The notes below the pieces were generated by a model. The model worked only from the letters and a program-made list of their open reading frames with translations, was not told the DNA's origin and did no database searches. This document shows positions 1 through 64,000 of a stretch of 64,000 nucleotides of DNA, in pieces. The DNA is from Anaeramoeba ignava BMAN (lineage: Eukaryota; Protista; Anaeramoebae), in the NCBI GenBank assembly GCA_028826165.1, contig JAPDFW010000130.1, positions 62,001 to 126,000 on the forward strand, given 5' to 3'. The stretch's first letter is position 1, and the number at the start of each line of letters is the position of its first letter. A program made the translations under genes and the position numbers.

Positions 1-3000
1 ATATTTTGTCTTCATCTTTGATATAAACCATTCTTCCTGGTTGGAGAAATGGCACAATATTTTCTGGTTTCAAAATATATTCCTTCATTTTTGATTCAAG
101 TTCTTTGATTTCATTGTGTGCAATATAATAATCTCTAATATGATTTTCGTTATTAATTTTAATAGAATCTTTTTGGTTTTGAAGATCTTGCAATTCTTTT
201 AAAATATTTTTGAATTTTATTTTTAATATTTTGAAATGTTATTTTTAAAATATTTTGAATTTTACTTAATTGATAATTTGGGATTTTTTTGTTTTTTAAA
301 AAATGATGAAAAGAATTCATAGCAAGAAATTCAATATCAAAATCTTCTTTTCTTAATAAATTTAAATATGAATTATAAGTGATTCTAAAAGAAGATTTAA
401 GTGAATTGGCATTTCCTTGAAATAAAACAGAAGCTTCTTGAATTGAAAGTTCTTGGTTGAGAATAATCATTGAAATTCCTCTTTCATCTTTTCCTCTACG
501 ACCTGCTCTTCCTGACATTTGGATATATTCTCCACTTGAAAGTATTCTATATTTTTTTCCATCAAATTTTTTAATTGAATTAAATATAACTGTTTTTGTT
601 GGCATATCAAGTCCGATTGCAAAAGTTTCTGTTGCAAATAAAATCTGAATTTTGGTTTTGATTTTGATTTTGATTTAATTTTGATTTGATTTTGATTTGA
701 TTTTGATTTAATTTTGATTTAAATTTTGATTTGATTTTGATTTTGATTTTGATTTAATTTTGATTTAAATTCGATTTTGATTTAAATTTGATTTGATTTT
801 AATTTTGATTTGAAATTGATTTGATTTTGATTTAATTTTGATTTAATTTTGATTTGATTTTGATTTGATTTTGATTTGAAATTGATTTGATTTTGATTTA
901 ATTTTGATTTGATTTTGATTTGATTTTGATTTGATTTTGATTTAATTTTGATTTAAATTTGATTTGATTTTGATTTAAATTTGATTTAAATTTGATTTAA
1001 TTTGAAACCTTAATATATCCTTCTTGAAATAAAATTTCTGTAACTTCTCTAATAATTGGTAATAAACCTGAATGATGAATTCCAATTCCACGAAGTAAAA
1101 GTGGAAAAATTCCTTCAATCTAAAAAAAAATATCCTTTTTATATTAATTGTTTTTGCTTTCTTCTTTCTTTTGGATAATGATCTTGAAATAATTTAATTA
1201 AATAAAAATAATCAAATCCAAAAATAATATTTTGTTTTTTACTGATTTAAGTTCTTTATCTTCTTTTGGTAATGAATCTATTGCATTTGAAAATATAACT
1301 GATATTAATTTTTTCTCTTCTTCTGTTGTACAATCAATCTTTTGTTTTTGTTTTTATTTTTATTTTTATTTTTAAACAAAAATCATCAAATTTATATTTT
1401 TTTTTGTTGAATTTATAAAATTCACCATTCCTATTGAAATTGCATTTGTTTCACAATCTTTTCTACTAAAATTAAATACAATTGCTGGAATTAATTTCCT
1501 TTTAAGAATAACAGTAATTATTTTATGAATAAATGATTTAGATTCCTTTGAATTTTTGTTTTCATTTCCTGAAAATTGAAAAGATTATAAAATAAATTTT
1601 CCAAAAAAAAAATAATAGAATTAATAATCTACCATTTTCTGAAATATTTGAAAAACATTTCATTGCATTTATAAAATTTTCTTCCTAATATTTTTTGTGT
1701 GTTTCAATTTAAAATGAAGAACTTGAAATAAATTTGTTTAAAATATTATACAAGAAATTCTCCATTCTCTTCTTTAACAAGAAAAATTCCATTTGCTCCA
1801 ATTGGAAAAACATAATGTTGAAGAGGAACTGGTCTATTTTCTGAATAAATAATATGACAAGGTTCAAAACGAATATTACAAATCCAATGAGCAAATTCTT
1901 CAGCATTTGATATTGTTGCTGAAAGAATAATAAATTTGATTTTTTTAGGTAATAAAATCATTGTTTCTTCCCATACAACTCCTCTTTCTATATTAAATAT
2001 AAATATAAATATCAACATAAATATTTGATTTAATTTGATTTAATTTTTTTCAACCTTTATCTTCAATATATTGAATTTCATCAAAAATCACATATTGAAT
2101 TTGATTTAATTTTTCAGAACCACGAAATATCATATTTCGAAGAATCTATTTGAAATAAATTTGGAAATAAATTTAAAATAGATTTGAAATAAATTTGGAA
2201 ATAAATTTAAAATAGATTTGAAATAAATTTGGAAATAAATTTAAAATAGATTTGAAATGAATTTGGAAATAAATTTAAAATAGATTTGAAATGAATTTGG
2301 AAATAAATTTAAAATAAATTTGGAAATAAATTTAAAATAAATTTGGAAATAAATTTGGAAATAAATTTGGAAATAAATTTGGGAATAAATTTAGAAATAA
2401 ATTTGGAAATAGATATGAAATAAATTTGGAAATAAATTGAAATAAATTTGGAAATAAATTTGGAAATAAATTTGGAAATAAATTTGGAAATAAATTTGGA
2501 AATAAATATAAAATAAATTTGGAAATAAATTTAAAATAAATTTGGAAATAAATTTGAAATAAATTTAAAATAAATTTGGAAATAAATTTGGGAATAAATT
2601 TAGAAATAAATTTTGGAATAGATTTGAAATGAATTTGGAAATAAATTTGGAAATAAATTTGAAATAAATTTGGAAATAAATTTGGAAATAAATTTGAAAT
2701 AAATTTAAAATAAATTTGGAAATAAATTTGAAATAAATTTGGAAATAAATTTGGAAATAAATTTGAAATAAATTTGGAATAAATTTAAAATAAATTTAAA
2801 ATAAATTTGGAAATAAATTTGGAAATAAATTTGAAATAAATTTGAAATAAATATGAAATAAATATAAAATAAATTTGGGAATAAATTTGGAAATAAATTT
2901 GGAAATAAATTTGAAATAAATTTAAAATAAATTTGGAATAAATTGAAATAAATTTGGAAATAAATATAAAATAAATTTGGAATAAATTTAAAATAAATTT

Positions 3001-5597
3001 AAAATAAATTTGGAAATAAATTTGGAATAAATTGAAATAAATTTGGAAATAAATATAAAATAAATTTAAAATAAATTTGAAATAAATTTGGAAATAAATT
3101 TGGAAATAAATTTGGGAATAAATTTAGAAATAAATTTGGAAATAGATATGAAATAAATTTGGAAATAAATTTGGAATAAATTTGAAATAAATTTGGAATA
3201 AATTTAAAATAAATTTAAAATAAATTTGAAAATAAATTTGAAAATAAATTTGAAATAAATTTGGAATAAATTTGGAAATAAATTTAAAATAAATTTGGAA
3301 ATAAATTTGGAAATAAATTTGGAATAAAATTGAAATAAATTTGGAAATAAATTTGGAAATAAATTTGGAAATAAATATAAAATAAATTTGAAATAAATTT
3401 GGAAATAAATTTAAAATAAATTTGAAATAAATTTGGAAATAAATTTGGAATAAATTTTGAAATAAATTTGAAATAAATTTGGAATAAATTTGGAAATAAA
3501 TTTGGAAATAAATTTGGAAATAAATTTGGAAATAAATTTGGAAATAAATTTGGAAATAAATTTGGAAATAAATTTGGAATAAATTTGGAAATAAATATAA
3601 AATAAATTTGGAATAAATTTGGAAATAAATTTGGAAATAAATTTGGAAATAAATTTGGAAATAAATTTGGAAATAAATTTGAAATAAATTTGGAAATAAA
3701 TTTGGAATAAATTTGAAAATAAATATAAAATAAATTTGAAATAAATTTGAAAATAAATTTGAAATAAATTTGGAAATAAATTTGGAAATAAATTTGGAAA
3801 TAAATTTGGAAATAAATTTGGAAATAAGTTTGGAAATAAATTTGGAAATAAATTTGAAATAAATGTAAACCTCTGTTGTCATAACAATACAAGAAGCATT
3901 TGGATTTGTTGAAGTATCTCCTGTAATTATTCCAACATCATTAAATTGTTGGTTAAGTTGTCTATATTTTTGATTGCTTAAAGCCTTTGAAAAAAAAAAT
4001 AATCAAAAAAAAAAAAGTGGAACAAAATGTAAAATAAAATATTTTTTTTTAAAATTAAAATAGAAATTACTTTATTTGGTGAAGTATAAATAACACCAGA
4101 ATTTTCTTTAAGAGATTGAGCAATTGCATATCTAAAAATAAATATAAATTAAAATTATTTCAAAAAATTAATATTTTGATTATTTAATTAATAAGTTTTT
4201 TTTAATGTACTCAGCTAAAACAGTTTTTCCTGCAGAAGTATGTGCAGAAACTATAACTGTTTCTTTTCTATGAATACATCCTATTGCTTTCTTTTGAAAA
4301 ATATCTAATTTAAATTCAAAATCCATTGATGGATTGTCTGGAAATTTTGGATTTAAAATTTCTTTTGTTTTTTTAAAAGAAAATAATTATTTTTTAATTT
4401 AATTTTTAATTTGTTATTTATGTTTTAAAACCATTTGTTTGTAAATTTTGTGAATAATTTTCTGGGAAAATAACTTTATGATTTTGATTTATATTTTGAT
4501 TTTGATTTTGATTTTGATTTTGATTTTGATTTTTATTTTTATTTTGATTTATATTTTGATTTTCATTTTCATTTTTATTTTCATTTATATTTTGATTTAG
4601 ATTTTCATTTTGATTTTCATTTTCATTTTCATTTTCATTTTGGTTTATATTTTGATTTAGATTTTCATTTTCATTTTCATTTTCATTTTGATTTTCATTT
4701 ATATTTTGATTTAGATTTTCATTTTCATTTATATTTTGATTTTCATTTTGATTTTCATTTTCATTTTCATTTTGATTTTGATTTTCATTTTCATTTTCAT
4801 TTTCATTTTGATTTTCATTTTCATTTTCATTTTCATTTTGATTTTCATTTTGATTTTCATTTTCATTTTCATTTTCATTTTCATTTTCATTTTCATTTTG
4901 ATTTTCATTTATATTTTGATTTATATTTTCATTTTCATTTTCATTTTCATTTTCATTTTCATTTTCATTTTGATTTTGATTTTCATTTTCATTTTGATTT
5001 TGATTTTGATTTTGATTTTCATTTTGATTTTGATTTATATTTTCATTTTGATTTTCATTTTCATTTTCATTTTGATTTTCATTTTTGATTTTGATTTATA
5101 TTTTCATTTTGATTTTGACTTTGATTTTCATTTTCATTTTCATTTTCATTTTGATTTTCATTTTCATTTTGATTTTGATTTTGATTTTGATTTTCATTTT
5201 CATTTTCATTTTCATTTTCATTTTCATTTTCATTTTCATTTTCATTTTGATTTTCGTTTTGATTTTCGTTTTGATTTTCATTTTCATTTTGATTTTCATT
5301 TTCATTTTGATTTTTATTTTTATTTTGATTTTGATTTATATTTTGATTTATATTTTGATTTAGATTTTGATTTTGATTTATATTTTCATTTATATTTTGA
5401 TTTTCATTTTGATTTTCATTTTGATTTATATTTTCATTTTGATTTTCATTTTCATTTTCATTTTCATTTTCATTTTCATTTTGATTTATATTTTGATTTT
5501 CATTTTCATTTTCATTTTGATTTTCGTTTTGATTTTCGTTTTCATTTTGATTTATATTTTCATTTACATTTTGATTTTGATTTTGATTTGAAAGCAT
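1..5597 (-). CDS. MTR4: Ski2-like RNA helicase of Mtr4 type, multi-exon, 3' end beyond the window
   Basis: Hand-spliced exons: 5597-4432, 4361-4211, 4131-4071, 3984-3871, 2145-2055, 1987-1752, 1684-1633, 1568-1426, 1338-1243, 1119-1009, 644-266, 195-<1, all with GT..AG introns. Motifs: AHTSAGKT (I), YTSPNKALSNQ (Ia), VMTTEILRNM, DEIQY (II), [16 protein letters not shown] (III), [34 protein letters not shown] (VI), PFLQPGR (arch/KOW entry). Exon 1 is a long NE/NQ tract with one extra T near 5082-5086, so the start codon is tentative. Confidence 0.9.
645..1008. repeat. Intronic (GATTT/GATTTT)n microsatellite in an Mtr4 intron
   Basis: Degenerate 5-6 bp repeat filling the intron between the GT at 1008 and the AG at 645 (minus strand). 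Confidence 0.85.
2146..3870. repeat. 1.7-kb Mtr4 intron filled by an ~11-12 bp tandem repeat (GGAAATAAATTT)
   Basis: Splicing MTTE|ILRNM restores the helicase motif. The sequence between the splice sites is tandem GGAAATAAATTT variants. Confidence 0.92.
4480..5590 (-). repeat. Coding hexamer repeat (AATGAA/AATCAA)n giving an Asn-Glu/Asn-Gln N-terminal tract of Mtr4
   Basis: The minus-strand frame reads NENQNENE... and continues into [17 protein letters not shown]. Confidence 0.7.
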
Positions 5598-5727
5598 TTT
5601 ATTAATGATAAAAAATGAAAGGAAAAAAATGAAAAATTAATTTTTGGAAAATTTTTGATTTTCATTTTTTTACTTTTATTCTTTATTTTTTATTTTTTAT
5701 TTTTTATTTTTATTTGATTAGTTAAAA
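5598..5727. promoter_or_regulatory. Putative compact bidirectional promoter (130 bp) between Mtr4 and BEACH1
   Basis: Divergent ATGs at 5597 (-) and 5728 (+). Promoter function is inferred from the geometry only. Confidence 0.45.
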
Positions 5728-8700
5728 ATGAAAGAAAACTCAAATAACGAAGATAAATTAATAAATTTTTTTTTACATTTTCCAAATGGAGAAAAAGTTA
5801 AAAATCAATGGTTTCTTCTTAAATCTTCTGAAAATTTAAATGTAATTTAAAATTCTTTATTTTATTTGCTTTTTTTGTTTTTTGTTTGTTTATTTATTTA
5901 ATTTTTATTTAAATCAAAGTTCAATGAGAAATTTGTTAATTTTTGTTTAGAATTTATTAAATCACTTGAAAAATGGGATCTTTATGAAGCAAAAAATTTA
6001 TCAAAAACTCCAAATTCATTTGAAAAAGATTTTGAATTAGAAGAAATTAATTCAGCAATATCACAATTTCAAGCTGTTCCAATTAATTTTATTAATTATA
6101 TTATAAATAAACTTATGGAAACAAAAAAAACGATTGAAGGTTATTTTATTTACAAAAAAAAAAAACAAATCAAAACATAAAAAATTCATTTTAAAAAATT
6201 CATTTTAAAAATAAAATAGAAATTTTAAATCAAAAATCAGAAACAGAAATCCAAAAAAAATCTAATTATCAACTTCAACCTTTAATTTCTTTATCTGTTT
6301 TATTAAAACTTTCTCAATCAAAATATAACAGACAAATTTTATTCCAAAATCATATTTTTAAAATTTTTTATGAATTTTTAAAATTCACAAACAAAATGTT
6401 AAAATTAATAAGAAATTTTCAAGTAATAATTTCCTTTTAACTCAAAAAATTTCAAACTAGAAAAGGATAATAATAATTTTTTTTTGTTGAAATAATAAGG
6501 ATGTAAATGAAAATTATTCAATTTATTTATTATTAAAAGAACAATTCATCTTTTCTCAAATTATGCAAATTATTGATCAATTTTTAAGAATAAGAAATGT
6601 TTCTCCAAATCGAGAAATTTTAAAATCATTAAAAAATTCAGGATTAGCTTCTTTATTAACTAGTAATTTATATTTATTCATATTTATTCATATTTATTCA
6701 TATTTATTTATTAGGATGTTTTCGCAAAAAAAATGAATTTAGAAAATTATTTATTTTTACAAAAAATCAATATACTTTTCAAACAGAACTTTTACAAAAT
6801 ATTAAAGGTGTTTATAATTTTGGATTAATAACAGAAAAAGAGAAAATGGAAGTAATTTTACTTCTTCTTAATGATTTTCATGCACCAAAAATCAATCTTC
6901 CAATTCTTGGAATTTTCAGTGAAGAAGAGACAAAAACTGAAAAGAAAAAATATCATTTCGATCAACTTGAGGATTTTTTCAACACAAACTTTTTTATATT
7001 TGATAAAACAATTACTCGAGAAGACAACACTTTCTTATTAAATAATGAGAAACTTCCAATACAGAATATAAGATATTATGAATGGGAATTCCGTTCACAA
7101 TCTTTTGAATTTCTATATTCGGTTATCCAAAAGGAAAATATTTATGAGGAGTTTATAAACAACATCAATATCTCGTTCATTTCAGATTTACTTTTTTGGA
7201 TTTGTGATTCTTTTCAGCAAACAATGGAAAATCAGAAAGAGCAAGAGCAAGATTCAACTCCTAAAAAAATCAACGAGATTAAATTATATAATCCTTTTTT
7301 TGATACACTTTTCAAGAATCTCAGAGAATTTCAAAAATTACAACCGCAAAATATAGCAGATTCATCAAAAAATAAGATCAAGCAAGAAATGCAAAAATAT
7401 TTAGATGAAAAAAAACATGCTAATCATTTCCAGGAAAAATTGGTTTTAATTTATCTTAGTTTGTTTCAAAACCCTGAAGCAGTATCAATGCCTCATGATT
7501 TTACTAATGAAAAAATTGTTGAAATCCAAAATTATATGAGGAATGTTTATCCTGAGCTGCAATTATATATCTTGTTTGAATTGAGAAGAATACTTATGAA
7601 TAAGCAAATTCTTGATTATTTTCGATTAAATAATGGATGGGAAATTTGCTTTTCTGATTATTTTATAAGAACTAAAAGCAATACAAAAATTGTAATCATT
7701 TACAAAAAAGAAAAATATAAATAACAATTCAAAACAAAATAAAACAAACACAAAATGATATAATTCAAATTTAGATTCAACAAACTGAAATGAACCAAAA
7801 TTTGCATACATTATTGATTAATCTGCTATCAGACGCAATAATGCATTATCAAGATGGTTTAGATTACAATTTCTTATTTGTAAAAGTTTTTGGGAATGAA
7901 TTAATAGTCTCTAATTTATTTTTATTGAATCGGTTTTTTGGGATGGTTATTGAAATTATCAACAATAATTCGGAGAATTCTATCGTTAATGTGATTCGGA
8001 ATCATGGGATTGTGACTATTAAAAACATCATGTTTAAATTAACGAAAGAATATGAAGAAAACCAAATAACGAAAAAATCAGTTGATTTATGCTTAGAAAT
8101 TCTTGAATTGCTAATATCAAATGCACAAATTGAATTAATTCAACTTTATCCAGAGATTATCCAATTATTGTATGAATCATTTGAAAACAAATTTACTCAA
8201 AAACTCGCTTTTACATATATCCCAAATATACTTGAAAGAACAAACAAAGCTGGCGACAAAGAAAGGGATTTTATTTCTTATTTGATTCACAAAATTGTGC
8301 TGTTATTAGAAAAATTCAGTTCAAACAAACAACAAAATTTGAAAGGGATTAGATTTGCTGATGTTGAAAAATTTTGTGATAAGTGCTCGCAATCAATTTC
8401 TCGAAATTCCAAAATTATCCAAAAAATAATCTTTGAATCAAATTCAATCAATATTTTTATTGAAATGCTGAAAAAACTTAAAATGAAAAAAATATATCCT
8501 GCTTTGATGCTTTTAAAAGAATTTATGAAAAATAATGATGAAATCATCTCACAACTTCAAAAAGAGATTTCTGTATCAGATTTTGTAGTAATTCTTTATA
8601 AATATGAAAAAAAGAAGCCAACGAGAATACTTTTTAGCATTCTATTAGATTTGATGGTTAATAATGGATATTTTTCAATTGGAAATAATTTTATTATCAG

Positions 8701-8829
8701 GAATACATACATGATAAATGTTATTTTGGATCTTTATTCTCAAAATATTTCTCAATTAGATGATAATAATAATAATAATGATAATAATGATAATAATGAT
8801 AATAATGATAATAAATAATAATAATAATG

Positions 8830-8861
<32 letters not shown>

Positions 8862-11800
8862 TAATGATGATAATGATAATAATGATAATAATGATGATAA
8901 TAATAATAATAATGATAATAATAATAATGAAGAGTGTTCCTTTATTGAAGTTTTCGATATTTTTTATCAAATTTGCCAAAAATCAATCCATAATATTTCT
9001 TGTTGTTGTGAAAACGGAGTAATTTCTTTATTACTTGACAAAATGCCGAAAATTAACAATATAAGGCTATTAGCAAAAATCATCTCATTGATTGGCCAAC
9101 TTGGATCACATAAAATTCTTGTTTCTGAAATGAAACAATATTTCTCATTACTAAAAGAGCAGTTACACAAGAAAAAAACTCGACAAGTTTCAGAGTTGAT
9201 GATTATTGAATTGAGAAAAATGATTCACAAAAAAAATCAAGGACCAAGAAGTTTTTTTGATATGTATGAGCACAACTCTCATATTCAACTTCCATATTTA
9301 AACAATTCTTTAGTTTCTCAAAAATTTAGTTTTTGCACTTGGTTTAGAATTGAGGATTGTGAACGAAATTTTTCTTCATTAGAGGAAATTCAAAAAGATT
9401 GGGAACCAAGAATATTTAGCTTTTTAACAGATGATTTTAAAGGATTTGAACTATTTTTAAAAATTGATAAAGAAACAAAAAAAATAAAATCAATTGTTTA
9501 TCAGGTTTATGCTGATCAAGAAGAGAAAGAGAAAGAGAAAATTCGAGTTAAATTTCCTGTTGAAATTACAAATAGAAAATGGCATTTTTTGGTTTTCACT
9601 CAAAAATATCAATGGGCAAATTCAGTAATTGAACCATTAGTTTATATTGATGGAAAAATAAGCTCATTAACACAAATCAAAATACCAAAAAAAGTTGGAG
9701 ATGATCATCATTTTACGAAAAATAGAATAGGATCAAATTACCCTTTTTTTAGTGAAAACAATGAATCTTTGCAAGAAAAAAAAGGTTTTGAAAATTCATT
9801 TTATGGACAGATGGGGACAATATATCTTTTCCAAGAAGTGCTTAGTGAAAACCAAGTGAAAGCAATGTATTCTCTTGGACCCGATTATAAGTCATTTTTT
9901 TATCCGAATGAAATGCTTAAATATTATAATTCATTGATAGAAAAAGAATTAGAAGAACTTTTTAATTGGAATCTTACTCAAAAAGTGATAATTTGTCATA
10001 ACTCAAAAACAATAGAAGGAAATTTGTGTATAAATCAAAGCCCAAATAATATAATCAAAGAACATTCAGAAATCAAGAGAATATATGCATTTACTGAATC
10101 TGATTCTCGAGAGATTATTCATTGTTTAGGAGGAATTCAATCATTTTTTTTCTTAATTCTTGAAATTGATGATTTATTTGAAGAAGAAAAAGAAGATTTA
10201 AATTTAGAAAAAAATACAAATACAAATACAAATACAAATATAAATGAAAATATAAATCAAAATGAAAATATAAATCAAAATACAAATGAAAATACAAATG
10301 AAAATGAAAATGAAAATAAATTTGAATTTGAATTTGAATTTGAAAGTGAAAATCAATATCAAAATGAAAATCAATATAAAAATCAAAATCAAAATCAAAA
10401 TCAAAATGAAAATCAATATCAAAATCAAAATCAAATTCAAATTCAAAATCAATATAAAATTCAAAATCAAAATCAAAATCAAAATCAAAATCAAAATCAA
10501 AATCAAAATCAAATTCGAAATCAAATTCAAAATCAAAATCAAAATCAAAATCAAAATTTAAATCAAAGTTTAAATTTAAATCAAATTATAAGCCAAATTG
10601 AAATTGAAAATCAAATTGAAGTTGAAAGTGATAATCAAAAAGAAATTGATTACACAAAAAATGAATTCCAAATAACTCAATCTCTTTTTGATGAAATATT
10701 AAAAATTTTTCATGACATTTTAGTAAATAATTTAGATTTCCAACAAGAAATGATACAAATACATGGATTCCCATTATTTGCAAATATACTTAAAAGAATT
10801 CATTCAAAATATTTTTCGATTCAAATTTATTATACAATTTTATTATTTCGGGAAAAAATACAAAATGACCAATTTCAAACAGAACTTAAAACATATTTGT
10901 TGTTTGATTATTCAATTTGGTGGAATTTAAGCTTTCAAATCCAAAAACGATTATTTCAAATTATCCAATTTTACTTTGAAAAAAACAAATTTATTGAGAA
11001 TAAAGAAGATGATTTGCCAGATACAATTACAGAACTTATCAAAGAATTAGAGGAATTGAGTTTGAGCACAAAAATTAATCAAGGAATGGATATATATGGT
11101 TATGAAGAGAATAGTATAACAAAAAATATCACCATTTTCGATCTGCTGATTATATTGAGATTTTACGATAATTTTTTCGAAAGATCAGTTGAAGATTCTC
11201 AACAAATTATTGAATTATCAAGAGTACTGTTTTTATATATAGATATTTTAATGAGTACGATGCAAACAAAAGCTCAAATAAGATGCATTGATTCATTGAT
11301 TGCCACATGTTTCATTTTCCAAAACCAATATTTTATTGAGGAAACACTTGATTTTATCAAAAATTTTCTATCAAGAGACACAGAAAATATTTGGAGGAAG
11401 TTATTTTCTGTTGGAATGTTTAATCCATTTATCAAATTGATAGAAAAAAAAAAGAATACCAAAATAATTAGGCTTTGTCTTGATATAATCCACTTGATTG
11501 ATCTTTCTCTTAATGAGAATGAAAAATTAATACAAAAATTAGAAATGAGGAAATATCCTATTCAAAATTTGAAAGGCATGTATCCTTGCATTCATAAAAC
11601 ATTGATTGATAATATCAGCATAATCACAAAAGAAATTGTTGATTCGCTTTTCCAAATGCTGATCTACGAAAACAAAGCAAGTCAAATCCCGATTTTGATG
11701 ATCCAAAATTTATTTCTATTAGAAACTGTTTGTGAGATATTTAATCGCTCACCTAATTTATCTGATAACAAAAACTTCCGGATTTTATTCATTTTAATCT

Positions 11801-14800
11801 CGGAAAATCGAGCGAATAAAAAAAAGGTTCTTGAACAAGAAGAATGGCAAAAATGGTTTGTTTCTTTGATCAATTTCAATTACCAAGCGGATTGTGAAGA
11901 TGACGATTTAATTCAATTGAAAACAGATGAACAAAATTTGAATCACTACAACTCATTGAGAGATATTTCGAATAGCGTCAATAAGGATATCGACAAAGTT
12001 CAAGGAGGAACCAATGAGATGATGTTCAAGTTTATCAATTTATTGCTTGTTTACTGTTTTCACAATGCATCATATAATTTTCCTTTGATATTTGAAAAAC
12101 TCATTTCATCGATTCGTCTTGTGCATTTTACAACCAAGGAATCAATCCCGAAAATGATTCGGATCATAATCAATGGGATTATTGTTGATATTAGTCAAAA
12201 TTCCAAGATCAACAACGAAACAAATTCCGTTTTCTCATCATCAGCACTAACTCAAATACAGAGAGAAAAATTCATGCAAAATTTGTTCTATTTACTTCAT
12301 GCACTAAATAGTCTTGTTTTTAGTGTTTTGTCTCGTGGATTTCAGCTTTCACCACCATCTGGAAATAAGAACCGGTTAATACAAACAAGAACATCAAAAC
12401 AATTTTCGACTTCCTTCAAAAAAATAGACAAAACTCCCAATCACAACACGCAACCCAATATTTCTTATATTATGAAAGTCGAATTTGATGCATCTGAAGC
12501 GCAAACTGTGAAAAACATGGTTATTCTATTGGAAAGTTTTGGTTTTTTTGAGCTACAAGGAATCACAGGCAAAATCAAGAAAGAAGAGAAGAGAACCATC
12601 TATAAAATCATTCTTTTCTTGATTCTTTTCACAGTTCCAAAAGCAAATATTGGTTTGAGCGAGTTTTTTCTTTCCAAATTAAAGCAACTGATCAACAACC
12701 CATTAAGTTCGAAAAAATCAAATATTCCCGATTCACAAGATTTTATAGTAATTGCAGTTACCATGCTGAATTATATGATCCAAAGCGACTCAGAAGAAGA
12801 AAAGGAAGAAAATCAAAAGAATATGAAAAGCACAAAAAGAAATGTAATACTGGGTCATTTTCAGTTTATAATGCAACAGAATTACAAGCTATTGCACGAT
12901 ATCCTTTCTTCTGGAAACAAGAACCAAACCTTATTTCCTCGAAATCCACAAGTATCATTTGTGTTTTCCAGCCAGAATGTCGATATTTTTGAACAGAATA
13001 TAATGGGCGACAATTGGAAAACTCAAACATTCCATTTCTTTTCTTCCGTCTTGCAAAAAATTGATGATGATATCAAAGAAAATGAAAAACAATTTATGGA
13101 GATTCAATCAAACAACATTTTCTTGATCAACCAAGAATTTAAACATAAAATTGCGGTTCAAACTTCGGAAGTTGTAGAGATATCAAGTAAAATTGAAATT
13201 CACATTCAAAATCTTGTTGAAAACGAGATGGAAAGAATAATTTATACAGAAAATGAACAGAGAAAAAGCGAAATGAACATGCAGTTTTTCGAGAGAATGA
13301 TTGAGAATTCTCTTTTGGGGAAATATCCATGGAGCACAAATGCGCTAAGTGTTTTGGATCAAACAGTGGAAAGAATGAATGTTTATCTCAAATTGTCTGA
13401 AACTGAAGATGAAATGAGAAGACAAAAGAAACTCAAGTTCTATTCACCAGATTCGCAAGATGAGAGACACGAAGAACAACCACCAGAAACTCATAGACCG
13501 CATTTAAGAGCATTAAAACAAAAACTCAAATTGAGACTTGCTGAGAAATTTGCAAACGTTCCGAAAAGTAGTTATGATTCATTGACATCAGACAAGAGCA
13601 TAAAACAAAAACTGAACAAAAAGCGACACAAAAACAGAACCATTTGCTTTTCCGCAAATTGTGAGATTGTTTCAAAAACACAAATATCAAAAGGAATATT
13701 CGAAGTTACTCAAAATTCAATTAGTTTTTTTGCCAGTTTCATTGAAGATGAAGATGAAGATGAATATGAAGATGAATATGAAGATGAATATGAATATGAA
13801 AATGAAGAGAAAACAATCGATTATTCATGGACTCCTGTCAATATTCGATCAATCCACAAGAGAATGTTTCTTGGCAATCATTCAGCACTGGAAATTCTAT
13901 TTGAAAACCGTAAATGCTTTTTTTTCAATTTTCCAACAATGAAAGAAAGAAATCAAGCTATTGAAGAAATTCAAAAAAGAATGCCTACAAATTTGAGGTA
14001 TTCGAAATATGATTATTCTGGAGATGATCCAACAAAATGGGTTGAAAAAAGTGAAATGATGAAGAAATGGAAACGAAGAAAAATATCAAATTTTGAGTAT
14101 CTTATGTATTTGAACACAATATCAGGAAGAACATATCAGGATCTTTCGCAATACCCGATTTTTCCATGGATTATTGCTGATTATGAGAGTTATAAACTGG
14201 ATTTCAAAAATCCAAAAACTTTCCGAGATTTATCAAAACCTGTTGGAATAACAAGTAATGATTTTAGCTTTTCAACACCAGATCTTGTTACATTCTATAT
14301 GCTTCGATTGGAACCGTTTACATCTATTGCTTTGGATGATAAAGACTCGATTGCAAAGCAGGAATTCGAGATTTTTAGTTCCATTCCCAAAACATGGAAA
14401 TCGATTGAAGAAGCGAAACAAGGATCGAATATTGGAGAGCTTATTCCAGAATTTTTCCATTTTGCTCATTTCTTACGTAAGCCGCGAGTTTTCAAAAAAA
14501 ATATAGAGCATCATCCGTTTTTGAAACAAATTCGAGATGTGGAACTTCCAAATTGGGCCAAAAGTCCTGAGGATTTTGTCCGCATAAATCAACAAGCACT
14601 TGAAACAGAATATGTTTCTGCGCATCTTCACGAATGGATTGACATGGTTTTTGGATATAAACAAGACAAGCGAGAAAAAAACCAAGAACATGAAAGAACA
14701 TTTAATTCAAACAAACAAAATTTTGAGAACATGAAACATCCAAGATCCAATAAAAAACACAACACAAAAAAGTCTTGTAAAGGACATTTTCCGTTGCAGA

Positions 14801-15879
14801 TATTTACCAAAAGGCATCCTGAAAGATTGGCAGCAAAGGATATCAAGCAAACCGATTTTTTTGAATGGAAAAATATTCTTCTTTTCCAATCATTCAGTTT
14901 GAAGAACTTCAAAATTAGCACTCAACCTATCATATCGACATTTTTCATACCAGTTCCACAGGGGATGTCGATAACCGGAGATCAAGACAAAATTATCACT
15001 CTGGATCGCGAGAGGGTTATTGGGAAGCATTTGTGGTTTTTTTTGGATTTCAAATTGAGCGATCCCTTCAAAATTGAGTTGGATTCGAAACTTGAAAAGA
15101 AGCCACAAATTGGAGTGCCTTTTGCGCAGGATATAAGCAATTTTTCTGAGTGTTTTGTTGTTGACAAAAACGGACATTTTTTGATTTGTTGTGGGTTTTG
15201 CGATGACAGTTTCAAAATATTTGAGGTTGGGAATTACAAAATGGTGCAAAGTATTTCCAAGCACAAGGATGTTGTTGGGTGTCTGTCAATGGATCAGAAT
15301 TATATAGTTACAGGATCCAAAGACACGACAACGATTGTTTGGGAATTTGATGAAAAGCAAGGAGAAGTGAAAGAAATACCAAAACATATTTTTTTTGAAC
15401 ACGAACAAGAAATCAAGAGTGTTGCAATTTCAGTTGAATATGACATTGTTGTGAGTGGTTCTATTGATGGGAAGATGATCATCCACACGCTGAACAAAGG
15501 GAAGCATATCCAAACAATCAATATTGTGGATAAGCAACCGATTTCGATAATTAAGCTTTCCAAAGAAGGATGTATTATCACATTTTCAGAGAACTCAAAC
15601 AATCTGAGATTATTTACCATCAACGGGTATTTGTTAAGAGAGGTAGTTTCGTCACAATCTATTTCTTGTCTTGAAGTCACTCCTGATTTTGAGTGTTTAA
15701 TTGCTGGAGGAGAGAAGGGATTACTTGAAACTCTAAGGTTGTATGATTTGAAATATATGCAAAATATTAATTTGGAACAAAAAATATGTTCAATTTCGTT
15801 CATTCCCAAAGGGTTTATTATTATTGGATTAGAAAATGGGAATTTAGAAATAGGGTATTTTCGGCGCAAACAAGGATGA
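5728..15879 (+). CDS. BEACH-domain protein 1 (neurobeachin/LRBA-like: ConA/LamG, PH, BEACH, WD40)
   Basis: Short 5' exons (5728-5841, 5920-6139, others to ~6715), intron 7692-7774, then one long exon. ConA-like FSFCTWFRIE...WHFL...[53 protein letters not shown] and ELIPEFF...LHEWIDMVFGYKQ; WD40 IVTGSKDTT. The frame breaks in an AAT tract at ~8814-8858 (two extra As). Confidence 0.9.
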
Positions 15880-15899
15880 TTTATGAGAAGAAACATTTT

Positions 15900-16980
15900 G
15901 AATATTTTAATAATTTTAATAATTTTGAATATTTTAATAATTTTAATAAATTTAATAAATTTAATAAATTTAATAAATTTAATAAATTTAATAAATTTAA
16001 TAAATTTAATAATTTTAATAAATTTAATAATAATTTTAATAATAATTAAAAAAGAAAAAGTGGAATAAAAAAGTGGAATAAATTTTAATAATTTTAATAA
16101 TAAATTTAATAATAATTTTAATAATAAATTTTAATAATAATTTTAATAATAAATTTAATAATAAATTTAATAATAATTTTAATAATAATTTTAATAATAA
16201 TTTTAATAATAATTTTAATAATAAATTTAATAATAATTTTAATAATTTTAATAAATTTAATAATTTAATAATAAATTTTAATAATAATTTTAATAATAAT
16301 TTTAATAATAATTTTAATAATAATTTTAATAATAATTTTAATAATAATTTTAATAATAAATTTAATAATAATTTTTAAAAAGTGGAATAAAAATGGAATA
16401 ATTTTAATAATAATTTTAATAATTTTAATAATAATTTTAATAATAATTTTAATAATAATTTTAAAAAGAAAAATTGGAATAAAAAGTGGAATAAATTTAA
16501 TAATAAATTTAATAATAATTTTAATAATAAATTTAATAATAAATTTAATAATAAATTTAATAATAAATTTAATAATAATTTTAATAATAATTTTAATAAT
16601 AATAATTTTAATAATAAATTTAATAATAGATTTAATAATAAATTTAATAATAGATTTAATAATAAATTTAATAATAATTTTAATAATAATTTTAATAATA
16701 ATTTTAATAATAATTTTAATAATAATAAATTTTAATAATAATTTTAATAATAAATTTAATAATAATTTTAATAATAATTTTAATAATAAATTTAATAATA
16801 AATTTAATAATAAATTTAATAATAAATTTAATAATAAATTTAATAATAATTTTAATAATAAATTTAATAATAATTAAAAAAGAAAAAGTGGAATAAATTT
16901 AATAATAATTTTAATAAGATTTAATAGTAATTAAAAAAGAAAAAGTGAAATAAAAAAGTGGAATGAATTTAATAAGATTT
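15900..16980. repeat. Intergenic (TTTAATAATAA)-type low-complexity tandem array with interspersed AAAAGTGGAA motifs
   Basis: Seen directly in the sequence. Confidence 0.85.
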
Positions 16981-17508
16981 AAAAAATAATTTTTGTTATT
17001 AAAATTTTTGATTAAATTTATTTTATTGATTACGTGTTGTTTTTATTTTTTTAGTAATAAACTCCCCTTTATTTTTTTATTTTACTTTTTAAATTTAAAA
17101 AAACAAATGCTTAATCATCTTCTGTTTTTTTTATTTTTAATTTTATTTTTTAATAAAAAAAAGCAAAAAGCAAAAAAAAAATTATTTTTTAATTTATTAA
17201 TAAAATACCCCAACAGATCAAAAATTGGAAAGTAAATTAAAATTAATTAAAAATTAAAATTAAATTTAAAATTAAATTAAAAAGAGCAAAAATTAAAATA
17301 TCATAAAATTAACTTATATTAATATAAAATTTATTTAAATTTAAAATAAAAGAAAAAAAAGAAAATTAAAAATAAAAAAGATCAAAATGAAATGCAGGCA
17401 AAAAAATGATTTAAAAGTAAAAAAATAAATAAAATTTTCTTTTTTTTTCACTTTTATTCTTCAAATCAAATCAAATTAAATTAAATTTTTAAAATTTAAT
17501 AAAAGAAA

Positions 17509-18414
17509 ATGTGTGAATTCTTCAGAAATTTCAGATCAGCAGATACTAATCACGATGGTTTCCTTCAAAAAGAAGAAATGAAAACATTTTTCAAATTAGA
17601 TGATGCAGCAGTTAATGATATCTTTGCTAAATTTGATGCAAACAAAGATGGAAAACTCAGTTTCTACGAATATGCAGATTGGATCATGAAAACAGAATTT
17701 GAGAAAGTTGACACAAACAAAGATGGAAAAATTCAACCAGAAGAATTAAAAGCATATTTCAAACTTAGTGATGAAGCAGTTAAAGCAATTTTCGAAAAAG
17801 CCGATTTAAACAAAGATGGAGTTTTGGAAATTGATGAATATGCACATTGGAGACAATATGCCAAAATGAAGGAAGAATTTGATGCAGCTGATTTAAACAA
17901 AGATGGATTCCTTCAACCTGATGAAGTCAACAAATACTTCTCAATGGAAGATGTTACTGGAGTTTTTGATAAATATGATCTTAACAAAGATGGAAAACTT
18001 GACTACAAAGAATTCCTTAACTGGAGAACTGATGTTATTCTTAAATACTTCTTTGATATCATTGATACCAACAAAGATGGATTCCTTCAACCAGAAGAAT
18101 TCAAAGCTTTCACTGGATTTGATGATGCTAAAGTCAAGGGAATTTATGATGCTTATGATGTTAATAAAGATGGAAAACTTGATTTTGCTGAATACAAGAC
18201 ATTAAAAATGGAATTGATGGCTAAGAAATTCTTCGACAAAGTTGATACCAATAAAGATGGTTTCCTTCAACCTGAAGAAATTAAAGCTTACTTCAAACTT
18301 GATGATGCTGCAATTAAAGAAATCTTTGACAAATTTGATGAGAACAAAGATGGAAAACTTAATCTTAAAGAATACATTAAATGGACTCACAGCAAATGCG
18401 ACCAAAAGAAATAA
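17509..18414 (+). CDS. 10x EF-hand calcium-binding protein, copy 1 (intronless, 301 aa)
   Basis: Ten DxNxDGxxxxxE loops arranged as five pairs, e.g. DTNHDGFLQKEE, DANKDGKLSFYE, DENKDGKLNLKE. Confidence 0.95.
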   Translation: MCEFFRNFRSADTNHDGFLQKEEMKTFFKLDDAAVNDIFAKFDANKDGKLSFYEYADWIMKTEFEKVDTNKDGKIQPEELKAYFKLSDEAVKAIFEKADLNKDGVLEIDEYAHWRQYAKMKEEFDAADLNKDGFLQPDEVNKYFSMEDVTGVFDKYDLNKDGKLDYKEFLNWRTDVILKYFFDIIDTNKDGFLQPEEFKAFTGFDDAKVKGIYDAYDVNKDGKLDFAEYKTLKMELMAKKFFDKVDTNKDGFLQPEEIKAYFKLDDAAIKEIFDKFDENKDGKLNLKEYIKWTHSKCDQKK

Positions 18415-18609
18415 GCAATTTTAATCAATTTTAATCAATTTTCTTTTTACCAATCAATTATTTTTCAATTAATCAACCATTTTCCATTTTTTTTTTTTTT
18501 AATTTCGTTCCATTTTTTTTTTTGAAAAAGAGATAAACAAACTTACCTTTTTTTTTAAAAGAGGAAACTTTTCAATTTCTTTTTATTCTTTTTATTTTTT
18601 TTAATCCAA

Positions 18610-19625
18610 TTCAATTCAATTTAATATTTAATATTCAATATTTTAATTCAATATTAATAATATTTTTATTTTATTTTAATTCAAATATATTTAATATTTC
18701 AATATCAATTTAATATTTCAATATTTAATTCAATATTTAATATTCAATTTAATATTCAATTTAATTATTCAATATTTAATTCAATATTTAATATTCAATA
18801 TTTAATTCAATATTTAATATTCAATATTTAATTCAATATTTGTTCCAATTTAATATTTATTCAAATCAATATTTTCAATATTCAATTCAATATTTAATAT
18901 TCAATTTATTTCAATATTCAATATTCAAATAATTATTTAATTATATTTAATATTTAATTTAATATTCATTTTTAATATTTCAATTCAATATTTAATTTAA
19001 TTTTAATATTTAATATTTAATATATTTAATATTCAATTTATTTTAATATTCAATTTATTATTTTAATTTAATATTTAATTCATTTATTTTAATATTCATT
19101 CCAATATTCAATATTTTCAATATTCAATATTTAATTCAATATTTAATATTTCAATATTTAATTCAATATTTAATATTCAATATTTTCATTTCAATTTAAT
19201 ATTTATATTTACCAATATTCAATTTAATATTCAATTCAAATTTCAATTTAATATTTCAATTTTAATTTATTCAATATTTATTCATTCAATATTCAATTAT
19301 ATTAATAAATATTCATTTCAATATTTATTTAATTCAATATTTAATATTCAATATTTAATTCAATATTTAATTCAATATTTAATTCAATATTTAAATTCAA
19401 TATTAATATTCATATTCAATTATTTTAATATTTAATATTCAATTCAATATTTAATATTTAATATTTAATATTTAATATTCAATTCAATATTATTTAATTC
19501 AATATTTTTAATTTAATTCAATATTTAATATTCAATTTAATTCAATTTAATTCAATTTAATATTTAATATTTAATTCAATTTAATATTTAATATTTAATT
19601 CAATTCAATATTTAATATTCAATTC
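18610..19625. repeat. Degenerate (TTCAATATTTAA)-type intergenic repeat
   Basis: Seen directly in the sequence. Confidence 0.75.
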
Positions 19626-19843
19626 TTTTTTTTGAATTAATTTTCTTTTTAAATATTTTTTTGGAAAGTTTCTTTTAGATTCGCTTCTCAAAAAAATTAC
19701 AAATGGAAAAATAAATTAAATAAATTTGTGTTTAAATTTTAATAAAAAAGATCAATTCAAAAAAGAAGGCAAAAAAAGAATTTAAAAGCAAAAAAATAAT
19801 TAAAATATTTTTTCATTTTTCTTCAAATCAAATTTAAAAGAAA

Positions 19844-20740
19844 ATGTGTGAATTCTTCAGAAATTTCAAATCAGCAGATACTAATAAAGATGGTTTCCTT
19901 CAAGCAGAAGAAATTAAAACATTTTTCAAATTAGATGATGCAGCAGTTAAAGAAATCTTTGAGAAATTTGATGCAAACAAAGATGGAAAATTAAGTTATT
20001 ATGAATACATGGATTGGATTTTGAAAACAGAATTTGAGAAAGTTGATACAAACAAAGATGGAAAAATTCAACCAGAAGAATTAAAAGCATATTTCAAACT
20101 TAGTGATGAAATGTTAAAGGTAATTTTTGCAAAAGCCGATTTAAACAAAGATGGATTTTTGGAATATGATGAATATGCATTATGGAGAAAATTATACAAA
20201 CCAAGACAAGAATTTTTCGAAGCTGATTTGAATAAAGATGGATTCCTTCAACCAGATGAAGTTAAGAAATATCACGGATTGGAAGATGTTACTGGAGTTT
20301 ATGAGAAATATGATCTCAATAAGGATGGAAAACTTGATTTCAAAGAATATCTTAATTGGAGAATTGATGTTCTTCTTGATTATTTTTATCAAATTATTGA
20401 TACTGATCACGATGGAACTATTGAACCAGATGAACTCAAAGCTTATACTGGATTAGATGATGCTAAAATCAAACGTATTTTCGATGCTTATGATCATAAC
20501 AAAGATGATAGAATTGATTTCGCAGAATTTAGAAGAATGCAATTAGAAAAGTTGGTTAAACCAATGTTTGATAAAGCTGATAGTAATAAAGATGGTTTCC
20601 TTCAACCTGAAGAAATTAAAGCTTTTTTCAAACTTGATGATGCAGCAGTTAAGGAAGTTCTTGATAAATTTGATGAAAACAAAGATGGAAAACTTAATTT
20701 AAGTGAATATCTTAAATGGAGATTAAGTCAATTCAATTAA
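19844..20740 (+). CDS. 10x EF-hand calcium-binding protein, copy 2 (298 aa)
   Basis: Colinear paralog of copy 1 with ten EF loops. Confidence 0.95.
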   Translation: MCEFFRNFKSADTNKDGFLQAEEIKTFFKLDDAAVKEIFEKFDANKDGKLSYYEYMDWILKTEFEKVDTNKDGKIQPEELKAYFKLSDEMLKVIFAKADLNKDGFLEYDEYALWRKLYKPRQEFFEADLNKDGFLQPDEVKKYHGLEDVTGVYEKYDLNKDGKLDFKEYLNWRIDVLLDYFYQIIDTDHDGTIEPDELKAYTGLDDAKIKRIFDAYDHNKDDRIDFAEFRRMQLEKLVKPMFDKADSNKDGFLQPEEIKAFFKLDDAAVKEVLDKFDENKDGKLNLSEYLKWRLSQFN

Positions 20741-20979
20741 ATCAAGAAATCAATTCAATTTTTCAATTCAATTTTCAATTCATTTTTCAATTATTTTTCA
20801 ATTCAATTTTCCAATTCATTTTTCAATTCATTTTTCAATTCAATTTTTCAATTATTTTTCAATTCATTTTTCAATTCATTTTTCAATTATTTTTCAATTA
20901 TTTTTCAATTCAATTTTTCAATTCATTTTTCAATTCATTTTTCAATTCAATTTTTCAATTCAATTTTTTTTTTTTAATT

Positions 20980-21535
20980 TTTGATTTATTCCACTTTTTG
21001 ATTCAATAAGAAAATAAATTATTGATTTTTGATTTTAATTTTAATTTTTAATTTTTGATTTATTCCACTTTTTGATTCAATAAGAAAATAAATTATTGAT
21101 TTTAATTTTAATTTTTAATTTTGAATTTTAATTTTGATTTTTGATTTATTCCACTTTTTGATTCAATAAGAAAATAAATTATTGATTTTAATTTTGATTT
21201 TAATTTTAATTTTGAATTTTAATTTTTGATTTATTCCACTTTTTGATTCAATAAGAAAATAAATTATTAATTTTAATTTTAATTTTGATTTGAATTTTAA
21301 TTTTGATTTTTGATTTATTCCACTTTTTGATTCAATAAGAAAATCAATTATTGATTTTTATTTTTAATTTTTATTTTAATTTTGAATTTTAATTTTTGAT
21401 TTTTGATTTATTCCACTTTTTGATTCAATAAGAAAATAAATTATTATTTTTAATTTGTATTTTAATTTTTAATTTTGATTTTGAATTTTTAATTTATTCC
21501 ACTTTTTGATTCAATAAGAAAATAAATTATTAATT
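20980..21535. repeat. Seven copies of an ~40-bp conserved unit (GATTTATTCCACTTTTTGATTCAATAAGAAAATAAATTATT) separated by variable low-complexity spacers
   Basis: The TTCCACTTTTTGATTCAATAAG core occurs at ~20989, 21063, 21149, 21234, 21318, 21411 and 21497. Confidence 0.9.
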
Positions 21536-21762
21536 TTGATTTGAATTTTTATTTTGAATTTTTGATTTTTAATTGAAAAAAAAATTAACAACTCAGCAAA
21601 AAATTAAATAAAGATAAAATTAAAAATCAAAATTAAAAATAAAATTAAAATGTTTTGATCAAAAAAAAAAAAAAGGAAAAGAAGGCAAAAAAAGAATTTA
21701 AAAGCAAAAAAAAATAATAAAAAATATCATTTCATTTTTCTTCAAATCAAATTTAAAAGAAA

Positions 21763-22671
21763 ATGTCTGAATACTTCAGAAATTTCAAATCAGCAGATAC
21801 TAATAAAGATGGATTCCTTCAAGCAGAAGAAATTAAAACATTTTTCAAATTAGATGATGCAGCAGTTAAAGAAATACTTGAGAAATTTGATGCAAACAAA
21901 GATGGAAAATTAAGTTATTATGAATACTTGAATTGGCTTATGAAAACAGAATTTGAGAAAGTTGACACAAACAAAGATGGAAAAATTCAACCAGAAGAAT
22001 TAAAAGCATATTTCAAACTTGATGATGAAACAGTTAAGGTAGTTTTTGAGAAAGCAGATTGGAATAAAGATGGAATTTTAGAACTTGATGAATATTCACA
22101 TTGGAGACATTTCCATAAATTGAAGGAAGAATTCAATGAAGCTGATTTAAACAAAGATGGATTCCTTCAACCAGATGAAGTTAAGAAATATCACGGATTG
22201 GAAGATGTTGCTGATATTTTTGAGAAATATGATGCTGATAAAGATGGAAAACTTGACCGTTTTGAATACATTCATTGGAGAATGGAAGTTGTTCTTAAAT
22301 ACTTCTTTGATATCATTGATACTAATAAAGATGGATTCCTTCAACCTGAAGAACTCAAAGCTTTTTATGGATTTGATGATGCTAAAATTAAAGAACTTTT
22401 TGATACTTATGATGTTGATAAAGATGGAAAACTTGATTTTACTGAATTTAAAACAATGAAAAAGGAAATGAAATCAAAGAAACTCTTTGACAAAGTTGAT
22501 ACTAATAAAGATGGATTTCTTCAACCTGAAGAATTGAAAGCTTTTTTCAAACTTGATGATGCTGCAATTAAAGAAATTTTTGATAAATTTGATGAAAACA
22601 AAGATGGAAAACTTGATTTGAAAGAATACATTAAATGGAGACGAAGCAGATTTGATTCAAAAAAGAAATGA
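21763..22671 (+). CDS. 10x EF-hand calcium-binding protein, copy 3 (302 aa)
   Basis: Colinear paralog with ten EF loops. Confidence 0.95.
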   Translation: MSEYFRNFKSADTNKDGFLQAEEIKTFFKLDDAAVKEILEKFDANKDGKLSYYEYLNWLMKTEFEKVDTNKDGKIQPEELKAYFKLDDETVKVVFEKADWNKDGILELDEYSHWRHFHKLKEEFNEADLNKDGFLQPDEVKKYHGLEDVADIFEKYDADKDGKLDRFEYIHWRMEVVLKYFFDIIDTNKDGFLQPEELKAFYGFDDAKIKELFDTYDVDKDGKLDFTEFKTMKKEMKSKKLFDKVDTNKDGFLQPEELKAFFKLDDAAIKEIFDKFDENKDGKLDLKEYIKWRRSRFDSKKK

Positions 22672-22721
22672 GCAATTTTAATCAATTTTAATCAATTTTC
22701 TTTTTTTTTCAATGAATTCCA

Positions 22722-22752
<31 letters not shown>

Positions 22753-22939
22753 TTTTTTTGATTCATTTAATTTGAATCAATTTCCAAAACAATTTTAATG
22801 AATTCCATTTCAAACTTCATTTTAATTTCTTTTGTTTTTGTTTTTGTTTTGTTTTTGTTGTTTCTCTCTTTTTGGAAAATAAAAAATAAAATCATTTTTC
22901 ATTTTTCATTTTTCATTTTTCTTTTCTTTTCTTTTTGTT

Positions 22940-25900
22940 ATGACTTCAAAAGGTATTGTTCAAGCTTTTGAAACTTCAGATTCTTCAGCAATTCAACAAT
23001 TTTTTAAAAAAAATTCTGGAAAAATTAATGAAAAAGATGTAAAAATAAAAAATAAAAAATCAAAATAAAAATTAAAATTTAAAATTTAAAATTAAAATTC
23101 AAAAAAAAAAAAACACAAATAGGAACCTTTTGTAAATAAATCTTAATTTAAATCTATTATAGAAAACAAAATTTAAAAAAGATTTTTGTTTTTGTTTTTC
23201 AAATTTAATAGAAATTTACTCCTCTTCATTATGCTGTTAAATTTCATTGTACACCTCAAGTATTTTCAACACTTATTGATTTAAAAGCAAATCCAAATGA
23301 AACAAATGTTTGATTTATTTTATTATTTTTATTCAAAATTTATTTTATTATTTTATTATTTTATTTGTTAGTCTGTAAATAATTTTAAAAGAAAAATAAT
23401 ATAGTTTCTAAATAATTAAAATTTAATTAAAATTTAAGAGTGTAAATTTTTTTTTTAAATTTAATTTAATTTAATTTAATTTCCATATTTATTATATTGA
23501 TTAGGGAAATACCCCAATTATGTATTTGATGATGGAAAATCTTGATATTGATATTTTGAAAATCCTTCTTAAAGGAGATATTAACTTTAGTATCAAAAAT
23601 GTAAAAAAAAAAATTAATAAAAATAATTCAATCCAAAAAACAAAATTTAATTTCTTATCAAAAAAAAAAAAAAAAAAAGAATGTAAAACCCTTTTTTTTC
23701 CAATAGATTTATCATTTTAAAAAAAAAAAAGATTAAATCTTAATTTATATTTTTATTCCAAATTTCGAAAGTTTGATTATGATTATTTTGATTACATTTT
23801 CAAAATGGATTTAGAAGAAAAAGTTTTTGAATTATTTTTTGATGCAAGAACAAAAACAACTTTGGAAAATCAACCCGAATTTGTAAAATGATCCATTTTC
23901 TTTTCATTTTTACAATTAATATACATTAATCTTTTTCTTTTTTTTTTAATTTTGATTTTAATTTTAGGCTTCTTTATTAGAAAAAGCAATTAAACATGAA
24001 AGATCTGAATCAATTTTGGATTTAATTTATAAATCTCTTAAAAAACCTGCAAATGAATACAAATCTTATGTAAAAGAAAATTCATAAATATTTATATTTT
24101 TTTGGATTAATTGAAAAAATTTTTTGATTAGATTGTAAATTTTGTTTGTAATTTTTAATAATAATAATAATAATTTTATTATAATTTTATTAGGATAATA
24201 CTTTATTGCATTATGCTGTTCATTATAATGCTCCAATAAATTTCGTTAAAACTTTATTAAGTGGATTTGATCCAAATGTTCTTAATGTATAATAAAAAAA
24301 ATTAATCAAAAAAAAAAAGTATTGATTAATTTAATTTCTTTTTAGAATGTAAAAAATATTAAATTCAATAAGAAAATAATTTTAATTTTTAATCTTAATC
24401 TTTAATTTTTATAGTTGGTTTGTTTATTATTTTTTAAATAAAATATTCTTTTTGATCTAAAATTTATCATAATTTAGGATGAAACCCCTTTTCATTTTGC
24501 TGTTGCAAATGGAGCTTCACTTGAGCTTTTGAAATTGTTAATTGATGCTGGTGCTGATACTTCTCTTACAAATGTTAGAATTGGGAAAAAAAATAATTTA
24601 GGAAAGAATTTGTTTTAATATTTTTATTTTCTAATAGAAAGTAAAAAAAATTTAATTTAATTTAATTTAATTTAAATTCCAATTCTCTTATTAATTTTAT
24701 TTTGAATTTTTTTTTTAGGAAGTAATTTTTTTAAAATTAGTTTTAAAAGAAAATATCTTCTTTTAAAAATATTTTAATTAGGGTATTGGAGCAATAAGCT
24801 TTGCTATTCAAAACGATTCTGAAGAAATTGTTAAATTACTTTATGATTCAGGAACAGAAATTAAGATTGTAATGATCATTTTCAAATGTTTTCTTTTCTT
24901 TTGAAAAAAAAATATATAAATCTAATAAAACATTTTTAATAAATAAAGAGTGACCATGAATTTATTGATTTAATCGCAAAATCAAAAATTGAAATTATCA
25001 AATTATTACTTGAACATAAAGCGAATCCAAATGGAACAAGAGATGCTTGGGGAAAAGTAAACAAAAAAACAAAACAAAAAACAAAAAATATTTATATTTA
25101 TATTTATATTTTGATTATTTATAAAATTTTTAAAGCATCAATCACCTTTGACTCAAGCAATAACAAGAGGATATGATTTTGTAAAATTATTACTTGAAAA
25201 TGGAGCAGATCCAAATTTACCAGTAATTAATATAAAAAATATATTTATAAATAAATATTTAAAATATTAATATAAATAAAAGGTTGTAAATTTTGATTGA
25301 TATTAAATTTCTGTTTTTAGTTTCTTCTTTTTTTATATATAATTTAATTATATTGATATTTTATAAATTAAGGGAGAATCATTTGCAATACATCATGCAG
25401 CAACTTCTCGTAACAAAGATATAATTTCTTTACTTTTAATTCATGGAGCTAATTCAATGTCTTTGGATGTATTTCATAAAATTAATTAATCAAAAAAGGA
25501 ATAAAAATTTTTTTTTATTAATCAAAATGATAAATAAACTAGAATGTAAAATTTAAAAAAAGAGAAAGAGAAAGAAATTTAATTTTAATTTTTATTTTTA
25601 TTTTTATGTTATTAGAAAGTATTTTAAAATATTCCAAAAAAAAAACATTAAATTAATATTTCCTTTTTTAGGGAAATTCTCCGCTTTGTACTCTTTTAGA
25701 AAATCCTTATGAAATTGTTGGAGCTCTTGAAGTGCTTCTTGATTCAGGTGTTGATGTGAATCATATTAATGTAATATATATATATATATATATATAATAT
25801 AAATAATATTTTTCTATTAGTTGGAAATTAATTGGAACATTTTATATTCTTCTTTTTTACTTTTTATTTTTAATTAGAATTCTGTAAAATATTTTGATTT

Positions 25901-26820
25901 TAAAAGGAAATTTCCCAAAAGAAAATTAAGTAAATTCTTTTCTTTGTTTTTTAGGGAAAAAAACCTTTAGGTATTTTTCTATCAAGAGTACAAAGGAATA
26001 TGTCACCTTCTCAAATGCAAGTTTTACATCATTTACTTAGTTATGGTGCAGATCCAGAAGATTTAACAGTATAATTTTAATTACAATTTTAATTTTCAAA
26101 ACGAATTTTAAATTAAAAATGAAACTGTTTTTGTTTTTTTAGGATTTTTTAAATTATGAACCAATTAAACAAATTTATGATAAAATCACAGCACTTCCAA
26201 AATCTATTATGGGTATTTATGAAAGAAAAGAAGGATGCGATATTGAATTCCCATTTTTCGAAAAACAATATAATCTTCATAAACAATTTTTATATGCAAG
26301 AATTGGCAAAGATTTGACAGATAATTTAAAAGCAATTTTAACTGAGTTTTCTGAGAAACAAGTGGCAACTTTTATTGCATGGATTTATGGCAAATGTTTA
26401 CCATCAGAAAACTATCAAGAAATGAAAGAAATGATGGTTCAATTAGGAATAAATGATTTTTATCTTCATACTGGAGCAAAAGGAGTAGGAGAAGCATTTG
26501 CCAAAATGTATGAAGATAAAGATTCAATGGATTTCACAATCATTGTTGATGGTAAAGAAATTCTTGCTCATAAAATTATCTTGATGGCTAGAAGTGATTT
26601 ATATCGAGGAATGTTTGTCAGTGTTCAGGATGATTCGAATAAAGTTAATGATTACAGTGGAAAATCTTTTGAAGCTGTTAATTCTGTTGTTAAGTTTCTT
26701 TATACTAATTTGCTTGATGAAAAATTATCAAATAAAGTTATTCAAGAATTATCTGATGCTGAAGATTATTACCAAATAATTAATTCAAATTTAAAAGAAC
26801 AACTTCCAAAAAAAAAATAA
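22940..26820 (+). CDS. Ankyrin-repeat + BTB/POZ protein, 27 exons, ~669 aa, all introns phase 0
   Basis: Exons: 22940-23038, 23123-23131, 23212-23307, 23372-23374, 23439-23441, 23505-23600, 23680-23682, 23772-23882, 23968-24069, 24132-24134, 24194-24286, 24346-24348, 24415-24417, 24478-24573, 24638-24640, 24719-24721, 24782-24868, 24949-25056, 25136-25222, 25283-25285, 25373-25468, 25543-25545, 25616-25618, 25672-25770, 25878-25883, 25955-26068, 26143-26820. Ankyrin exons include KFTPLHYAVKF..., DETPFHFAVANGASLELLKLLIDAGAD and HQSPLTQAITRGYDFVKLLLENGADPN. The C-terminal BTB reads SMDFTIIVDGKEILAHKIILMARSDLYRGMF. All introns are GT..AG, 53-107 nt. Confidence 0.88.
23123..25883 (+). other. Set of 13 microexons (eleven 3-nt, one 6-nt, one 9-nt) in ankyrin beta-hairpins
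   Basis: AG|exon|GT units: GAACCTTTT 23123, TCT 23372, AGT 23439, AAT 23680, ATT 24132, AAT 24346, TTG 24415, AAA 24638, GAA 24719, GTT 25283, AAT 25543, AAA 25616, AATTCT 25878. Including them restores the ankyrin hairpin spacing in most repeats. Confidence 0.82.
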
Positions 26821-26973
26821 TTTGGAATTTTGGATTTTTTTATTTTTTTTTTTGAAAGAAAAAGAAAAAGGAAAAGAAAAAAGAAAAAAGAAAAAAGAAA
26901 AAGAAAAAAGAAAAAAGAAAAAAGAAAAAAGTGGAATGAATCAAAGAAAAAAGAAAAAAATTTTTTTTTTTGC

Positions 26974-27876
26974 TCATTTTTTTTCTTGGCAACTATGAGC
27001 CCATTTAATATATTCTTTCAAATCAAGTTTTCCATCTTTGTTTTCATCAAATTTATCAAAAATTTCTTTAACTACAGCATCATCAAGTTTGAAAAAGGCT
27101 TTCAATTCTTCAGGTTGAAGAAATCCATCTTTATTAGTATCTGCTTTGTCAAACACTTTCTTTGCTTGTAATTCCTTTTTCATTGCTTTGTATTCATCAA
27201 AATCAAGTTTTCCATCTTTATTAACATCATAAACATCAAAAAGTTCTTTAATTTTAGCATCATCAAATCCAGTGAAAGCTTTCATTTCTTCAGGTTGAAG
27301 GAATCCATCTTTATTAGTATCAATGATATCAAAGAAGTATTTAAGAAGTTCATCCATTCTCCAAATAGCATATTCTTTGAAATCAAGTTTTCCATCCTTA
27401 TCAGCATCATATTTCTCAAAAATACCAGTAACATCTTCCAATCCGTGATATTTCTTAACTTCATCTGGTTGAAGGAATCCATCTTTATTCAAATCAGCTT
27501 CATTGAATTCTTCCTTCAATTTATGGAAATGTCTCCAATGTGAATATTCATCAATTTCCAAAACTCCATCTTTATTCCAATCTGCTTTTGCAAAAATTGC
27601 TTTAACTGTTTCATCATCAAGTTTGAAATATGCTTTTAATTCTTCTGGTTGAATTTTTCCATCTTTGTTTGTATCAACTTTCTCAAATTCTGTTTTCAAA
27701 AGCCAATTAGAATATTCATAAAAACCCAATTTTCCATCTTTGTTTGCATCAAATTTCTCAAGTATTTCTTTAACTGCTGCATCATCTAATTTGAAAAATG
27801 TTTTAATTTCTTCTGCTTGAAGGAATCCATCTTTATTAGTATCTGCTGATTTGAAATTTCTGAAAAATTCACACAT
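26974..27876 (-). CDS. 10x EF-hand calcium-binding protein, copy 4 (300 aa), inverted
   Basis: Highly similar to copy 3, including ~115 bp of 5' flank. Confidence 0.95.
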   Translation of the reverse strand: MCEFFRNFKSADTNKDGFLQAEEIKTFFKLDDAAVKEILEKFDANKDGKLGFYEYSNWLLKTEFEKVDTNKDGKIQPEELKAYFKLDDETVKAIFAKADWNKDGVLEIDEYSHWRHFHKLKEEFNEADLNKDGFLQPDEVKKYHGLEDVTGIFEKYDADKDGKLDFKEYAIWRMDELLKYFFDIIDTNKDGFLQPEEMKAFTGFDDAKIKELFDVYDVNKDGKLDFDEYKAMKKELQAKKVFDKADTNKDGFLQPEELKAFFKLDDAVVKEIFDKFDENKDGKLDLKEYIKWAHSCQEKK

Positions 27877-28169
27877 TTTCTTTTAAATTTGATTTGAAGA
27901 AAAATGAAATGATATTTTTTATTATTTTTTTTTGCTTTTAAATTCTTTTTTTGCCTTCTTTTCCTTTTTTTTTTTTTTGATCAAAACATTTTAATTTTGA
28001 TTTTAATTTTCAATTTTATTTTTAATTGGAAAAAATTTTTCTTTTTTTTTTGCTTTTTTGGGGAGTTTGATGAAAGTATTTTTTTTTTTCTTTTTAATTA
28101 AAATTTTTTAAAAGAAATTTGATCAAAATTAAAAATCAATAAAACTATTCATGATAAATTTAAAAACAA

Positions 28170-28930
28170 AAATTAATTTAAATATTAATTTAATTCTATT
28201 AATATTTTTGATATTTTTTTAATTAATATTTTTAATAATAAATTTATCAAAAATAAAAGAAGTAAATTATATAATTTAATAATAAATTTATTTATTCAAT
28301 TAATTTAGAAATAAAACTAATTTAAATATTAATTTAATCATATTAATATTTTTGATATTTTTTATATTAATATTTTTAATAATAAATTTATCAAAAATAA
28401 AAGAAGTAAATTATATAATTTAATAATAAATTTATTTATTCAATTAATTTGGAAATAAAAACTAATTTAAATATTAATTTAATTCTATTAATATTTTTGA
28501 TATTTTTTTAATTAATATTTTTAATAATAAATTTATCAAAAATAAAAGAAGTAAATTATATAATTTAATAATAAATTTATTTATTCAATTAATTTAGAAA
28601 TAAAACTAATTTAAATATTAATTTAATCTATTAATATTTTTGATATTTTTTTAATTAATATTTTTAATAATAAATTTATCAAAAATAAAAGAAGTAAATT
28701 ATATAATTTAATAATAAATTTATTTAATTATTTAATTTAGAAACAAAAACTAATTTAAATATTAATTTAATCCTATTAATATTTTTGATATTTTCAAAAA
28801 AGGAAAAAAGGAAAAAAGGAAAAAAAGGAAAAAGTCCACTTTTTAAAAAAAGTGTTTATTTACTTAATTTAAAAATAAAAACTAATTTAAATATTAATTT
28901 AATTCTATTAATATTTTTGATATTTTTTTA
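28170..28930. repeat. ~144-145 bp tandem satellite (four full units plus partial ones)
   Basis: The unit anchor AATTTAAATATTAATTTAA recurs at ~28175, 28319, 28464, 28608, 28753 and 28885. TCAAAAATAAAAGAAGTAAATT occurs four times. Confidence 0.9.
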
Positions 28931-29087
28931 AATAAAAAGTTGTCGTATTTTATTTTATTTTTATTTTTGTTTTTGGAATAAAAAAAATGATCAAATTTTA
29001 AATTTTCAATTTTCAATTTTCAATTTGCTTTTTATTTTATTTTCAATTTGTTTTTTTATTTTGTTTTTAATTTAAATCATTTCTGAA

Positions 29088-31157
29088 ATGCTCACAGAGG
29101 ATTATTGGGAAGATCTGCTTAATGTTGATGAAGATAGAGATTCTAGTCAATATCTAGTTGAGTTACGTCAATTATTTCAATCCAAAAACAAAACCATTTT
29201 TGTTCCAAATGATTCCCAATCAAAAAGATTCACAAATCATGATTATTTTAACACAGAAAAAGTTGATAATAAAGATGAACCCAAATCAAATCAATTTATC
29301 TCAGAAATTGAATTAACTGAAGAAAATGAAGAGATTGAATTAACTCAAGAAAATGAAGAGATTGAATTAACTGAAGAAAATGAAGAAACTCAAGAAATTC
29401 AATTCAGAAACAAAACCATTTTTGTTCCAAATGATTCCCAATCAAAAAGATTCACAAATCATGATTATTTTAACACAGAAAAAGTTGATAATAAAGATGA
29501 ACCCAAATCAAATCAATTTATCTCAGAGATTGAATTAACTGAAGAAAATGAAGAGATTGAATTAACTCAAGAAAATGAAGAGATTGAATTAACTGAAGAA
29601 AATGAAGAGATTGAATTAACTCAAGAAACTGAAGAGATTGAATTAACTGAAGAAAATGAAGAAACTCAAGAAATTCAATTCAGAAACAAAAACATTTTTG
29701 TTCCAAATGATTCTCAATCAAAAAGATTCACAAATCATGATTATTTTAACACAGAAAAAGTTGGTAATAAAGATGAACCCAAATCAAATCAATTTATCTC
29801 AGAAATTGAATTAACTCAAGAAAATCAAGAGATTGAATTAACTGAAGAAAATGAAGAGATTGAATTAACTCAAGAAATTGAAGAGATTGAATTAACTGAA
29901 GAAACTGAAGAAACTCAAGAAATTCAATTCAGAAACAAAACCATTTTTGTTCCAAATGATTCCCAATCAAAAAGATTCACAAATCATGATTATTTTAACA
30001 CAGAAAAAGTTGGTAATAAAGATGAACCCAAATCAAATCAATTTATCTCAGAGATTGAATTAACTGAAGAAAATGAAGAGATTGAATTAACTCAAGAAAA
30101 TGAAGAGATTGAATTAACTGAAGAAATTGAAGAGATTGAATTAACTGAAGAAACTGAAGAAACTCAAGAAATTCAATTCAGAAACAAAACCATTTTTGTT
30201 CCAAATGATTCCCAATCAAAAAGATTCACAAATCATGATTATTTTAACACAGAAAAAGTTGGTAATAAAGATGAACCCAAATCAAATCAATTTATCTCAG
30301 AGATTGAATTAACTGAAGAAAATGAAGAAACTCAAGAAATTCAATTCAGAAACAAAACCATTTTTGTTCCAAATGATTCTCAATCAAAAAGATTCACAAA
30401 TCATGACTATTTTAACACAGAAAAAGTTGATAATAAAGGTCTTTTTGGCGATTCTGATTTAGTTAGTGTAATTGATGTCAAACAAGTTCCAAATCCAAAT
30501 CAAGTTCCAAATCCAAATCGAAAAGTTTCAAATCCAAATCAAGTTTCAAATCCAAATCGAAAAGTTCCAAATCTAAATCAAGTTTCAAATCCAAATCGAA
30601 AAGTTCCAAATCTAAATCAAGTTCCAAATCCAAATCGAAAAGTTTCAAATCCAAATCAAGTTCCAAATCTAAATCGAAAAGTTCCAAATCCAAATCAAGT
30701 TACAAATCTAAATCGAAAAGTTACAAATCCAAAAAGACAAAATCCAAGAAACCAAAATATAAAAAAAAGAACCAAAAGAAAAGTTCAACCTGTAACAAAC
30801 AAAACTGGAAAAAGGATCAAAAACAGAAAAACTGGAAAAAGAAACGGAAAAAGAATTGGATTCCAACTTGACCAATTATGTGGGAAATATCCTCAATTTT
30901 TTGATGGATGGAAACCAAATACATTTCAAAATTTCAAAAAATATGGGGAAGTTCCTGATCAAGTTTGCTTCAAAAATGAAGTTATTAATCTTTTAATAAC
31001 AAACTCAAAACGTTCTAATTTGAGAAACAAAAGGAGATATGTTATAAAAATTCTTGAAGAGAAAATGGGGTTGAAAAATAAACACCCTTATATTCATGGA
31101 AAAATTATCAGAGTTAAAGAAATCAAAAATCAAAATTCAAATTCAAATCAAATCTAA
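29088..31157 (+). CDS. Hypothetical protein with nested tandem repeats and a basic C-terminal domain (689 aa, intronless)
   Basis: Uninterrupted ORF. Six NKTIFVPNDSQSKRFTNHDYFNTEKV units with variable EIELTEENE subrepeats, then VPNPNQ/VSNPNRK repeats and a K/R-rich C-terminus. Confidence 0.75.
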   Translation: MLTEDYWEDLLNVDEDRDSSQYLVELRQLFQSKNKTIFVPNDSQSKRFTNHDYFNTEKVDNKDEPKSNQFISEIELTEENEEIELTQENEEIELTEENEETQEIQFRNKTIFVPNDSQSKRFTNHDYFNTEKVDNKDEPKSNQFISEIELTEENEEIELTQENEEIELTEENEEIELTQETEEIELTEENEETQEIQFRNKNIFVPNDSQSKRFTNHDYFNTEKVGNKDEPKSNQFISEIELTQENQEIELTEENEEIELTQEIEEIELTEETEETQEIQFRNKTIFVPNDSQSKRFTNHDYFNTEKVGNKDEPKSNQFISEIELTEENEEIELTQENEEIELTEEIEEIELTEETEETQEIQFRNKTIFVPNDSQSKRFTNHDYFNTEKVGNKDEPKSNQFISEIELTEENEETQEIQFRNKTIFVPNDSQSKRFTNHDYFNTEKVDNKGLFGDSDLVSVIDVKQVPNPNQVPNPNRKVSNPNQVSNPNRKVPNLNQVSNPNRKVPNLNQVPNPNRKVSNPNQVPNLNRKVPNPNQVTNLNRKVTNPKRQNPRNQNIKKRTKRKVQPVTNKTGKRIKNRKTGKRNGKRIGFQLDQLCGKYPQFFDGWKPNTFQNFKKYGEVPDQVCFKNEVINLLITNSKRSNLRNKRRYVIKILEEKMGLKNKHPYIHGKIIRVKEIKNQNSNSNQI

Positions 31158-32340
31158 ATTTCAATTCAATTAGAAATTGAAATCAAAAATAAGAGTTTAA
31201 ATCTCAATTCAATTAGAAATTGAAATCAAAAATCAGAGTTTAAATTCAAAATCAGAGTTTAAATTTCAATTCAATTAGAAATTGAAATCAAAAATAAGAA
31301 TTTAAATTCAAAAATAAGAATTTAAATTTCAATTCAATTAGAAATTGAAATCAAAAATAAGAGTTTAAATTTCAATTCAATTAGAAATTGAAATCAAATA
31401 TCAGAGTTTAAATTCTAAATCAGAATTTAAATTTCAATTCAATTAGAAATTGAAATCAAAAATAAGAATTTAAATTTCAATTTAAATAGAAATTGAAATC
31501 AAAAATAAGAATTTAAATTCTAAATAAGAATTTAAATTTCAATTCAATTAGAAATTGAAATCAAAAATCAGAATTTAAATTTCAATTCAATTAGAAATTG
31601 AAATCAAATATCAGAATTTAAATTTCAATTCAATTAGAAATTGAAATCAAAAATAAGAATTTAAATTTCAATTTAAATAGAAATTGAAATCAAAAATAAG
31701 AATTTAAATTTCAATTCAATTAGAAATTGAAATCAAAAATAATAATTTAAATTTCAATTTAAATAGAAATTGAAATCAAATATCAGAGTTTAAATTCTAA
31801 ATCAGAATTTAAATTTCAATTCAATTAGAAATTGAAATCAAAAATAATAATTTAAATTTCAATTCAATTAGAAATTGAAATCAAAAATAAGAGTTTAAAT
31901 TCTAAATCAGAATTTAAATTTCAATTCAATTAGAAATTGAAATCAAATATCAGAATTTAAATTTCAATTTAAATAGAAATTGAAATCAAAAATAATAGTT
32001 TAAATTTCAATTCAATTAGAAATTGAAATCAAAAATAAGAGTTTAAATTTCAATTCAATTAGAAATTGAAATCAAAAATAATAGAAATTGAAAAAAAAAT
32101 TTAAATTTCAATTTAAATAGAAATTGAAATCAAATATCAGAGTTTAAATTCTAAATCAAATTTAAATTTCAATTCAATTAGAAATTGAAATCAAAAATAA
32201 TAGTTTAAATTTCAATTCAATTAGAAATTGAAATCAAAAATAAGAGTTTAAATTCTAAATCAGAATTTAAATTTCAATTCAATTAGAAATTGAAATCAAA
32301 AATAAGAATTTAAATTTCAATCCAATTTAAATTGAAATTC
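31150..32340. repeat. 43-bp minisatellite with an internal inverted repeat and an optional ~19-bp insert
   Basis: Unit TTTAAATTTCAATTCAATTAGAAATTGAAATCAAAAATAAGAG. ATTTCAATT and AATTGAAAT are reverse complements. Confidence 0.9.
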
Positions 32341-33140
32341 AAAATCAAAATCAAAATCAAATTTAAATTTCAATTCAATTAGAAATTGAAATCAAAATAT
32401 TCAAATTTAAATTCAAAATCAAGAATTTAAATTTCAAATTAGAAATTCAAAATCAAATTCAAAAATCAAATGAAATCAAATTCAAATTTAAATTCAAATT
32501 TCAAATTAGAAATTCAAAAATCAAAAATCAAATAAAATTAAATTCAAATTCAAATCAAAAAATTCAACTTTTTAAAATTCAAATTCAAATTCAAAATTCA
32601 AATTCAAATCAAATTCAAATCAAAATTCAAAATTCAAATTCAAATTCAAATTCAAAATTCAAATTCAAAATCAAATTCAAAATCGTTAAATTCAAATTCA
32701 AATTCAAATTCAAAATTCAAAAATTCAAATTCAAATTCAAATTCAAAATCAAAATCAAAATCAAAATCAAATTCAAAATCAAATTCAAAATCAAATTCAA
32801 ATTCAAATTCAAATTCAAATTTAAATTCAAATTTAAATTCAAAATTCAAATTCAAATTCAAATTCAAAAATCAAATTCAAAATTCAAATTCAAATTCAAA
32901 TTCAAATTCAAAATTCAAAATCAAATTCAAATTAAAAAATCAAAATTAAATTAAAAATCAAAATTCAAAATCAAAATCAAAATCAAATAAAAAAATCAAA
33001 ATCAAAAATTCAAAATCAAAATCAAATTCAAAATTAAAATCAAAAAAAAATTCAAATTCAAAATCAAATTCAAATTCAAATTCAAATTCAAATTCAAATT
33101 CAAATTCAAAATTAAAATTAAATTCAAATTCAAATTAAAT
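32340..33140. repeat. (AAATTC/AAAATC)n microsatellite
   Basis: Seen directly in the sequence. Confidence 0.8.
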
Positions 33141-33309
33141 TGCAAATGTAATAAAAAATAAGTAAGAAATGTAAGAAGAACTGTACTAAAATTATTTAAT
33201 GCAAAAAAAATATAAATAAATTATTTATATAGTTTAATTTTTATTTTTTTTTTTTTTTTTATTTTTCATTTTTTATTTTTTCATTTTTTAATTTTTCAAA
33301 AATTTAAAA

Positions 33310-34223
33310 ATGAGTAGATGCTTTGAGAAATTTAAATTAGCAGATAAAAATAAAGATGGATTTGTAACAATCAAAGAACTAATTGAATTTTCACAAATGG
33401 AAGAAAAAAAAGCAAATGAAATTATGAAAAAATATGATTTAAATCAAAATGGAAAATTAGATTTTATGGAATTTTCAAATTGGATTCTTGAGAGTGAATT
33501 TGAAAAAGTTGATGAAAATAAAGATGGAAAAATTGATTGCGAAGAATTGAAGAAATATTTCAATTTGAATGATTTGGAAGTTGAAATGATTTTTGAAAAG
33601 CATGATTTTAATAAAGATGGAAAACTTGATTTTGAAGAGTATTCTCATTGGAGAAAAAGAAGGGAAATGAATGAGGAATTTGATAAAATTGATGTGAATC
33701 ATGATGGTTTTGTTGAATTTGAGGAAATCAAGAATTATTACAATTTAACAAATGAAGAGGTTCAAAAAGTATTTGATAAATTTGATGTGAATGGAAAGAA
33801 AAAACTCGATTTTTGCGAATATAGAACTTGGCAGCGAAATGTGATTTTCAAGTATTTCTTTGATATTATTGATGAAGATTGCGATGATTTTTATCTTTTG
33901 ATGAAGTGAGAAAATATTATAATTTGGATCAAGAAGAAACAAAGAAATTATTTGAAAATTTTGATAGAAATGGTGATGGGAAAATTGATTATGAGGAATA
34001 CAAAGTTTGGCAGAAGGAATTAAATTCAATCAAGGTTTTTGAGAAAGTTGATACGGATCATGATGGATTATTAACATCACAAGATATGAAAGATTATTTC
34101 AAATTGGAAGAAGTTGAAGTGAAGAAAATTTTCGAAATTTTTGATCAAGATAAAGATGGAAAATTGAATTTAAGTGAATATACAAGATGGGGACATAGTC
34201 ATTGTGATTGTCGGAAGAAATGA
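33310..34223 (+). CDS. 10x EF-hand protein, divergent copy 5, with a 1-nt frameshift at ~33888-33892 (sequence error or pseudogene)
   Basis: ORFs 33310-33909 and 33906-34223 join into a colinear ~304-aa paralog if one T is added to the T5 run, giving DEDCDDFLSFDEVRKYY. Confidence 0.85.
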
Positions 34224-34309
34224 AGAAGAATTAAAAAGATCAAAAGGATTAAAAAAGTTTATTTTGATTTTTTTTTTTTAAAAAATAATCAAACCAAAAG
34301 GAAATTTTA

Positions 34310-34900
34310 ATTTAATTTTGATTTTGATTTTGATTTTGATTTTGAATTTGATTTTGAATTTGATTTTCATTTTAATTTTGATTTTGATTTTGATTTTGAT
34401 TTTCATTTTTATTTTTATTTTGATTTTGATTTTGATTTTGAATTTTGATTTTGATTTTGATTTTGATTTTGATTTTAATTTTGATTTAGATTTTGATTTT
34501 GATTTTCATTTTCATTTTAATTTTGATTTTCATTTTCATTTTCATTTTCATTTTAATTTTTATTTAAATTTTGATTTGATTTTCATTTTCATTTTGATTT
34601 TGAATTTGAATTTTGATTTTGATTTTGATTTTAATTTTGAATTTTGATTTTGATTTTGATTTTGATTTTAATTTTCATTTTGATTTTCTTTTTGATTTTG
34701 AATTTTCATTTTTATTTTAATTTTGATTTTGATTTTGATTTTGATTTTGATTTTCATTTTGATTTTGATTTTGATTTTGATTTTGATTTTGATTTTGATT
34801 TTCATTTTAATTTTGATTTTGATTTTGATTTTGATTTTCATTTTGATTTTGATTTTCATTTTCATTTTCATTTTCATTTTCATTTTCAATTTCAATTTGA
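34310..34900. repeat. (GATTTT/CATTTT)n microsatellite between convergent genes
   Basis: Seen directly in the sequence. It is the source of the spurious IL/DF ORFs. Confidence 0.85.
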
Positions 34901-34904
34901 TTTT

Positions 34905-37900
34905 TCATTTTGGTAATTCAAAAGAATAAATCAACATTTCACCAACTCTAGTACCAACAATAATACATTTTTCTCTTCGAGGTATTGTGATACAAGAGAT
35001 AGGAGAAGAAGATTGAAACTGCCAAATCATTGACATTTTCAAACCATCAAGAAACCAAACTTGAATCAAATTATTTTTCAAACCAACAAAAAGAAGAGAA
35101 TCATTTTGGATGAATTGCCAAGCAACAATTTCAGAACCACAAGTAGAAGAAGTAGCAAGTAAACAACCATTGATATCATATCTACGGATGATAAAGTCGG
35201 AAAGGGAAGCAAGAAAAATATCACCAGAATGAGAAATCCTGACCAAATTAAAAGGAACAGGATGAGGGTTTATTGAGATTGATCGGACAAAAAGACCATC
35301 AGAAAGACGGTAGACAAGACAGAGCCCATCGATTGAGACAGATACGGCAATATTGTTTGGGATGTTCAAGGCGACAGATGTAATAGGGCCTGTATGTCCA
35401 GATAGAACGGCAATTGGAAGCTCGTCGACAACACCTGATTTCGGATCAAAATTCCAGATTGTTGATGTTGTATCTTTGGAGCCTGTTATTAAATACCGCT
35501 CTTGTAACTCAATGCAAGTTACTAAGTCTATGTGATGAGATATTTTTTGGGTTGTGTTGAAATTTTTCATGGACGCAATGTGAAAACTTGCATCCCAAAA
35601 ACCTCCGATAACGAGGTATTTTTTATCTTGAGAAAGCGCAAACACAAGAGAAATATTCCAGACTTGAGGCGATATTTTCATGCTTGAAATCATGCCGCAA
35701 AGATTACGCGGTCGATATGTATCCAATTCAAGTTCGAATTGTGTGAATTTGGATTTCAACGGAACCCAATGAAACGCGCGGAATTGCGTTGCGAAATCAA
35801 GACAAACAAGCTTTCCATGAAGATTCATAATCGGGAGGTTGCGTTGGGACTCGATAAGATCAATGAGCACGAGGGGATATTCGGATACAACAACGCTGTA
35901 GAGTTGGTTGATCTGTTCGGGAGAGTGTGTGTTCCATGTCGGGAGAAGATGTGAATGTGTGGGTGCTGGAAGACGTTTTGGATGAGGCGAAGAAAAAAGT
36001 TGCGGCGGAGTTTGTCCGAACATTTCAATTTGCGCTTCGACTGATTGCTGTTCTTCATCTTCTAGTGTCATCAGATAATTAACAGATTCTTCGTATGTGA
36101 GATTGTGGAAAACATTAAACGCGCGCACTGCTTCTTCGCCTTGCTGTTTGTATCCGAAAATTAGATCGATCCATTCGTGGATGTGCTCGGACACTGCTGG
36201 CGATTCAAGTGCGGTTTGTAATATATGCACATAATGCTGTGAAGATTCCGCCCAAGGCGGCAATTCAACGTTGCTGATTTTCGCGTCCGATGTTTGCTTT
36301 GTTCCGAGATCGAAGGCGTCTGGATTTTCGAGAAAATGCGGGAAGTAAAAAAATTCCGGGATCAGTTCCCGCACATCCGCACTGTTTGATAGACAGTTTT
36401 GCCAAGAAAGAGAGACTGATGAAAAAATCCGATCCGATTTATCGAACTTTCCATCTTGAAATTGAATTGAATATGTGGTAAACGGCTCTGTTCTTATCAA
36501 GTAGAAAAGTACAATTGCAAAGCTAGAATAATGCGATCCATACATAAAGGGAACCATTTCTTTGGGGAATGACTTGAATCTCTCAAGAAAAGTCTGGAGT
36601 CGCTCGGTGTCAAGTGCTCCAATTGGTTTTGATAGATCCCGATATATTTTCGGATCCGACAGATCAATAGTATTTGAAGTGTAATCCCGTAAAATCCATG
36701 GGAAAACAGGATATTGTGACAGATCGTTATATGATCTGCTTGCTATTGAATTTAATCCCATTAAATACTGGAAATTCGTTATTTTGTGTTTCTTCCATCG
36801 GCGAGTAATCCCTGATTTCCGAAGAAAATCCACTGGGTTTGATATGCAAAATTCTGTGCTTTTGAAAAGTGCTCGTGAATGATCTAAATTTCGAAGTCGC
36901 TCAAGTACATCTGATACAACGTCTTCTGTTTGGAACGAGAAAAGAAGTGATTTTTTGTTCATGAAAAAAAACTCCAATGCTGTCCATCGATGAATAAATC
37001 TTCTTGCAATTATTTTCGTCATTTTTTCTATTTTTCGTGAGCGATCTTTCATCTCGATTTCGTGCTTTGCAAATGTTCTTTCTGTGATTGCTGCTATGCT
37101 TGCAATGAATTTTATTTTGTTATTTGTAATGCAGAAATATCCGGGTGTTTTTCTCATTGGTGTGATTAATATGCATTGTGTTCTGTAGACTACTCTTGAT
37201 GCGTAGCATCTCATAAATGGGTGTGATATTGCTAGTAGTATTTGAAGTGGATCGCTCAGATCAAGTTCTAATCCTTTTTCCATTTTTATTTTGAATTGAT
37301 TTTCCATTTCATTTTCCATTTTATTTTCCATTTCATTTTCTATTTCAATTTTGAATTGATTTTGATTTTGATTTTCCATTTCATTTTTAATTTGATTTTC
37401 CATTTCATTTTCTATTTGATTTTCATTTTCTATTTCAATTTTGAATTGATTTTGATTTTGATTTTGATTTTCTATTTCAATTTGATTTTCATTTTGATTT
37501 TCAATTTTATTTTGATTTTCAATTTGATTTTCAATTTTATTTTGATTTTCAATTTTATTTTGATTTTCAATTTTATTTTGATTTTCAATTTTATTTTGAT
37601 TTTCAATTTTATTTTGATTTTCAATTTTATTTTCAATTTGATTTTCAATTTTATTTTGATTTTCATTTTCAATTTGATTTTCAATTTGATTTTCATTTTC
37701 AATTTGATTTTCTATTTCAATTTGATTTTCTATTTCAATTTTGAATTGATTTTGATTTTGATTTTGATTTTCTATTTCAATTTGATTTTCAATTTGATTT
37801 TGATTTTCTATTTCAATTTGATTTTCAATTTGATTTTCAATTTTATTTTGATTTTCAATTTGATTTTCAATTTTATTTTGATTTTCAATTTGATTTTCAA

Positions 37901-40900
37901 TTTGATTTTCATTTTCAATTTGATTTTCATTTTGATTTTCAATTTGATTTTGATTTTGATTTTGATTTTTATTTTCATTTTCATTTTCAATTTGATTTTC
38001 AATTTTATTTTGATTTTGATTTTGATTTTCTATTTCAATTTGATTTTCAATTTGATTTTGATTTTCAATTTGATTTTTATTTTCATTTTCATTTTCTAAT
38101 TGATTTTCATTTTGATTTTCATTTTCAATTTGATTTTCATTTTGATTTTCAATTTGATTTTTATTTTCATTTTCATTTTCTAATTGATTTTCATTTTGAT
38201 TTTCATTTTCAATTTGATTTTCATTTTGATTTTCAATTTGATTTTGATTTTGATTTTGATTTTTATTTTCATTTTCATTTTCAATTTGATTTTCAATTTT
38301 ATTTTGATTTTGATTTTGATTTTGATTTTCTATTTCAATTTGATTTTCAATTTGATTTTGATTTTCTATTTGATTTTCATTTTGATTTTGATTTTGATTT
38401 TGATTTTCAATTTCAATTTGATTTTGATTTTGATTTTGATTTTCTATTTGATTTTCAATTTGAATTTGATTTTCAATTTGAATTTGATTTTCTATTTCAA
38501 TTTGATTTTGATTTTGATTTTCAATTTTATTGTGTTTTTGATTTAATAAATTATAAATTTTTTCATTTTGAACACTTTTAGATTTTGATAAATTGTGAAT
38601 ATTATGTTTTTGGTTTATATTATGTTTTTGATTTTGTTTTTGGTTTATATTATGTTTTTGATTTTGATTTTGTTTTTGTTTTTGATTTTGATTTTGATTT
38701 TGATTTTGTTTTTGATGATAAATTGTTTCATTTTGAACACTTTTAGATTTTGATAAATTATGATCAGTAAGTTGTTTAGATTTAGATAAATTGGAATCAG
38801 ATGAATTTGTATACTTGGATAAATTGGGTTCTGTAATATATTTAGATTTAGATAAATTAGGATCTATAATCTGTTTAGATTTAGATAAATTATGCCCATT
38901 TTTTCGATCTTCTTCTTTTTCAATAAGCCTTCTTTTCGAAGGAGAACTAAGTAGATCAATCATTGAAAATTTGTGAGTCAAAGAAATCTTCCTAAGATGC
39001 TCTTTCAATTTCTGTGCAGTTGATTCACGAGTACCTTCATCACGTTTCAAAGAAGCCTCATAATGGATATCAAAATTAAAATTAGGCTTCAATTTCCTAC
39101 GAGAACCAAACGCATCCTGAAAAGAATCAAGCTTCCAATGAATAATTTTATTCTGTGATTCCTCTTTCCAACTTCCCAATTCATGAGAAATTTTATGTAA
39201 AAATTTCTCGCTGATGACTTGGTTTTTCTTATGCAACTTCTCCAAATTGTGTTCCATGATCTGTACAGTGCGGAACATTCTTGTTTCCATCTTTTCAAAT
39301 ATTCCTGAAAGTTCGTTTTGAATGTCGAAAGCTTTTTTATGCAACAGATTTTGTGATGAGATCCAATTCTCTTGGATTTGCTCGTTGACTTGGTCTATTT
39401 GTTGCATGAATTCCTGTAGCCTCGAATTGATATCTGAAGAGAGTGTTTCGAGAAAGGGGTTTGTGTATCTCTCCTGAGAAGGAAGATAATTTTCTTTTTT
39501 CATTGTAATTGGGAAAACCAAAAGTTCACTGTTTTTATTATGCACCGAATCCAAATGAGGATTTTTGTGATCATGTGCATCCAGACTTAAAGAAGTATCT
39601 GGAGTAACGCTCTTTCTTTGAAAAGACATTTTCTTTGGTTTGTCTTCCTTTTTTTTCTGAGTCACGTTGATTTCTAAAGGATCTGAAACGGATTTCCCAA
39701 TATAGAAGGAACTGATCTTTATCATTTTTTCGCGATCCAAAACAAGATGAACTAAATTTAAATATGGACCTTTGAATAAAGCTCTGAGAAGACGCAAAGA
39801 CCGATCGCAAACAGACTTTTCTTTGCAGAGAGTGGAATGGAGGAGAAGAATGCATATTTCTTGATAGGTTTCTCTTGTGGATGTTTCGGTATCTTGGTCA
39901 GTAAAAGAAATCCCTTGTGAAGAAAATACACCAATTTTCTCAAGAATATCGAAGAGTTTTTCCAAGATCATCATTTTGGATGTCGAGAAACCTCGACTAA
40001 GAGTTTTCTGGAAAAAAGAATGCAAGGGAGAAGATGATAAAGGACGAGAGTTTTGGGAGAAAAAAGCATCCATTTTTTTCCGAGGCACCCAAATAAGTGT
40101 GAAAATAATATGAATAAATTGGGACAGATTGGAAAGGAATTTGTCTGTATATTCTTGAGCATTTTGCTTTGCTTGAGGATTTTGCAAATTCTTCGGATAT
40201 TTCTCTGCAAGAGACCAAACACCGAAAATAATATCATAAAAAATTTTTCGGATAATTTCGTTTGGTTTTTGAGAAGGGTCGAGAGATTCTGTCAATAAAA
40301 ACGCAAGTGTTCGCAGAATAGTGGGAGTGAGCGAGCATGAGTCTGTTCTGTTGAAACACTCTAGATGAAGGGATTTGATGATTTGGTAAACCATATTGCG
40401 GATCTTTGTTGTGAAACTGATTGGCATTACTTGCGAATTTGGGATATAAAGTTGGTTTTCATTGGGGGTTTGAGGTGAGGGTTCGTTCTCATCACTGTTC
40501 TTGTTGAGAGTAAAGAACTGGAAAAGCAGGTGCTGCCATCCGAAAGAGATTCAACAAGATCTTGCGTTTTTTCTTGCTCTTTATTAAGTCTTGTTTGATT
40601 GTGCGTAATATAGAGACAAAGTTAAGATCCATTGTTCTGTTTCCTATAGCAAGCACTGTATGGAAGAGAACAGTATTCCAGCCTTCTGATGTGTCTTTCA
40701 TGAGCTCCAGAAGCTCGTATTGTGTGTCTTGTGTTGGGGTTGTGTTAATTAGAATACGATGAATAAACGGGAAGAAATTGTTTATAGTGCGTTCTTCGTT
40801 ATCTTCTTTCGCAAGACGGGATTTCATTTGGTTTAGGATCTTGATAACGAGTTCAAGAACACTCGGAGCATGCGAATATTTCTGGAGAAGAAACACTGCA

Positions 40901-43900
40901 GCATTGCTTATTTCAACTGGATCAACAACCCTGTATTTAGACTGGAAAAACATCAAGATCACAGAAAGTATTTGTTCAACAACAGGAATATCAGAAGCCA
41001 CAATGCAAGTGTGAAGTAGGAAAAGTAAATTTTCATGCGTTTCAATATCTCCTTTGCTCTGTGAAAGAGAGCTTCTTAGAAGTTTGATTGCATGCTCTCG
41101 GAGATTGTTGATCTCTTTGGGAAGAAACAAGGTTTGATCTCTTCTTGTTTTTAAAAGAAAATTTCCCATTGAGTCTCTTAAATAAAGAAGTAAAATGACA
41201 GCTAAATTGACAACTGAGATCCGGAAATGATGCTTGTGAATACACCTCCATTCGTGTTCGCCGCTTGATATTCCACCGCTTTCAGGAGGAACAACCGCTC
41301 CATCAGGCTCGGTAAGATCATTACTTTCGGTTTCTTCAGTGTGGCTGCTTTCAGGATTTTTATCAAGCATATGACTCTTCATACGATGTGAATCAAACTC
41401 GATCCCACGTGACAAAATGGCAGAGGAAAGAATCGAAAAAATTTCATTGCTGATCGTGTATCCCCTTTTCATCCAGATATCGAAATTTAAAACAAGATCG
41501 CGAACCAAATGAAGTCTGAAGTGAGAAATTTGTTTCTCTAATAAAAGCTGGTGGATCTGCTGCACACTTGAAATGCTCAGAAGAGGAAGCTCAGAGTTCA
41601 TTATTATGTGAGAAAGAATTGACATTCCATGAACACGAACAAATTGCAGTTGAAGCAATTCACTTTTTTTGAGTAAATGGAGAATCATGTGGAGAGTCTG
41701 ATTAAATTTTGCGGAATTTTGTTCATCCACACCGTCTCTTTCCGCATTCATCCGAACCCACATGAGTAACGGAAGATATATCTTCACTCCACCAAGCATT
41801 GCTGTTGATTCTGAAAGAAGAAACGAGTTGCCAAAATACGGATGACTAACATGCTTTGCAAACCCGTATTTCTTGAACACGAAGGGATTGTTGCATTCGC
41901 ACTTGTGGCGAACGGAAGAGACATTTATATAGAGAAGAATCTGTTCTTCAAAAGAAGTGTTTTCTTTGTTTTGTTGTGGAGATCGTGTTGTGAATTCCTG
42001 GTTGTCATAACCATCCAAAAACAGTTTTCTTATTTCTTCCTTGCTGAGTTCTTTATTGTAAAAACAGGCTGTGCTGGTTTGACCGTAAAAAGACAATATA
42101 TTCTTCTCTTGAATCTTTCCCAAAAGCAATTTCTGTTGCATATCATATCCAAAAGCGCTTTTTTCAAAAACAGTTCTCCGATCAAAATTTGGATACTTCA
42201 AGTCGCACTTCTTCACAAGTGTGCCATCAATATAGAAGGACACACGATGTTTTCTTCGCGAGTGTGTAACCGCCACAAAATACCACACACCAACCCACAA
42301 CTCTGTCTTTACAGACGCTATATTTTCGTTTGTTTTTTTGGAAACTGTCCGCAAACTGATTTGGTTGAACATATTATGCTCGATCTCCGTTTCTTTTTCT
42401 TCTGTTCCGTCTAAAGAAATAAGATCCACACTTTGCTTTCGTGATGAGTGATGCGAGCTCTCTTGGTCGTTCACTTCCAGATAGAGCTGCATTCCTGTGT
42501 CGAAACCTCTGTTCCATACACTGAAAATTCTGGGTTTGTATTTTTTCATTGGAAATTCATTCTGATGAGGTATTTCAACGCGTATCCAGCATGCAAATGA
42601 ATACCCGTTCTCTGGAATGTGTTTTCCTGCGAAGGGCAGTCTGACTGATTTCTCGGCAATCCCAACAAAATCAAAGAAAAAACGCGGACTGTTCCGTTCT
42701 TGATACACCATTTTGATCAAAATAGAAAACAATTTGTTTGATATTTCCTCGTTCTCCAGCTTGCTTTTCAACACATGCAGAAACATCCTCAATGTCTGCA
42801 CAGAAATACTATGGAAAACAAGGCTCGCAACGAGTTGGAAAAACTCCTCTAGAAGTCTTGGTTCTTTAACCATAGACTCACCGTTTGTGTTGAGATACTT
42901 CAGCAAAAAGTGGGCTAAATTAGCCTCCGAACAGATCGACAAGTTGTGCAGAGATTGACTGCAAAGGGTCAGAAATATCTGCACATAATTTATCGTGAGC
43001 CCCATTTTCCGAGATATTTTAAACAAATAAATAATCATTTTTTTCTTGCAAACAATCAACGAATTTTTTCCGATTGAAAAATGGCCTGTCAAAACAAGAA
43101 TATCAAGTAAATTTTGCCAAAGAATTTCCTTTTTCTCGTTTTCTTGCGAAAAAAGTTCCACAAATTGTTTGAATCCAATATCCTTTTTAAAATGTGTGAA
43201 AATCTTGCTGTTTCGAAACAGATACACAAAGCACTGCATAATTTGTTCTCCAACCTTCTCTTCCAAAGTGAACAGATCGAAAAGCATATTGAATCCATTC
43301 ACAGACACAAACACATTTTGTATTTTGAGGTTGTTTTGCAGACAATTCTGGTATATTTCAAGTAATTTGGATAATATCGAAATGCGCAATTTTTCCTGTT
43401 CCTTAAAATGTTTTGCAACTTGAATGATTTCTTTGTTCAGTTGTTTGAAAAATCGCTTTAATTGTCCTTTCATCTTTTCAGGATCCACCCATTCACTCAG
43501 TTTCAAAAGATGAGAATGTGCCACTTTAAAAGAGTTTTCGTTTTCGCTTTTTCCGTCCATCAACGAAATGATTATTGTTATAATTTGTGGGTTTGTCACA
43601 AGCCTTCTTTTTGCAAATGGTGATTCCAAAAGCATTGTTAAAATGTTTGATGTTAATGATTTCAGTGTTGCTGCTTGCACTTGCATTCTTATATATTTCT
43701 GTTCGTTGTTTATTTCCTTAATATTTTCATTATTTATATTTTTGCTGTTATTTATATTATTTATATTATTTTTATTTCCAAAAGAAAGCGCAATCCAATC
43801 TTCTTCATCTAATTCATCCTTTTCAATTTTTTTTCCCATTTCAAAATTTTCATTATTTTCATTTAAATTTTCATTTTGATTTTCATTTGTATTTTCATTT

Positions 43901-46499
43901 GTATTTTCATTTTGATTTTCATTTGAATTTGTTTTTGTTTTCATTTTTTCTTGTTCTTGATTAATCTCCGCTTCTGTAGTATTTATAAATTTAATCAGTG
44001 AAAATATCCGCGAAATTCCATTATTTTCAACAATATTTTGAATAGATGAATTGGGTTCAATAGTTACTAAAGTAATCAACGTTTCCATACAAATAACTGT
44101 GAAATCATAATCATTTTTCCGTTGTTCTAACAAATTCAAAATGAACTGATAATCCTCTGAACGTTGAAATTTGCGCAGAACTTGCTCATAAAATTTCATT
44201 GAAACCGGATATAACTAAATTAAAATTAAATTAAAATTAAATTAAAATTAAATTAAATTAAATTAAATTAAAATTAAAATTAAAATTAAAATTAAATTAA
44301 ATTAAAATTAAATTAAATTAAATTAAATTAAATTAAATTAAATTAAATTAAAATTAAATTAAAATTAAATTTAAATTAAATTAAATTAAATTAAATTAAA
44401 ATTAAATTAAAATTAAAATTAAAATTAAAATTAAATTAAATTTAAATTAAAATTAAAATTAAAATTAAATTAAATTAAAATTAAAATTAAAATTAAATTA
44501 AATTAAATTAAATTAAATTAAAATTAAATTAAAATTAAATTAAAATTAAATTAAATTAAATTTAAAATTAAATTAAATTAAATTAAATTAAAATTAAATT
44601 AAAATTAAATTAAAATTAAAATTAAATTAAATTAAATTAAAATTAAATTAAAATTAAAATTAAAATTAAAATTAAAATTAAAAATTAAATTCAACCTTTT
44701 CATGTGAAAAAAGCATATCCCATTTTAAATTGAATAAATCTAAATGTTTTGCATTGATCACATCGGATAAAAAATTAATAATTATCACTTCGTTTTCCTC
44801 AAATTGATTTCCCATTTGAACCATCTTTTCGAATGTTTGAGTGATTGTCTCAATAAAATAATATTGAAAAAAATTAAGTGATTTAACAGAAGAATAATTT
44901 GCAGCCAAATCATGAAAAAATTTATCAATTTCACTAAATAAAACGCGAAAAACATCATTTGAATATGCACCAAGATTGCAAAGAAAATCCGACATGTTTG
45001 CAAGCATATTTTGTTTGATAATTTCAAATCCTAAAGACTTATAAGTGATTAACATTTTTTCAATCATTCTAAAAGATGATATGATCAACTCGGTTTGTTC
45101 TTTTATTCTTGACTCTGTCATTTCTAATTGAAATTCTTCATCTTGAAGCGGCTTTGTAATGCTGAATAAAAAATCCAAAATAATCTTGGCTTTAAATGAC
45201 GAATTTGGATCTTGTTTCAATGCTTTTTCTTTGCCAAGTAAATTGATCATAATTTTGAAAATTTGATTTTTAAGTTGATAATTTTTTTCAAAGTTTTGGT
45301 CATTGAGAATATTAAGCATTAAATCTAAAATATTTTTAGATGTGAATGATTTTCTTCGTTTAAAAAATGATTGATTTGTTTTGTAAAAATATATGTTTTT
45401 TTTTTACCAAATGATAAATTAAAAAAATTTTGAGTTTGTGAATGTGTGAAGTCATTTAAATTATGAAAAGATTCAAAAATAGAAAGTGTATTTGAAACAA
45501 GCAAATGAGCATAAATATCATTTTCTCTAAAAATGTTTTTTCTTTCCTATTTGATTTTTTTTTATAAAACAACAACAACAAAAAATGAGTTATTTAAAAT
45601 TTTTTTTTTCTGAATTCAATTTAAATCAAACTGAAATTAAAGAACAAATTAATTTGCAAAATTCTAGTAACAAATCAATAAATTTATTTTCTAACATCAC
45701 AACTCTATTATATTTTGATCTACAAAGTATTGAAATAACTTGAATAATTTCAATAACTGAATGTAATAATTTTCCAATTTCTTCTTGATTTCCAAAACTA
45801 ATTATTAATATTAATAAAAAAAATTGTTTTTTTTTTTAAATAATTTAATAAAAAAAAAAATAAATATAAATATTATTATTATTATTATTATAAAACTTTG
45901 ATTTTTCTGCATTTTGAACTGTTTTTGATTTCTTTGTTCTTGAATGGAATGTTTCTCTTTGAATATTTTTCATTGAATTTTTATATAAAACTATATTAAC
46001 GATAAATTAAAAAAAAAAACAAAAAACCAAAAAAGATTTATAATTTTAATTTTAATTTTAATTTTAATTTTAAAAAAAACAAAATCACAAACTTTGAATT
46101 CGATTTTGCTCATAAGATAAATATTCTAAAGTTGTGTATATAACATTTCTTGGATGGGCTTTAGTATTTAGGATTGCCTTATCTATATCTGTTGGACGAA
46201 TAATTTCATTTTCTTCAGTTACTACTCCAACATACCAATCACTAAAAGTATCAATAAATAAAATTGAAAACTCAAAAAACAAATCAGTAGATTTCTTTTG
46301 AGTTGATTTATAAATTAATAATTGAAGAATATCGATTTATTTATTATATTTGTTATTATGTTTTTTTTTTGAATTATTTTTTTTTTACTTGATTTTGATT
46401 TGAAATTTGATTCCAAAGTTGATTTAATTTATTTCCTTTTGAACCAAATTGTAAAAAGTAATTGTGTTCAAATTGTTTTTTTTTAGAAGCGTGTGACAT
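34905..46499 (-). CDS. BEACH-domain protein 2 (neurobeachin/LRBA-like: ConA/LamG, PH, BEACH, WD40)
   Basis: ATG at 46499 (MSHASKKKQFEHNYFLQF...), several short 5' exons, exon 45324-44696, intron 44695-44215, then a long exon with a 1-nt frameshift at ~40543. Motifs: GYSFACWIRVE, WYFVAVTH, SFYGQ, ITNFQYLMGLNSIASRSYNDLSQYPVFPW, YGSHYSS, DVRELIPEFF, WIDLIFGYKQQG, FGQTPPQLF, WD40 LITGSKDTT. Confidence 0.92.
37280..38720 (-). repeat. Coding NQ/IE-rich low-complexity insertion (>400 aa) upstream of the PH domain of BEACH2
   Basis: ENQIENQNQN... tract in frame within ORF 34905-40427. Confidence 0.85.
44215..44695. repeat. BEACH2 intron filled by (AAATT/AAAATT)n
   Basis: Donor at 44695 and acceptor at 44215 (minus strand), phase 0. 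The interior is pure A/T repeat. Confidence 0.88.
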
Positions 46500-47242
46500 T
46501 TTTCAAAAGAAAAAGAAAAATTTAGAAAAGTTAAAACTAGAAGAAAAAAAGGAAATGAATTTTTTAAAAAATTTTTCTTTTTTTTGGTTTTTGTTTTGAT
46601 TTGTTTTGTTTTGGGGTTTGTTTTTTTTTTAATTTGATTATCAATAAAATAAAAAAGAAAAATAAAAAAGAAAAGAAAAGAAAAAAAATGAATTTAAATT
46701 TTTTTTATCTTTTTTTTTAAAAATTAAAAAATTTTTTGATCAAAAAGAAATAAACAATTCGAAAAAAAAATTTTTTAAATTTAATCTAAAAATAAAAATA
46801 AAAATAAAAAAATAAATAAGAACAATTTAGATTTTTCTATTTTTTTTAATTTAAAGAAAAAAAAAGCAAAACAATTTAGATTTTAATTTTCATTTAGATT
46901 TTAATTTTAATTTTAATTTTAATTTTCATTTAGATTTTAATTTTAATTTTAATTTTAATTTTCATTTTAATTTTGATTTATCCAAAAATTAATATTTGAT
47001 GATTCATTCGATGATTCATTCTTATCTAACATTAATTTTAATTTAGATTTTGATTTTAGATTTTGATTTTAGATTTTGATTATTAAATTTTGATTTTGAT
47101 TTTGATTTTAATTTTCATTTAGATTTTAATTTGGATTATTAAATTTTAATTTTAATTTTAATTTTGATTTTAATTTTGATTTTAATTTTGATTTTAATTT
47201 TGATTTTCATTTATATTTAGATTTTGATTTTAGATTTAATTT

Positions 47243-50200
47243 TCATTTTTTATAAAAATTGGAAAAATTCATTGATAATTTAATTTGTGGTCGTCGATTC
47301 TCTCGTTTTTGTACTTTTTTTGCTTCTTTCTTAGTAAATTTATTTTGAGCATTATTCATAAAATTTTCAAGTAATTTACGATTTTCTTGAGAAAGTAATT
47401 GAATATAATCTTTAAATTCAATGGTTGAGTTTTTTGCAATTTGAATAAGAACTTGATTAATTGAATTCATAGATTGATCTGAAAATAATCTTGTTTTGTT
47501 TGAAACTAAAATATCAACAGTAATCTGAATTACACAATTTACAATTTGAGAAATTAATTCTTTGTTTTGGGTTTTTGAAAACAGAAACTGATAAATTCTT
47601 TCAAAAATCTCAAAAGTTTTCATTTGAATTTGATAAATTTCTTTTTGTAAGTTGTTTAAGATCCTGTTTGTTGAATCTTCTTCTTCTTCTTCTTTTCTAT
47701 AATTTATAAAAAGAGAAATAATAGAAGGAATGATCAATATAATCATTCTTATTTGAAATAAATTCATTTGATTTTGATTTTGATTTTGATTTTGATTTTC
47801 ATTTTTTTCATCTTCCTTTCCACTTCTCTTGAAAAGTACAAAATTAAGAACTTCATTCCACATGCAAACCTTGTCGTAATCTTTATCTATTTGATTAAGA
47901 ATATTGTGAGATATTTCTGAAAGATGATCAGCAAATTCAACCAAAATATCGTTTCCAAAAAATTCAAACTCAATTCCTTTTGTTACAAACTGAAAAATTA
48001 AATAAATCAAATTGGAAAAATAATTCATCTGATCATAATTTGAAGATTTATCTTTTTCATTACTAATTATTTTTGATATTTGGGAAATAAAAACTAAACT
48101 CAATTTGATATGATGATCTTCAATGTTTTGATCTGTTAATTCATCACTTTTTTCTCGCCATATCTTCGAAGATAGAACAATCGATTCAATATCAATTTTG
48201 TGGAAATCCAAAAAGTAAACTTGAGAAATTATAATATCCAATACTTTGTTAAGTAAACTCAAATGCAATTCAAATTCGCATTTCATCATAATATTTGAAA
48301 TCAAGGATATGTATTTGTTGAAAATATAATAATTATAATCAAAATTAACTTTTATGGAATCTTTTGAATGAAGGAATACCATTTGCTGGAAAATATATAA
48401 TAACAATCCAATCATTTGTTTTTGAGTTTTAAGTTTTTGTTCTTTTAATTCTTCAATCAAATGTGGATGATATTCCTTTTTCTTTTCATTATCTAATAGA
48501 ATATTCACACCCATAATGTCTGGTCTTGAATAAACTAAGTTGAGAATCTCAAAAAATTTTAAATGCATTTTGGAAAGATCCTCGTTTGAGAAAAAACTAT
48601 AAATTTTGTCTAAAACTTTTTTCAATAAAAGAACAACTTCGAATAAAGAATCAATATTAAGTATCAAATGTTTTTCAATAGTTTCGTTACTTTCATTAAT
48701 GGATATTTTAGAATCGTTTCGAATGAAGATTATCAGCAATTCAATCCATTTTAAAACACTATTGAAAAATTTATGAGATTGAAATTTGGATTTTGTTGTA
48801 TTTATTCCCAAAATTGATCCAAAGTCAGTTTCGCAAAATTTCGATAAATGAAAAACACATAAATTCATGATCATCAAAATGATTTTTTGGTTTGGAAAAT
48901 CATTTTGGGTTTTTTCAGAATACAAAAGATAGAAATTTGATAAATTAGACCAAAAAATTATTAAATCTGATAAAGATTGTTCTGGAAAAACAGATAAAAT
49001 TGGCTTTTTCACTGATAATTCATTTTGATAAGAATTGAGGAGAAAATATTCAATAAAAGATTCTAAAATAATATTGATTTTTTCTGGAGCATGAAGCTGG
49101 TGGATAATCTGTGAAGACCATAACATGTATTTCTGTTCATAAAATTCCCAAAAATACAATATATAACGAGTAAATGCATTTGTTAAGTTAAATAAAACTT
49201 GGGATTCAATAGGAGAGAATAGGTCGATAATTTCAAGATGTGAGAATTTTTGAAATGTTTCAAGAGTATTTCCAATCAATTTTGTAATTTTCTGAAGTTG
49301 TAAAAGGAACTCTTCTCTTGATTCATTTTCATCTTCGTCTTCATCATTTTCATTTTCATTTTGAATTTGATTTTCGTTTTGATTTTCGTTTTGATTTTTT
49401 TTGGAAATTTTTTGTATAGATTTAAATCGGAATTTCTGAAATCTAATGAATAAATCAGCAAGAATAGTTGCAAAATGAACAATATAGGGTTGAAATTGGA
49501 ATTGATTACTGTTAGAATTTTCTTTTGATTTGTTTTCATTAGTAATAGACTCATCAACTTCTTCAAAAATCTTTTCGTTATCAAGATTCAAATCAGTATT
49601 TTGTTTTTCTTGCAAATTTAATTCTTGGGTTGATTGAGGTGGTTTTGCAAATTCTTCAAATGTGGATTGATTTGAAACAAGCAAAATTGTAGGTAATTTT
49701 GAAGGAGAAAACGACTGTTTCAAAACTGAAACAATCTGAGCTTCAAAAATATCAAGAGCGAATTGATCTTCTAATTCAGAATCATGGCTTTTCATGAAAA
49801 TTTGTACAACTAATCCAAAAAGCTTTAATCCTGATATTTGTAAATCAAAAATTGTTTGAGATACATTTCGAAAAGATATTTCCACAATCTCTTGAATTTT
49901 TGGTGATAGTGAAGATAAAGTAAAATTTGGATCGATTTGTCCCATCGAAGTTATTATTTTGTAAATCATTTCCATCGCATATTGTTTAGTTTGCCATCTT
50001 GGATTTGAAGAAATTGTCAAATCAAGATATTTTTTATTTTGGATTATTAATTTGTATTTCTCATGCAAAGAAAGAAGAGATTTGCGATCAGTTTTGGAAT
50101 CAGGATTTGTATTTTGAGAATTTGTACTTTGATTTGGATCTAGAGATTGGTTTCGATCATGAGTATTCTGTTCGTCTATGAAATCGTTGATATCTTCTTG

Positions 50201-53200
50201 GTCATCTGAATCATTTTGGATTGCATCAATGGGGATTTCTTCTTGAACGGTTTTGATTGTGATTTCTTTTTCATGAGATCCTGATGAAGAAACAACTTTT
50301 CTGCATACTTCATACCAGAGAATCAATTCTGATAAAGAAGTTGAATCGATTAGTGAAGAAATGAGCGAGATTATTTGATCGGAAATTCTAGAAGTTAACG
50401 AAGTATTTATAGGATGGACAAAATCAAGAAATTCAAATAATTCTTCAAATGCACAAAACTCTGAATTTTGTTCTGAAACAAAGCTTATTGAACCTCTTTT
50501 TTTGTCGATAATTTGCTGCATTATAGATAAGGCAATGCTTGAATTCTGTAATCCAAAAGGCGATTTTTGACTGAAAGGTGAAAAATCAGAGAAAGATGTT
50601 TCAGACTCAATTTGGTTTTCTGGATTAGAAGGAGAAAGATTAGTTGGGAATAAAATATAAGTATTTAGAAGAATGCGGAAATAATGTGCTTCGTTAAGTA
50701 ATCCTGGAGAGAATATGAGCAATTTCTCGATAATTTTTGTTGTATGCTTATGAACATTGCTGAATTTAGATGGTAGAAGAATATTTTCAAGTATCATTAA
50801 AATCCATTTTGTCAATGCAGGCTTTTCTTGCAATTCAGGCCCAAGACCTAGCATAAGACCATCGATGATTCCGCCGATGGAATCCAGAATGGCAGGGTTG
50901 TTTATATGAGATTCTTTGGAAAGATGATAATTGACAACACTTAAAATTGGGGTGACAAAATTCATTTGGATGACAAGATTTGCGGAAGAATTCAATATTT
51001 TTGACAACGCACAAAGACATGATTCGTAAGTCTCCATATTTTCTGAGCGCGAAATTTCGATGAGAAAAATAATGACAGAAGGGAATATATCTTTTGCGCG
51101 AATATTTCCTATATACTGAATAATTGTGGCGAGTGTTATTGCAAAGTTGTTTTGTATTTGAGTATTTTGTGTGTCTCTTTGAGATTTTATGCTTTGAACA
51201 ATTTCGGATGCGAAGGTGTCTGGGAGATGAGTTCCTAAGATACCGATTATGTTTTGAGTTAGAATAGCAATTTTCTTGTTGTGGAAGTGAAGGGATTGCG
51301 ATACAATTTCTTGTGATACTAAAAGCAAAGTTTGATAATTTTGTTGTGATTCTTTTTTTCTTTGTGAATTGATTTGTTTCAAAAGATGGAAAATTGTTGC
51401 TAAAATATTTGTGAAAATGTGAGTTGATAATTTATCAGAGCTTGATTTGATAATCTTTGTTTTTTTTTCTTCTTGGATTGCTTTATTTTTATTTTTATTT
51501 TTATTTTTAGATTTTTTGTTTTTGCGTTTTGATTTCGATTGTTGTTCTTGTAGTTTTTTTTCACTTAATTCAAGAATTTCTTTTGCTTTTTTTGAAAGTT
51601 CATTTAAATTTGTCATGTATTTACTTATTGTTGATTTTGTTTGATAAAGAATCCATCTACAAAAAATGGTTATTGCAAGATCGACAATATCTTGGAAATT
51701 GATTTGCTTGAATTGAAAGAATTGTTGATTTTCTATAGGACAAAAATGGGGTTTGTAAGGATGAGAAGGGAGTATTTGTGATAAAAAGGAATGAGAGATT
51801 GAAATTCCCAATTTGGATTGGCAAATATCATTGAAAATCAGAGATTCACAAGATTGGATATTCAATTTTTTGAATATTGAATCAGGTAAAATAGAAAGGA
51901 GTTTGTATGCCACATTTCGGAAAGCAAAACAACAATCTTCGGAAAAAATTTTTTGCATATGATTTTTGTCAGTGAAAGAAGATTTATTGAAATAATAAAT
52001 CGATATTGGTATTGAAGTGTGTTGTTTTCCAGAATATTTCTTGGAAGATTGATTTATCACAAGCAATATTTTATTGATGATTGCTGATAATCTGTGTTCG
52101 AATTGAGTTTTTTGGTTTGGATAAAAAATGTTTTGCTGTTCTCTAAAGTTGTTGAAGAAAGCCAGTAATGAATAAGTGAGAATTTCCATAAGGAAAATGG
52201 ATTTGGATTCTTTTTCAATAATTTTCTGTATTGATTCAAGGGAATCCTCCCATAACTTGAGAATTGTGTCAATTTTTTGGGAAAGAAAGAATAAAGTGAT
52301 TGGATCTGAATCTTGAGAATTAAATACAGGATTTATGATAAATGGTTTGGGGGAATTTGTTTGTAAAGTTTCTGAATAGTAGATGTTCTTCATAAGCTCT
52401 GTATCAATTCTATGTTCTTTGTGGCTGTTTTTGAGAGAGTAATCTGAGTTTTTTTTGGCACAAAGAAATAATGTGTCCAATAATTCGAATCCAATTTTAA
52501 AATATTTAATGATTAAATTTAAGTCTGTCTGTTGATTTTGATTAATTTCAATTTCGTTGATTCCGTTCATAATATTTTGTTGTGCGATTGTGAACAAATT
52601 TGAAATCAAATGTTTTGGCTTGAGTATTTTATTATTTGTGATTGCCGAATAAGCAAGGCAATAAAAACAATGCTGAAGACCTGAGACTTGGAGTTGATGA
52701 TTATTTGTATTTTGAGAGCGAATTCTCTTTGAAATTTCTGTGTCGAGAACATTGATTATCGTCTTGATATTTGAAGGGAAGATTAAGAAAATGAGGCCAA
52801 TGCATTCAGCAGAAATTATTTGAATATGAATTGAGGGGTTGTCTAACCAAGAGAAAAGAACATTTATTAATGGAGGAATTTTTGGATATGAAACTTCTTG
52901 AAGAATTTGAATAAGATGGTGGATTTGAATTATCACCAAAGAAGCTTGCGAATTGTTGAAATGAGATGTGTTTGAGTTTATTTCCAGAGCAATATGGATC
53001 AAATGCTCTAAAATTTGGAGCTGTTTTGTTTGATCAAAGATGTTGCAAAATTGGTTCAAAATGGAACTAATGCAATTGTATATCAATTTAATGTTTTGGT
53101 TTTTTGTATCGATAATTTTGAATAAATCAGTTAAATGGACAATGTGGTTGAGAATTGACTTAGAGTGTTCAAATAAAAGTTGCGAGTTTAGATTGTTGAA

Positions 53201-56200
53201 AAATGATTGATAAGCAGTAGCTGCCGAAGATAATTGATTTTTGTTTTCTGTGTAAAGAAATAAAGATCCCAGAAGATTAAGAATGCTTTGAAAAGTATTA
53301 AAATCTGTTGAATGCTTATTGAGTTTGAGTTTTTCTTGTTTTTTGAGGAGATCCGAACCAGATCTTTTGTGCTTGGTTTTATTTTTTGCTTCGAAATTTC
53401 CTGAGTTTGTTCTTGTAATTTTCCGATGAGTTTTTGAAGTTTCTTTTGGATTTTGATCTTCATTCAAGTTTAAATCGAGATTTCTATTTATTTTTTGGTT
53501 TTGATTTTTGAGGTTTTCTTTTTGATTTTGAATATGTAATTTGATCCATGCTTGCGACATAATAAATCCATAAGATTCAGCAAATTTTGAGTTTACAGTT
53601 GAAGCATTTTCATTTGAAAAATATTTTAAAAGAATTTTGTGTAAATCATTCGGAATAATAGATTGGGAGATTGAAGAGAAAGAGCAAATGAGCTCAGCAA
53701 ATGCAATTTTGATTTCATCTGAAGTTTCATTTGAGAAATTTTTAATTGCTTTAAAAACTATTTAAAAAAATTTATAAATTTATAAATTTTAAAAATATTA
53801 AAAATATAAAATTATTTGATTTTATTTTTTACCATCATTTTCATAAACAAATAAACTTTGATAAGTTTTTATTAAATTAGAAATTGTTTTTAAAGATTTA
53901 ATTCTAATAAATTCCTGTAAAATTTAAATTGAAAAGAATTATTATTTAAAATTTTTTTTTTAATCGATAAAAAAAAGTTGAATTTAATACTTTTGGAGAT
54001 TTTAGATGTTTAAGAGTTAATATAACAGTATCTGATAATAAATTCAAAGTTTTTTTTGGGAATTGAGAATGTAATTCATTAAGAATTTCAATTGAAAGAC
54101 TTTTTAAAAAACAAGAAATTAATATTAATTTTAATATTTTTAATAAAATTAATTTTAATATTTTTAATAAAATTAATTTTAATATTTTTAATAAAATAAA
54201 TTTTAATATTTTTAATAAAATTAATTTTAATATTTTTAATAAAATAAATTTTAATATTTTTAATAAAATTAATTTTAATAATTTTAATATAAATTAATTT
54301 TAATATTTTTAATAAATTAATTTTAATATTTTTAATAAAATTAATTTTAATATTTTTAATAAAATTAATTTTAATATTTTTAATAAAATTAATTTTAATA
54401 TTTTTAATAAAATAAATTTTAATATTTTTAATAAAAATTAATTTTAATATTTTTAATATAATTAATTTTAATATTTTTAATATAATTAATTTTATTATTT
54501 TTAATATAATTAATTTTAATATTTTTAATAAAATTAATTTTAATATTTTTAATATAAATTAATTTTAATATTTTTAATATAAATTAATTTTAATATTTTT
54601 AATATAAATTAATTTTAATATTTTTAATATAATAAATTTTAATATTTTTAATATAATAAATTTTAATATTTTTAATAAAATTAATTTTAATATTTTTAAT
54701 ATAATTTAATTTTAATATTTTTAATATAAATTAATTTTAATATTTTTAATATAATAAATTTTTAATATTTTTAATAAAATTAATTTTAATATTTTTAATA
54801 AAAATTAATTTTAATATTTTTATATAAATTAATTTTAATATTTTTAATAAAATAAATTTTAATATTTTTAATAAAAATAAATTTTAATATTTTTAATAAA
54901 ATAAATTTTAATATTTTTAATAAATTTAATTTTAATATTTTTAATAAAATTAATTTTAATATTTTTAATAAAAATAATTTTAATATTTTTAATAAAATTA
55001 ATTTTAATATTTTTAATATAAATTAATTTTAATATTTTTAATAAAATTAATTTTAATATTTTTAATATAAATTAATTTTAATATTTTTAATATAATTAAT
55101 TTTAATATTTTTAATATAAATTAATTTTAATATTTTTAATAAATTTAATTTTAATATTTTTAATATAATTAATTTTAATATTTTTAATAAAAATAAATTT
55201 TAATATTTTTAATAAAAATTAATTTTAATATTTTTAATATAATTAATTTTAATATTTTTAATATAATTAATTTTATTATTTTTAATATAATTAATTTTAA
55301 TATTTTTAATATAAATTAATTTTAATATTTTTAATATAAATAAATTTTAATATTTTTAATATAAATTAATTTTAATATTTTTAATATAAATTAATTTTAA
55401 TATTTTTAATATAATAAATTTTAATATTTTTAATAAAATTAATTTTAATATTTTTAATATAATTAATTTTAATATTTTTAATATAATTAATTTTAATATT
55501 TTTAATAAAAATAAATTTTAATATTTTTAATATAAATAAATTTTTAATATTTTTAATAAAATTAATTTTAATATTTTTAATAAAATTAATTTTAATATTT
55601 TTATATAAATTAATTTTAATATTTTTAATAAAATAAATTTTAATATTTTTAATAAAATAAATTTTAATATTTTTAATAAAATAAATTTTAATATTTTTAA
55701 TAAAATAAATTTTAATATTTTTAATAAATTTAATTTTAATATTTTTAATAAAATTAATTTTAATATTTTTATATAAATTAATTTTAATATTTTTAATAAA
55801 ATTAATTTTAATATTTTTAATAAATTTTATTATTAATTTTTCAGATTAATTTTAATATTTTTAATAAAATTAATTTTAATATTTTTAATAAAATTAATTT
55901 TAATATTTTTAATAAAATTAATTTTAATATTTTTAATAAAAATTAATTTTAATATTTTTTTTAATAAAATTATTTTTAATATTTTTAATAAAATTAATTT
56001 TTAATATTTTTAATAAAATTAATTTTAATATTTTTAATAAAATTAATTTTAATATTTTTAATAAAATTAATTTTAATATTTTTAATAAAATTAATTTTAA
56101 TATTTTTAATAAAATTAATTTTAATATTTTTAATAAAATTAATTTTAATATTTTTAATAAAATTAATTTTAATATTTTTAATAAAATTAATTTTAATATT

Positions 56201-56775
56201 TTTAATAAAATTAATTTTAATATTTTTAATAAAATTAATTTTAATATTTTTAATAAAATTAATTTTAATATTTTTAATAAAATTAATTTTAATATTTTTA
56301 ATAAAATTAATTTTAATATTTTTAATATAATTAATTTTAATATTTTTAATATAAATTAATTTTAATATTTTTAATATAATTAATTTTAATATTTTTAATA
56401 AAATTAATTTTTCAGATAAATTTTAATATACATTCTGATAAAATGATTTGATTTCACTTTTCCTTTTAAATTGTTTTGTAAAGTAACAATTGTTTGCATT
56501 AAATTAATTGAAGATTTTTTATATAATTCAATTAAACATTTTGAAAATATTTTTCGAAGAAATGGTGAAGTTTCTTGTGATAAAATTTCTGTAAGTTTTG
56601 TTAAAAGAAATTTTTCGATTGTTAATCTTGTTTTTGAAGATTGTTTTAAATTTTTTATTGAAATTTGTTTAATTTCTTTATGTAAATTATTTAATAAAAT
56701 TGGAAGTGAATCTTTTATAACTTGAGATGAATTTTTTGAAGAAATAAAAGATTGAATTGAATTTAAAGAATCCAT
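47243..56775 (-). CDS. HEATR5: HEAT-repeat protein, HEATR5/Laa1-like (AP-1 accessory factor)
   Basis: Exons 56775-56432, 54099-53991, 53914-53833, 53757-47243. About 2350 aa, helical. The motifs LGPELQ and PRWQTKQYA resemble HEATR5-family segments (recognised from memory, not searched). Confidence 0.7.
54100..56431. repeat. 2.3-kb HEATR5 intron filled by a 24-bp minisatellite (AAAATTAATTTTAATATTTTTAAT)
   Basis: The 24-bp period is clear, e.g. 56111 to 56135. Bounded by GT at 56431 and AG at 54100 on the minus strand. Confidence 0.9.
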
Positions 56776-57096
56776 TATTATTATTAATATTATTATTATT
56801 TAAAAAAATGAAAAAGAAAAAAATGAAAAAAAAAAATTAAAAGGAGAAAAATTCTTTTTTTTTTTTCTTATTTTTTTAATTTAGATTTAATTTCAGATTT
56901 AATTCAGATTTAATTAGTTAAAATTAATGTATCGAACTTTCAAAATATTCAAATGGTCAATGAATTAACTTAAAATAATTAAAAACTTGAAAATTGATAG
57001 AAAAAAAAAAGGAAAAAAAAAAAATGAAAAAAAAAAAAATAAAAATTTTCTCTTAAAAAAAATTTTGGATCATTTTCTTTTGACTTTTTATCTAAA

Positions 57097-57601
57097 ATGC
57101 TCTCAAATTTTAATGAAAATACAAAAATACAACCAAAAACTATCACAAATGTATTCGATGAAGAAAACCGAATAGAAAAAAGAGAAGAAGAAATACTTGA
57201 ACATAAAAGAAGGAAAAGAGTAAAAACTGGATTACCACCAACAAGTAAACGAATCTTATTGATTTGGCTTTTTTACAACGTAGAAAATCCTTATCCAACA
57301 AAAGAAGAGAAAGAAGAGCTTTGTCAAAGGGCTAATATAACAATGGCACAGATCAATAATTTTTTTATAAATTCTAGAGTAAGAAAAATAAATTGAAATT
57401 AAATAACTGAAAAAAAATTTATTTTAAAAATTTAATTTAAAAATCTATTTTTGATTCCCTTTTTAGAGAAGAATCCTTAAACCTTTACTAGGTGATTATC
57501 ATACAAAAGAATTGGCTCATCAAATTAAAACTAGAAAAAGAAAAAAAGTTCCAATGGATCAGATTGATTTTGAAACTTCTCCAGTTCTTTCAAATAATTA
57601 A
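57097..57601 (+). CDS. TALE-class homeodomain protein (138 aa, two exons)
   Basis: Exons 57097-57378 and 57467-57601. The homeodomain reads LPPTSKRILLIWLFYNVENPYPTKEEKEELCQRANITMAQINNFFINSR|RRILKP, with the PYP loop and I50. Confidence 0.9.
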
Positions 57602-58199
57602 TTTAATTTAATTTAATTTCATTTAATTTATAATTGAATTTTAATAGAAATTCAATTTCTCTTTTCTTTTCCTTTCTCTTTCTTTCTTTTAAATAAAACA
57701 AAAACCATAAAAACAAAATTTTTTTCTTTTTTGATTTATTTTCTATTCCACTTGTAAAAATTAAAATTAAAATTAAAATTAAAATTAAAATTAAAGTTTT
57801 ATTTTGTTTATTGATTAAAAAAAAATAACACAATAAAAATCAAAAAGAAAACAAAAAAGAAAAATTGTTCAAAATAACTTTTCAAAAAGAAAGGAAAAAA
57901 AAAAATTTAAAGTAAATGAAATAATCCAAATAATAAGTTTTGTTCTTTCTAAATAACTTTCCAATAAAAAAAAAGTAAAAGAAGTTTTCTGTATAATAAA
58001 CGATCTAGTAACTAAAATACGATAATAAAATAATGCAAGTAAAATTCAATTTTCTAAAAAATTTGCAATTAATTCTGATCAATAAAAAGGATAAAAAAGA
58101 AAAAAAAAAAAAAGTTAAAAGGTTAAAAAGGAGAAAAAGAATAATCTGAACTAATTTTTTGGAAAAATTTCTAATAAGTCATTTTGAAATTGAATAAAT

Positions 58200-61100
58200 T
58201 TAATTTTCATCAAAAGGATCAAAAATAACGAAATTTTTATGATCGAGAATATCTTGATTTTGTAAATCTTCATTTTCAAAGTCTTGATCGATTAATTCTT
58301 GGTTTTCTAAATCTTCATTTAAACTAAGAACTGAAGTTGAAGATGAAGTTGAAGTTAAAATTGAGTCTGAGAGATTTTTGGAATTTTCAAGTTTGAACGT
58401 AATTTCAGAATTTAATGAATTTTCAGATTCTTCATTATTTTGTAAAGATTTAGTTTCGTTATTAAAATTAACAATTCCATATAATTTATCTGTGATTCTT
58501 TTCTGATTTTCAACAAGAAGAGTAACTTGTTTTAACTTTCTTTTGAGTAATAAATTATCATGTAAAAGGGATTGTTTTTGAGATTTAACACTTTCCATTC
58601 CTCCCATTCTTTCTTCTAAATGTGTTTCAAGACGTTTGAGTTGTTTTTCGTTTTTTTTGCGTTCTTGAAGTAATGATTCCGATAATGCTGTAATTTCTGC
58701 TTCTTTTTGTGTGACTTTTTTTTCAATAAAAGAGTAAATTTCAGAAATTTTAGTTGAAATCAAGCATTTAAATTGATCATCTCCAACTTTTTCCAAAATT
58801 CCATGAATATTATCAATTTCGTTTTTCATTTGTTGTTTTTTGGGAATTTTTTCAAGTGAGCTTTTGATTGAATTTGTTAAAGCTGTTGATTCTTGTGGAG
58901 TAATAAATTTTTGAGTTTCATTTCTTGGAGGAGAAAAAGTTGGCCGAATAATTAAGCTTTGTGATTTTGTGAGTTTTACTTGAGGTTTAATTCTTATTGA
59001 AAGAGGTGATGATTTGGGTCCAAGTGATTCTTGACGAACTGGTGGATTACATGGATAAATTATCACTTGTGCTAATGATTTGTTGTTTGTTTGTAGAAAT
59101 GTTACTGAGCATGCTCCCCATTTTGTAAGTTCTGTTTTAATATTAATAAAAAGCCAAACAACATTGAAAACTCCTGATTTTTCTCTTTTTATTTTTAAAT
59201 TGAAAAAGTTGGATTAGATTTATATTATATTGATTTTGAATTTGAATTTGAATTTGATTTTGATTTTGATTTTGATTTTGATTTTGATTTAGATTTTGAT
59301 TTTGATTTTGATTTTGATTTAGATTTTGATTTTGATTTTGATTTAGATTTTGATTTTGATTTTGATTTTGATTTTGAATTTGATTTTGATTTTGATTTTG
59401 AATTTGAATTTTGATATTGATTTTGATATTGATATTGATATTGATTTTGATATTGATATTTATATTGATTTATATTTATATTTATATTGATATTTATATT
59501 GATATTTATATTGATATTGATATTTATATTGATATTTATATTGATATTGATATTTATATTGATATTGATTTTGATTTATATTTATATTGATATTGATTTT
59601 GATATTGATATTTATATTGATTTGATATATTTATATTGATATTGATATTGATATTTATATTGATATTGATATTTTATTGATATTGATATTGATATTTATA
59701 TTGATATTGATTTTTGATTTATATTTATATTGATATTTATATTGATATTGATATTGATTTGATTTTGATATTTATATTTATATTGATATTTATATTGATA
59801 TTGATATTGATATTGATATTTATATTGATATTGATATTGATATTGATATTGATATTGATATTGATATTGATATTGATATTGATATTGATTTTGATATTGA
59901 TATTGATATTGATATTGATATTTTTATATTGATATTGATATTTATATTTATATTGATATTGATATTGATATTGATATTGATATTGATATTGATATTGATA
60001 TTGATATTGATATTGATATTGATATTTATATTTATATTTATATTGATATTTATATTGATATTGATATTGATATTGATATTGATATTGATATTGATATTGA
60101 TATTGATATTTATATTTATATTGATATTGATATTTATATTTATATTGATATTGATATTGATATTTATATTGATATTGATATTTATATTGATATTGATATT
60201 GATATTGATATTGAAGCTGATATTGATATTGATATTGATATTGATATTGATATTGATATTGATATTGATATTGATATTGATATTGATATTGATATTGATA
60301 TTGATATTTATATTGATATTGATATTGATATTGATATTGATATTGATATTGATATTGATATTGATATTGATATTGATATTGATATTGATATTGATATTAT
60401 TGATATTGATATTGATATTGATATTGATATTGATATTGATATTGATATTGATATTGATATTGATATTGATATTGATATTTATATTTATATTTATATTGAT
60501 ATTGATATTTATATTTATATTGATTTTAATTTTATTTTGAGATTTAGATTTATTATTTAGATTTTGATTTTGATTTTGATTTTGATTTAGATTTAGATTT
60601 AGATTTAGATTTAGATTTAGATTTATTATTTAGATTTAGATTTGATTTAGCAAATATTGTTTTATCATAAATTTAATTTGATAAAAAATTTGTTTTTGTG
60701 AAGTGGATTTTTTTTTTTAAATAAAGATTCATAAAGCAAATGAAAATGATTTTTTTTTAATTTTTTTTCAAAATGATCAAATAAATTGAAAAAAAAATTT
60801 TAAATTATAAAATATAAAAATATAAAGGAAATTAAAGTGAATTAAATTTGATCTGAATTTAAATAAAAAAATATAAGTAAATGATCAAATAAAAAGAAAA
60901 ATATATAACGAAATTTAAATAAAAAATAAATAAATAAATAAATAAAATAAATAAAGAAATCGAAATTTTGTGGAAAATATAATAATATAAAATTTTCTCA
61001 ATTATAAAAGGAAATGAATAAAAAAACTTACTGTAAAGCTCTTTGAGAAGTTGTTAATAAAGCAGTTTCTGTATCAGAATTAAGATGAGGTTGATTTTTA

Positions 61101-61297
61101 GCAGAAAATAAACTAAGGGATCTTTGTAAAGCTGCTTTTGAAGAAGAAATGCCAATAAAATGTAAAAAAGCATGATTTGAATTCTCAATTTTCATTGATT
61201 GATTTATTATTATAACTGGGTCTTGAAATTTATGTATTGAATTTAAATGTTTTTTCCAATTTTTTTTAGGAACGTTTAATGAATATTTGTTTCCCAT
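58200..61297 (-). CDS. PAS-like domain + coiled-coil protein with an MGNxxS N-terminus (~416 aa, two exons)
   Basis: Exon 1 is 61297-61032 (DPVIIINQSMKIENSNHAFLHFIG...AKNQPH), followed by a phase-2 intron at 61031-59185. Exon 2 is 59184-58200 (EKSGVFNVVWLF...AQVIIYP, then coiled coil). MGNKYS fits the N-myristoylation consensus. Confidence 0.7.
59230..60650. repeat. (GATATT/GATTTT)n array inside the 1.85-kb PAS-gene intron
   Basis: Seen directly in the sequence. Confidence 0.88.
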
Positions 61298-61905
61298 TTA
61301 ATTTGTTTAATAATTTTAAATTTATTATTTTTTTAAAAGTGTTGTCAAAAAAAATAATTAAAAAATTTAATAAAAAAAGAACCAAAAAGAAAAAGTAGAA
61401 AAAAAAAAAAATTAAATTGAAAAATGAAAAAAAAAAATTTTTTTTGTAAATTTAAAAAAACAAAAAAAATAAAAGGAATTAAATAAAGGAAAAAAAATTT
61501 TTTTTTTTATTGTTTTTTTCTTTTTGTTTTTATTTCTTTGTTGTCTTTTTTTTTTTTTACCTTTCAAAAAAAATAAAACAAAATTTAAATTTAAAATCCA
61601 AAATCAATCAAATCAATTTTAAATAAAAAGAAATAAAAAATAAAAAAAAGAAATAAAAAAAAATAAAGATCATAAAACAAGAAATGCGATCTTAATTGGT
61701 TTTATTTTATTTTAAATTAAAAACTTTTATTTTTTATTTTTAACAAATAAGTTTTTTAAAAAATTAATAATTATTATTTAAAAATTATTAAAAAAAAAAA
61801 TTTTTTTTCTTTTTGAATTTTTTCTTTTTATTTTTTTTTTTTAATAATTTGATTATTTTTTACAATAAGATTCAATTTAAATTTATCAAATTTTGAAATA
61901 GAAAA

Positions 61906-62360
61906 ATGAATTTATTTAAAACTAAATCGAAATGTGAAATGTTTGTTGTTTTTGATGAACAACAAAAACGTCAAAAAATAACAAAAACATTTAGACAAAA
62001 AGAAAAACAACTTCTAATTTATACAACTGGAGAAACTGTTTCAGGAAATTTGAAAATTGAAATTAAAGATAATTCAAAAATTGATTTTGAACAGATAACA
62101 ATTGAATTTCTTGGTCAAATACGTATAAATGTCAATAATTTTTTTTTAAAAAGAAAAATTTTTTTCAATTTTTTTCATTTTTTTTTCATTTTTTTTTCAT
62201 TTTTAAAAGTTATTGTTGGTTATGATAGTTATATATTTACTCAATTATCAAGGCAATTAGAACAAAAAGGTTCTTTATCACAATCTAAAACTTGGGAATT
62301 TTCTTTTCCAAAAGTTGAAAAACAATTTGAGTCTTATTATGGAAGAATTGTTACATTAAG
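61906..62360 (+). CDS. VPS26: Retromer subunit VPS26, first exons (gene continues beyond the window)
   Basis: Exons 61906-62122 and 62210-62360. Reads YTTGETVSG...IEFLGQI and FSFPKVEKQFESYYGRIVTLR, followed by a GT donor at 62361. Confidence 0.88.
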
Positions 62361-62374
62361 GTTTTTATCACAGA

Positions 62375-64000
62375 ATTATTTATAAAATTATTTATAAAAT
62401 TATTTATAAAATTATTTATAAAATTATTTATAAAATTATTTATAAAATTATTTATAAAATTAATTATAAAATTATTTATTAAATTATTTATTAAATTATT
62501 TATAAAATTAATTATAAAATTATTTATTAAATTATTTATAAAATTATTTATAAAATTATTTATAAAATTATTTATAAAATTATTTTTATAAAATTAATTA
62601 TAAAATTATTAATAAAATTATTTATAAAATTATTTATTAAATTATTTATTTATAAAATTAAATATAAAATTATTTATAAAATTATTTATAAAATTATTTT
62701 ATAAAATTATTTATAAAATTATTTATAAAATTATATATAAAATTATTTATAAAATTATTTATAAAATTATTTATAAAATTATTTATAAAATTAAATATAA
62801 AATTATTTATAAAATTATTTATAAAATTATTTATAAAATTATTTATTAAATTATTTATTTATTTTATAAAATTATTTATAAAATTATTTATAAAATTATT
62901 TATAAAATTATTTATAAAATTATTTATAAAATTATTTATAAAATTATTTATAAAATTATTTATAAAATTATTTATAAAATTATTTATAAAATTATTTATA
63001 AAATTATTTATAAAATTATTTATAAAATTATTTATAAATTATTTATAAAATTATTTATAAAATTAATTATAAAATTATTTATAAAATTATTTTATAAAAT
63101 TATTTATAAAATTAAATATAAAATTATTTATAAAATTATTTATTTAAATTATTTATAAAATTATTTATTAAATTATTTATAAAATTATTTATTAAATTAT
63201 TTATAAAATTATTTATAAAATTATTTATAAAATTATTTATAAAATTATTTATAAAATTATTAATAAAATTATTTTATAAAATTATTTATAAAATTATTTA
63301 TAAAATTAAATATAAAATTAAATATAAAATTAAATATAAAATTATTTATAAAATTATTTATAAAATTATTTATAAAATTATTTATAAAATTATTTATAAA
63401 ATTATTTATAAAATTAATTATAAAATTATTTATTAAATTATTTATTAAAATTATTTATTAAATTGATTATAAAATTATTTATAAATTTATTTATAAAATT
63501 GATTATAAAATTAATTATAAAATTATATATAAAATTAAATATTAAAATTAATTATAAAATTAAATATAAAATTAAATATTAAATTTTATAAAATTAATTA
63601 TAAAATTAAATATAAAATTAATTATAAAATTAATTATAAAATTAATTATAAAATTATTTATAAAATTATTTATAAAATTATTTATAAAATTATTTATAAA
63701 ATTATTTATAAAATTAATTATAAAATTATTTATAAAATTATTTATAAAATTATTTATAAAATTAAATATAAAATTAATTATAAAATTAAATATAAAATTA
63801 TTTATAAAATTAAATATAAAATTATTTATAAAATTAATTATAAAATTATTTATAAAATTATTTATAAAATTATTTTATAAAATTATTTATAAAATTATTT
63901 ATTAAATTATTTATAAAATTATTTATTAAATTATTTATAAAATTATTTATTAAATTATTTATAAAATTATTTATAAAATTATTTATAAAATTATTTATAA
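62375..64000. repeat. 12-bp tandem repeat (TTATAAAATTAT)n in a VPS26 intron
   Basis: Starts ~15 nt after the donor and runs to the end of the window. Confidence 0.9.

What the first reader, a model, noticed from the sequence alone, without database searches (positions are those of the whole stretch)
22940..26068. Ankyrin hypervariable hairpin residues encoded by single-codon (3-nt) microexons: candidate splicing-based receptor diversification system
Seen in sequence: between ankyrin-body exons lie AG|NNN|GT units spaced by normal-sized introns. The 3-nt exons are TCT 23372, AGT 23439, AAT 23680, ATT 24132, AAT 24346, TTG 24415, AAA 24638, GAA 24719, GTT 25283, AAT 25543 and AAA 25616, plus AATTCT 25878 and GAACCTTTT 23123. 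Splicing them in restores the D/N-x-x-G-x-T/S-P hairpin spacing: N|S|S|GNTP, N|N|L|DETP, N|K|E|GIGA, D|N|K|GNSP and N|NS|GKKP. In two repeats with only one microexon, the second residue sits in the neighbouring exon (SY|I|DNTL, N|N|FDYDY). Two junctions fit less exactly (D|EPF|KFTP, P|V|GESFA). The model also turns ~125-210-nt gaps into 53-107-nt introns. Established: these x-x positions are target-contacting variable residues, among those randomised in DARPin libraries, and BTB proteins commonly act as Cullin3 substrate adaptors. Inference: each specificity residue is an independently skippable, frame-neutral module (2^13 theoretical combinations), or an independently evolving cassette. I know of no description of this architecture but could not search the literature.
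Basis: partly seen in the sequence, partly recalled or inferred. Interest (0 to 1): 0.96.

Follow-up and report, generated by a model that had tools for sequence, protein, structure and literature searches.

The report
Single-codon exons in ankyrin hairpins
This Anaeramoeba ignava ankyrin-BTB gene carries real three-base exons, each encoding one loop residue, which the public annotation skips; a sister gene's mRNA contains all 14 of its own, so they look routinely spliced rather than a diversity generator.

Summary
All 13 AG|exon|GT units (11 of 3 nt, one of 6, one of 9) lie where stated.

- **Non-random:** AG-N3-GTAA occurs 10 times in the region, against 0-2 for every other spacing.
- **Organism:** the genome is Anaeramoeba ignava. 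The GenBank model KAJ5067301.1 omits every 3-nt exon, leaving ankyrin hairpins two residues short (5 instead of the 7 seen in intronless paralogs).
- **Same layout in paralogs:** P0122's gene has it in 3 of 3 gaps, and other paralog loci in 15 of 18.
- **Decisive evidence, from a paralog only:** transcriptome ORF P0390 differs from annotated KAJ5078051.1 only by seven 2-residue insertions. These equal, in order, the 14 genomic AG-NNN-GT triplets.
- **Stop codons** are depleted in such triplets (1 of 138, against about 10% of intronic triplets).

So the 3-nt exons are real. All 14 sit in the one assembled transcript, which argues for mostly constitutive inclusion. Combinatorial "receptor diversification" is untested and disfavoured.

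I found no published description. First-stage notes of this scan flagged the same architecture on other pieces of this genome. Genome-wide, TAG-N3-GTAAA is 4-7 times more frequent than at the neighbouring spacings.

The parts
22940..26820 (+). Ankyrin-BTB gene (GenBank KAJ5067301.1 / M0811_13079, Anaeramoeba ignava). This model has 27 exons and 26 phase-0 introns.
22940..23038 (+). Body exon 1 (99 nt), ends ...INEKD.
23123..23131 (+). 9-nt microexon GAACCTTTT (EPF). It is absent from the GenBank model.
23212..23307 (+). Ankyrin body exon 2 (96 nt), KFTPLH...NETN
23372..23374 (+). 3-nt exon TCT (S)
23439..23441 (+). 3-nt exon AGT (S)
23505..23600 (+). Ankyrin body exon 3 (96 nt), GNTPIM...SIKN
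23680..23682 (+). 3-nt exon AAT (N)
23772..23882 (+). Body exon 4 (111 nt)
23968..24069 (+). Body exon 5 (102 nt)
24132..24134 (+). 3-nt exon ATT (I), donor GTAAAT. GenBank instead uses a 12-nt exon at 24132-24143 (IVNF, donor GTTTGT). Which is right is unresolved.
24194..24286 (+). Ankyrin body exon 6 (93 nt), DNTLLH...VLN
24346..24348 (+). 3-nt exon AAT (N)
24415..24417 (+). 3-nt exon TTG (L), donor GTTTGT
24478..24573 (+). Ankyrin body exon 7 (96 nt), DETPFH...LTN
24638..24640 (+). 3-nt exon AAA (K)
24719..24721 (+). 3-nt exon GAA (E)
24782..24868 (+). Ankyrin body exon 8 (87 nt)
24949..25056 (+). Body exon 9 (108 nt)
25136..25222 (+). Ankyrin body exon 10 (87 nt)
25283..25285 (+). 3-nt exon GTT (V)
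25373..25468 (+). Ankyrin body exon 11 (96 nt), GESFAI...SLD
25543..25545 (+). 3-nt exon AAT (N)
25616..25618 (+). 3-nt exon AAA (K)
25672..25770 (+). Ankyrin body exon 12 (99 nt), GNSPLC...HIN
25878..25883 (+). 6-nt microexon AATTCT (NS). It is the only unit kept unchanged in the GenBank model; 24132 is kept only within GenBank's 12-nt exon.
25955..26068 (+). Ankyrin body exon 13 (114 nt)
26143..26820 (+). Last exon (225 codons plus stop). Pfam BTB matches residues 121-213, preceded by a degenerate first BTB-like half.

Best explanation
The gene is an Anaeramoeba ignava ankyrin-BTB protein. Each ankyrin repeat is encoded by a body exon of about 96 nt, running from the G of G-x-TPLH to the D/N that opens the next beta-turn. 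The two turn residues (repeat positions 2 and 3) are each encoded by a separate 3-nt exon, flanked by ordinary introns of this species (about 55-105 nt).

The 3-nt exons are spliced into the mRNA as a rule, and this restores the canonical hairpin. The public annotation missed them because gene finders and short-read aligners cannot place 3-nt exons.

Inferred steps:
- An acceptor and a donor only 3 nt apart cannot both be occupied at once, so the flanking introns must be removed one after another, by intron definition. This resembles recursive splicing, except that 3 nt are kept each time.
- The near-consensus GTAA donors at the microexons probably help their recognition.
- The layout is old. 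It is shared by paralogs whose introns no longer resemble one another, and it is probably inherited through repeat and gene duplication.
- The 6-nt and 9-nt exons, and the hairpins with a single microexon, look like products of later intron loss.
- The protein itself probably works as a Cul3-type substrate adaptor.
For: **Target gene**
- Spacing-specific enrichment: 10 AG-N3-GTAA against 0-2 for other spacings.
- With the units, introns are 53-107 nt. Gaps without any unit are 74-85 nt.
- Hairpin linkers go from 5 to 7 residues, and 7 is the spacing in intronless paralogs.
- GenBank protein P0123 (KAJ5067301.1) joins the body exons directly and omits all the 3-nt exons.

**Same layout in paralogs**
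- P0122's gene has exactly two units in 3 of 3 hairpin gaps.
- In 16 more BTB-exon loci, AG-N3-GTA occurs 144 times on the gene strand, against 6-50 at other spacings (the 50 at spacing 11 is mostly one tandem repeat in L024) and 18 on the opposite strand.
- 15 of 18 gaps between canonical ankyrin exons hold exactly two units, with a median intron of 69 nt.
- Annotated family proteins are either all-5 or all-7 in hairpin spacing: 81 hairpins against 85.

**Transcript proof in a paralog**
- Transcriptome ORF P0390 (512 aa) equals annotated P0153 (498 aa) plus EF, ND, IR, DA, RG, NN and KS at seven hairpins.
- Genomic locus L028 has GAA/TTT, AAT/GAT, ATT/AGA, GAT/GCT, AGA/GGA, AAT/AAT and AAA/TCT as AG-NNN-GT units in exactly those seven gaps. 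The two gaps without extra residues have none.
- The transcriptome and the genome come from the same strain or a near-identical one: P0003 maps at 100% identity over 1845 aa.

**Coding signal**
- Only 1 stop codon in 138 unit triplets, against 10.2% of intronic triplets (P = 6e-6).
- Residues encoded by the microexons (K, N, D, S, E) match linker positions 4-5 of intronless paralogs.
- GTAA donors: 80% and 73% at the microexons, against 37% at body exons.

**Age of the layout**
- Introns within one hairpin are no more alike than unrelated introns.
Against: - There is no RNA evidence for the target gene itself.
- The target's protein cluster holds only the GenBank model.
- Constitutive inclusion rests on one assembled transcript of a paralog. 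Minor skipped isoforms would not be seen there.
- Three target junctions do not give the canonical spacing: EPF gives 8 residues, V gives 5, and ATT competes with GenBank's 12-nt exon.
- The sequential splicing order and the role of the strong donors are inference only.
Confidence: 0.85

Rival explanations
1. One reading: each 3-nt exon is an independently skippable, frame-neutral cassette. Each ankyrin-BTB gene would then yield many binding-surface variants, making a splicing-based receptor or adaptor diversification system.
For: - All the microexons are multiples of 3 nt and in phase 0 in this gene, so skipping any of them keeps the reading frame.
- They encode the ankyrin positions that usually contact targets (my own knowledge).
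- Schistosoma micro-exon genes set a precedent for variation through symmetric microexons.
- The family is large.
Against: - The only transcript available for a family member includes 14 of 14 microexons.
- Microexon donors are closer to the consensus than body-exon donors, which suggests efficient use.
- Skipping would give hairpins shorter than in any intronless paralog.
- 3-nt exons also occur in phase 1 and in low-complexity tails of unrelated genes. The architecture is therefore a property of the genome, not a device specific to these proteins.
Confidence: 0.1
2. The AG-NNN-GT units in this particular gene are unused relics, for example of duplicated introns. On this view the mRNA joins the body exons directly, as in GenBank model KAJ5067301.1.
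For: The GenBank annotation does this. No transcript of this gene was available.
Against: - The GenBank model of the paralog is wrong at all seven of its hairpins when compared with its transcript.
- Unused sites would decay, yet all 13 units here have intact AG and GT flanks, none is a stop codon, and most restore the canonical spacing.
Confidence: 0.04
3. The units are recursive-splicing ratchet sites that help remove long introns stepwise. On this view the 3 nt are not kept in the mRNA.
For: An acceptor and a donor lie next to each other, as at recursive sites.
Against: - The true recursive form, AG directly followed by GTAA, occurs 0 times in the region.
- The gaps are only 124-208 nt, so no stepwise removal would be needed.
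- The paralog's transcript keeps the triplets.
Confidence: 0.01

Closest known systems
Schistosoma micro-exon genes (MEGs)
   Same: They have runs of very short symmetric exons, in multiples of 3 and down to 3 bp according to bioRxiv 10.1101/2023.06.21.545858. Skipping such an exon therefore keeps the reading frame.
   Different: MEG exons are mostly longer, with introns up to 5 kb. They encode small secreted proteins, and their variation through alternative splicing is documented (from my own knowledge, not checked in that preprint). Here the exons are 3 nt with introns of about 70 nt. They sit at fixed structural positions of a folded intracellular repeat domain, and the one transcript available includes all of them.
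Ultra-short microexons of plants and animals that annotation misses (PMC8831610, PMC7821500)
   Same: They are exons of 15 nt or less that encode residues inside conserved domains. Gene finders and RNA-seq aligners miss them systematically.
   Different: Those are mostly isolated exons between long introns. Here two 3-nt exons recur at every repeat of a gene, and the genome has thousands of candidate sites, with arrays of more than 60 in a row.
Recursive splicing (zero-length exons)
   Same: A 3' and a 5' splice site sit almost on top of each other, so the two introns must be removed one after the other (inference).
   Different: Here three nucleotides stay in the mRNA at each step. No AG directly followed by GTAA occurs in the region.
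Introner elements (PMC9860276)
   Same: Elsewhere in this genome, near-identical intron-like units of about 72-90 nt occur in many copies.
   Different: Those copies are tandem and separated by exactly 3 nt, not dispersed. In the target gene and its ankyrin paralogs, the introns show no similarity above background.
Ankyrin plus double-BTB proteins (ABTB1/BPOZ type) and BTB Cul3 adaptors (KLHL22, KBTBD4, SPOP)
   Same: Ankyrin repeats are followed by a tandem BTB module. The BTB domain is closest to solved Cul3 adaptors, and cullin genes are present.
   Different: BTB identity is low (E-values from 1e-7 to 1e-3). Cul3 binding was not tested. The ABTB1 comparison is from memory.

Membership tests
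Spliceosomal microexon (3 nt) | AG immediately upstream and GT immediately downstream | tested here: met
   All 13 units have these flanks.
Spliceosomal microexon (3 nt) | Flanking introns of normal size for the species | tested here: met
   Introns are 53-107 nt with the units. Unit-free introns of the same gene are 74-85 nt, and the paralog median is 69 nt.
Spliceosomal microexon (3 nt) | The exon sequence is present in mature mRNA of the target gene | not testable with these tools
There is no transcript-derived protein in the target's cluster.
Spliceosomal microexon (3 nt) | The exon sequence is present in mature mRNA of a family member | tested here: met
   Transcript ORF P0390 carries the residues of all 14 genomic triplets of locus L028, in order.
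Spliceosomal microexon (3 nt) | The triplets behave as codons | tested here: met
   There is 1 stop in 138 triplets, against 10.2% in intronic triplets. The residue composition matches linker positions 4-5 of intronless paralogs.
Ankyrin repeat protein | Pfam ankyrin families match, and the hairpin has the canonical GAD.N-(7 residues)-TPLH spacing | tested here: met
   Precomputed Pfam ankyrin families are listed for P0123. The spacing is 7 only when the microexons are included.
BTB Cul3 substrate adaptor | BTB/POZ domain | tested here: met
   PF00651, E = 1.1e-12. The nearest solved structures are KLHL22, KBTBD4 and SPOP.
BTB Cul3 substrate adaptor | Binds Cullin-3 | not tested
   Only the presence of cullin genes in the genome was shown.
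Splicing-based diversification system (MEG-like) | Exon lengths are multiples of 3, so skipping keeps the frame | tested here: met
   Exons are 3, 6 or 9 nt, all in phase 0.
Splicing-based diversification system (MEG-like) | Several isoforms that differ in microexon content | tested here: inconclusive
   Only one full-length transcript of a paralog was available, and it includes all 14 microexons. No read-level data were available.
Recursive splice site | AG directly followed by GT, with no nucleotides kept | tested here: not met
   There are 0 AG-GTAA sites in the region, and the triplets are kept in the paralog's mRNA.
Introner-derived introns | The introns belong to a family of near-identical copies | tested here: not met
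   Intron similarity within a hairpin equals the background (P = 0.22 and 0.61). The feature is met only by other arrays in the genome.

The most novel reading that the evidence does not exclude
Inclusion of the single-codon exons is regulated or stochastic in vivo. Each ankyrin-BTB gene would then produce a set of adaptors with different beta-turn lengths and residues. In addition, the genome may actively propagate 'intron plus 3 nt' units, building coding sequence one codon at a time, as suggested by arrays of at least 64 (and at least 73) consecutive 3-nt exons separated by related or near-identical introns.
Probability: 0.12. Interest if true: 0.92.

Novelty: new variant of a known kind. 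Interest (0 to 1): 0.8.

Why it matters
**Annotation.** The public A. ignava annotation appears systematically wrong for this family. About half of the annotated ankyrin hairpins lack two residues. It is probably wrong for other genes as well, and similar errors may exist in other AT-rich protist genomes.

**Splicing mechanism.** Pairs of 3-nt exons between introns of about 70 nt are shown to be in mRNA for a paralog. Candidate arrays of dozens of such exons also exist. These are an extreme case for splice-site recognition: the whole exon lies inside the stretch that pairs with U1 and U5 (my own knowledge). This organism is therefore a natural system for studying ordered splicing by intron definition.

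**Intron evolution.** Three introns at consecutive codon boundaries have been kept across old paralogs. Alongside them are young tandem arrays of near-identical introns spaced by 3 nt. Together they make intron gain, intron loss and duplication of intron-plus-codon units directly testable.

Tried and rejected
**Reads**
- Afterwards I sent no DNA letters of 22893-22947 to any search tool; window references started at 22948 or later.
- The database protein P0123, whose first three residues are encoded at 22940-22947, was used by id only.

**Joined model**
- A joined spliced model of the target was built only inside local scripts, for length counts.

**Searches that gave nothing useful**
- The look-up of sequencing runs listed one run of unknown kind and no RNA run.
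- The look-up of encoding contigs found nothing for the neighbouring EF-hand protein or for P0196 and P0162, probably because records of the window's own genome are left out. I therefore could not check A. flamelloides for the same architecture.
- The homolog search with the BTB exon was limited by its length window (2 hits). The search with P0123 was swamped by generic ankyrin proteins.
- The BEACH transcript P0003 maps to an intronless gene. It showed that transcriptome and genome are the same or a near-identical strain, but it could not test microexons.

**Ideas rejected**
- Recent tandem duplication as the origin of the three introns of a hairpin, because they show no similarity above background.
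- A ciliate-type genetic code or eliminated germline sequences, because neighbouring ORFs of 300-2350 aa read through with the standard code.
Full report
**What is in the sequence**

The window is a eukaryotic sequence of about 20% G+C read with the standard genetic code. It holds long intronless ORFs, including EF-hand and BEACH proteins.

On the + strand, 22940-26820 is a gene of 13 ankyrin-type body exons (87-114 nt) and a 678-nt last exon with a BTB domain. All coordinates are correct.

**Is it more than chance?**

Yes.
- In 22940-26068, AG-N3-GTAA occurs 10 times. Every other spacing from 0 to 15 gives 0-2, and the whole minus strand of the window has 3.
- With the units, the gene has 26 introns of 53-107 nt. 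Without them, the gaps that hold units are 124-208 nt, whereas the four gaps without units are 74-85 nt.

**Organism and existing annotation**

- The protein P0122, 'ankyrin repeat-containing protein [Anaeramoeba ignava]', maps at 100% identity to the window's genome (42.8 Mb, 147 contigs).
- The transcriptome protein P0003 maps at 100% identity over 1845 aa.
- The genome paper reports 80.65% A+T overall and 91.86% A+T in introns (PMC11550330). [quoted passage not shown]
- The GenBank product of the target gene is KAJ5067301.1 (P0123, 659 aa). All the other microexons are missing.

**Does the protein need the extra residues?**

- Intronless paralogs of the same genome (L006, L009) have 7 residues between the GAD.N-type end of helix 2 and the TPLH motif.
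- The target's direct joins give 5. With two microexons, five hairpins give exactly 7 (S-S, N-L, K-E, N-K, and N-S from the 6-nt exon).
- Across annotated family members the spacing is bimodal: 5 in 81 hairpins and 7 in 85. Each protein is essentially all-5 or all-7.

**Reproducibility in paralogs**

- In P0122's gene, each of the three annotated hairpin 'introns' contains exactly two AG-NNN-GT units: K/G, D/I and K/T.
- In 16 further loci with a separate BTB exon, AG-N3-GTA occurs 144 times on the gene strand. Other spacings give 6-50, where the 50 at spacing 11 is mostly one tandem repeat in L024. The opposite strand has 18.
- 15 of 18 gaps between canonical ankyrin exons, most of them 96 nt, hold exactly two units. 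This gives introns with a median of 69 nt.

**Transcript-level proof, in a paralog**

The 90%-identity cluster of annotated KAJ5078051.1 (P0153, 498 aa) also holds a TransDecoder ORF from the EukProt A. ignava transcriptome (P0390, 512 aa).
- The two proteins are identical except for seven 2-residue insertions at the ankyrin hairpins: EF, ND, IR, DA, RG, NN and KS.
- In the genome (L028), those seven gaps each contain exactly two AG-NNN-GT units, with codons GAA/TTT, AAT/GAT, ATT/AGA, GAT/GCT, AGA/GGA, AAT/AAT and AAA/TCT. These are the 14 extra residues, in order.
- The two gaps without extra residues (71 and 82 nt) contain no unit.

So 3-nt exons are spliced into mRNA in this family, and the annotation is wrong at every such hairpin of this paralog.

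**Further coding signals**

- Unit triplets contain 1 stop codon in 138, against 10.2% of intronic triplets (P = 6e-6).
- The residues they encode (K, N, D, S, E) match linker positions 4-5 of intronless paralogs. The flanking body-exon residues (N/D/T before, G after) match positions 3 and 6.

**How it probably works**

This part is inference.
- Introns here are short, so splice sites are probably paired across the intron.
- An acceptor and a donor 3 nt apart cannot both be engaged at once. The three introns of a hairpin must therefore be removed one after another, as in recursive splicing but with 3 nt kept each time.
- Microexon donors are nearer to the consensus (GTAA in 80% and 73%) than body-exon donors (37%), which may secure their recognition.
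- The architecture is old. Introns within a hairpin are no more alike than unrelated introns, yet paralogs with only 35-43% identity in the BTB exon share the layout. Duplication of whole repeat units (exon, intron, codon, intron, codon, intron) and of whole genes is the simplest route.
- The 6-nt and 9-nt exons and the hairpins with a single microexon look like later intron losses.

**The diversification hypothesis**

Nothing supports it so far. The one available transcript has 14 of 14 microexons. With independent inclusion at 0.5 per exon, a fully included isoform would be about 6e-5 of molecules. Recovering it as the assembled form implies high inclusion per exon. This is an inference, and assembly bias cannot be excluded.

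3-nt exons also occur in phase 1 in TLDc-like genes and in long arrays in unrelated genes. The feature therefore belongs to the genome and is not specific to binding loops. Minor skipping cannot be excluded.

**Genome scale**

TAG-Nk-GTAAA counts are 645 for k=2, 2597 for k=3 and 361 for k=4. That is an excess of roughly 2,000 strict-consensus sites. Only about half of the target's units fit this strict pattern, so several thousand 3-nt exons are plausible. This is an estimate.

**Literature**

The three Anaeramoeba papers I read contain no 'microexon'. No paper in the library combines Anaeramoeba with microexon or introner, and none uses 'tandem' or 'consecutive microexons'. The closest precedents are Schistosoma micro-exon genes and the ultra-short microexons missed by annotation in plants and animals.

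First-stage notes of this scan flagged the same architecture on other pieces of this genome. Those notes were leads only. The tests above are my own.

**Limits**

- There is no RNA evidence for the target gene itself. 
- The joined spliced model was built only in local scripts and was not searched or folded.
- A. flamelloides could not be examined.
- The choice between ATT and the 12-nt exon at 24132 remains open, as does the exact reading of the EPF and V junctions.

**Verdict**

The microexon architecture is real, with confidence about 0.85 for the target, and proven for a paralog. Inclusion is probably constitutive. The diversification idea is unproven and disfavoured, at about 0.1. This is a new variant of a known kind, of high interest for splicing, intron evolution and annotation.

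Noticed in passing
L029 (G000:C137:608500-618499), array from about 1021 onwards; it extends to about C137:622488: A protein-kinase gene is followed by at least 64 consecutive AG-NNN-GTA units spaced 71-80 nt apart, with related introns. The triplets read in phase 0 give a D/S/E/N/H-rich acidic tail with no stop codon. This is a candidate C-terminal region encoded one codon per exon.
   Followed up: partly
L030 (G000:C87:270000-279999), minus strand: 73 consecutive AG-NNN-GTA units are spaced 83-92 nt apart. The phase-0 reading has no stop codon but is strongly hydrophobic (I/F/L/A-rich). Its gene context was not examined.
   Followed up: partly
L001 (G000:C1:408000-414500), minus strand: A BTB plus coiled-coil gene ends in an array of about 45 units. 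Near-identical intron-like units of about 75 nt (GTAAATAATTAAAT...AATAAATAG) are separated by variable triplets. Some units have decayed donors, and a (TTA)n expansion interrupts the array. Variation is concentrated in the 3 nt, which simple tandem duplication does not easily explain.
   Followed up: partly
L002 (G000:C1:1057000-1059500) and L003 (G000:C1:941500-943500), minus strand: Two TLDc-like paralogs carry 16 and 7 consecutive 3-nt exons between the conserved GP.FG and DI.L motifs. The upstream exon ends in phase 1, so each 3-nt exon spans two codons. The reading is rich in Y, D and N (for example RDYLDYYY).
   Followed up: partly
window 24132-24143: GenBank uses a 12-nt exon (IVNF, donor GTTTGT) where the 3-nt exon ATT with donor GTAAAT is the alternative. 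The 3-nt choice gives the canonical hairpin spacing if Y of the previous exon counts as turn position 4.
   Followed up: partly
L004 (G000:C69:409154-412870) 395-860, and L005: The third intron of one hairpin in P0122's gene is inflated to more than 500 nt by a minisatellite (units like ATTTTGAAATGA). L005 is a 95%-identical inverted copy of the whole locus with stop codons in its BTB exon, so it is probably a pseudogene.
   Followed up: partly
window 19844-20740 (+), 21763-22671 (+), 26974-27876 (-): Three intronless paralogous EF-hand proteins of about 300 aa, with nine EF-hand matches, flank the ankyrin-BTB gene.
   Followed up: partly
window 29088-31157 (+): A 689-aa ORF is built of roughly 83-aa (249-nt) tandem repeats, followed by a PNxNQV/RKV repeat and a basic tail. 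It has only weak Pfam DUF hits.
   Followed up: no
L006 and L009, opposite strands: Intronless ankyrin-BTB paralogs each have an RCC1-like gene with the same tandem BTB module lying next to them on the opposite strand.
   Followed up: no
window 54001-56000 and 62001-64000: These stretches have 1.3% and 4.1% G+C, which is extreme A+T simple sequence.
   Followed up: no
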